40,323 nt of DNA from Candidatus Sumerlaeia bacterium (GTDB lineage: Bacteria > Sumerlaeota > Sumerlaeia > SLMS01). Position 1 is the stretch's first letter. Each line of letters begins with the position of its first letter. The notes beneath the pieces were generated by a model. That model was not told the origin of the DNA and did no database searches. It was given only the letters and a program-made list of their open reading frames with translations. Where the stretch lies: NCBI GenBank assembly GCA_038208905.1, contig JBBQYG010000014.1:1-40323 (forward strand). Direction: 5' to 3'. A program made the translations under genes and the position numbers. Below, in pieces: positions 1 to 40,323 of this stretch.

Positions 1-24
1 TGGGAAAGTAGGACATCGCCGGAT
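1..24 (+). rRNA. rrf: 3' end of 5S rRNA (partial, runs off window start)
   Basis: TGGGAAAGTAGGACATCGCCGG matches the conserved 5S 3' segment (GGGAGAGTAGGxCxxCGCC) and is followed by a terminator-like hairpin. The exact 3' end is uncertain. Confidence 0.75.
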
Positions 25-33
25 TCTGCAACA

Positions 34-79
34 CACAGCCGCCGCCGCCCCAAAAAGGCAGCGGCGGCTTTGTGCTTTT
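34..79 (+). terminator. Rho-independent terminator, probably of the rRNA operon
   Basis: Imperfect stem AGCCGCCGC(C)GCC / GGC(A)GCGGCGGCT followed by TTGTGCTTTT. Confidence 0.7.
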
Positions 80-335
80 AGACCCCACCGGCCAACCCCA
101 CCCGCCCCAACCTTGGGAACGCCACTCTCCCGAGTGGCGCCGCTGGCGGAAACAGCAACAGCAACCACAACAGCCCTTCGCAAGATCGGCGCGCACACAA
201 CGGGCACATCCCCGTTGACCGGGACCATTCATGCGCCGATGGTGTCGGCAGGCTCGGGGATTGCTTCGATAACGGCAGACGCCGGGACTCGTTGCAGATC
301 AGCCACTGGCCCCCTTTTCGAGAGGAACACACCGG

Positions 336-1793
336 ATGCACGTCGCGTTCATCACCGCCTATGATCCGCGGAGCCCCTATCAGGTCAGCCTGCCGCCACT
401 CGGCATCGGCTACCTTTCCGCATACGCCAAGCAGCAGTGCTGGTTCGTGGAGACGAGCTTCCACCACACGGTGGAGGATCTCCTCGCGGCGAAGCCCGAC
501 ATCATCGCGGTTTCCTCAACCACCGAGAATTTCCATCACGCGACGGCGATGGCCCAGCGCGCCAAGGAGGAGTCCGGCGGCAAGCCGGTGGTCCTCGGCG
601 GCATGCACATCACCAGCCTCCCCCACGCGCTCCCCCCCACCTATGACCTCGGCGTCGTGGGCGAGGGCGAGCAAACCTTCATCGACATCCTGAACCTCTA
701 CAACGAGGTGAAGAATCCCGGGCCCAGCGACTTCGCGAAACTCAAGGGTATCTCCTATCACGAGGACGGCCGCGTGGCGATGACGCCAGGCCAGGAATTG
801 ATCCGCGAGATGGACGACCTTCCCTATCCCGACCGCGACCTGATCGATCATGGCTGGAAGGTTCCCAGCTGGGAGACCGTGCACCTCGTCTCCAGCCGCG
901 GCTGCCCCTACAAGTGCGCGTTCTGTTCCTCCTCGCTGCACTGGAAGCGGTTCCGCTTCTTCAGCCCGGAGTACGTGGCCAAGGAGATCGAGTACCTCCG
1001 CAACCGCTACAATCCCCAGACCCTCTATTTCTTCGACGACCTTTTCGTGGGCCACATCGGACGCTGGCGCGAAGTGGTGAAGCTGTTCCGCGAGCGCAAG
1101 ATACACGAGGGGATCCGCTTCCGCGCCTATGCGCGTGTGGACCTGATCACCCAGCAGATGGCCGACGAATTCGCGGAGCTCAACTTCCAGTACATCGACT
1201 TCGGTTTCGAGTCCAACTCCGAGCCGATCCTGAAATTCCTCACCAAGACCCGCGTCACGCCCGAGGTGAACCAGCGCGCCGTGGACATGCTCGGCAAGAA
1301 CGGCCTCTCGATCGGCGCCAACTTCATCATCGGCTCGCCGCCGGAGACGCTGGCCAACATGGAGGAGTCCTATGACTTCGCCTATCGCAACCGCGACGTG
1401 ATCGAGCGCTGTTCCGTGGGCCCACTTCAGGCGCTCCCCGGCACGGCGATCTGGAACATCGCCAAGATGAAGGGCCTCGTGAACGAGCAGATGGATTGGT
1501 CGCGCCTGGGCACGAGCTACGAGACGTTTGACTGGGAGCGCTTCCCCTACATGGGCGAGAGCGTGACGCGCGACGAGTTCTGGAGTTTCTGGACGAGGTT
1601 CCACCACCTCTCCAAGGAAATCAACTACGTGGGCCAGCTCCGCAACATGGCCCACCAGAACCATCGCAAGTTCGAAGAGATCAAGAAGCTGGAGAACGAG
1701 CTGCAGACGCTCAAGGGCTCCCGCCTCGTCCGCTGGGCCTCCAAGGTCCGCGACTGGAAGAAGTCGGCGACGGGCAGCGGCGCGCCCGCGTAG
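336..1793 (+). CDS. Cobalamin-binding radical SAM protein (class B methyltransferase-like) with C-terminal coiled coil
   Basis: N-terminal B12-binding motifs (PPLGIGYLSA, VVLGGMHIT, VVGEGE), SRGCPYKCAFC (CxxxCxxC), FFDDLF, GFESNSE, FIIGSPPET. GAGGA lies upstream of the ATG. Confidence 0.9.
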   Translation: MHVAFITAYDPRSPYQVSLPPLGIGYLSAYAKQQCWFVETSFHHTVEDLLAAKPDIIAVSSTTENFHHATAMAQRAKEESGGKPVVLGGMHITSLPHALPPTYDLGVVGEGEQTFIDILNLYNEVKNPGPSDFAKLKGISYHEDGRVAMTPGQELIREMDDLPYPDRDLIDHGWKVPSWETVHLVSSRGCPYKCAFCSSSLHWKRFRFFSPEYVAKEIEYLRNRYNPQTLYFFDDLFVGHIGRWREVVKLFRERKIHEGIRFRAYARVDLITQQMADEFAELNFQYIDFGFESNSEPILKFLTKTRVTPEVNQRAVDMLGKNGLSIGANFIIGSPPETLANMEESYDFAYRNRDVIERCSVGPLQALPGTAIWNIAKMKGLVNEQMDWSRLGTSYETFDWERFPYMGESVTRDEFWSFWTRFHHLSKEINYVGQLRNMAHQNHRKFEEIKKLENELQTLKGSRLVRWASKVRDWKKSATGSGAPA

Positions 1794-1803
1794 CGGAAAC
1801 CGA

Positions 1804-1847
1804 GGACATAAGGGACTGCGGGGACGAAAGAAACCTTCGCCCCCGCA
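1804..1847. repeat. 9-nt periodic GGAC array with hairpin between convergent genes (possible terminator)
   Basis: GGAC at 1804, 1813 and 1822; stem TGCGGGGACGAA / TTCGCCCCCGCA. The 15-mer GGACATAAGGGACTG also occurs at 5665-5679. Confidence 0.55.
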
Positions 1848-1878
1848 TTTCCATTTTTACGCCGTTACCGCTTTTCCC

Positions 1879-4374
1879 CTACAGCTCAACCACCGTCACG
1901 CCGCCGCCGCCCTCGTCGGGCGTGGCGAAGCGGTAGCTCTTCACGCTGCGGTTCTGGCGCAGGTATTCGTGCACGGCCTTGTAGAGGCGACCGGTGCCGA
2001 TGCCGTGGTTGATCTTTACGTGGGGAAAGCTGGCGAGGAGGGACCTGTCTATAAAGATATCCAGCTCGGCAACGGCCTCCTCTACGCGGAACCCGTGGAG
2101 GTCCAGCGTCATCGACGTGGGGCGGCTGGGCAGGTTCACGCTGCGGCCGGCGAAGGTCACGCGCGGCGGGCCGGGGGCGATGTTGAGTTCCTGCGCATTG
2201 CGTAGCGCGTGCTTGATTTTGCGGCTGCGCTTCTGGCGGCGCTTGTCGGTGACGCCGTAGAGTTCGATATCCTCTGCCAGAAGGCGCTCTTCCTCGCGGC
2301 GTTCGCGCGGGTTATGGTCGAGCAGGTCCTCGACTTTGACGGCGAGCTCCAACTGCCCGACGCTGACCTTGGCCTGCGCTCCGCCGGCATCGATACGCAC
2401 GATTTCTCCCCACTGACCTAGCGCCGAAACGAAAACGCGCCCGCCCACGCGCAAGTTCCCCGCCCCCACGGCGTGCTCGCCCTTGATAAGCTGGCGCTCG
2501 CTGCCGAAGATCCGCTCCTGGCGCAGCGCCTCCGTGCGCGCCTTCGCCAGCAGTTCCTTGCGGCGGCGCAGTTCGTCCTCGCCGGGAAGGTCGGCGATCA
2601 TGCTCTCCATGCGTTCGCGGATCTCGGCCACGGCCTTCTGGCGCTCCAGGAGCGACGCCTCGCGGAACTCGCGGCGCTCGCGGCGCAGCGAATCCGCCCG
2701 AGCCCGCGCGATCTGCTCCTGCTCGCCGAGCGACTTGGCGCGCGCCTCCGCGTCGCGGACGCTGATGGAGAGGGATCGCTCGCGCTCCTCGATACGGCGC
2801 AGCAGCTCGCCCATCTCCAGGTGGCGCTTGTCCACCATGCTGCGGGCGCGCTCCAGGATCGTGCGCGGCATCCCCTCGCGCTCCGCGATTTCAAGCGCCT
2901 CGCTGGCGCCGGGAATGTCGAGCCGCAGCGTGAACGTCGGTTCCCGGGTTGCGGGATCAAGCGAGAACGACGCATTGCGAACGCCCGGCGTATCCTCCGC
3001 CCAAACCTTCACCGGGTCCAGATGGCTTGTCGTCAGGGTCAGCGCCGCGCGCCCGCGAAAGGCGTCGAGCGTCGCCAGCGCCAGCGGGCTTCCCTCCTGC
3101 GGATCGGTGCCGGTGCCTAGTTCGTCCATGAGGACGAGGCTCCGCGGCGTCGCCTGATCCCACAGCTCGCGAATGCGGCGCACGTGGCCGGAGAATGTGG
3201 AGACACCCTCGCTCAGATCCTGCCGGTCGCCGATGTCGGCGAGCACGTTGCCGAATGCGGGGATCTGGGAATCGGGAAACGCGGGAATCGGCACGCCACA
3301 CTGCGTAAGGAGCGCCAGCAATCCCAGGGCTTTCATCGCCGTCGTCTTGCCGCCGGCATTGGGACCGGAGAACACGATACACCGGTCGTCGCGATCGAGG
3401 AGCATCGTCAGCGGCACGCTTTTTCCGCCGCGCAGGTTCAGCAGCGGGTGATGCGCGTTGAACAGGCGGATCGGGCCCTTCTCCACGACCACCGGCAGGT
3501 GCCACCCGCGATCCACGGCGGTGCGCGCGATGGCGAGGAAGCCGTCCAGCTCGCGAAACACGCGCAGGTTCTCCTGTGCGAAGGGGACGAAAATGCGAAG
3601 CTGCGTCGTCAGGTCGCGCAGGATGCGCAGCACCTCGCGGCGCTCCTCCTCGCGGACGATCTCGATGGCGTTGCCGGCCTCCACGACCTCGCCCGGCTCC
3701 AGATAGTACGTCTCTCCCGTGGCCGACGTGCCGTGCAGGATGCCGCCCACGCGGCTGCGCGCGCCCGCCTTCACCGGAAGCACCGGGCGCCCGTTGCGGA
3801 TGGTAGAGAAACGATCCTGCAACAGGCCGCGCTCGTGGAGTTCCGTGGTCAGCTTCTCGACCAGGCGAAGGAGACGCTGCTCCGACGCGCGCAACTCGCG
3901 GCGCGCGCGCGCAAGGTCCGGCGTCGCGTCGTCGCGGAGTCGGCCGTTGTTGTCGAACATCCGCCCCAGGTTGGTCTCCAGCTCCGGGAACGCCTCCACG
4001 CTGCGGACGGATCGCGCCAGCGCGGGGTACGTCGCGCCCTGCTCCTCGCGAAAGCGCACCAACGCCGATGCGATCGAGAGCTGCGCAAGAACGCTGGGCC
4101 ACGCCTCCTCGTCGAGGACCGAGCCTTCGACGCGGGCCTGCGAGAGGATATCCGACACGTCGTGAAGCCCCCCCAGCGGCAGCGACCCGCCTCGCTCGAC
4201 AAAGAGCATCAGGTCCCGCACCGGCTCATGCCGCGCATGGATCTCGTCGAGGCCATCCAGCGGCTCCAGCGACTGCACCCACTCCCGCCCCAGCGACGAC
4301 AGCGCGGCCCGCGAAACCAGTTCCAGAACGGTATCGTACTCGAGGACTTCGCGTGTCTTGGGATCGATTTGCAT
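1879..4374 (-). CDS. mutS2: MutS2 (ATPase, coiled coil, KOW, Smr), 831 aa
   Basis: LEYDTVLE start, Walker A SGPNAGGKT, ADIGDRQ..STFSGH, LMDELGTGTDP, Smr LDLHG...HGIGTGRL...GGGGVTVVEL. Start moved to the ATG at 4374 (MQIDPK). Confidence 0.95.
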   Translation of the reverse strand: MQIDPKTREVLEYDTVLELVSRAALSSLGREWVQSLEPLDGLDEIHARHEPVRDLMLFVERGGSLPLGGLHDVSDILSQARVEGSVLDEEAWPSVLAQLSIASALVRFREEQGATYPALARSVRSVEAFPELETNLGRMFDNNGRLRDDATPDLARARRELRASEQRLLRLVEKLTTELHERGLLQDRFSTIRNGRPVLPVKAGARSRVGGILHGTSATGETYYLEPGEVVEAGNAIEIVREEERREVLRILRDLTTQLRIFVPFAQENLRVFRELDGFLAIARTAVDRGWHLPVVVEKGPIRLFNAHHPLLNLRGGKSVPLTMLLDRDDRCIVFSGPNAGGKTTAMKALGLLALLTQCGVPIPAFPDSQIPAFGNVLADIGDRQDLSEGVSTFSGHVRRIRELWDQATPRSLVLMDELGTGTDPQEGSPLALATLDAFRGRAALTLTTSHLDPVKVWAEDTPGVRNASFSLDPATREPTFTLRLDIPGASEALEIAEREGMPRTILERARSMVDKRHLEMGELLRRIEERERSLSISVRDAEARAKSLGEQEQIARARADSLRRERREFREASLLERQKAVAEIRERMESMIADLPGEDELRRRKELLAKARTEALRQERIFGSERQLIKGEHAVGAGNLRVGGRVFVSALGQWGEIVRIDAGGAQAKVSVGQLELAVKVEDLLDHNPRERREEERLLAEDIELYGVTDKRRQKRSRKIKHALRNAQELNIAPGPPRVTFAGRSVNLPSRPTSMTLDLHGFRVEEAVAELDIFIDRSLLASFPHVKINHGIGTGRLYKAVHEYLRQNRSVKSYRFATPDEGGGGVTVVEL

Positions 4375-4537
4375 GGCGCGGGAGATGTGCCGCGCCCGCG
4401 CTGGCCCACGCAAGGGGGAAGAACCCGGAATCAGGCGGCGGAACGCTCCACAGCTTTCCGCCCCGAAAAAATCGGGCTTGCGGGTCCTGCCCGTGGTGCC
4501 GTCAATAGACGGCTAGGCAGTAGCCCACACTCCCCCC

Positions 4538-5680
4538 ATGCCCCCAACCCCCAAAAAACTTCTCATCACAGCCGCCATTCTTTCCGCCACCGCGATGGCT
4601 TCCGCCGAACCACTCGCTCCAGGCGAGTGGGCGCCGGAGGTCAGTCTTGGCGGGCATGTTTTTCCCGCGTGGGTTGCGGTGGGAGCGGCGCCGGGGTTTC
4701 CGTCCGCGGAGGCGAAGTCCGATGCGGAGTCCATCGGCGATTCGGGCGCGTGCCTCGCGGTGCTCGTCGCGGCGCCGGGTGCCGGTGCCACTTACTCACT
4801 CGATATTCGCGCGGCGAAGGGGTTGGCGGCCACGACGCTGTCGGGCGTGCTTGATCGCGAGGGGGCGATGTATCGCCTTCAGCCGCGAACCGATCTGAGC
4901 ATTGGCGACCTGGCGCGGCTCGATTCCGCCGAGAAGATCGACGTCACGTTTACGCTCGCGCTCGGCGACGGCGCCCCGATGACCAAGACTTTGGAAGCGA
5001 CGCTTCACGCGCCCGGCGACTGCCCCGTTGCCTTCGATGGCGAGCCACGCCTCGCGTGGACGCTGGCGGCGTTTGCCGACGAGGATTCCCGCGCGGTGGA
5101 TCGACTGGTTTCCGATGCCGAGCGGCTTGGCATCGCGAAGTCGTTCAGCGGCGCTCCCGGCGATTCCGACGAGGCAATCCGGCGTGCCTTCGCGCTGACC
5201 ACTGCGCTCGGGGCCGAAGTGAAAAGTTTCGGGGAGTCCGCCTGGAGCGACGACAACGGCCTCCGCGCCGTCGCCATCCGCTCGCACGAGGACACGCTCT
5301 CGGACTCGGGCGTCACCGTGGCCGATGGCGCGCTGCTGCTTGCCGCCGCGTTCCGCAAGGCAGGACTCAACGCCGTCGTCGCCGTCGATCCCCCGCGGCT
5401 CCATGCGGGCATCCGGCCCGACGATGGCGGGAGCACGCTGCTCTTGGTGGATATCGGAAAACTCGCCTTGGCGGAATTCGACGCTGGCCACTCCGAGCCG
5501 ATGCTGGCCGACCTAGCCACTGCCGACACTACCCTCGCCGCCCGCGTGGAGTGGCCGCGCTTCGCCGCCGCCGCCAACTCCGCCATGAAAGACTATCACG
5601 GCAATTCCACCGAATGGCGCGTGATCGAACTTTCGGCGGCCCGGGAAATGGGCATCAAGCCGCTGGACATAAGGGACTGA
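4538..5680 (+). CDS. Secreted protein, transglutaminase-like fold with degenerate catalytic site
   Basis: Signal peptide (KKLLITAAILSATAMASA). The core TVADGALLLAAAFRKAGLNAVVAVDPPRLH resembles NCxDGxxLxAsxxRkxGxxxxxVxxPGH proteins, and the C-terminus is AREMGIKPL. Confidence 0.6.
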   Translation: MPPTPKKLLITAAILSATAMASAEPLAPGEWAPEVSLGGHVFPAWVAVGAAPGFPSAEAKSDAESIGDSGACLAVLVAAPGAGATYSLDIRAAKGLAATTLSGVLDREGAMYRLQPRTDLSIGDLARLDSAEKIDVTFTLALGDGAPMTKTLEATLHAPGDCPVAFDGEPRLAWTLAAFADEDSRAVDRLVSDAERLGIAKSFSGAPGDSDEAIRRAFALTTALGAEVKSFGESAWSDDNGLRAVAIRSHEDTLSDSGVTVADGALLLAAAFRKAGLNAVVAVDPPRLHAGIRPDDGGSTLLLVDIGKLALAEFDAGHSEPMLADLATADTTLAARVEWPRFAAAANSAMKDYHGNSTEWRVIELSAAREMGIKPLDIRD

Positions 5681-5760
5681 AGGTGGGGGACTTTGTTGAC
5701 CTTATTGACCTTGTGGAAACGATGGATGTTTACAAGGTCAACAAGCTCAATACAGTCAAA
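5665..5760. repeat. Imperfect inverted array of 9-nt units
   Basis: (G/T)GAC at 5688, 5697 and 5706 and GGA at 5715 and 5724; mirrored GTCA/CTCA/GTCA at 5737, 5746 and 5755. Lies between convergent genes. Confidence 0.7.
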
Positions 5761-5817
5761 ATAGCCTTTAAATCATGTCCACAAGCTCAAGGCTCTCGTT
5801 CCCGCGTTGTGGGCACC

Positions 5818-7383
5818 CTACACGGGATCTTTCATCTTATCGCCCAGCGCGCGCTTCAGGTCGCGGGCGGGAATGGCGCCCTCGCGGAGCAATTCATAGG
5901 GCTCCGTGATGACGCTGATCACGCTGGAGGCCTTGCCGCTGCGGCAGGGGCCTGCGTCCAGAAGGCATTCGATCTTCCCCTCGTAGCGTTCCAGCACCTG
6001 CTTGCCATCGGTGGCGGGTTGCTGGTTGGGGACGGCCGCGTTGATAACGGCAAGGGGCTTCTGAACCATCGCCATCAATCGCAGTGCGATGGGATCGTCG
6101 GGGATGCGGATCGCGATGCTGGGCGACTCGGTCACCGACGCCAGCACATTGGGATGCTTGGCGAAAATTACTGTCAGGCCGCCCGGCCAATAGACGTCGA
6201 GCACTGATTCAATTGGCGGTGGCACTTCCTTGACAAGGCCGTCCAGTGCTCCGCCGTCGTGGATGAGGATCGAGAGGCTCTTGGACGACGCGGTTGCGCC
6301 CTTCACTTCATAGAGCCGCCTCACCGCATCGGCATTGGTCGCATCCACCGCAAGGCCATACACGGTGTCGGTGGGGAAGGCGACGATGCCACCCTCCAGC
6401 AGCACCATCATCGCGTGGCTCAGCACATCCTCGTCGGGCTCGGCGCGGTCCACCTGGAACACCTTAGTCTCGACCGAGGCGAGCGCCTTGTCGAATTCCG
6501 CCGCCATCGGCCTGCGCCCGGGCTCGACGGAGTGAAGGAACTCCGCCACCACGTCGCGGGCGCTGCGGGGCGTGGGGGTGGCGATGCGCGGCTTCATGAA
6601 CATCGCCGGGGCCAGATCCTCGTCCGATGGCGGGGCGGGATAGGGCCTGGGTCGCGGCACCACAAGGGTGGGTGTCTCGGCGTCCAGCGCCGGATCGCCG
6701 GTGGGGGTGCCGGGTTCCTGGGGGCGGGGCGTGGGGACCAGCTTGCTGTTGCCGACGACGCGGGCTCCGGGGCGGATCACGCCGCTGTCGCCGTTGCGCG
6801 CTCCCGGATCGGAGCCCGGGTCGGTGTCCTCTTCCTCGCGGCCGCGGGGCGCGCTGGCACCGGTCGTCCGGGCGGGATCGCACAGATCGGGAAACTCGCC
6901 GACCAGCTCCTTGCCCGTGGCATCAAGCCTCTGCGCCGCCGCCGCGCGCGTGTGGGCAAGCACTTCGCGAAACGCGGGGTACTTGATCGCAAGGATCTGG
7001 GCCACCAAAAAGGCCGCATTCTCGGAATTGTTGATTCCCACGGTCGCCACCGGCGTCCCAAGGGGCTGCTGCACCAGCGTATAGAGGGCGTCCTGCCCCC
7101 GCAGCGGGGTCGAGTCGATGGGCACCGCGATCACGGGGACCAGCGTGTGACAGGCTACCGCGCCGGCGAGCTGGGCCGAGCCCCCCGCGCCGCAGATGAT
7201 CGCCTCGATGCCATTGTCCGATGCCTTGCGGGCCCATTGCGCCAACCGGTCCGGCGTCCGGTGGGCGGAAAGAAATTCGAGCGCATAGGGAACCCCCATC
7301 ATCCTGAGGGACTCCAGTCCCCGCCGCATCACATTGAAGTCCGCGCGGGAGCCCAGAATTACGCCAACCAACGCCTTCGCCAT
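5818..7383 (-). CDS. PurE-like domain fused via a Pro-rich linker to a degenerate TsaC/YrdC (Sua5-family) domain, 521 aa
   Basis: N-terminus: VGVILGSRAD, SAHRTP, GAGGSAQLAG, PVIAVP, PVATVGINN (PurE). C-terminus: GGIVAFPTDTVYGL, YWPGGLTVI, IAIRIPD, LLDAG, LLREGAIP (YrdC). One frame with no internal stop; start moved to the ATG at 7383. Confidence 0.88.
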   Translation of the reverse strand: MAKALVGVILGSRADFNVMRRGLESLRMMGVPYALEFLSAHRTPDRLAQWARKASDNGIEAIICGAGGSAQLAGAVACHTLVPVIAVPIDSTPLRGQDALYTLVQQPLGTPVATVGINNSENAAFLVAQILAIKYPAFREVLAHTRAAAAQRLDATGKELVGEFPDLCDPARTTGASAPRGREEEDTDPGSDPGARNGDSGVIRPGARVVGNSKLVPTPRPQEPGTPTGDPALDAETPTLVVPRPRPYPAPPSDEDLAPAMFMKPRIATPTPRSARDVVAEFLHSVEPGRRPMAAEFDKALASVETKVFQVDRAEPDEDVLSHAMMVLLEGGIVAFPTDTVYGLAVDATNADAVRRLYEVKGATASSKSLSILIHDGGALDGLVKEVPPPIESVLDVYWPGGLTVIFAKHPNVLASVTESPSIAIRIPDDPIALRLMAMVQKPLAVINAAVPNQQPATDGKQVLERYEGKIECLLDAGPCRSGKASSVISVITEPYELLREGAIPARDLKRALGDKMKDPV

Positions 7384-7631
7384 CTTGTCACCGGCCCATG
7401 GGGTCTCGGCGATATTAGGTTCCCGGTCGGGGCCGCCGGTAAACGGGAAACTCGCCTGCGGCGCTCTTTTCCATCGGGCCAGCCTATCGCGGCGCGATCC
7501 TCGCTGGTCGAATCCGGTGGTGATTGGGTTGCCTGCGCTTGACAGCGAGGAGGGCGCCCCATTCCCATCCACCACTTGGCGATCCCCACTTCGGGGCGCC
7601 AAGGCTCCATCGAACCCATCGAGGCATGTGC

Positions 7632-9185
7632 ATGAACATCTGGAAGAAGGCCACCGGTTCCGACCGATTCCTGCTGGGCGGCGCGATTCTCTGCCTGGCG
7701 CTGTCGCTGATGCTGCTGGGCGTGAAGGGCAGCCAACTGCGCGCCGCCGAGGCGGCGGACGATCAGGAGTTCCTCCGCTTCGTCGATGTCGCCGCGGAAA
7801 TCTACAACGACGTCCGCGGCAAGTACGTTGACGAAGTGAAGGGCCGCGACGTGCTGGAGGGTGCCCTCGCCGGCATGTTCTCCCGCCTTGACGAGCATAG
7901 CCAGTACATGGACCCGTCCATGCTCGACGGCCTGAACAAGGACACCGGCGGCCAGTTCAGCGGCATCGGCATCCACATCACCATGCGTCAGGGCCTCCTC
8001 ACCGTGATCGCGCCGATCCCCGGCTCGCCATCGGCCAAGATCGGCCTCGCGCCGTGGGACCGCATTGTCGAGATCGAAGGCAAGACCACCGAGGGCATGA
8101 CCCTCCAGCAGGCCGTGGAGAAACTCACCGGCCCCACCGGCACCCAGGTTACCATCAAGATTTTCCGCGAGGGCGAGGCAGAGCCCCTCGAATTCGCCAT
8201 CACCCGCGCCAGCATCAAGATCAACAGCGTCTATTACAAGATGCACGACGCCGAGGCCGGGATCGGATACCTACGCATCGCCCGCTTCAGCGAGAACACC
8301 GCCGCCGACATGCGCAAGGGCCTGCTGGACCTGCGCTCCCAAGGCATGAAGGGCCTGATGCTGGACCTGCGCTACAACTCCGGCGGCCTGCTCCGCGAGG
8401 CGATCGAGGTCTCGAACCTCTTCACCCCCAAGCACGCCATCATTGTCTCCACCAAGGGCCGCCTCCGCAGCCAGAACCAGGAATACCGCGCGACCGAGGA
8501 GCCTCTGATTCAGGGCATCCCCGTGTTCGTCCTCGTCAACGAGGGCTCTGCCTCCGCCTCCGAGATCGTCGCTGGCGCGCTCCAGGATCTGCACCTCGGC
8601 GTCGTCATCGGACCCAAGGGGAAGAACACCTTCGGCAAGGGCTCCGTCCAGACGATCGAGTCGCTGCGCAACACGATGTACGACGACGAGGACGGAAACC
8701 CGAAGGAGAGCGCCATCCGCCTGACCACGGCGCGCTACTACACGCCCTCGGGACGCACGATCCATCACGTCGGCGTCACGCCGGATATTGGCGTGCCGGT
8801 CACCCGCCAGTCCGAGCGCGACCTCCTGCGCAGCGGGCTCTATGGCGACACGACGATTCCCCTCACCGTTGAGGAGCAGAAGGCCGAGGAAGAGGCCGAG
8901 CGCCGCGCCACCGCCCCGGAGGAAGTTGACGGAACCATCGAAGTCCACACCCCCCAGGCCACCCCGGCGGAGGAAGCACCCGCGCCCGATGTGAACGCAT
9001 CCGGCGACCCCTTCTATACCAAGGCCAAGCGTCCCGAACTCGCCGAAACGGGCGAATTCCTGGATGTCCTCCTGGACGAAGCCACCAAGCAGATGAAGAT
9101 CTACATGATCCTCGACGGCGCCCGCGGCGGCACGCCGACCGTTGCCTCCGCCGAGTCCGAGCCGGCCACCAGCGTCGCCAAGTAG
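7632..9185 (+). CDS. S41A carboxyl-terminal processing protease (CtpA/Prc family) with PDZ domain, 517 aa
   Basis: N-terminal TM, LDEHSQY, FSGIGI, LDLRYNSGG, SASASEIVAGALQD (catalytic Ser), TFGKGSVQ (catalytic Lys), LTTARYYTPSG. GAGG lies 7 nt before the ATG at 7632. Confidence 0.95.
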   Translation: MNIWKKATGSDRFLLGGAILCLALSLMLLGVKGSQLRAAEAADDQEFLRFVDVAAEIYNDVRGKYVDEVKGRDVLEGALAGMFSRLDEHSQYMDPSMLDGLNKDTGGQFSGIGIHITMRQGLLTVIAPIPGSPSAKIGLAPWDRIVEIEGKTTEGMTLQQAVEKLTGPTGTQVTIKIFREGEAEPLEFAITRASIKINSVYYKMHDAEAGIGYLRIARFSENTAADMRKGLLDLRSQGMKGLMLDLRYNSGGLLREAIEVSNLFTPKHAIIVSTKGRLRSQNQEYRATEEPLIQGIPVFVLVNEGSASASEIVAGALQDLHLGVVIGPKGKNTFGKGSVQTIESLRNTMYDDEDGNPKESAIRLTTARYYTPSGRTIHHVGVTPDIGVPVTRQSERDLLRSGLYGDTTIPLTVEEQKAEEEAERRATAPEEVDGTIEVHTPQATPAEEAPAPDVNASGDPFYTKAKRPELAETGEFLDVLLDEATKQMKIYMILDGARGGTPTVASAESEPATSVAK

Positions 9186-9264
9186 TCACCGCCGTTCCAT
9201 CGCGCCGGGCGCCGGAGCCTCGCTCCCGCCCAGCGCTTTTCTTTCCCCACAGGAGGCCAACGCC

Positions 9265-9711
9265 ATGCCCTGCGACGACATCACCGAGTCCCTCCGCCTC
9301 GTCCTCGACGGGCAGGACCGCCTCGCCGACTACGAGCTGATCAAGCGCACCTGCGGGCGCGCGGTGGGGGAGCGCGACCTGCTCGCGACGCGCCTGACGG
9401 GAACGCCCGCGCGCGAGCTTCTGGAGCTGGACGGCGGCGACTTCGCCGACAGTCTGGGCATCGCGGACGACACCGAGCTGTTCCTCCACCTCAAGCACTT
9501 CTTCGCCATCCAGGCCGGCATCCGCGCGCTGCTCGGCGAGGTCGCCGCTGGCGTCTCCGATCCCGTCCGCGTCGCCCGTGTCTATACAGAGGGCGACGCC
9601 GTCGCCATCGAGGCCGAGATCTCCATCGACGTCCTCACGGACCAGATCAAGTCCTGTGGAAAATGCAAGGGCTGCGGGGCGTTTTCGGCGAAGGCGCTAG
9701 CGAAGGCGTAG
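9265..9711 (+). CDS. Cys-containing hypothetical protein, IscU/NifU_N-like with C-terminal CxxCxxC, 148 aa
   Basis: AGGAGG RBS at 9251-9256; MPCDD, RTCG, LHLKH, SCGKCKGCG. The CDS is well supported; the fold call is by eye. Confidence 0.7.
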   Translation: MPCDDITESLRLVLDGQDRLADYELIKRTCGRAVGERDLLATRLTGTPARELLELDGGDFADSLGIADDTELFLHLKHFFAIQAGIRALLGEVAAGVSDPVRVARVYTEGDAVAIEAEISIDVLTDQIKSCGKCKGCGAFSAKALAKA

Positions 9712-10135
9712 GGCGCCGCCCCCTCCACCCGCGCGCGGTATCGCGAAACACAGCCGCATGGTGCGTCCCGCCGATGCAGCGACACCCGGAGCGCTGTTGG
9801 AAACCGAGCGCGCGCCGCCCCATGCAGGGTAGCGTCCGTGTCCTCGCCCGCCTCGCCCCTCCTCCCGCTCATAGCAGTCCACCTCGGCCTGCGGAAGCTG
9901 TTCCGCGGGGCCTCGGCGTTTTCTTCGCGAGGGGTCGTTGGTATCGCTCCTTTGGTTGATCTTGGCGGATAACCCGAGGATTGCCGGTGATTCCTCGTCG
10001 GCGCATTTTACGGATATTGAATAAAAATGCCGAAGCCGAAAGGTCGCTCATCCGCCATCAACTTCACACAGTCCTCACATGACGCCGAGGGGGCCTCGCG
10101 CCTACATTATCGCATCTCTCCGAAAGGACCAATAC

Positions 10136-10852
10136 ATGTCCCCCCGTCGTCTCGGCTTTACCCTGATCGAGCTGTTGATCGTTGTCGCCATCATTGCCAT
10201 TCTCGCCGCGATCGCCGTCCCCAACTTTCTCGAGGCGCAGACCCGCGCCAAGATCGCCCGCGTCAAGAATGACATGCGCACGATGGCAACCGGGCTTGAG
10301 TCGTATTTCGTGGACTCCAATTCCTACACGCGCGATAGCGACTCGGACCTCGACGTGTTGGACGGGGCCGGTCGCCCCTTCAACAAGCTCGCCAACGGCG
10401 CCGTTCAGCTTACCACGCCGATCGCCTACCTGACCTCGCTGCTTCAGGATCCCTTCTCCGCGTCGCTCCCCACCAGTTCCTCCGGCGGAACTGCGATTGG
10501 ATACCGCATCGGCTCCGGAAGCTGGGTGTACGATCCCGCATTTCTTCCCACCGCCGACACTCAGGCCGCCGATGCGTTGAGCTGGCTTACGAACTCGGCG
10601 AACTCCTTCCGCCGTGTCCACTCTTATGTGACGCTGAGCCCGGGGCCAGACAAGAGCCGCGAGCGCATTGGCTACAAGTGCTTCCCCTGGAAGTCCACAC
10701 TCGCCACGGAGCAGGCCGTGTACCTCGACTACGATCCGAGCAACGGCACCCTGAGCAAGGGCGACATCTACCGCTTTGGCGGCTCCTTCACAACGGGCGA
10801 CTGGGACCGCACCGTCGCCGGCCGCGGCCCCCAGGGCCCCGAAGCAAACTAA
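10136..10852 (+). CDS. Prepilin-type N-methylation domain protein (GspG/type IV pilin-like), 238 aa
   Basis: Class III signal RRLG|FTLIELLIVVAIIAILAAIAVPNF, AAAGGA RBS, SPGPD, C-terminal YDPSNGTLSKGDI. Confidence 0.92.
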   Translation: MSPRRLGFTLIELLIVVAIIAILAAIAVPNFLEAQTRAKIARVKNDMRTMATGLESYFVDSNSYTRDSDSDLDVLDGAGRPFNKLANGAVQLTTPIAYLTSLLQDPFSASLPTSSSGGTAIGYRIGSGSWVYDPAFLPTADTQAADALSWLTNSANSFRRVHSYVTLSPGPDKSRERIGYKCFPWKSTLATEQAVYLDYDPSNGTLSKGDIYRFGGSFTTGDWDRTVAGRGPQGPEAN

Positions 10853-10883
10853 GTACAAGACGGAGTAGGCAGTAAGGAAAGGC

Positions 10884-10917
10884 CAACCGGGGGACCGCCA
10901 TGGCGGTCCCCCGGTTG
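10884..10917. repeat. Perfect 34-bp palindrome downstream of the pilin gene
   Basis: CAACCGGGGGACCGCCATGGCGGTCCCCCGGTTG is its own reverse complement. Confidence 0.9.
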
Positions 10918-10990
10918 TGTCTCTGCGAGGGCGCACCCGCCGTGGCGGACTGGATGTTCCACTGATCGGCCTGAGTGCTGTATAGACAGA

Positions 10991-11030
10991 GGCCCCGGAA
11001 AGTTTCGCTCTCCGGGGCCGCTTGCTTTCT
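10991..11030. terminator. Hairpin terminator between convergent genes
   Basis: GGCCCCGGA / TCCGGGGCC stem followed by GCTTGCTTTCT on the + strand. Confidence 0.55.
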
Positions 11031-11053
11031 GACTCCATCAACGACGCGCGACC

Positions 11054-12178
11054 TTACCCCGCCGCGACGCCATAGAAGCTGAGCAGGGTGCTCGCGACTT
11101 CCTCGATGGCCTTCTTCTTGAGGCCGGGCGCCACAGGCAGGGAGATCGCGCGCTTGGCGAGGTCTTCCGACACGGGGAACGCGCCCTCGCGATAGCCAAG
11201 GTACTCGAAGGCGGGCTGGCGATGAATCGCCGAGCCGTAATAGACGCCAAAGCCGATGCCCTTCTCCGTCAGGTGCTCCGCCAGCTTGTCGCGATCCGGC
11301 ACCAGCACGGTGTACATGTTGTACACGTGGGAGAGGTCGTCGCGGAAGGCGGGGGTCTGAACGGGCGAGCCCTTGAAGAGCTGTGTGTAGAGACGCGCGT
11401 TCTCCACGCGCTCCAGATTGTTCTCGTCGAGGTCGGCGAGCTTCAGGCTCAGGATGGCGGCCTGCACGGTGTCCATGCGGCTGTTGTAGCCGACCTGGGT
11501 GTGCTCGCGGTTGATCGTCCCCGAGGGGGCGAGGCCGTGATCGCGCAGGCGGCGCACCGCCTCCGCCAGCTTGTCGTCGTTGGTGGTCACCAGGCCTGCG
11601 TCGCCGATGGCGCCCAGGTTGCGGGTGGGATAGAAGCTAAAGGCCGAAAGCTGGCCATAAGTGCCCAGGCGCCGTCCGTTGACGCGGGCGCCCGCCGCAT
11701 GGCGCAGGTCCTCGATCACCGAGACGGAATACGTGCGCGCCACTGTTGCCAGGCGGTCGATCTCTGCCGCTTGTCCAAACATGTGAACGCCGATCACGGC
11801 CTTCGTGCGGGAGGTGATCGTCGCCATCGTCAGGTCGGGATCGAGGCAGTAGGAATCGGGCCTCACGTCCACAAAAACCGGCGTCGCGCCCAGGCGTGCC
11901 ACGACGTCGGCGTTTCTGCCGGAGCTGAATGCCGGCATGATCACTTCGTCCTCGGGGCCGACGCCCAGCGCGTTCAGCGCCAGAAGCATCGCGTCCGTCC
12001 CAGAGTTCACCCCGATGCCATGCTTCGTGGAGATGTACTTGGCGAACTGCTCCTCGAACTTCTGTACGCCCGGTCCCAGAATGAACTGCCCGGACTGGAA
12101 AATCTTGTCCAACTCCTCCTTGTAGTCATCGAGGAAATGGTCGTTTACGGCGCGAAGATTGATAAAGGGAACGGCCAT
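11054..12178 (-). CDS. DegT/DnrJ/EryC1/StrS-family protein with Lys-to-Arg at the PLP site (probable pseudo-aminotransferase)
   Basis: FILGPGV..FE, GVNSGTDA, GATPVFVDV, VHMFGQ, IED, SFYPTRNLGAIGDAG, GYNSRMDTVQAA, ISLP. Confidence 0.9.
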   Translation of the reverse strand: MAVPFINLRAVNDHFLDDYKEELDKIFQSGQFILGPGVQKFEEQFAKYISTKHGIGVNSGTDAMLLALNALGVGPEDEVIMPAFSSGRNADVVARLGATPVFVDVRPDSYCLDPDLTMATITSRTKAVIGVHMFGQAAEIDRLATVARTYSVSVIEDLRHAAGARVNGRRLGTYGQLSAFSFYPTRNLGAIGDAGLVTTNDDKLAEAVRRLRDHGLAPSGTINREHTQVGYNSRMDTVQAAILSLKLADLDENNLERVENARLYTQLFKGSPVQTPAFRDDLSHVYNMYTVLVPDRDKLAEHLTEKGIGFGVYYGSAIHRQPAFEYLGYREGAFPVSEDLAKRAISLPVAPGLKKKAIEEVASTLLSFYGVAAG

Positions 12179-12286
12179 GAATCGTGCGTCCTTTCAGTCG
12201 GGCCAAGGGGGCAGGGCACACCTTCCCCGCCCTCGGTTAGAGGGGGGATGCTTCCCGGCCCTCCCCGGCGCGTCAACCGATAGTGA

Positions 12287-12451
12287 GGAGGGAAACGGCG
12301 GGAGCGGCGGGGAGAGGCAGCGAACGGCAGGAACGGCGGGGAACGGCCCAGGGGCGCAACGCAGTCGTCCTCGATACTCCCTTGCCCCCTCCGCCCCCGC
12401 CGTTCCCGCTGTCCCCGCCTCTCCCTGCTTTTCCCCGCCGTTCCCCCCTCC
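12287..12451. repeat. Long imperfect inverted repeat built from about 9-nt GGGAACGGC-like units
   Basis: The purine-rich left arm (GGAGGGAAACGGCGGGAGCGGCGGGGAGAGGC...) mirrors the pyrimidine-rich right arm (...GCCTCTCCCTGCTTTTCCCCGCCGTTCCCCCCTCC) in a divergent intergenic region. Confidence 0.75.
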
Positions 12452-12463
12452 CAAGGACCTCCT

Positions 12464-13483
12464 TTGCCTGCGAGCCCCGATTTCCTGACCGCGTTCACGA
12501 TCTCCTTCGAGGCGATTGGGCGGCTGTTTCTGGTGGCGCTTGTGGGTTTCATCGCGGTGCGCCGAAATCTTGTGTCACAGCAGGGAGTGGATGGGCTCGT
12601 CCGGTTGATGATCGATCTGATCGTGCCTTGCGCGCTCAGCGTCTCGATGATCAAGGGGTTTCGATTGGAAATTCTTTCAGAGGCTTGGCCGCTGATCTTG
12701 GTGCCTGCGATCTTCCTGCCGGCTTCGGCGATGCTGTCGCTGCTTTATTTCCGGCTTTGGCCTGGAGACAATCCTCAGGCCGACCGGGCACTTTCGGCCC
12801 TTTCGGCGATTCCCAACAGCTTCTATATCCCGCTCCCCCTGGCGATCGCCGTGACCCCGCCGGAGCACCATGTGCTGGTGGGTGTGCTGATCGGGGCGGC
12901 AGTGTTGGCGGTGAATCCGCTGCAATGGACAATGGGGACGTTCATGGTGATGGGCGACAGCGCCCGTAAGGTGGCGACCGTCGCCACCTCGCTGCGCCAA
13001 GCGCTCAACGGCCCCGTGATCGGGGTTGTTGGCGGGGTAGCGCTTTCCTTCCTCCCCGGCTTTCCCGAGGCCGCGCGTGCCGAGGCCGGGAGCTTCATGC
13101 CGTTGCGGATGCTGCTCCGCGCGATGGAGCTGGCCGGCAGCGCCATGCCCCCGCTGGCCATGATCCTGACGGGGGCGCTGATTGCAAAGTGCGAGCTGCG
13201 CCGCGCCATCTCCGTGCGCCGTGTCCTGCCGGTGCTCGCCATGCGGTTTCTGATTACGCCCGGGCTGGTGCTACTGGCGATCCGGGGGGGCCTGCTCCCT
13301 GTTTCCGGGCTACCGGCGTTCATCCTCATGCTGGTGGCGGCATCGCCCCCCGCGATGAATCTGGCGCTGGCCGCCAAGCGATACGACGGCGACTGGAGCA
13401 TCATTTCCGGCGTCCAGCTTGTTGCCAGCCTGGTCGCGCTTGCCGCACTCCCGATCTGGATGTCCATAGGATTGCTTCTCTAA
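12464..13483 (+). CDS. AEC (auxin efflux carrier) family transporter
   Basis: About 10 hydrophobic segments; PNSFYIPLPL, ALNGPVIG, PPLAMILTGA, MRFLITP, SPPAMNL. TTG start with AAGGA upstream. Confidence 0.85.
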   Translation: MPASPDFLTAFTISFEAIGRLFLVALVGFIAVRRNLVSQQGVDGLVRLMIDLIVPCALSVSMIKGFRLEILSEAWPLILVPAIFLPASAMLSLLYFRLWPGDNPQADRALSALSAIPNSFYIPLPLAIAVTPPEHHVLVGVLIGAAVLAVNPLQWTMGTFMVMGDSARKVATVATSLRQALNGPVIGVVGGVALSFLPGFPEAARAEAGSFMPLRMLLRAMELAGSAMPPLAMILTGALIAKCELRRAISVRRVLPVLAMRFLITPGLVLLAIRGGLLPVSGLPAFILMLVAASPPAMNLALAAKRYDGDWSIISGVQLVASLVALAALPIWMSIGLLL

Positions 13484-13682
13484 GCCTTGTTGCCGGTTAT
13501 CGGGGTTTCCCGGATTTCCTTGCCCCGCCCGCGCGGTGACCCATGACGTATCGCCCCCGGCGGTGTGGGCCGCTCTGGCATGGACGTGGCTTTATCGCCG
13601 CCCAATGGCCGCAAGCCCCGCCAACGCAATGTTTGCCGCGTCAATTGTGCCCAGTTATTTACCCACCTGCGAAGAGTAACCC

Positions 13683-14702
13683 ATGGCGCCGATCATCCAA
13701 ATCAGAGGCCTCACCAAAGTTTACGTGCAGGACTTCGTCGGAGTCGAGCACGGGCGGCTCAAGATCCGGTTCAAGGACCGTCGCCGCGTCGCGCTGGAGA
13801 ACCTCGACCTCGACGTGAGCGAGGGCGAGATTTTCGGCCTGCTCGGTCCCAACGGGGCCGGCAAAACGACCACGCTGAAGATCCTCATGGGGCTGCACTT
13901 TGCCACGCGCGGCACCGCCACCATCATGGGCAAGCCGCTCGGAGACCTCGCCGTGAAGGAGCGCATCGGGTTCCTTCCCGAGAACCCTTACTTCTACGAC
14001 TATCTGACCGGCATCGAATTCCTTGACTACTACGGCCAGCTCTACGGCATGGACAAGGCGAAGCGCCGCAAGCGCATCCCCGAGCTGCTGGACAAGGTCG
14101 GCCTGACCCACGCGGGGGAGCTTCCGCTGCGGGGCTACTCCAAGGGAATGCTCCAGCGCGCGGGCCTCGCCCAGTCGCTGCTCAACGACCCCCAGATCGT
14201 GTTCCTCGACGAGCCCCAGTCGGGCCTCGACCCCTTCGGACGCAAGGAAGTCCGCGACCTGATCCTGTCGCTGCGCGACGCCGGCAAGACGGTCTTCTTC
14301 TCCAGCCACATCCTGCAGGACGCCGAGGTGATCTGCGACCGCGTGGCGATCCTCCACAAGGGCGAGCGCATCGCGCTCGGCCCGCTGTCCGAGATGCTTT
14401 CCGCCAAGGTCAAGGAGTACGAGGTGACGTTCTCCAATGCCGGCGACGCCCTGCAGAACAAGGCGAAGCAGAGCGCCCGGCGCTATGTCGTCCAGCGCAA
14501 CGAGTACCTCGCCGTGTTCGACAAGGAGGACGCGGCGCGGGGGCTTGCGTCGGAGATTCTCGCAGGCGGCGCGACGCTGAATTCCTTCGTCGCGCGCAAG
14601 GAAACGCTGGAGGAATACTTCATCCGCGAGATCGAGGGGAAGAGACGCCAGGAACGCGAAGGCGGCTCCACGGCCAACTCCCGCGAGGAGGCCCGCAAGT
14701 GA
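13683..14702 (+). CDS. ABC transporter ATP-binding protein (PilH/XapD-like)
   Basis: Walker A GPNGAGKTT, IGFLPENPYFYDYLTG, signature YSKGMLQR, Walker B VFLDEP, SSH. Confidence 0.93.
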   Translation: MAPIIQIRGLTKVYVQDFVGVEHGRLKIRFKDRRRVALENLDLDVSEGEIFGLLGPNGAGKTTTLKILMGLHFATRGTATIMGKPLGDLAVKERIGFLPENPYFYDYLTGIEFLDYYGQLYGMDKAKRRKRIPELLDKVGLTHAGELPLRGYSKGMLQRAGLAQSLLNDPQIVFLDEPQSGLDPFGRKEVRDLILSLRDAGKTVFFSSHILQDAEVICDRVAILHKGERIALGPLSEMLSAKVKEYEVTFSNAGDALQNKAKQSARRYVVQRNEYLAVFDKEDAARGLASEILAGGATLNSFVARKETLEEYFIREIEGKRRQEREGGSTANSREEARK

Positions 14703-15658
14703 TCAAGATTTACGCCATTGCCATCAACACCTTCAAGGAGGCGGTCAGAAACCGCGTCCTCTACGTGTTGCTTTTCTTCTCCATCATGATCATGTTCGGC
14801 GCATGGATCGCGTCCTCGCTCAGCATCGAGGAAAACACGCGCATCGTCCGCAACCTGGGCATCGGGGCCATCAACTTCATCTCCGTGCTGATCGCCGTGT
14901 TCGTCGGCATCGGGTTGGTGTACAACGATCTGGACAAGAAGACGATCTACACGATCGTCTCCAAGCCGATCCACCGGTGGCAGTTCCTGCTGGGCAAGTA
15001 TCTCGGGCTCCTCCTGACCATCGCCGTCAACGTGCTGGTGATGACGTGGATTTTCTGCTCCGTGCTCCACCTGCGCGAGCTGGTCACGGGAGACGCGCTG
15101 ACCCGGGCGCTTTATCCCACCGGCTCCGACGGGCAAGTCGCCTATCGCGGTTCCGGGTATCATCTCTTCTACTTCGTTGCGTCGATCGCGAAGGCCCTGG
15201 TCTTCGGCTTCATCAACATCGTCTCCCTCGGATTCGATGGGATGGTTGTCACCCAGGGGCTCTTCGCCGCCTCGGTTCTGACCATTCTGGAGATGGCGGT
15301 GATCACGGGCTTCGCGGTGCTGTTCTCCTCGTTCTCCTCGCCGACGCTCAGCGCGTTCATGACGGTGATCGTTTTCGTCATCGGGCGGCTTAACCAGGAC
15401 CTGTACCTTTTCGCCACGGCGATGGCCGACCGGGCGGGCGGCGTCGAATTCCTCTCCGGCGGGCAGGTGGTGTCCTACTACTTCGCTGTCGGGGCGGCCC
15501 ACGTGTGCCCCAACCTTTCGATCTTCGACCAGCGCGCCGCGATCGCCTCGATGCAACCGGTGATGGTGGGCCCGCTGGAGGTCGCCTATGGCGGCGTCTA
15601 TACGCTGCTGGTGCTGTTCGTGGCCATCGTGGTCTTCAATCGGCGGAACTTCAAGTAA
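14699..15658 (+). CDS. ABC-2 type permease (PilI-like)
   Basis: IAINTFKEAVRNRVLY, DLDKKTIYTIVSKPIHRWQFLLGKYLG, C-terminal FNRRNFK. GTGA overlap with the ATPase gene. Confidence 0.9.
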   Translation: MIKIYAIAINTFKEAVRNRVLYVLLFFSIMIMFGAWIASSLSIEENTRIVRNLGIGAINFISVLIAVFVGIGLVYNDLDKKTIYTIVSKPIHRWQFLLGKYLGLLLTIAVNVLVMTWIFCSVLHLRELVTGDALTRALYPTGSDGQVAYRGSGYHLFYFVASIAKALVFGFINIVSLGFDGMVVTQGLFAASVLTILEMAVITGFAVLFSSFSSPTLSAFMTVIVFVIGRLNQDLYLFATAMADRAGGVEFLSGGQVVSYYFAVGAAHVCPNLSIFDQRAAIASMQPVMVGPLEVAYGGVYTLLVLFVAIVVFNRRNFK

Positions 15659-15673
15659 GGCAAGCGGGGCACA

Positions 15674-17167
15674 ATGCGCGGACGCGGCAACAGGGGCGGC
15701 ATCAGGCTCGGCGAGGTCATCCTCGGCGGCGCCATCGTCGCGTGCCTGCTACTTGCAATTGGCTATCAGTCCCACCGTCTGCGCGATGTGAAGCAGGTGT
15801 GGGCGCGCTTCGAGCAGAGGTTCCGCCTTCCACCTGCCGACCTGATCCAGATGGCCGCGCTCGGCTATGACAGCGTCTATGCCGACTGGCTATGGCTCCA
15901 GTCCATCCAGGCCTTCGGGCGTGGCTGGATCACGGAGAACCAGAGCACAGAGCCCATCTACCAGTACTTCGACACGGTCTCCGACCTCGACCCACAATTT
16001 GTGGGGGTTTACCGGTTTGGCAACCTCGTCGTCGGCGACAACCGCCGCGACTGGGTCCTTGGCCAGGAACTGCTGCGCAAGGGCTCCTACAAGAATCCCC
16101 ACAACTACGACCTTCCCCATCTGGGGCTGTACAACGCGATCTGGCAGTATGACGGCAAGGCCGATGCGCGCTGGTTTGCGCGCCGCCTCAAGCGCATCCC
16201 CGAGGCGCCCGCCTTCATGAAGCGCATGGAAGCCTTCATCGAGCAGAAGGACGGACGATTCGGCATCGCCTATGAATACAACATCCGACACTACATCGAG
16301 TACATCGCCGCCGACAGCGACATCGAGCGCGGCGTCATCCAGGGGCGCTTTCCCACGCTCCTGGACGCATGGTATCGCCGCGAGATGGAGTTTGCCATCC
16401 AGCGCTTCATTGAGCGGACCGGCAATCACCCCATGCGAATGGAGGACATCCTGGACCCCGCCATTCGGCCTGACTTCATGGGGCCCACCGTCGAGGGAAT
16501 CAAGAGCGCCATCGAGCAGTTCGCCGACGACATCGACCGGCTCGACAAGAGCAAGCCCGTCCCCGAGGAGCTTGTCCAGCGGGTGGTCGCCGCCACGCAG
16601 TCCCGCATCGTGGGGCTTCCGCCCGAGCCATTCGGAACATGGTACATGATCCACGCCAACCTGCGCGAGCTGTATATCAAGGAAGGCTTCAAGATTGATC
16701 AAGAGTACCGGTTCCCCTACTTGGTCTCCGTCCGCGATATCTTCGATTCCGTCAACCCCCCGATGATGGCCGCGCAGACGTTCATCATGGACTATCACAA
16801 GAAGCACGGTACCCTCCCCGACGACGCCCAGATGGCCCCCTATAACTTGCGCGACATCATGGGTGGCCACTATGTGTACCAGCGCGAGGCCCCCGAGTCG
16901 CCGATCTATGGCGTGTTCTACAGCACCGCCGTCCGCCGCATCAGCGAGGGCAAGGATCCGCGCTTGGGCGCCCAGGGCCCCGGCCCGTTCCCCCTCCCGC
17001 TGGAGCCGACCCTCAAGGACTACCCCGAGGACTATGAATGGGGCATCAAAAACGGTTACATCCTGGCCGACGGCACCGAACTCTACGACCCGCCGGGGAC
17101 GAAGCCCACGATGCCCGACGCTCCCACGACGATTCTCGACACGTTGCGGCCACTTCTGAACCCCTGA
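15674..17167 (+). CDS. Membrane-anchored TPR-like protein of pilus-associated ABC loci (PilG/XapA-like) with two pseudopilin-like C-terminal modules
   Basis: N-terminal TM; ADWLWLQSIQ..G and LDPQF..VYRFG motifs; then AIQRFIERTGNHP..MEDIL...LPPEPFG.WY and FIMDYHKKHGTLP...DIMGGHYVY. Confidence 0.65.
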   Translation: MRGRGNRGGIRLGEVILGGAIVACLLLAIGYQSHRLRDVKQVWARFEQRFRLPPADLIQMAALGYDSVYADWLWLQSIQAFGRGWITENQSTEPIYQYFDTVSDLDPQFVGVYRFGNLVVGDNRRDWVLGQELLRKGSYKNPHNYDLPHLGLYNAIWQYDGKADARWFARRLKRIPEAPAFMKRMEAFIEQKDGRFGIAYEYNIRHYIEYIAADSDIERGVIQGRFPTLLDAWYRREMEFAIQRFIERTGNHPMRMEDILDPAIRPDFMGPTVEGIKSAIEQFADDIDRLDKSKPVPEELVQRVVAATQSRIVGLPPEPFGTWYMIHANLRELYIKEGFKIDQEYRFPYLVSVRDIFDSVNPPMMAAQTFIMDYHKKHGTLPDDAQMAPYNLRDIMGGHYVYQREAPESPIYGVFYSTAVRRISEGKDPRLGAQGPGPFPLPLEPTLKDYPEDYEWGIKNGYILADGTELYDPPGTKPTMPDAPTTILDTLRPLLNP

Positions 17168-17288
17168 CCGGGCCGCGGCGGAACATCACCCCTTGCCACA
17201 GGCCAAACCCGTTCCCCCTCCTATGGGTCGAGTCGGGGCTGCCCCATTGATCCCGACTCCCAATCGCCGTTGAAAGCGATCGCGCCCT

Positions 17289-17891
17289 TTGGCCCTATCG
17301 GACGTTCCCGCGCAACTCGTTGACCGCTGCCGAACAGGCGACAGCGCCGCCTTCGACGAGTTGTTCACCATGATCCACGACGACCTCTTCCGCTGGACCT
17401 ACTCGCTCGTCCGCAACGAGGACGACGCCTTGGAGATCATGCAGGAGTGCTTCATCCGCATCTTCCGCCACCTGGGCCGGCTGGAGGATTCCAAGAAGTT
17501 TCCCCACTGGGTTTCCCGCCTGGTCATCAATCAGGTTAATACTTTTCGCGTAAAGCGGAGAAAAAACCAAACCGAAGAGCTGGAGGAGGGGTTTGATGTG
17601 GAGGAAGGGGCGCTCCCGTTGCAGGGCGCCGCAGCGCCGAACCCCCGGAAAGCCGCCGCCCATAACGAGATTCTGGCGAAAGTGAACCTGGCAATCGGCG
17701 AACTGCCCCCGCGCCAGCGCACGGCGGTGCTCCTTTTCGACGTGAAAGGATACAGCATCCGGCAGATCGCCGAGGAGCTGTCCTGTTCCGAAGGCGCCGT
17801 GAAATTCAACATCTTCCAGGGGCGACGAAAGCTCCGCCTGCTTTTGGGAGAGTTCGTTGACAAGGACGGCAAACTTACCCTGACGGAGTAA
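17289..17891 (+). CDS. ECF RNA polymerase sigma factor
   Basis: GDSAAFDELF, DDALEIMQECFIR, region 4 LPPRQRTAVLL..GYSIRQIAEELSCSEGAVK. TTG start. Confidence 0.92.
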   Translation: MALSDVPAQLVDRCRTGDSAAFDELFTMIHDDLFRWTYSLVRNEDDALEIMQECFIRIFRHLGRLEDSKKFPHWVSRLVINQVNTFRVKRRKNQTEELEEGFDVEEGALPLQGAAAPNPRKAAAHNEILAKVNLAIGELPPRQRTAVLLFDVKGYSIRQIAEELSCSEGAVKFNIFQGRRKLRLLLGEFVDKDGKLTLTE

Positions 17892-19348
17892 TGGCGATGG
17901 TTGACAAGATCCACACCGAACCCGGCGACCTCGCAATGCCCGAGGGCTGGGAGCCCGAGACTGACAACGATCCAATGTTCGCCGCGCTGATTCAACTGGC
18001 GCGCGAGTCCGATCGCCCTTACACGCCGCCCCCGGCGCTCATGGAGGCCGTCCGCATGGAGACGCGCCGCCAACTTAAGGAGGAGGGCTTGCTCAAGTCA
18101 TCCCCCGCGGCGGCCGAGGTGGGCTTCCGCGCGTGGGTGTGGACGATTCTCTTTGGCGGCAAGGCTGGCGGACAGATGATCCGCCTGGCCGCCGTCGGCT
18201 GCGTCGCCTTCGTCATCGGCAATCAGTCCGTAACCCCGACCACGCAAGTGGCACCTACCGCCCGCGCCACGAGCGCAGGCCAGGTTGCCTCCAACACCGA
18301 GCAGCCGACTGGCACCCCGCGCGATGTCGCCTACAACGGCGGCAGCATTTCCAAGAGCATGACCGACCTCACCAGCCGCTCCGTTCCGTCGCCCGCCGAC
18401 GGGTGGACGGTTCCCTCGCGCACCGACCCCCGCATGGTCACGGTGGGCGCGTCCCAGTCGGGCGAGTGGGGCGCTTCGCGCACCGATCCGGCCGCAGTCG
18501 CCTATGACCAGCTTCAGATGCTCAAGTTTTCCTCTCTGGTTCAGGGCGACGGTCGCATTATGTCCTTTGATATCCAGCCGATCGAGCAGGCCGTCTCCCA
18601 GCTCGTCCTGCAGTCGGGCGTCGCCCACGATCCACGTGCCGGTGCGCTTCAGGCCTACAGCCGCGCGGAGCAGTCGCTCGAGGCGCGCCGCTATTCGGAG
18701 GCCATTCAGGAGTTTAACCGCGTCGCCGAGTCGATGCCCGGCTCCTCGATCGCGTTCCTCTCCCGCTATCAGGTTGCACGCATCGCCGACGAGGTGCTGC
18801 GCGACTACCCGCTGGCGATCGAGTCCTACAGCCGGTGCCTGACCGACTTCCCCACGCTCAGCGTTTCCCGGTCCGAGCGCCTCCGGATCGACGACCGCCT
18901 TCAGGTCCTTCAGGCGGGGCAGAACGACAATTGGCAGTCGCTCCGCGAGTGGGAGGCCGCTCGCGAGGCGAAGTCCACCGGCGAGGCCGTGGCCAAGCTC
19001 CTCGGCGTGGTCGCCAACTCGCCCTCGCCGCAGCTCGCTTCCGATGCCGCGGATCGTCTCAAGGAGATCGTCTCCGCCGACAACGGCGCCTTGCGCTCGG
19101 TCGATCACGAGCTGGTCTTGGCGGGGCTCCGCCAGCGGCTTGCCTCGTCCGAGCCCGGCCCGGCAACGGCGCGTATGCAGTACTCCCTCGCGGAGATCGT
19201 CGCTCGCCGCGCGTCGGTGCCCGGCCAGGCGCTCGCCGAGTACCAGCGCGCCCTGGAACTGGACCCCGACGACGCCACCGCGATGACGATCAGGGCCCGA
19301 ATCAGCCAGATCAATAGGCCCCGCGCCATCGGCGGAGGAGCCAAGTAA
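17891..19348 (+). CDS. Putative anti-sigma factor: single TM plus extracytoplasmic TPR repeats
   Basis: Overlaps the sigma stop codon (TAATG); hydrophobic IRLAAVGCVAFVIG; TPR-like YSEAIQEFNRV, AIESYSRCLTDFP, ALAEYQRALELDP. Confidence 0.65.
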   Translation: MAMVDKIHTEPGDLAMPEGWEPETDNDPMFAALIQLARESDRPYTPPPALMEAVRMETRRQLKEEGLLKSSPAAAEVGFRAWVWTILFGGKAGGQMIRLAAVGCVAFVIGNQSVTPTTQVAPTARATSAGQVASNTEQPTGTPRDVAYNGGSISKSMTDLTSRSVPSPADGWTVPSRTDPRMVTVGASQSGEWGASRTDPAAVAYDQLQMLKFSSLVQGDGRIMSFDIQPIEQAVSQLVLQSGVAHDPRAGALQAYSRAEQSLEARRYSEAIQEFNRVAESMPGSSIAFLSRYQVARIADEVLRDYPLAIESYSRCLTDFPTLSVSRSERLRIDDRLQVLQAGQNDNWQSLREWEAAREAKSTGEAVAKLLGVVANSPSPQLASDAADRLKEIVSADNGALRSVDHELVLAGLRQRLASSEPGPATARMQYSLAEIVARRASVPGQALAEYQRALELDPDDATAMTIRARISQINRPRAIGGGAK

Positions 19349-19438
19349 CGGGCAGTGTCCGCGATTCGCGGCTTGCGCTGGTGGGGCGGGGAGGCTAAAC
19401 CGGCACGCATGATTCCAGCACCGAAAGGCGGCGCGCCG

Positions 19439-20335
19439 ATGCGGCCCAACAAATCGATTCTCGCGGGGGCGCTTGTCGCGTTCGGGCTCGCCGCCGCGCC
19501 CTCCACGGGCGAGGCCGGATTCGTCCGCGGGGTTGGCATTTATTGCAAGGACCGCTTCCACGATACGCTGGACCTGTTCCGCCTCCGCGCCGGGTTCCCG
19601 CGCGATGGAAAGGCGATTGGCCTGAAGGCGCGGGTTACGTCGCTGGCCCAAGTCGGCTATGTGGCCTTTGATGGCACTTACGTGGGGCTTGATCGCCGTG
19701 GCGTCGGGATCGTGGACGAGCGCCGCCGGGAGGCGGGGGTCTCCGTTGCCTACGGTTCCTACAACGAGATGGAGCCCACCTTCGGCAACGGCTTCCTCAA
19801 GTCCAATTCAGACTGGAGCGTGGTCGAGGATCGCCGCATCTTGCGCAACCTCCCCTACTGGGATGACGGCCGTCAGCGCCACCTCAGTGTCGGCGCCGAA
19901 GTCGCCACGCCCCTTTTCGCCCTCGATGTGGGCGTCTATCCGGAAGAAGCCCTGGACTTCGTTCTCGGAATTTTCGCGATCGACATCTTCAACGACGACG
20001 AGCTGTTCGATCACTACATCCCCTATCGCCAAGCCACGACCGTCGCCGAGCCCAAGCTCGACGGCCCCTTCGCCAAGCAGCGCGCCCGCAACGCCGCCGT
20101 AAAGGCCGAGGCCGAGCGCCTTGCCGCGGAGAAGGCCCTTGAGGAAGCCGGCCAGGCCACGCCCGCCGACACGGAGGCCCAGATCGAAGTCCCCATGAGC
20201 TACGCGCCCGAGGGGACTATCTCCGACGAGGCCGCCGAGGAGGCGATCCGCGCGCTGGACGAGTCGGCGACGCCCGCGCCGGTCGTCGAGCCAACGGTCC
20301 CCCGCGAAGGCGACACCGATCAGCCCACGGGCTAA
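19439..20335 (+). CDS. Hypothetical exported protein with acidic low-complexity C-terminus, 298 aa
   Basis: Signal-like N-terminus (KSILAGALVAFGLAAA), host-like codon usage, AAAGG upstream. The start could be 19409. Confidence 0.7.
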   Translation: MRPNKSILAGALVAFGLAAAPSTGEAGFVRGVGIYCKDRFHDTLDLFRLRAGFPRDGKAIGLKARVTSLAQVGYVAFDGTYVGLDRRGVGIVDERRREAGVSVAYGSYNEMEPTFGNGFLKSNSDWSVVEDRRILRNLPYWDDGRQRHLSVGAEVATPLFALDVGVYPEEALDFVLGIFAIDIFNDDELFDHYIPYRQATTVAEPKLDGPFAKQRARNAAVKAEAERLAAEKALEEAGQATPADTEAQIEVPMSYAPEGTISDEAAEEAIRALDESATPAPVVEPTVPREGDTDQPTG

Positions 20336-20442
20336 CCCGCCACTCCAGCAGACTAACCAGCAATCAATCCGCTTTCCCCCGCCCCGTCCCGCCGATACTC
20401 TTGGCGTGATGTGGCAATTTTACCCAACGGCGGGGACAACCC

Positions 20443-21222
20443 ATGGCCAGGCGCAAGTTTGTGGCAGGTAACTGGAAGATGAATCTCGGGCAGGCCGAGG
20501 CCGCCGATCTGATCGGGGCGCTGCTGCCGCTGGTGCAGGCGTTCAAGAACGCCGACATCGCCGTGTGTCCCACCTACCTGTGCCTGGGCGCCGTCAAGGA
20601 ACGCCTGCGCGGCACCCACGTCCTGCTGGGGGCCCAGAACGCCCACGTTGCGGAGAAGGACGGCAAGCTCATCCAGTCCGGCGCCTTCACCGGCGAGGTC
20701 AGTCCCGCGATGCTCAAGGACGCCGGCGTGGAGTGGGTGATCCTCGGCCACAGCGAGCGCCGCCAGTTTTTCGGCGAGACCGACGCCAAGGTGAACGCCA
20801 AGGTGCGCGCGTGCTACGAAGTGAACCTCAAGCCGATCGTCTGCGTCGGCGAGACGCTTGCAGAGCGTGAGGCTAATAACACGCGCTCCGTCGTCGAGGC
20901 CCAGGTCCGCGGCTGCCTCGCCGGGCTCCCCGGCGCCCGCGTCGCCGAATCGGTCATCGCTTATGAGCCCGTCTGGGCCATCGGCACCGGCAAGACGGCC
21001 ACCCCCGCCATGGCCCAGGAAGTCCACGCCGTGATCCGCGCGCTGCTGGTTGAGCTATTCGGAGCCACCGTCGCCGACGCCGTCCGCATCCAGTATGGCG
21101 GATCGATGAACGCCGCCAACGCGAAGGAACTCCTCGCCCAGCCCGACATCGATGGCGGCCTGATCGGCGGAGCGGCGCTCAAGGACGCGGATTTCGCGAC
21201 GATTATCGAGGCGGCGCAGTAG
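20443..21222 (+). CDS. tpiA: Triosephosphate isomerase
   Basis: AGNWKMN, GAFTGEVS, ILGHSERR, AYEPVWAIGTG, QYGGS, DGGLIGGA. Confidence 0.98.
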   Translation: MARRKFVAGNWKMNLGQAEAADLIGALLPLVQAFKNADIAVCPTYLCLGAVKERLRGTHVLLGAQNAHVAEKDGKLIQSGAFTGEVSPAMLKDAGVEWVILGHSERRQFFGETDAKVNAKVRACYEVNLKPIVCVGETLAEREANNTRSVVEAQVRGCLAGLPGARVAESVIAYEPVWAIGTGKTATPAMAQEVHAVIRALLVELFGATVADAVRIQYGGSMNAANAKELLAQPDIDGGLIGGAALKDADFATIIEAAQ

Positions 21223-21280
21223 GGGGCTGGGCGCGGGCACCGGTCACCCGGGCGATTCGATTTTTTCCGCACCCGACCAG

Positions 21281-21347
21281 ATGGACGAAATTGACCTGAT
21301 TGACACATTGGACGACAATTGGGCCAATCCCGTCAATCCGGTCCATC
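21281..21347. repeat. Imperfect inverted array of 9-nt units between convergent genes
   Basis: GGAC/TGAC/TGAC/GGAC at 21283, 21292, 21301 and 21310; mirrored GCCA/GTCA/GTCC at 21323, 21332 and 21341. Confidence 0.7.
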
Positions 21348-21372
21348 GAGTTGTAGCGGCTACCGGAGTCAC

Positions 21373-22230
21373 CTACTCCGTTTGCAAGGCTTTCCCCGCC
21401 GGGCGTGGCTCCGCGTCCTTGTCGCCGAGAATGGAAGCAACAAGCCGCTCCACCCGCTCGCCCAGTCGCAGCGGCCAGTTCCACGAAATCACGATCTGGA
21501 AGGCCATCCAGCCGATGGCTCCGCCCACAATGACGTCGCCGGGGTGATGGCGCCTCGACCGCACCCGTGCCCATGCACAGCCGAACGCGAGCAGGTACCA
21601 CAGCACCTTGGCCCGCGGCATCACCAGCGCGAGCCAGGCGGCGAGGCCAAAAGCCGAGGCGGCATGGCCCGAGGGGAAGGATGCATAGTCGCCGATGGAG
21701 AGCACGCGATTGCGCTCGCCGATGGGGACCGTTCCGCGCACCCATCCCAGTATTTCCAGCCCGGGGCGATCCGGCGAGAACCATAGCCAATAGTCGCCGA
21801 CCTCCGGCTTGAGCACGGGGTTGTTTTTCGTTGCGAGGTACTCGGCAACTTCGCGGGAGGCGTCCTTGCCCATCAGAAGGCCATATCCCGGGCGCGCCCT
21901 GCCGCTGGCGTTCTTGACGCCGGCCACGATCACGGAGAGCAGCAGCAGCGCCACCAGGAAGGGAACAATGGTCCGCCGCACCTCTGGCCGGTAGATCCAC
22001 AGCAGGATCACGCTGGAGGCTATCGTGGCGTTGCCGACGAAGTATTCCATGGTGCTTAGCCACGACGTCAGGAAATCCAGCGGACCCGTGAGCAGGCCGT
22101 AGAAGAAATTCCACGAGGCGGCGGAATAGTAAATCTCGATCACCGCAAGGATCAGGGGGATCAGGAAGATCGCCAGATGGCGATAGCCCAAGGGCCGGGG
22201 GAGGGCGTCGGCGGCGAGTCTCGAATCCAT
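21373..22230 (-). CDS. PAP2-family membrane phosphatase (lipid A or undecaprenyl-pyrophosphate phosphatase-like)
   Basis: C1 KNASGRARP, C2 SFPSGHA, C3 ARVRSRRHHPGDV; multiple TMs. Confidence 0.9.
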   Translation of the reverse strand: MDSRLAADALPRPLGYRHLAIFLIPLILAVIEIYYSAASWNFFYGLLTGPLDFLTSWLSTMEYFVGNATIASSVILLWIYRPEVRRTIVPFLVALLLLSVIVAGVKNASGRARPGYGLLMGKDASREVAEYLATKNNPVLKPEVGDYWLWFSPDRPGLEILGWVRGTVPIGERNRVLSIGDYASFPSGHAASAFGLAAWLALVMPRAKVLWYLLAFGCAWARVRSRRHHPGDVIVGGAIGWMAFQIVISWNWPLRLGERVERLVASILGDKDAEPRPAGKALQTE

Positions 22231-22435
22231 CGGGTCTTGCGGGGCCGCCTCTTGCCGAAAGGGTTGCGCTCGTGGCCCCGGCGGGGCCTCAATTCCGCCC
22301 CTTTCGGGGGGGCGTATGGAGTGCCCGAATCGTTGGGGCGCCGCGCCGGCTGCGTAAAGTCGAAACTAACGGGCTATGTCAGACAAAGCCTAAAATCCAA
22401 AGGTTGCGTGGGCGTCTCGCCCGGGCCCCGACGAG

Positions 22436-24094
22436 ATGAATTCCCGCACTCTCCCCCTCGCCATCTTCCTCGTCGGCCTCCTGGTTTGCCTCGCCGGCAA
22501 TGCCCAGCACGCCCTTTGGGATCGCGACGAGCCGCGCTATGGCGTGGCGACGCGGGAGATGCTGGAGACCGGCGACTGGATCATCCCGCACTTCAACGGC
22601 GAGACGCGCTACGACAAGCCGATCCTGATCTACTGGCTGATGGCGGGGCCGATGAGCCTTTTCGGCATCGGCGAATTCGGCGCGCGGTTCGTCTCCGGCG
22701 TGATGGGGGCGTTGCGCGCCCTGCTGGTGTTCTACTTCGCCCGGCGCATTGGCTGCGGAGAACGTGGCGCCCTGCTTGCGGCGGCGCTGGCGCTGTTTGT
22801 GCCACTGCTGCTGGTGATTTCCAAGGCCGCGACGATCGACTCGACGCTGATCCTCGCGATCACCGGGGTGCAGTGGCTCCTGTGGGAGTCCGGCGACAGG
22901 CCGTTCTCCTGGCGGAGGCACCTCGCCCTGTGGGCGCTGCTCGGCGTGACCGTGCTGCTCAAGGGGCCGCCGGGCCCGCTGATCGCCGCGCTCACGTGGC
23001 TGTCGCTGGCGACCTGGAACGCTGTGTCGCCCATTGCGTCGCAGGCGCCGCGCGCGAGCCCGACGGACCGGGTCCTCCGCGCCGCCGTGGGAATTGTCGC
23101 CTTCCTCGCCGTCACCATGATCTGGGTGGCGCCCGCGTGGATCAGGACGAATGGCGACTTCATCATGACATCGATCAACCGCCACGTGGTCGAGCGCGCA
23201 AAGACCTCCCTGGAGGGCCACAGCGGCCCATTCTTCTACTACATCCCCGTGCTGATCGTGACGGCGCTGCCGTTCACTGGCGTGTTGCTTGCGGGCGCCG
23301 CATGGGCCGCGCGCAACACGCGGGAGCGCACGGTGCGCTTCCTGTGGTGCTGGATTGTGCCCGCGGTGATTGTCTTCTCGCTGGTGAAGACCAAGCTGCC
23401 TCACTACGTTGCGCCCATGGTCCCGGCGTTCTGCCTGATGGCGGGGCTCTGGTGGACGCGATTCGTGGAGGAGGGCAACGCGGCGCTCCGTCCTCGCCCG
23501 TGGGTGGTTGCCAGCGGCGGATGGCTGGCGGTTGTCGCCGGATTCGCCGCCCTCGGGATCCCGCTCGGCGCGTCGGTGATGGGATTCGGGCTCAATCCAA
23601 TCGTCACCATGGCGGCGGGTGGGATCATGGGGCTCGGATTCTGCTGGGGCGGCGTGCTGTGGCTTCAGGGCGAGTGGCATGGCGCCCTCGCGAAATGGTT
23701 CGGCGGCTGGCTCGCGACGCTCGCGATTGCCTTTTTCCTCGTGCTGCCGGAACTCGACGCAATTCGCGTTTCCAAACCCACGGGGGTCTGGGTCAGGGAA
23801 AACGCCCCACCCGGCGCCTATCACATGATGTCGGATTTCGACGAGCCCACGATGGTTTTCTATGCGCGGAACCGCTTCCGCACGATGGGAAAGCGCGAGT
23901 GGCCGGAGGTCTTTGCCAAGCTTAACGATTTACAGACCCCCGCCGTGCTCGTTATCACCCAGACGCGCTGGAACAATTTCCTTCGCGACTATCAGGGTCC
24001 CATCGACCCCCGCGTCGGCGTGCGGCGCCGTATCGATGGGTTCCAGATTGAAAGCGGCGGCCCCGAAACCGTCCTGATTGTTGGCAACTGGTAG
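22436..24094 (+). CDS. ArnT-like GT-C glycosyltransferase (GT83/PMT_2)
   Basis: LWDRDEPRY..ATREM.ETGDWIIPHFNGETRYDKPILIYWL, LLKGP, HSGPFFYY, FSLVKTKLPHY. Confidence 0.92.
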   Translation: MNSRTLPLAIFLVGLLVCLAGNAQHALWDRDEPRYGVATREMLETGDWIIPHFNGETRYDKPILIYWLMAGPMSLFGIGEFGARFVSGVMGALRALLVFYFARRIGCGERGALLAAALALFVPLLLVISKAATIDSTLILAITGVQWLLWESGDRPFSWRRHLALWALLGVTVLLKGPPGPLIAALTWLSLATWNAVSPIASQAPRASPTDRVLRAAVGIVAFLAVTMIWVAPAWIRTNGDFIMTSINRHVVERAKTSLEGHSGPFFYYIPVLIVTALPFTGVLLAGAAWAARNTRERTVRFLWCWIVPAVIVFSLVKTKLPHYVAPMVPAFCLMAGLWWTRFVEEGNAALRPRPWVVASGGWLAVVAGFAALGIPLGASVMGFGLNPIVTMAAGGIMGLGFCWGGVLWLQGEWHGALAKWFGGWLATLAIAFFLVLPELDAIRVSKPTGVWVRENAPPGAYHMMSDFDEPTMVFYARNRFRTMGKREWPEVFAKLNDLQTPAVLVITQTRWNNFLRDYQGPIDPRVGVRRRIDGFQIESGGPETVLIVGNW

Positions 24095-24125
24095 GCATCC
24101 AGAAGGGAACCCCCCCGGGAACTGC

Positions 24126-25247
24126 ATGTTTTCATATATCGACCGCGACCTGATCCGATCCTTCATCCTCGCCTTTCTGGTGGTGGTGGCCTTCGTCCAG
24201 ATTGGCTACCTCGTCAGCATTATCCTCCAGATGGCGTCGGATATTTTCGCCGGCGGCGAATCGAAGCTGGGCTGGCTGATGCTGTACTACCTGTTCTCCG
24301 TGCCGCGGCAGTTTGCCTACACGATCCCCGTGGGCACGGCGATGTCGGTGCTGTGGGTCTATACGGTGAAGGCCCGCCAGAACGAGCTGCTGGCCTACAT
24401 GGCCGGCGGCGTCAGCCCTCTGCGCATCGCGGCGCCGTTTCTCGTGATGGGCGGGCTGCTTTCTGTCGGGTGCTTCCTGACCATCGAGTACCTCGCCCAC
24501 CCCGGCGACCGCGCCGCCCAGCGCATCGAGGCCGTGAATATCCAGGGGAAGGCCGCCGACGCCCTCACGCGCGAGCGCAACGTCTTCCAGAAGGGCGAGG
24601 GAAACCGCTTCTTCAATATCCGCTCCTTCGACCCCACGCGCGAGGTCATGGAAATTCCCATCATCATCGACATGGGAACCGACTGGAACCAGATCGACTG
24701 GCGGCTGGACGCGCGCCGTGCCGAGCGCGTGCAGGAGGGCGAGAATGCCGAGTGGATTTTCCGCGAGGCCGTTTACCGGAAGTGGAACAGCGAGGGCGTC
24801 CTGACCGAGTACCGCGCGGCGCCATCCCTCAGCGAGAGCGAGCTCGGCCAGCCCCTTGAGGCCGACCTTACGAAGTATCTCCGCCAGCGGTTCCGTCCCG
24901 CGCAGATGAGCACGATGGAGCTAATCGACTACATCTCCCTCTTCAAGCTCCAGAACAAGCCCTCCTATCGGCTGCAGACCAACCTCTACTTCAACTTCGC
25001 CATTCCACTGGGCAGCCTGATCCTCACCCTGCTGATGTGCGCCCATGTGCTCAGGCCGTCCTCCGCCGGCGTGGTGGCGGGCTTCGGCGGCGGGCTGGTG
25101 TATATCGCGTTCTACTACCTCATCCTGCTTGGCGCGCGCGTCATCGCGTTGTCGGGGTATATGTCGCCGCTGCTGGCTGCCATCGCGCCCAATGCGCTAT
25201 TCCTGCTATTCGGCATCTGGATGCTGAACCGGTATCGCGCGCTGTAG
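24126..25247 (+). CDS. LptF/LptG-family LPS export permease, 373 aa
   Basis: YIDRDLIRSF, QNELLAYMAGGVSPLRIAAP, periplasmic beta-rich region, PAQMSTMEL, SPLLAAIAPNALF. Start at the ATG at 24126. Confidence 0.88.
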   Translation: MFSYIDRDLIRSFILAFLVVVAFVQIGYLVSIILQMASDIFAGGESKLGWLMLYYLFSVPRQFAYTIPVGTAMSVLWVYTVKARQNELLAYMAGGVSPLRIAAPFLVMGGLLSVGCFLTIEYLAHPGDRAAQRIEAVNIQGKAADALTRERNVFQKGEGNRFFNIRSFDPTREVMEIPIIIDMGTDWNQIDWRLDARRAERVQEGENAEWIFREAVYRKWNSEGVLTEYRAAPSLSESELGQPLEADLTKYLRQRFRPAQMSTMELIDYISLFKLQNKPSYRLQTNLYFNFAIPLGSLILTLLMCAHVLRPSSAGVVAGFGGGLVYIAFYYLILLGARVIALSGYMSPLLAAIAPNALFLLFGIWMLNRYRAL

Positions 25248-25250
25248 GGT

Positions 25251-25417
25251 TAGGCTGTGTTTGATAAATGGCTTCGAGCTGGTCCGTTGAGCGAGAACGG
25301 GTCATGACGATGGCGCCGATGACGAGGCGATGTGGTTCATCGTCGAGGAATCGCGACGCGTCAGGACGAAGGCTCGCAGCCATCGGAAAGCCGAATGCAA
25401 TTGTCAAACACAGCCTA
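25251..25417. mobile_element. Putative MITE (about 165 bp, non-autonomous)
   Basis: Perfect 14-bp inverted ends TAGGCTGTGTTTGA (25251-25264) and TCAAACACAGCCTA (25404-25417), extending to 16 of 17. The outer TA (or YTAG) could be the target duplication. No transposase is present. Confidence 0.7.
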
Positions 25418-28129
25418 GAGCTGGGTAATTGTCCTGAATAGCGCACGGGCCGGCGTTGACTCCTTACCCTTCGCTTCGGTCGGCGGGACGTGGGAAATCC
25501 AGCCGGCGGGATCGATCTCAAACACCACCGGACGGTCGATCGTCGTCAGGCTGATCGTGGCCTCCGAACCCGGACCAAGGATCTCCTTCCCGCGCAGCGG
25601 CTCGCCTTCGGTCGAGAGCATCCACGGCACCGGCATCGTGCCACTTCCCTCGTTGGCGATTGTCAGTTCCGTTCGGTATTCCACGGCGCGGGAAATGGGA
25701 TCCTGAATCAGGAACGCCTGAGCTTTCCTGATGCGATAGCGCGGCACGACGCCCTCCACCAGCCACTCCTCGAAGAAGTCGGCGAGTTCCTTGCCCGATG
25801 CCTTCTCCATCGCCTCGCGATACAGGTCCAGCGTCATCGGCCCGCCGCTGTGTGAGATGACTTCGAGAAGCCCCGCGGCAAAGGCATCCTCGCCCACCAC
25901 GCCCCGCAGCATGTGGTGAAACGCGACCGCGCGCATCGGGTTGGCTTCGCGTGCGCCTGCCGCGCGGAGAGAGGGTGATAACGCACCCTTCCAGCCTTCT
26001 TCGGTCGAACCCTCGATGTCGAACGGGCGCGTACTCCGCGCCACGAACTCCCATGGAATCAGGGACACTTCCTTTCGCTGAAGCCCCAGCCTCATGCGCG
26101 GATCGCCCTGCGCGGTGGCATAGTTGTGCAGGTAGTCGATCAGGCCATCGCGCAGAAGCAACGGCTCCTCGAAGGTGGGGAATGACTTCACCACGATCTC
26201 GCGGATCAGGCCCCGGTTCACATTGCGAAAGGCATCCTCGAACGCCCACTTGGTGGGCGAGAGATAGTCGTCGTAGTCGGGAAGCAGTATCTCGAAGCGG
26301 TCGAGCACCGGTGAAGGAATCACCAGGGGATCACCGGATTCCTGCTCGGGAATCTCGTGCAGGACCAGACGCTGGGGCGGCTGTCCGAGGAGGCGCCTGA
26401 TGCGGTCCAGCGGCTCCGACCAGATCGCGTGGAGCTGACTGCCCAGGGCATCACGTCCCTTGAGCAATGCAAACGTCACGTTCAGGTCGCCTTCGCCCCG
26501 CGGCGGGAACTCCTCCAACTCTGCGGCCAGCAACTTTCCCGGCGAGTCCGCCAACGGCTGCACGAGTTCCACGCGGTCGCCTGCCTTGACTGAACGCGCC
26601 GCGCCACACAGCCACGCAAGCGGTTCGACGCTTGGAGCTGAAATGCGGTATGGCGCCTCGCGATAGGCCATCCCGATGCGCCCGGCGTTGTAGTCCGCCG
26701 CAACCGCCTCTCCATACCACGGCCCCAGAAAGGCGAAGCGCCGGAATCGCGGATGATAGGCGCGCTCCCAGAGGCGGTCCCCGCGCCGCGTGGGACGCAG
26801 GAGGAAGTGCAGAGTGCGCGGCTCCGCGCCCAGCGCGTCGGTCAGGCGGATCGCGCGAAGGTCGCTCGTGGCGGCGAATGCTCCCGAAGCAATCTCGCCC
26901 GCCACGGCGCCGTCGTCGGCTCTTACCGAGAGAATTTCGAGTGTGGGTCCAAACGTCACGGCGATGACCTGCTGTGGATCGACGGGGGCGTGGACGGTAA
27001 GGGCGATGCTGACTTCGTCACCGGGGGAATCTGGGAGGACAATATCGCGGTTTGTTATCTCTACGAGCTGGATGCGCCCGCGATCCGTTCCATGGGGGGC
27101 CGCGGCCAGCAACTTGTCCGGGCTGACCGTGGGCGGCGGAATCATTCGGACTGCATGGAATGCCGCAACCCCACCTGTGGTGGCAAGGAGGAGGCCGATC
27201 GCTGTCGGCAGGATGCGCCATTGCTTCGATTGAAAGCGGATTGCGGCGATCAAGCGCAGCGTCGTGGCGGGGCGCAGGCTCCAGAATCCGGCACGGCCCC
27301 CGCCCCTGCGGTCTGGCGAGGGGAGAAGCAGTATAGCCAGCCCTATTGGGAGGAGCGCGTAGGCGTAGCAGACCAACGCCTCGCGGACCAAGGTGCCCGT
27401 CGGCACAAGGATTCCGAGAAGGGAACTGGAAAGCTCGAAGACCTCGGAGGCGGGCGCGGAGAGAAGCCGAAAAGCGACCAGTGGCCCGAGGCCCACCCCG
27501 GTGAGGAACAGCGCCCCCAGATCGTGCCTTATCAGCAGGCGACAGAACAGCCCCATCGCCCCGGCGGATATGCCAAGCGGCAGGGCGCAGGTCACCACGT
27601 AGATGGCGGGGGGTAGCCAAAGGACGTCCAATTCGGCACGCCAGGCACCAATTACAGACCAGAGGGAAACGAGCGCCACCGGCGGAACCAGCATCAGGGC
27701 GATCGCCGCCATGGCGGCGAGAACGAAGACCGTGGGATATCGCAGTCGAGCGAAGAGCGGGCGAAGCGCTCGGCGGCGCTCCCATTGGGCGATAATCTCG
27801 ACCCCTAGAATCGCCCCGGCCAGGGTGAAGAAAATTCCGAAAAGCGAAACGCCGGTCACGCCCCCAGGGAACCACGCGGAACTCCCCGCCCCGAACGACG
27901 GGTCGCGCCCATACCACCACGCCCCCGCCCAGGCGGCCACCATGATGGATCGCCACCGCCAGGCACGCGCAATGCGGAGCACTTCTATCCGGGATTGCGT
28001 TGAAAACGCACCCCAAAGGGCTATTCCGTTCGACAAGGGGGCGGGCGGAAGGCTCCCCCCCACCTCCCGCGCTCCTGCGGATGGGCCCCCTTGGGGAACT
28101 TCTCCCCCGCGCTGGTTGTCATCGATCAT
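25415..28129 (-). CDS. ABC-permease-like TM domain fused to an M1 aminopeptidase-like domain lacking HEXXH, about 904 aa
   Basis: About 7 N-terminal TMs; C-terminal M1-like LLRDGLIDYL, FHHMLRGVVGEDAF, YREAMEKASGKELADFFEEWL...VP, IDPAGW. The start is uncertain (28129 chosen). Confidence 0.7.
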   Translation of the reverse strand: MIDDNQRGGEVPQGGPSAGAREVGGSLPPAPLSNGIALWGAFSTQSRIEVLRIARAWRWRSIMVAAWAGAWWYGRDPSFGAGSSAWFPGGVTGVSLFGIFFTLAGAILGVEIIAQWERRRALRPLFARLRYPTVFVLAAMAAIALMLVPPVALVSLWSVIGAWRAELDVLWLPPAIYVVTCALPLGISAGAMGLFCRLLIRHDLGALFLTGVGLGPLVAFRLLSAPASEVFELSSSLLGILVPTGTLVREALVCYAYALLPIGLAILLLPSPDRRGGGRAGFWSLRPATTLRLIAAIRFQSKQWRILPTAIGLLLATTGGVAAFHAVRMIPPPTVSPDKLLAAAPHGTDRGRIQLVEITNRDIVLPDSPGDEVSIALTVHAPVDPQQVIAVTFGPTLEILSVRADDGAVAGEIASGAFAATSDLRAIRLTDALGAEPRTLHFLLRPTRRGDRLWERAYHPRFRRFAFLGPWYGEAVAADYNAGRIGMAYREAPYRISAPSVEPLAWLCGAARSVKAGDRVELVQPLADSPGKLLAAELEEFPPRGEGDLNVTFALLKGRDALGSQLHAIWSEPLDRIRRLLGQPPQRLVLHEIPEQESGDPLVIPSPVLDRFEILLPDYDDYLSPTKWAFEDAFRNVNRGLIREIVVKSFPTFEEPLLLRDGLIDYLHNYATAQGDPRMRLGLQRKEVSLIPWEFVARSTRPFDIEGSTEEGWKGALSPSLRAAGAREANPMRAVAFHHMLRGVVGEDAFAAGLLEVISHSGGPMTLDLYREAMEKASGKELADFFEEWLVEGVVPRYRIRKAQAFLIQDPISRAVEYRTELTIANEGSGTMPVPWMLSTEGEPLRGKEILGPGSEATISLTTIDRPVVFEIDPAGWISHVPPTEAKGKESTPARALFRTITQL

Positions 28130-28333
28130 GGCGGAAGCCGTTCGCACAGGCCGCGCACGGGATGCAACCGGCATGGGGGCACCCGCGGGAGGCCAGAGTT
28201 TCCGGTACAATGCACTTGCCCTGCGTTGATCCGAATTCTACCTTGCGTGAAGGGTTACGACCGATAAACCGGCCCATGCAAGGGGCTGCCCCCCTCCCTT
28301 TGCATCCGTGCCGCCACTCGCACGAGGAATCGT

Positions 28334-31300
28334 ATGGTCCGCAGACTGCTGCTCGGAGCCGTTGCATCACTTGGGTTGCTCGCCGCGGCGCCCCCCGTGG
28401 GGGCCACAGATGGTTCCCATAGGCCCTCCGCCGAGGTTCCCCGCGAGTTCTCGCAGGCGGCATCCCTCGCCACCTTATTCTATGATCCCGCTCTGGGCGA
28501 AGTCGAGTTTCTCGACCGCGTGGGGCGCGACGCGGAGGCACTTGGGTTTGACGTGGCCCGCACATTTTCCATCGGAAATGCCGTCGTGCTGCGGGGCTCG
28601 GTCGCCGAAGTTCTGGCGGCTGTGCGCGCCGCCGAATCACTCCCCGTGCGATCCGTTGGGCCCGCCTATGCATACGGCGGGGTGCTGACGCCGGATAGCC
28701 TGATGGCCGTGAGCAACCGACTGCTTCTCGCATTCCCCGCCACCGCTACGGAGACCGCGAAGGAATCCTTCTACCGCGCCCACGGCCTCGAACGCGTCCG
28801 CGAACTTGCCAACGGCGAAGTCGTCGTGCGCTCCGGTCAGGAGCCCTCGATGGCGATGGTGGCCTATGCCAATGGCCTCGCATCCGATAGCCCGCTCCTT
28901 CTTTCGGCCACGCCTGAATTCCTGCTTGCCGGCCAGCCGACCGTGAACACCAACTCGATCCAGATCACCGACCCCTACTTCGAAACCTTTCAGTGGCACC
29001 TTTGGAACACTCCCTCGTCTCTGGGCAGTGGTGCCGGGCAATTGGATGCGGATATCGATGTGCCGCGCGCGTGGATGATCAACCGGATGGGCGCCGCCTC
29101 GCTGCTGCGCGGCTCGGAGTTCGGATTCTCCGGCGTCACCGCTTCCGTATTCGATTCGGGAATCCAGACGAGCCACGAGGAACTTTCCGCCGCGATCAAC
29201 CAATTCGCCCCCGGCTTCGACGCCGTGGACGGCGGCGCGCCGCTCCCCTCGCAGAACCTGAGCGGCGCCCACGGCACCGCAATGGCAGGCCTGATTTCGG
29301 CCCAGATCAACGGCCGCGGCATCGTCGGCGTCGCGCCGGGCGTTCGCCTGTATGCCTCGCGCGTCTTTGGCCAGGACTACAGCACAAGCAACGTGCAGCT
29401 TAGTAGCGCATTGCAGGATTCGATCAACAAGGACGTGGACGTGAACGTCCACCCCTACTCGCTGCCGACGCTGGCCCCGGATAGCACGGTCGCCGGCCAG
29501 ATCGATCTCGACTTCCGCCGCAGCATCGAGTCGGGTCGCGGTGGGTTCGGAACGCCGAATATCGCCTCCACCGGAAACTTCAGCGCACAGGTGGAGTATC
29601 CCTCCTCGTCCATTTGGACGTTTGCCGTCGGCGCGGTCTCCGCCGCGAATGCCCGAATCGAGGATGCAAACTGGGGCGGCACGGGCGTCGATTTCGTGAT
29701 GCCCGCCTTTAGCAGTGTTAGCGTTGGTGCCGGATTCGTTGTCACCGACCTGGCTGGACGCGATGGCATTTCCCCCTCGACCACGGGCTTCCCCGGAAAC
29801 GAGTTGGGAAATTTCGGCGGGCTTGGGACCATCGGCTTCCCGCGCAACTCCGCCGCCGACAGTTCCTTTCTGGGTACCAGCGTCTCGGCGGCGCTTGCCG
29901 GCGGATTGGTTGCGCTGCTTTATTCCGATAGCAGATTCGACGAGCTTCCGCCCTTCAATCTTGAGGCTGTCGCCGGTCTGGAACAGGCCCCCAACTCTCG
30001 CCGTGCCCGTCGCTTGCGCGCGCCACTGCGCCCCAACGACAATAGCATTCTGGCCGTGCTGAAAGGATTCAGCGACCTGCCGGGCACATTGGGCGGCGGC
30101 GCGCCCAATCCTTTCGTCGACAAGACGTTTCTTCAGGATTTGTCCTATGTGGAGCAGGTGGACGAATTCCTCGGATTCGGCAGGCCAAACGCGGCGCGTC
30201 TCCTTGCCGTGCCCGCAGGCCTTCCCTCCCCGGATTCGGGATATGAAAGCGCGATCACCGATTTCCTTCAATACACCTTCGTTGGTGGCATAGAGCCAAT
30301 CAACCGAGAAGAAGTGTACCAGACTTGGGAAGCCGACCAAAACGACCAAGTGGCCGTTTTCCTGACGGCGACAGACGCTGATCCGACAATCATATCCCCG
30401 GCATTCGATATTCTCGGCGACGGCGGCGCGCTCTACTTCGAGGACGGAACGACGATTCCCGGTCCCCTCACCGTCCTTTCGGAGAGCGTTCCGCTGACTC
30501 CCACGGGATCCGACACACTGGTTCTCCCCCCCGGCGCAAACCTGCTGTGGAACCCAGAAGGCACATATCTTTCGGGTCAGCGCATCAGCGTCGTCAGCCC
30601 CCGCCTCTCTCCCAGCGACATCCCGACCACCTACTCACTACTTGGTCCTGGAGTAACGTCGATTCCGCCAGACGTGCCGATGCTGCTGACGCTTCAGATG
30701 GCGCACGAACTCGGCGTGGAGAACGTCTCGTCCGTCGTCCCATTAGCTGGAACTGCGACCAGCTCGTTTCGCGAAATCGACCCGATCATCATCTCTGTGA
30801 CCTATTTTCCCGAGGACCCCGACGCGGGGGTGGAGCGCACCACCGAGATCGGAAGAATCACAGGCGACAGCTCGGGACGGCCCAAGCAGCGCCTGGAGAC
30901 GGCGGTCAGCCTGCAGCTCCCCAGCAACGGGCCATTCGTCGCCGCCTTCCGCGCGGGACGAAGGGTCCCCGGGCCGATCCAGTATTACTTCCCCTGGATC
31001 GACGCCGACCAGATGATCATCCGCCCCTACACGTTCCTGATCCCGCCGGTGCCGAGTGGCTTCAATGGCTTCAGCATCAAGATCACGCTCAATCCCGGCG
31101 CATCCTACCTTCCCACGTGGCGCGATGTCCCGGTGGCGCCAAACATCAACGTCGAGCAGGTTCACGCCGTTCGCCGCGACATGCGGGGCTTCCTGTTGTA
31201 TAGCGCCAAGTTCTCCTATTTCGATCCCTCCTACATCGACTACTTGAACCAGACCGAGTTCATCCTCGGCGATGGCATTTTTGCGACGTGGTCTCCCTCC

Positions 31301-34300
31301 CAGTCGGAGGTTCAGGTGGTTCAGCCGCCGGGCAATCTGACGGCCTTGGAACTGGAACCCTACATCGACGACCCCGCGACGCGCGCGCAGGGTTTTCCGC
31401 GCCGTTTTGTCCGCCACATGAGTTCGGGCGTGGAGATCACCGGCCTAAAGTCCCATCCATCCGAGGAGATCCTCGCGATCACCGCTTCCCGCCCTGACGG
31501 CTCGGGCGGCGGACTGGCCACGCTGACCAACGACGGCGTGAACTTCACGGAGGTAGTGCCCGTGGAGCAGGCCTTGGGTGCCCGCCATCCCTCTTGGTCG
31601 CCCACTGGCAATCAGCTTGTGTTTAGCGGGCCCAGCTATGTCCGCATCGTCAACTTCGTCCCCGGCGAAGGGCCGAAGGTCGAAACGATCATCGCCGAGG
31701 GACATCCCTTCCTAACCGATTTCCGTCATCCCGTTTTCGACAAGACCGCCGGTCTCGTGATCTTCTCCGCCCGCCGCATCGGGCTTCCAGTAGGGAACAA
31801 CCCCCTCCAGCTCTATGTAGCCACTCGCAATGGGCGTATCTTCGGCTTCCGGGCCGACGCCGAAGGGAACGCGCTGTCGTTCCTTCGGGGCTGGGAGAAC
31901 GTCGATATCTACGATCTGGACAGCTTCAACGGCGGGGCCGGCAACGAACGCCTGGTCTTCACCGCCAATGCGTCCACGCTCCCCGTCTACGATCCGGACT
32001 CGGGCGATGTCGTCGAGCCCGCGCAGCCCGGCGAGTATTCGCGCCTGTTTATCCTGGAGAACCTCAATCAGGTGACCATCTACCCGGATGTTCGCCCCGT
32101 GGTTACCTCTCCCACGCTCGTTTCCCAGCTGCCAGACGGCGAATTGTATTCCGCGCGGTGGGGACGTATTTCTCCAAACGGACAGGAACTGGCTTGGTCA
32201 CGCATTCGCCAGCCAACGAATTCCAGCGAGAACAATCGCATCGGCGCGGTCGTTCGCCAGCAGCTTTTGGATCGCGATTTCGTGCCGAACTTCATCCCGC
32301 CGCCGCCGGATCCGCCGCCCTCGGTGACGCCGGTTCCGCCCACGCCCGGACCACCCGACAACAGCCGCATTGTCCTGACCAGCGATATCGAGTTCGCCGG
32401 CAACGAAAATGGCTGGAAGTTCAACAGCGGCGGGTTTACGGAAAACCCTGCGCTGGCGCGGTACGAGTCCATCGATGGTATTCCCAAGGACATCGCTCCC
32501 GGCATTATAGGCCTCTATTCCGGCTCGCTGTCCGTCATCGAGGAGCAGAACGCCCTTGTGGCAACCGTGCGGTTCCAGGCCAGAAGGGCAGGCACCGCCA
32601 CGTTCACGATGCTAACCGCCCCGCCTCGCACGACGGAGGCTGAGGACGAATTCTTTGATCCGATCCCGACGATCGTTGGCGCCAGCGCCTCGGTAAAGGC
32701 CGCGCCGCGTGGCGTCGTCGATCCCGTCCGCGTCTTTGCCGAACCAGCATCCCAGCAGATAACCACGGGGCAGATCATCACCGTCCGCATTCGCATGGAT
32801 CCGAATGGAAATCCCGTTCAGGCGCTCCGCGCTTACATGAGCTACGACGCCGAACTACTCTTCTATGAATCCGGGTCTTTCAACACCGCGATCTTCAACC
32901 GACCACTCAGCGATGGCGCCCTGGTTCTGGCCGCCAACAACAGCAACAATGTCTTTGGCTTCTGGGGATCTCCAGAGAGTCTCATCGATGTCATCCCCGA
33001 CGCGCTGTACCTCTTCCGTGCCCGCGTGGCCGCCACGGTGGGCACGCCGCCCAGCCAAGTCCCGACAGTTCGCCTGCGCGTGAACAGCAGGACGTTCGAG
33101 AGCGCCTTCACGCAGGAGACGAACAGCCTTGGCGACCTCAGCCTTTCCCCGGCCCCCGAGGACGCGAAGACCGTAGACCTCCTCTTCCGTCCGCCCGCGG
33201 GGCTGTTCACCCTTCCGATCGAGGACCAGAAGTATCTCCTGTCCTTCGACCTGTTGAACTTCCTGCCGGACAAGTCGCCCAACGGCGGCCTCGTCCTCGA
33301 CGACATCACGCTCTACCGCTTCGACGAGTTTTCCAGTTGGTATTCCACCTGGGGCTTCGAGGTGCCTCCCGGCAATCCCGCAACCGTCACCTTCACCGCC
33401 AACAGCACGGCGGGCGTGGAGAGCGAAATTGCGATCGCCGTCACCGACTGCTGCTTCGACTCCTCCGGCCAAGTTGGCTGCGACAGTGGAACCACGAGGA
33501 GCGGCGTTCGTCTCGATTCCCTGACGCTATCCCCCGGTTTCTACACCGTGGTCGTTTCCACTTCCAACAAGGCCGAGACTGTCCTCGGGTGGACCTCGAC
33601 CCGTGCGCTCCTGCCAAACCTTGGCGACGCATGTGCCTCCCCCGCGACCCGCGCCGTCACCAATTCAACCGAGGCATGCGCCCTGCGCGTACCGATCTCG
33701 GGCGCCACAGGTTCGTCCTTTGGCGATAATCCCTTCTACGATGGACGCGGGTTTTTCTCCGGCACGAATTGCGATCCCACGCCTGTCCAGTCGGTCATCA
33801 AGAACGTCACGCCCATTTACGAGGCTCTCTTCTCCGACATCGACGCACGCGCCGATTGGGATCAAGGCCCGGCGGACACGCCCTTCACGCGTCCCGTGTT
33901 CGGCAGCACCGCCGATGCCCTCACGATCTCGACGATCGACCGCAACCAGACGTTCGGATTCTGGTCATCCCAAGCCGAGTCCATTCCGCTCGGCACTGTC
34001 AGCGTCTCCCCGGCTTCACCGGTGGCCATCTACCGTGCCACCTTCCGCGTGGTGAATGCGGGCGAAGGCAATGCCCTCTCCGTGCCGGACATCCGCCTGC
34101 GCCTTGCGACGAACGAATTCCAGCGCTCCGTCTCCGCCGTCCTCGTGGCGCGTGGCCAGGGCGTCGTCGTTCCCCGCACCAACAGCCCACGCGAGGTGGA
34201 GGTGTACATGGTGCTGGAGGAAGTCCCCGCCAGCCTCCAATCCCTCATCGCAGCGTTCGACATCCTCGCCTTCTATCCGGAGAGCGAGGCGCCGTTCCGC

Positions 34301-34381
34301 ACGGTGACATCGGAGCCGATCGAACTTGAATGGGTTCGCATCGAGCGCGTTGACATCCCGAACTATCCCAGCCCGCGATAA
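28334..34381 (+). CDS. Giant secreted S8 subtilisin-like peptidase, 2015 aa: prodomain, S8, beta-rich region, TolB/PD40-like propeller, Pro linker and two repeated beta-sandwich domains with inserted modules
   Basis: Signal peptide; triad [26 protein letters not shown]; oxyanion [15 protein letters not shown] and [31 protein letters not shown]; duplicated FGFW..S / VPxxRLR / FDxLxF. GAGGA RBS. Confidence 0.9.
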
Positions 34382-34405
34382 CCGAAGTCGAAAACCGCAT
34401 CAACC

Positions 34406-34445
34406 ACACCGCCCGGCGACTCACCTCGCCGGGCGGTGTCATTTT
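34406..34445 (+). terminator. Rho-independent terminator
   Basis: 14-bp perfect stem ACACCGCCCGGCGA / TCGCCGGGCGGTGT with a 6-nt loop, followed by CATTTT. Confidence 0.85.
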
Positions 34446-34531
34446 CGTGGCGACTCCCAAATCCCACTTTCCTCCCGCCGGGGGCGGGTCGAGCATCACG
34501 CGGACTGACCAGCCACGGCGGCGCGCGGACT

Positions 34532-35623
34532 ATGGCATCGATTTTCATCAGCATGTCGGGAGAGGGGCGCGGCCATGCCACCCGCATGAGGGCCATCGCC
34601 GACGAGCTGCGCGCGCAACACCGCATCACCATCTTCGCGCCCGGCGACGCCCACGAGATCATCGAGCCCGCCTTTCGCGGCAGCGATATTCCCGTACACG
34701 AAATCCCCTGCCTCCGATTCTTCTACACGCCGAATGGGCGACTAGATACTGGACGCACCGTTGCCGGTAACGCGAAGTACATTTTGGGATTCCGCGGATT
34801 GCTGAGGACGCTCCGGACGCATATCCAGCAGGGAAAGCCGGACCTGATCATCACTGATTTCGAACCTGCTCTTCCACGCGCGGCGCGGCAGTGCGGAGTT
34901 CCCTACATCAGCCTCAACCATCAGCACTTCCTCGTCGTCAATGACCTCTCCGGCCTACCCGCGCAATTGCGCCGCCACGCCTTCCTCATGTCGCTCGTCG
35001 TCCGCCGCTACTACAGCAAGCAGGCGCGGACGATCGTCTCATCCTTCTACTTTCCGCCAATCAAACCCCAATACCGCGACCGCGTGGTGCAGGTCGGCGT
35101 GATCCTGCGGCCCGCCGTGGTCGCCACTCCCCGCGCCGACGAGGGACACCTCGTCGCCTACCTTCGCAAGTTTGCGCTGCCAAACGTGCTCGATGCCCTG
35201 CGCGGATGCGGGCGTCCCGTGCGTCTATACGGCCTTGGCGCCAAGGCGACGGATGGAAACATCGAATACCGCGAGATCAGCGAGGCGGGATTCCTCCGCG
35301 ACCTCGGCACCTGCTCCGCCCTCGTCACCACAGCGGGGAATCAGCTCGTGGGCGAGGCGCTCTACCTCGGCAAGCCCGTCCTCGCGATGCCCGAGCCCAA
35401 CAACCAGGAGCAATACATCAACGCCCACTTCCTTCGGGAGGAGGGAACCGGCGACTGGATCGATCTTGACCGATTGACTCCGGCCACCTTGCGTGGCTTT
35501 ACTGAGAAGCTGGATGAATATAGGTCACGCATTGTTCCCGATAAGTTCAACGGCAATCCACTTGCCATCAAGACGATCGAGGACTTCCTATCCTCCATCG
35601 CAGAGGGCCGCGCATCAAAGTAG
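34532..35623 (+). CDS. GT-B glycosyltransferase (MJ1255/VC2487-like), 363 aa
   Basis: [57 protein letters not shown]. Confidence 0.88.
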
Positions 35624-35635
35624 GGAGGCATCACG

Positions 35636-36775
35636 TTGAACAGCCTGCTCCGCCTGCCCGGATTCCTGCAAACCATCCGCAAGACGCGCCGCCGCCAAGT
35701 CGTCCTTCCGCGGATGCTCACCTACATCGTCACCTTCACCTGCAACGCCCGCTGCATCATGTGCGACTCGTGGAAGATGGAATCGCCGAACGACCTCAAG
35801 CTGGAGGAGATCGAGGGCATCTTCGCACAGCTTCCGCGCCTGGACGCCGTGCGGCTTACCGGCGGGGAGCCCTTCGTGCGCAAGGACCTGCCGGAGATCG
35901 TCGCGCTGGTGCAGCGCCAACTCCGCCCCAGCTTCCTGCACATCACGTCAAACGGATTTCTCACCGATCGCATCGTTAAGTTCTGCGAGGAACGCGACAA
36001 GTCCATCCCCCTCAACCTGCTCTTCTCCATCGACGGACCGAAGGAGAAGCACAATCACGTCCGCGGGCGGGAGACTGCTTGGGACAGCGTGATGAAGACG
36101 CTCAAGGAACTCGCGCCCCGCAGGAAGGAACTGCGCATCGCCCTCGCCGCAAACCAGACCATCGTGGACGCCGACGGCGTGGAGCACTATCGCCGCCTGC
36201 GCGAGATCCTGCGCCCGCTCGACGTGGCCCACCACATGGTCATGGCCTACGACGCCAGCGCCACCTACTCGCTGGAGCGCGAGAAGGAACTCGCGCCGGG
36301 CCAGATCGGGCGCTTCACCACCTTCGGCGAATTCACCGAGCGCAACCTCCGCGATCTAATGGAGGAAGTGGAAAAGGACATCGTCCTGCTCCCATTCCAG
36401 GCGCGTCTCGCCAAACGCTACTACCTTCGCGGCATCGCAAACCGGCTCCTCCGCGCAGAAAGCACCCCCAACCCCAAGTGCGTCGCCCTTACCGCCCACA
36501 TGCGCCTCTATCCCAACGGCGATATTCCCACCTGCCAGTTCAACAGCAAGATCGCGGGGAACCTCCGCGAGCAGACCTTCGCCGAAGTCTGGCGCAGCGC
36601 CCGCATCGCCGAGCAACGCGCCTGGGTCAACAAGTGCCCGGGCTGCTGGGCCGAGTGCGAGGTGCTGCCAAGCGCCGCCTATACAGGGGATCTGGTGGCG
36701 GAATCGATGTTTCCGACGCGGTGCAAGGGAAGCGGAGTTCCACGCGACAAGGCAGAGCCCGTCGTTTACGGCTAG
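35636..36775 (+). CDS. Radical SAM protein with C-terminal SPASM/twitch domain
   Basis: TCNARCIMC, LTGGEPF, ITSNG, SIDG; C-terminal KC...PNGDIPTC...GNL...CPGCWAEC. GGAGG RBS before the TTG. Confidence 0.92.
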   Translation: MNSLLRLPGFLQTIRKTRRRQVVLPRMLTYIVTFTCNARCIMCDSWKMESPNDLKLEEIEGIFAQLPRLDAVRLTGGEPFVRKDLPEIVALVQRQLRPSFLHITSNGFLTDRIVKFCEERDKSIPLNLLFSIDGPKEKHNHVRGRETAWDSVMKTLKELAPRRKELRIALAANQTIVDADGVEHYRRLREILRPLDVAHHMVMAYDASATYSLEREKELAPGQIGRFTTFGEFTERNLRDLMEEVEKDIVLLPFQARLAKRYYLRGIANRLLRAESTPNPKCVALTAHMRLYPNGDIPTCQFNSKIAGNLREQTFAEVWRSARIAEQRAWVNKCPGCWAECEVLPSAAYTGDLVAESMFPTRCKGSGVPRDKAEPVVYG

Positions 36776-36844
36776 AATTTAGAGAAAGCATGATCCACTT
36801 GGTGGTCCGGAGGGCACTCCGCGCCCTCTATCCCGACCATCCCA

Positions 36845-37864
36845 TCAACGCCCCGCCTTCTTCGCCTCCGCCGCCGTGACTTCCGCGCGCGCCAGCTCCA
36901 TATCCGAATCGATCATCATTTTGATCAGCTCCACAAAAGACACGCGCGGCGTCCAGCCGAGGACGCGCTTGGCCTTGGAGGGGTCGCCTTGGAGGTAGTC
37001 CACCTCGCTCGGGCGGTAGTAGCGCTCGTCGATGGAGACATACTTCTCCCAGTCGAGGCCAAGGTGGCTGAAGGCGACCTCCAGCAATTCCCGGACGCTG
37101 TGGGCCTCGCCGGTGGCGACCACATAGTCGTCGGCCTTCTCCTGCTGCATCATCAGCCACATGGCCTCCGCATAGTCGCCGGCAAATCCCCAGTCACGCT
37201 TGGCATCCAGATTCCCCATGTAGAGCCGGTCCTGCAGGCCGAGCTTGATACGCGATGCCGCGAGCGTTACCTTGCGTGTCACAAAGGACTCCCCGCGGCG
37301 GGGCGACTCGTGATTGAACAGGACGCCGTTGCTGGCGTGCAGGCCGTATGCCTCGCGGTAGTTGATCGTCTGCCAATAGGAGAACACCTTGGCCACCGCA
37401 TAGGGGCTGCGCGGGTGAAACGGGGTGTTCTCGCCCTGGGGCTCCGCCTGTACGCCGCCATACATCTCGGAGGAGGACGCCTGGTAGAAACGGGCCTTCG
37501 GCGTCACGCGGCGAAAGGCCTCAAGCAGACGCAGCGTCCCCACGCCCGTCACGTCGGCGGTGTACTCCGGCACGTCGAACGATACGCGGACGTGGCTCTG
37601 GGCGCCCAGATTGTAGATCTCGTCGGGACGCACCTGCTCCAGCACACTCTGAAGGCTGCTCGAATCCGTCAGGTCGCCATAGTGCAGGAACACCCGCGCC
37701 CCGGCGGCGTGCTCGTCCCCGTGCAAGTGGTCGATGCGCTGGCGGTTCATCGTGGAGGCGCGCCGGACGACGCCGTGGACCTCGTATTCCTTTTCGAGGA
37801 GCAACTCCGCGAGGTAGCTGCCGTCCTGGCCGGTGATCCCGGTGATGAGTGCCTTCTTGCGCAT
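36845..37864 (-). CDS. gmd: GDP-mannose 4,6-dehydratase
   Basis: [61 protein letters not shown]. Confidence 0.98.
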
Positions 37865-38064
37865 ATCGAAGCGGTCAATCCTGGTGGCGTTCCGCCGTGA
37901 CGACGGGAGCGCGAAGGATTCCCACGGCGCGGGAGGCGGTCAAGGGGTGCGGCAGAGAGAATGCAGATGATTGGCCCGGCGATTTGGCCTTGCGGGGGCC
38001 GCCCGCATTCCCTGCGGCTCTTTTAGATTGATCGGCCGTTGGGCCGAACCAAACAGGGACCTCC

Positions 38065-38526
38065 ATGATTTCGCGCAAGTCGAAGTATGGGCTGATCGCA
38101 GTCCTCCATCTCGCGCGCTACCATGGGCGCGGCGCCCGGCTTATCAGCGAGATCGCCCAGGCGGAGAATCTTCCCCGGAAGTTTCTGGAGGCGATCCTTC
38201 TGGAACTCCGCAACGCAGGATTCCTCGACAGCAAGAAGGGCCGCGGCGGGGGCTATGTGCTGGCCCGCGCGCCGGAGGGCCTCCGCGTTGGCGACATGAT
38301 TCGTGTGCTCGACGGCCCATTGGCACCGCTGCGCTGCGCCAGCGCCTCCTCCCCGGTGCTTTGCACCGACTGCAAGGACCCTCAGGTGTGCAGCGTCCGC
38401 GCGCTGATGATGGACACGCGCGACGCCATTTCCGAAGTGCTCGACAAGACAACGGTGGCCGATCTCGTCGCTCGCGCGGACCGCATGAGTCTGCGCGGGG
38501 CGAAGGTGCTTTCCTTCGAGATATGA
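38065..38526 (+). CDS. Rrf2-family transcriptional regulator (CymR/IscR-like)
   Basis: KYGL..VLHLA, ISEIAQAENLPRKFLEAIL, SKKGRGGGYVLAR, LDGPLAPLRC...CTDC....C, C-terminal FEI. Confidence 0.92.
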   Translation: MISRKSKYGLIAVLHLARYHGRGARLISEIAQAENLPRKFLEAILLELRNAGFLDSKKGRGGGYVLARAPEGLRVGDMIRVLDGPLAPLRCASASSPVLCTDCKDPQVCSVRALMMDTRDAISEVLDKTTVADLVARADRMSLRGAKVLSFEI

Positions 38527-38718
38527 CTCTCGCCGGCCGGGTCGTTGACGGAACGAGGTCGCCCACCTTGGGTTTTCTGCCCATCCACGATGTCATCCGG
38601 CCCCCATCGAGGCAGTTCGCGGCCCCGGCGCACTCCCCCTTGCTCTCCCGCCGCCTTGCTCCCCTAATCCCCACCGCGCGGGGATCAGCCTGCGGCCACC
38701 CCCCGCTGGGAGTTCCCT

Positions 38719-40323
38719 GTGCCTGTGCTTTTTCCCGAGTCCCTTCGCAATCGGCTGTCGGCAATCTTCGAGGAGGCGTTCGAGAAGGCCGGGGCTCCGC
38801 GAGAGCACGCGGCGGTGGTGGTTTCCCAGAAGCCGGAGCTGGGCGATTTCCAGTGCAACGGCGCGATGCCCAGCAGCAAGGCGCTGAAGCGCAACCCGCG
38901 CGAGATCGCCGACGCCGCCGTGGCCGCCGTGGGGTCGCATCCGGCCATCGCCCAGATCACCATTGCCGGACCGGGGTTCATCAACATCCGCGTGGCCGAC
39001 GAGTTTCTGGCGGCGGGGGTGGAGTCGGCTCGCGTGGATGGGCGCCTTGGCCTGACCGCCGTGGCGGAGCCGATCCGCATGATCGTGGACTTTGGCGGGC
39101 CCAACGTGGCCAAGCCGATGCATGTGGGGCACCTGCGTTCCACGATCATTGGCGACGCGCTCCAGCGGCTCTTCAAGTTCCTCGGCCACGACGTCCTCAG
39201 CGACATCCACCTGGGCGACTGGGGCACCCAGATGGGGATGCTGATCGAGGCGGTGAAGCGGGAGAATCCGCTCCTGCCGTACTTCAAGAGCAACTACGCC
39301 TTCGACCACGTGCTGGAGCCGGTGGTCACCATCGACGACCTCCAGCGGATGTATCCCGAGGCATCGGCGCTCTGTAAGTCCGACCCGCGCCTACTGGCGG
39401 GCGCACAGAAGGCGACGGCGGAATTGCAGGGCGGCCATCGCGGCTACCGCGCGCTCTGGCGCCATTTCGTGGATGTCTCCAACGCGGGGCAGAGCGCCGA
39501 TTTCGAGGCGCTTGGCGTGCGATTCGACCAGTGGTTCGGAGAGAGCCGCTATGACGCAACGCTGACGCGGCTGGTGGACGATCTTCGCGCGACGGGGCAT
39601 GTGCGGGAGGACGCCGGGGCGCTGATCATCGACGTGGCGGAGCCAACGGACAAGGCGGAGATCCCACCGATGCTCCTGGTGAAGTCCGACGGCGGGTTCC
39701 TCTATGCCACCACCGACATGGCCACCATCGCGGAGCGCGTCGGCGAGTTTCGCGCGCGCCTGGTCCTGTATGTGGTGGACAAGCGCCAGAGCCTCCACTT
39801 CGTCCAGCTCTTCCGCGCCGCGCGCAAGACGGGGCTCGACCAGGGCGCCGCGCTGGAGCACCTCCCCTTTGGCACGATGAACGGATCGGACGGCACGCCG
39901 TTCAAGACGCGCTCCGGCGGCGTGATGCGGCTCCGCGATTTGATCGACATGATGACGACGGAGGCCACTCGCCGCATGGACGAGGGCGGCATCGCGGCGG
40001 AGCTGGACCCGGTGGAGCGCGCCGAAATCGCCCGCCGCGTCGGCATCGCGTCGCTCAAGTACGCCGACCTCCAGAACCCCCGCGCCAACGACTACATCTT
40101 CGACCCCGAGAAGTTCACCCGCTTCGAGGGCCGCACGGGCGCCTACCTCTGCTATGCGGCGGTGCGCATCAAGTCGATCCTGCGCAACGCTGGCGAGAAG
40201 GGCTTTCAGCCCGGCAAGATCATCCCCGCCAGCCTACCGGCGGAGCGCGCCCTCCAGCTCCAACTCGCCCTCCTCCCCGACGCCATCGCCTCCGCCGCCG
40301 AAGCGCGGGGGCCCCACCACCTC
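38719..40323 (+). CDS. argS: Arginine--tRNA ligase (partial, runs off window end; absent from the ORF track)
   Basis: GTG at 38719 with GGGAG upstream; GDFQCNGAM, AGPGFINI, HIGH motif GGPNVAKPMHVGHLRSTIIGD, HLGDWGTQMG, KSDG..LYATTD, YVVDKRQ, FKTRSG. Confidence 0.97.
   Translation, partial: MPVLFPESLRNRLSAIFEEAFEKAGAPREHAAVVVSQKPELGDFQCNGAMPSSKALKRNPREIADAAVAAVGSHPAIAQITIAGPGFINIRVADEFLAAGVESARVDGRLGLTAVAEPIRMIVDFGGPNVAKPMHVGHLRSTIIGDALQRLFKFLGHDVLSDIHLGDWGTQMGMLIEAVKRENPLLPYFKSNYAFDHVLEPVVTIDDLQRMYPEASALCKSDPRLLAGAQKATAELQGGHRGYRALWRHFVDVSNAGQSADFEALGVRFDQWFGESRYDATLTRLVDDLRATGHVREDAGALIIDVAEPTDKAEIPPMLLVKSDGGFLYATTDMATIAERVGEFRARLVLYVVDKRQSLHFVQLFRAARKTGLDQGAALEHLPFGTMNGSDGTPFKTRSGGVMRLRDLIDMMTTEATRRMDEGGIAAELDPVERAEIARRVGIASLKYADLQNPRANDYIFDPEKFTRFEGRTGAYLCYAAVRIKSILRNAGEKGFQPGKIIPASLPAERALQLQLALLPDAIASAAEARGPHHL

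Follow-up and report, generated by a model that had tools for sequence, protein, structure and literature searches.

We describe here a gene of a Candidatus Sumerlaeia bacterium that joins, in a single reading frame, a PurE-like domain, a flexible proline-rich linker and a YrdC-like domain of the TsaC type from which the catalytic tetrad of TC-AMP synthases has been lost. This PurE-YrdC fusion is a real single gene under selection, neither an artefact nor a relic, and we favour, with moderate confidence, its explanation as a selected non-catalytic pseudoenzyme derived from a bifunctional PurE-TsaC protein, in which an oligomeric core would tether threonine-binding domains. No published description of a fusion of AIRC with Sua5_yciO_yrdC (PurE-TsaC) was found in the literature searched, in agreement with the initial annotation, to which no characterised PurE-YrdC fusion was known; 'PurE' has 0 mentions in the accessible text of PMC10321239 and PMC4615747.

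Structure and integrity of the fused gene

The gene lies on the reverse strand of the window, by which we mean the whole stretch of 40,323 nucleotides that was analysed (Table 1). Its translation contains no internal stop, and the initial reading is borne out: a single ORF in which a Pro/Thr-rich linker connects PurE to a TsaC-type domain devoid of the catalytic tetrad. All the motifs quoted in that reading are present, in the two domains (GSRAD, SAHRTP, AGGSAQLAG, VQQPLG, PTDTVYGL, KGATASSKSL and AVINAA) as well as in the linker (EEDTDPG, VPTPRPQEPGTPTG, ETPT and ATPTPRS). A longer version starting from a TTG at position 7602 is possible; the ATG at 7383 is preferred because the N-termini of the relatives coincide with it (M at column 1 in 59/113).

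Table 1. Features of the fusion gene, numbered along the window
Feature	Positions	Strand	Basis or remark
Whole gene: PurE-like domain, disordered linker and TsaC-derived YrdC-like domain	5818..7383	-	521 aa plus stop
PurE-like domain, residues 1-165	6889..7383	-	Pfam AIRC core 6934-7368; AF2, Foldseek
Linker, acidic, Pro-rich, predicted disordered, residues about 166-304	6472..6888	-	AF2 pLDDT, composition
Linker motif IRPGA, residues 203-207	6763..6777	-	Each letter in at least 17/21 genomes of the order
Linker motif LVPTPRPQEP (consensus LVxTPxPQEP), residues 215-224	6712..6741	-	Letters in at least 17/21 genomes
YrdC-like (TsaC-type) domain, residues 305-521	5821..6471	-	Pfam core 5878-6405
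Degenerate KxR, K361-G362-A363	6295..6303	-	Aligned to K56-G-R58 of P. abyssi Sua5
Degenerate SxN, N448-A449-A450	6034..6042	-	Aligned to S143-A-N145 of P. abyssi Sua5

A stop or frameshift hidden in the linker, considered at the outset as a reason to doubt the fusion, is contradicted by metagenomic data. Across positions 5700-7700 a single independent contig from run X1 differs by 12 substitutions and has 0 gaps, the linker shows 0 differences in contigs from run X2, and no insertion or deletion is listed across the 4 metagenome runs; none of the data sets listed for this stretch is an RNA one. The DNA comes up in freshwater, sediment or mat habitats. Among the in-gene variants of the independent contig, 7/8 are synonymous and the eighth (A294T) falls in the linker. 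The surroundings of the gene are not conserved within the order, as tblastn with all window ORFs (first 18 kb) matched nothing but the fusion in 16 loci of the order, of which 0/16 share neighbours with the window. Clustering of the neighbours showed that a lipB-like gene and genes for a small unknown protein and a BrkB/YihY-like membrane protein adjoin the fusion in 6 loci of family f3, and no pathway signal emerged from it. In 3 loci of family f1 the fusion adjoins an ORF that, from a reading of its sequence, we take to be GyrB-like.

Two enzyme folds joined by a flexible linker

The PurE-like domain matches Pfam AIRC (PF00731) over residues 6-150 with 163.3 bits and marginally passes the purE model TIGR01162 of NCBIfam (155.8 bits for a cut-off of 149.6). 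Its AF2 pLDDT exceeds 94, and it is matched by 1o4v both in structure (Foldseek E 6e-16, TM 0.88 normalised to the target) and in sequence (E 3e-39). The fold, the sequence and the SAHR of the 40s loop are those of a class I PurE (N5-CAIR mutase), and GSRAD, SAHRTP and GQDAL are retained; unlike such an enzyme, this domain has a glutamine (Q71) for the AAHLPG histidine of the 70s loop and VQQP for VQMP, and its gene does not adjoin purK. The 40s-loop histidine, presumably catalytic as in the E. coli and A. aceti literature, is present here (H41) but in only 13/21 genomes of the order, having been lost in 8/21, and the 70s-loop position is a histidine in 0/21. At the positions that we take to contact the ligand, D15 is D in 17/21 genomes, R42 is R in 18/21, and G96 and D98 are found in 21/21. 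The initial annotation had proposed a PurE octamer, and a PurE-type oligomer was modelled: four copies of the N-domain scored 0.87 (best control 0.01) on a scale whose mark is reached by 20/30 solved one-chain pairs and 1/23 single chains, although this pass may only reflect likeness, because PurE octamers have already been solved. Agreement between the oligomer runs extends to at least 88% of contacts, with a partner pLDDT of at least 89.

The C-terminal domain matches Pfam Sua5_yciO_yrdC (PF01300) over residues 327-502 (142.6 bits) and exceeds the cut-off of TIGR00057 (NCBIfam; 154.2 bits for 123.2), with AF2 pLDDT block means of 86-98 over residues 301-520; since the purE and TIGR00057 equivalog models both pass, pipelines assign two enzyme functions to the protein. 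By Foldseek the domain matches 9dsv (T. maritima TsaC2) with an E of 1.6e-22, an rmsd of 1.6 Å and 34% identity. With TsaC/TsaC2 (Sua5) it shares the YrdC fold, the passing of both the PF01300 and TIGR00057 cut-offs, identical threonine/bicarbonate contacts and TsaC-type descent; unlike them, it has no SUA5 domain, sits behind a PurE-like domain in a genome that encodes a genuine Sua5 elsewhere, and has its KRSN tetrad reduced to K. When aligned to the solved TsaC2/Sua5 chains 9d3h, 6f87/6f89 and 2eqa, K-G-A faces K-x-R and N-A-A faces S-A-N, the tetrad of this protein being K361, A363, N448 and A450 (K-A-N-A). Of the residues that contact ATP and pyrophosphate, K56 alone has its equivalent kept; at the positions of R58, S143, N145, S147 and G148 stand A, N, A, P and N. 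In the tetrad-lost clade of the order, K361 is found in 17/21 genomes, the R58 equivalent is R in 3/21, the S143 equivalent (448) is N in 21/21, the N145 equivalent (450) is N in 0/21, and positions 363, 450, 452 and 453 vary freely. K, R, S and N are present in all 20 Sua5 rows and in all 17 tetrad-intact fusion-type rows, the latter comprising 8 fused proteins, 4 three-part proteins, 3 cut by contig ends and 2 in separate short frames.

The L-threonine/bicarbonate contacts T340, R426, S486 and R500, defined by T35, R121, S181 and R195 of Pa-Sua5, are kept in 21/21 genomes of the order, and among 113 metagenomic fused proteins, of which 49 have an intact tetrad, the threonine site is TRSR in 110. 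Because these contacts are kept and the ATP contacts are lost, L-threonine is most likely the ligand still bound by the YrdC-like domain. HypF presents the opposite pattern: two HypF rows, the whole of this contrast, keep K-x-R and S-x-N and have G, M/L and D at three of the four threonine-site positions, so that the fold does not demand those three residues. Something other than ligand binding could nevertheless explain the retention of the threonine-site residues. HypF and TobZ also carry a YrdC-like domain as one module of a multidomain protein; its partner is Kae1-like, not PurE-like, according to the accessible parts of PMC10321239 and PMC4615747.

YciO offers another comparison, as a YrdC-fold paralogue found alongside a true TC-AMP synthase, for which it is no substitute. 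According to the available text of an older review (PMC4615747), the KRSN tetrad is missing from YciO, which is described, in the part at hand of a preprint (bioRxiv 10.1101/2024.07.01.601547), as a standalone protein (about 200 aa) whose basic patch is conserved and whose active site is largely so. The domain studied here is, by contrast, fused and acidic (median net charge -8 in the 21 tetrad-lost copies of the clade), and it branches inside the fusion-type TsaC clade. YciO structures are weak phmmer matches to it (E about 1e-9 versus 1e-34 for TsaC2), and it stands apart from two tetrad-less 'other' rows in a tree built without a bona fide YciO reference. The RNA-binding role suggested in the initial annotation is not supported, given this negative charge, unlike the basic patch described for YciO; nor does anything support the idea, also put forward there, that the Thr-Pro sites could be kinase targets.

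The linker has ten-residue block means of AF2 pLDDT of 42-58 over most of residues 181-300 (68 for 251-260), and the aligned stretch around it (residues ~143-329) is composed of 14% P, 17% D+E and 12% K+R. Its median length in the 113 metagenomic fused proteins is 154 aa when the tetrad is lost versus 62 aa when it is intact, and in this order the lengthened linker has gained the order-wide motifs IRPGA and LVxTPxPQEP. In the AF2 model (pTM 0.51) neither motif docks onto either domain (motif pLDDT 42-58), and no fixed contact joins the PurE-like and YrdC-like domains across the disordered linker. When the genome is translated in six frames and every open frame of 100 aa or more is kept, TPxPQEP, the most specific motif, occurs once, in this protein; it is found in no other protein and therefore indicates no partner. 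IRPGA occurs 9 times in the genome (8 outside this protein) and EYPDL-like strings 8 times; both are uninformative because they lie mostly in frames unchecked as genes.

Distribution, descent and selection

The same genome encodes both original functions separately, as a check suggested in the initial annotation had left to be seen. A canonical Sua5 of 322 aa with an intact tetrad (KGRPSHNPL, PSANASN) is found on contig C82, so the fused domain is not the only TsaC-type protein of this bacterium. There is also a canonical PurE with SAHRTP, AGGAAHLPGM and VQMPAG, whose gene is followed by an ATP-grasp ORF that, from its position and a reading of its sequence, we take to be PurK-like. Of 75 genomes surveyed, 25 belong to the same order: the fusion is in one frame in 22/25, a standalone PurE in 25/25 and a standalone Sua5-like match in 23/25.

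A different situation is met in 18/75 genomes, whose fusion scores at least 165 bits in each of its domains, in which no further AIRC match reaches 72 bits, and whose other YrdC matches are all HypF-looking, save two that are weak or unexamined; outside this order such sole-copy assignments rest on MAGs that are 58-96% complete. The KRSN tetrad is kept in all five fusions fetched from these 18 genomes. The fusion family spans the phylum Sumerlaeota, the fused form being ancestral and, in other parts of the phylum, still catalytically complete. An exact-peptide genome scan, a single peptide pattern and as such not an exhaustive test of phylum restriction, gave 80 loci among the matches listed, of which 4 span both domains, all titled Sumerlaeota or Sumerlaeia. 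That relatives might encode two separate genes, an objection raised at the start, holds for only one genome of another class, where the gene next to purE belongs to the Sua5 clade and does not represent the precursor of the fused form. In genome G074, purE and sua5 lie side by side and were considered as the pre-fusion order, an idea rejected since the YrdC domain there falls in the Sua5 clade.

In the YrdC tree, the 21 tetrad-lost copies group together (SH-aLRT 99) within the fusion-type clade, from which Sua5 is separated as a clade of its own (SH-aLRT 97); the tree was made by a quick method, and the nesting of the tetrad-lost clade among active fusions has an SH-aLRT of 81-89. Public records name members of the tetrad-lost clade 'threonylcarbamoyl-AMP synthase' or '5-(carboxyamino)imidazole ribonucleotide mutase'. 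A second, independent loss of the tetrad is found inside family f15, again in genomes with a Sua5. Tetrad loss is confined to lineages with a standalone Sua5-clade gene in 24/25 examined copies, the exception being an 80%-complete genome. A PurE origin of the N-terminal part of the f15 three-part proteins would follow from its position only, since Pfam finds no AIRC there and BLASTP against P0074, a three-part protein with an intact PurE, aligns only the Clp_N-like and YrdC parts.

Without its tetrad the domain is under strong purifying selection. In four same-genus pairs its dN is 0.052, 0.120, 0.156 and 0.110, versus 0.150, 0.321, 0.191 and 0.127 for the catalytic domain of the genuine Sua5, so that the tetrad-lost domain evolves more slowly in 4/4 pairs. 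Amino-acid identities of the C-domain and the PurE-like domain in these pairs are 0.91/0.80, 0.86/0.86, 0.78/0.72 and 0.85/0.91. As dS is near or past saturation (about 1), and uncomputable in 1/4 pairs for the YrdC domain and 2/4 for the linker, dN/dS is rough, including the 0.28-0.35 obtained for the linker in the 2/4 pairs with a computable dS, and it is dN and amino-acid identity that mainly carry the comparison.

Competing explanations and meaning of the fusion

Pseudoenzyme paralogues can be retained as regulators or scaffolds. The present protein resembles such cases in the loss of catalytic residues, the retention of pocket and fold, purifying selection and the presence of an active paralogue in the same genome; it differs from them by its double-domain origin from a bifunctional enzyme and by repeated loss within one phylum. 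It descends from a PurE-TsaC fusion that in other Sumerlaeota families is the sole strong PurE match and the sole non-HypF YrdC match, with the tetrad kept in the examples fetched. TC-AMP synthesis would have been lost from the protein, a PurE-type oligomer would form the core of what became a non-catalytic assembly, and flexible acidic linkers would tether several domains able to bind L-threonine (or N-carboxy-threonine) without adenylating it, with IRPGA and LVxTPxPQEP docking a putative partner. The PurE-like domain of this copy, which has H41, may in addition keep some mutase activity, one that is not conserved across the clade.

Other explanations have to be weighed against this one. N5-CAIR is a carbamate, both parent enzymes handle carbamates, and the protein might be a neofunctionalised enzyme whose two domains together convert, without ATP, a substrate that is a carbamate or is carboxylated, such as N-carboxy-threonine or a carboxyaminoimidazole-like nucleotide, by combining PurE-type CO2 transfer with the threonine/bicarbonate pocket. 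We regard this as doubtful. N-carboxy-L-threonine is a bound ligand in the TsaC2 structures 9dsv and 9d3h, ligand-contact residues are kept in both pockets when catalytic and ATP residues are lost, and N448 is invariant (21/21); however, both PurE loops have lost their histidines (8/21 for the 40s loop, 21/21 for the 70s loop), the AF2 model brings the domains into no fixed contact, and the fusion lies in no conserved metabolic gene neighbourhood.

A second working N5-CAIR mutase, with the C-domain as inert baggage or as a solubility or localisation tag, is rather unlikely. The retention of H41 and the passing of the purE equivalog cut-off mean that this copy may be a working second PurE; A. 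aceti PurE mutants of the 70s-loop histidine (mutant structures 2fwa, 2fwb and 2fw8) reportedly keep part of their activity, and GSRAD, SAHRTP and GQDAL are in place. The catalytic histidine is, however, kept in only 13/21 genomes of the clade; moreover, a canonical purE-purK pair exists in the genome, and the constraint on the supposedly inert C-domain equals or exceeds that on the PurE-like domain in 2/4 pairs (identity).

It is improbable that the protein is still a TC-AMP synthase, one of two TsaC isozymes, with an ATP site remodelled around K361, K368 and N448 to offset the lost R, S and N. K361 and the invariant N448 might be parts of an active site that is remodelled and not dead, and K368 is kept in 101/113 fused proteins; strong purifying selection, the intact threonine/bicarbonate pocket, the TIGR00057 score and the traces of TC-AMP that E. 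coli YciO is reported to yield in vitro (available part of bioRxiv 10.1101/2024.07.01.601547) point the same way. Against this, the accessible text of PMC6004061 holds that neither ATP binding nor activity is possible without the tetrad, which serves as a filter for true orthologues in that of PMC10321239. The free variation at positions 363, 450, 452 and 453 is also unexpected for a compensating site, and the tetrad was lost twice, only in lineages with a standalone Sua5-clade gene (24/25). Finally, a decaying relic, or an assembly or frameshift artefact joining two genes, which the degenerate catalytic motifs might have suggested, is hardly credible given the intact frame across the order, the independent contig with 0 indels and mostly synonymous variants, and a dN below that of the genuine Sua5 domain in every pair.

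The protein is probably a threonine-binding oligomeric scaffold. More tentatively, this pseudoenzyme may possibly be a new kind of bacterial regulator, with a PurE-derived hub and TsaC-derived threonine sensors, that couples amino-acid and purine status to an output. The TsaC-derived domains, on their acidic tethers, would sense L-threonine (or N-carboxy-threonine/CO2 status) without using ATP, an aminoimidazole ribonucleotide may still find a binding site in the PurE-like pockets, and the order-specific linker motifs IRPGA and LVxTPxPQEP would recruit an effector. Once Sua5 was there as a standalone protein, the same conversion would have taken place on two occasions in Sumerlaeota.

For annotation, two functions are currently assigned, of which the protein very likely lacks one or both, and the fusion has been kept across a bacterial order although separate enzymes perform both original jobs. 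The Sumerlaeota offer a graded series: the fusion as the sole PurE and the sole non-HypF YrdC gene, tetrad-intact in the examples fetched, then a fusion with a decayed PurE half, and then one with both halves apparently released from catalysis. With two independent losses of the ATP site, and a domain without tetrad that is more constrained than its living paralogue, this makes a clean case in which to follow the transition from enzyme to non-catalytic protein. For t6A biology, it provides a set of lineages in which a PurE-fused TsaC would be the only TC-AMP synthase, as well as a putative threonine-pocket-only YrdC domain whose ligand and partner are now directly testable.

One gene, two folds and two standalone counterparts

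Based on its translation as one stop-free frame and on Pfam matches at both ends, we confirm the PurE domain, linker and YrdC domain that the initial annotation saw in one intact ORF, together with all of the motif strings it cited. The fusion protein (P0001) passes the NCBIfam purE equivalog-domain model (155.8 bits, against a cut-off of 149.6) and TIGR00057, the equivalog for threonylcarbamoyl-AMP (TC-AMP) synthase (154.2 against 123.2 bits). The fusion is no artefact. Five public DNA runs, and no RNA run among those listed, carry at least half of the gene's sampled words, and the four compared over window positions 5700-7700 have no insertion or deletion listed there; a 4705-nt contig of one run (X1) spans the whole interval with 12 substitutions and no gaps, and across the linker contigs of another (X2) are identical to the window. 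Eight of the differences listed fall inside the gene, seven synonymous at the third position and one, A294T, in the linker. An AlphaFold2 model (93-row alignment; mean pLDDT 85.2) shows two confidently predicted folds joined by a predicted disordered tether, because ten-residue block means are 94-98 in the PurE-like domain and 86-98 in the YrdC domain, those over most of residues 181-300 are 42-58, and the pTM is 0.51. Foldseek matched the YrdC domain to TsaC2 (9dsv; E 1.6e-22, rmsd 1.6 Å, 34% identity) and the PurE-like domain to 1o4v (E 6e-16, TM 0.88 normalised to the target).

A profile scan of the whole genome (4.24 Mb, 94% complete) retrieved a second PF01300 match (200 bits, contig C82), a second AIRC match (219 bits, contig C43) and a weak LarB-like fragment. 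The C82 gene encodes a 322-aa Sua5 carrying KGRPSHNPL and PSANASN, and the C43 gene a canonical PurE (GSESDW, SAHRTP, AGGAAHLPGM, VQMPAG), behind which lies an ATP-grasp ORF that, judged by where it sits and by its sequence, we take for PurK. Separate canonical purE and tsaC/sua5 genes, a point the initial annotation had left to be checked, thus both exist, which makes the fusion a paralogue of each. The third AIRC match of the genome (55 bits, locus L005, at a contig start) is LarB-like, going by a weak NCBIfam match to the fusion; two small ORFs come after it, and we take these to resemble EutN/CcmL-type microcompartment vertex proteins.

Coordinates of the fusion, its domains and neighbours, and related loci of the phylum
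Feature	Location	Strand	Remark
Fusion (P0001)	window 5818-7383	-	521 aa
AIRC domain	P0001 residues 6-150		Pfam, 163 bits
Sua5_yciO_yrdC domain	P0001 residues 327-502		Pfam, 143 bits
MutS2 (MutS_V + Smr)	window 1879-4413	-	further on from fusion
380-aa protein	window 4538-5680	+	no Pfam match; neighbour, convergent to fusion
CtpA/CtpB-like S41 peptidase with PDZ domain	window 7632-9185	+	neighbour, divergent from fusion
Third AIRC match and small ORFs	L005 (G000:C234) 2-349, 368-658, 595-930		
f15 three-part protein	L027 2057-3997	-	599-697 aa (all six f15 loci)
f15 three-part protein	L031 595-2538	+	
f15 three-part protein	L022 1132-2973	+	
f15 three-part protein	L023 1906-3843	-	
f15 three-part protein	L024 2016-4109	-	
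f15 three-part protein	L030 784-2583	+	
Adjacent purE	L028 (G074:C111) ~1573-2013		contig coordinates
Adjacent sua5	L028 (G074:C111) 2195-2719		316 aa; contig coordinates
Short YrdC-family gene	L077 (G015:C107) 273-797		f11
Short YrdC-family gene	L078 (G013:C54) 28240-28767		f11
AIRC and YrdC in separate frames	G025:C49 8341-9658		f13; 272 and 348 aa

Active sites of the two halves

In P. abyssi Sua5, according to the available text of PMC6004061, L-threonine is contacted by T35, H67, R121, S181 and R195, bicarbonate is held by R195 and the S143 backbone, and PPi/ATP is contacted by K56, R58, N62, S147 and G148 along with the K56-x-R58/S143-x-N145 tetrad; the available texts of this source and of PMC10321239 and PMC4615747 take this KRSN tetrad as the hallmark of catalysis in the family. 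Alignment to solved chains (T. maritima TsaC2, 9d3h; P. abyssi Sua5, 6f87/6f89; S. tokodaii Sua5, 2eqa) places the K-x-R motif at K361-G-A363 and the S-A-N motif at N448-A-A450. The P0001 equivalents on the ATP/PPi side are K361, A363, S367, P452, N453, N448 and A450, and those of the five threonine contacts are, in the same order, T340, L373, R426, S486 and R500; the H67 and N62 positions, unconserved even among active TsaC-type fusions, were left out of the counts. All 21 genomes of the order keep T340, R426, S486 and R500. Position 361 is K in 17 of them and 363 is R in three, 448 is always N and never S, 450 is never N (A in ten, S in nine, T in two), and 452 and 453 vary freely. K, R, S and N are present throughout the 17 tetrad-intact rows of fusion type and the 20 Sua5 rows. 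The dead domain, with its tetrad lost, keeps the amino-acid pocket without the nucleotide-phosphate site and is the mirror image of HypF, whose two rows keep K, R, S and N while the positions of T35, R121 and S181 are occupied by G, M/L and D. As HypF lacks these three threonine-site residues, the fold does not demand them. A pocket kept in this way might also serve a new, ATP-independent enzyme, a reading that we regard as unlikely.

For the PurE-like half, positions were scored with roles presumed to be those in E. coli and A. aceti PurE. The 40s-loop His is kept in 13 of the 21 genomes, window copy included, and the 70s-loop His in none; the Arg that follows the catalytic His is retained in 18, D15 in 17, and G96 and D98 in all 21. 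Mutase activity is therefore not conserved in the clade; judging by its residues, the window copy may retain it. Beside these counts and the canonical PurE on C43, we consider it quite unlikely that the fusion serves as an additional functional PurE whose C-domain is inert. Modelling four copies of residues 1-172 gave a score of 0.87 (0.86-0.88 over three runs), and the best control reached 0.01; the runs agreed in 88% or more of contacts, and partner pLDDT was at least 89. Of the solved one-chain pairs, 20 of 30 attained the mark for such scores, as did 1 of 23 single chains. Since octamers of PurE have been solved, the score is to be read as likeness to those octamers and not as assembly of the window copy.

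Distribution and ancestry in Sumerlaeota

We scanned 75 genomes of the phylum with both Pfam models, merging matches by contig and frame (f denotes a family; f1 is that of the window and f1-f4 its order). These are MAGs, 58-98% complete, and kin are non-independent; the number of independent events behind the pattern is about two, not 25. In 18 genomes (f12, f13, f14, f16 and part of f10) both domains of the fusion reach at least 165 bits and no other AIRC match of at least 72 bits was found; their additional YrdC matches, in open frames some 770-850 aa long, were assigned to a HypF-like class from score and frame length, with the exception of one 32-bit fragment and one unexamined 135-bit match. 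Three YrdC matches in shorter frames of other genomes (loci L025, L026 and L029) were HypF on reading. In the 18 genomes, the fusion appears to be the sole PurE and the sole TsaC. One f13 genome, G025, has the two matches in separate open frames and two congeners a single 496-aa frame; the split may be real, or else due to a frameshift or an assembly error.

Seven genomes (f7, f8, f11) combine a strong YrdC half (167-182 bits) and a weak AIRC half (72-117 bits) with a standalone PurE. In the window's order, a one-frame fusion occurs in 22 of 25 genomes, with reduced scores for the two halves (YrdC 138-161 bits, AIRC 135-182 bits) and an inter-domain gap of 481-745 nt; the other three are a 75%-complete genome, one with a fragment only and one with the halves on two contigs. 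A standalone PurE is found in all 25 (188-219 bits) and a standalone Sua5-like match in 23 (177-211 bits). The C-domain of the fusion, a TIGR00057 match in a genome with a Sua5 gene of its own, is very unlikely to be a remodelled, still active TsaC. The f15 proteins (~600-700 aa) have three parts, an N-terminal region in which Pfam detects no AIRC, a Clp_N-like middle (31 bits in L027 and no match in L022, the two loci scanned) and a YrdC domain. Four f15 genomes lacking any further non-HypF YrdC match keep the tetrad (G054 and G066, full proteins; G055 and G056, YrdC segment only), and four with a standalone Sua5 of 192-217 bits have lost it (G057, G060, G063, G065). Metagenomic relatives P0074 and P0112 share the three-part layout, but with PurE intact.

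In a tree of 66 YrdC domains (IQ-TREE quick search, LG+C20, SH-aLRT supports), a single clade (99) unites the 21 dead copies fetched from the order; it is nested in a 42-row fusion-type clade (81) beside the active f12, f13 and f16 fusions (89). The f15 proteins, active and dead, cluster together (87), and 20 Sua5-type domains, that of G074 included, form a separate clade (97). The fusion C-domain and Sua5 are therefore distinct paralogues within the phylum, and the topology, whose internal nesting is modestly supported, implies at least two losses of the tetrad. The purE and sua5 of G074, a genome of another class, lie on the same strand 182 nt apart; this pair was rejected as the ancestor of the fusion, since its YrdC domain falls in the Sua5 clade, so more than one event in the phylum has brought purE together with a gene for TC-AMP synthase. 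An additional YrdC-family gene, short and missing the tetrad R and N, is present in two f11 genomes; its domain branches away from the TsaC and Sua5 types alike, and it may be YciO-like.

A search of a 5.8-billion-protein collection matched 212 proteins; among the 120 listed, 111 besides P0001 have both Pfam domains (349-653 aa), and their taxon names are all Candidatus Sumerlaeota/Sumerlaeia, except for 'bacterium' and 'soil metagenome'. Aligned with P0001 and one N-terminally truncated relative (113 proteins), they have the tetrad intact in 49 cases and altered in 63, one protein being truncated, and T-R-S-R at the threonine site in 110; the median linker is 62 aa with the tetrad intact versus 154 aa with it altered. 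Tetrad-lost members (e.g. P0010, P0024, P0036, P0011, P0025) bear the public names 'threonylcarbamoyl-AMP synthase' or '5-(carboxyamino)imidazole ribonucleotide mutase', which probably over-propagate function.

Constraint, linker and proposed role

Nei-Gojobori estimates for four genome pairs, each within one genus of the order, give identities of 0.91, 0.86, 0.78 and 0.85 and dN of 0.052, 0.120, 0.156 and 0.110 for the YrdC-like domain, versus 0.78, 0.68, 0.76 and 0.80 and 0.150, 0.321, 0.191 and 0.127 for the catalytic domain of the standalone Sua5; the dead domain is the slower in all four. With dS about 1, close to saturation, dN/dS is given only for pairs with computable dS: 0.05-0.16 for the YrdC-like domain (three pairs), 0.03-0.25 for the PurE-like domain (four), 0.28-0.35 for the linker (two) and 0.05-0.15 for the standalone PurE. 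That a gene evolving at these rates is a relic has next to no probability. Over 21 genomes the linker is variable in length, with 11-17% Pro and more acidic than basic residues, and contains conserved islands (EYPDLC, D-T-DPG, E..TP, IRPGA, LVxTPxPQEP) that are absent from the active fusions read; TPxPQEP occurs nowhere else in the open frames of the window genome. In the window the fusion gene stands by itself between the genes for the 380-aa protein and the S41 peptidase, and neither these two nor MutS2 lie near the fusion at any of the 16 other loci. In f3 (among L013-L018 and L020), a same-strand lipB-like octanoyltransferase gene comes directly after the fusion at six loci (Pfam-checked in L015), and six in an overlapping, not identical set have a small protein without Pfam match before it and, farther out, a BrkB/YihY-like membrane protein (confirmed by Pfam in L018); f1 lacks this gene order.

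These observations fit a pseudoenzyme kept for a non-catalytic role. Its redundancy, the lost ATP site, the kept threonine site, the selection on it and its ancestry are shown by the data above, and the ligand binding, oligomer and partner are inferred. In the mechanism that we favour, a PurE-type oligomeric core would form a hub, from which flexible acidic tethers would lead to YrdC-like domains able to bind L-threonine (or N-carboxy-threonine) and unable to adenylate it, and the order-specific linker motifs may be docking sites for a putative partner. The initial annotation's picture of a PurE octamer displaying YrdC domains as a sensor or scaffold is partly supported: the YrdC domain without its tetrad, the separate purE and sua5 and an architecture for which our searches gave no published account stand, and the display itself keeps the conditional form just given. 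YciO is described in the available text of a preprint (bioRxiv 10.1101/2024.07.01.601547) as a tetrad-related paralogue that bears a basic patch and has no assigned role; the fusion C-domain, as a TsaC-derived pseudoenzyme, would be analogous to yet distinct from it. Our literature searches turned up no account of PurE fused to TsaC, and the SSN tables of that preprint, in the part available, are limited to proteins of 150-350 aa and would thus miss this architecture. What makes the family notable is the graded natural series that it offers within a single phylum, together with the unusually strong constraint on a dead domain.
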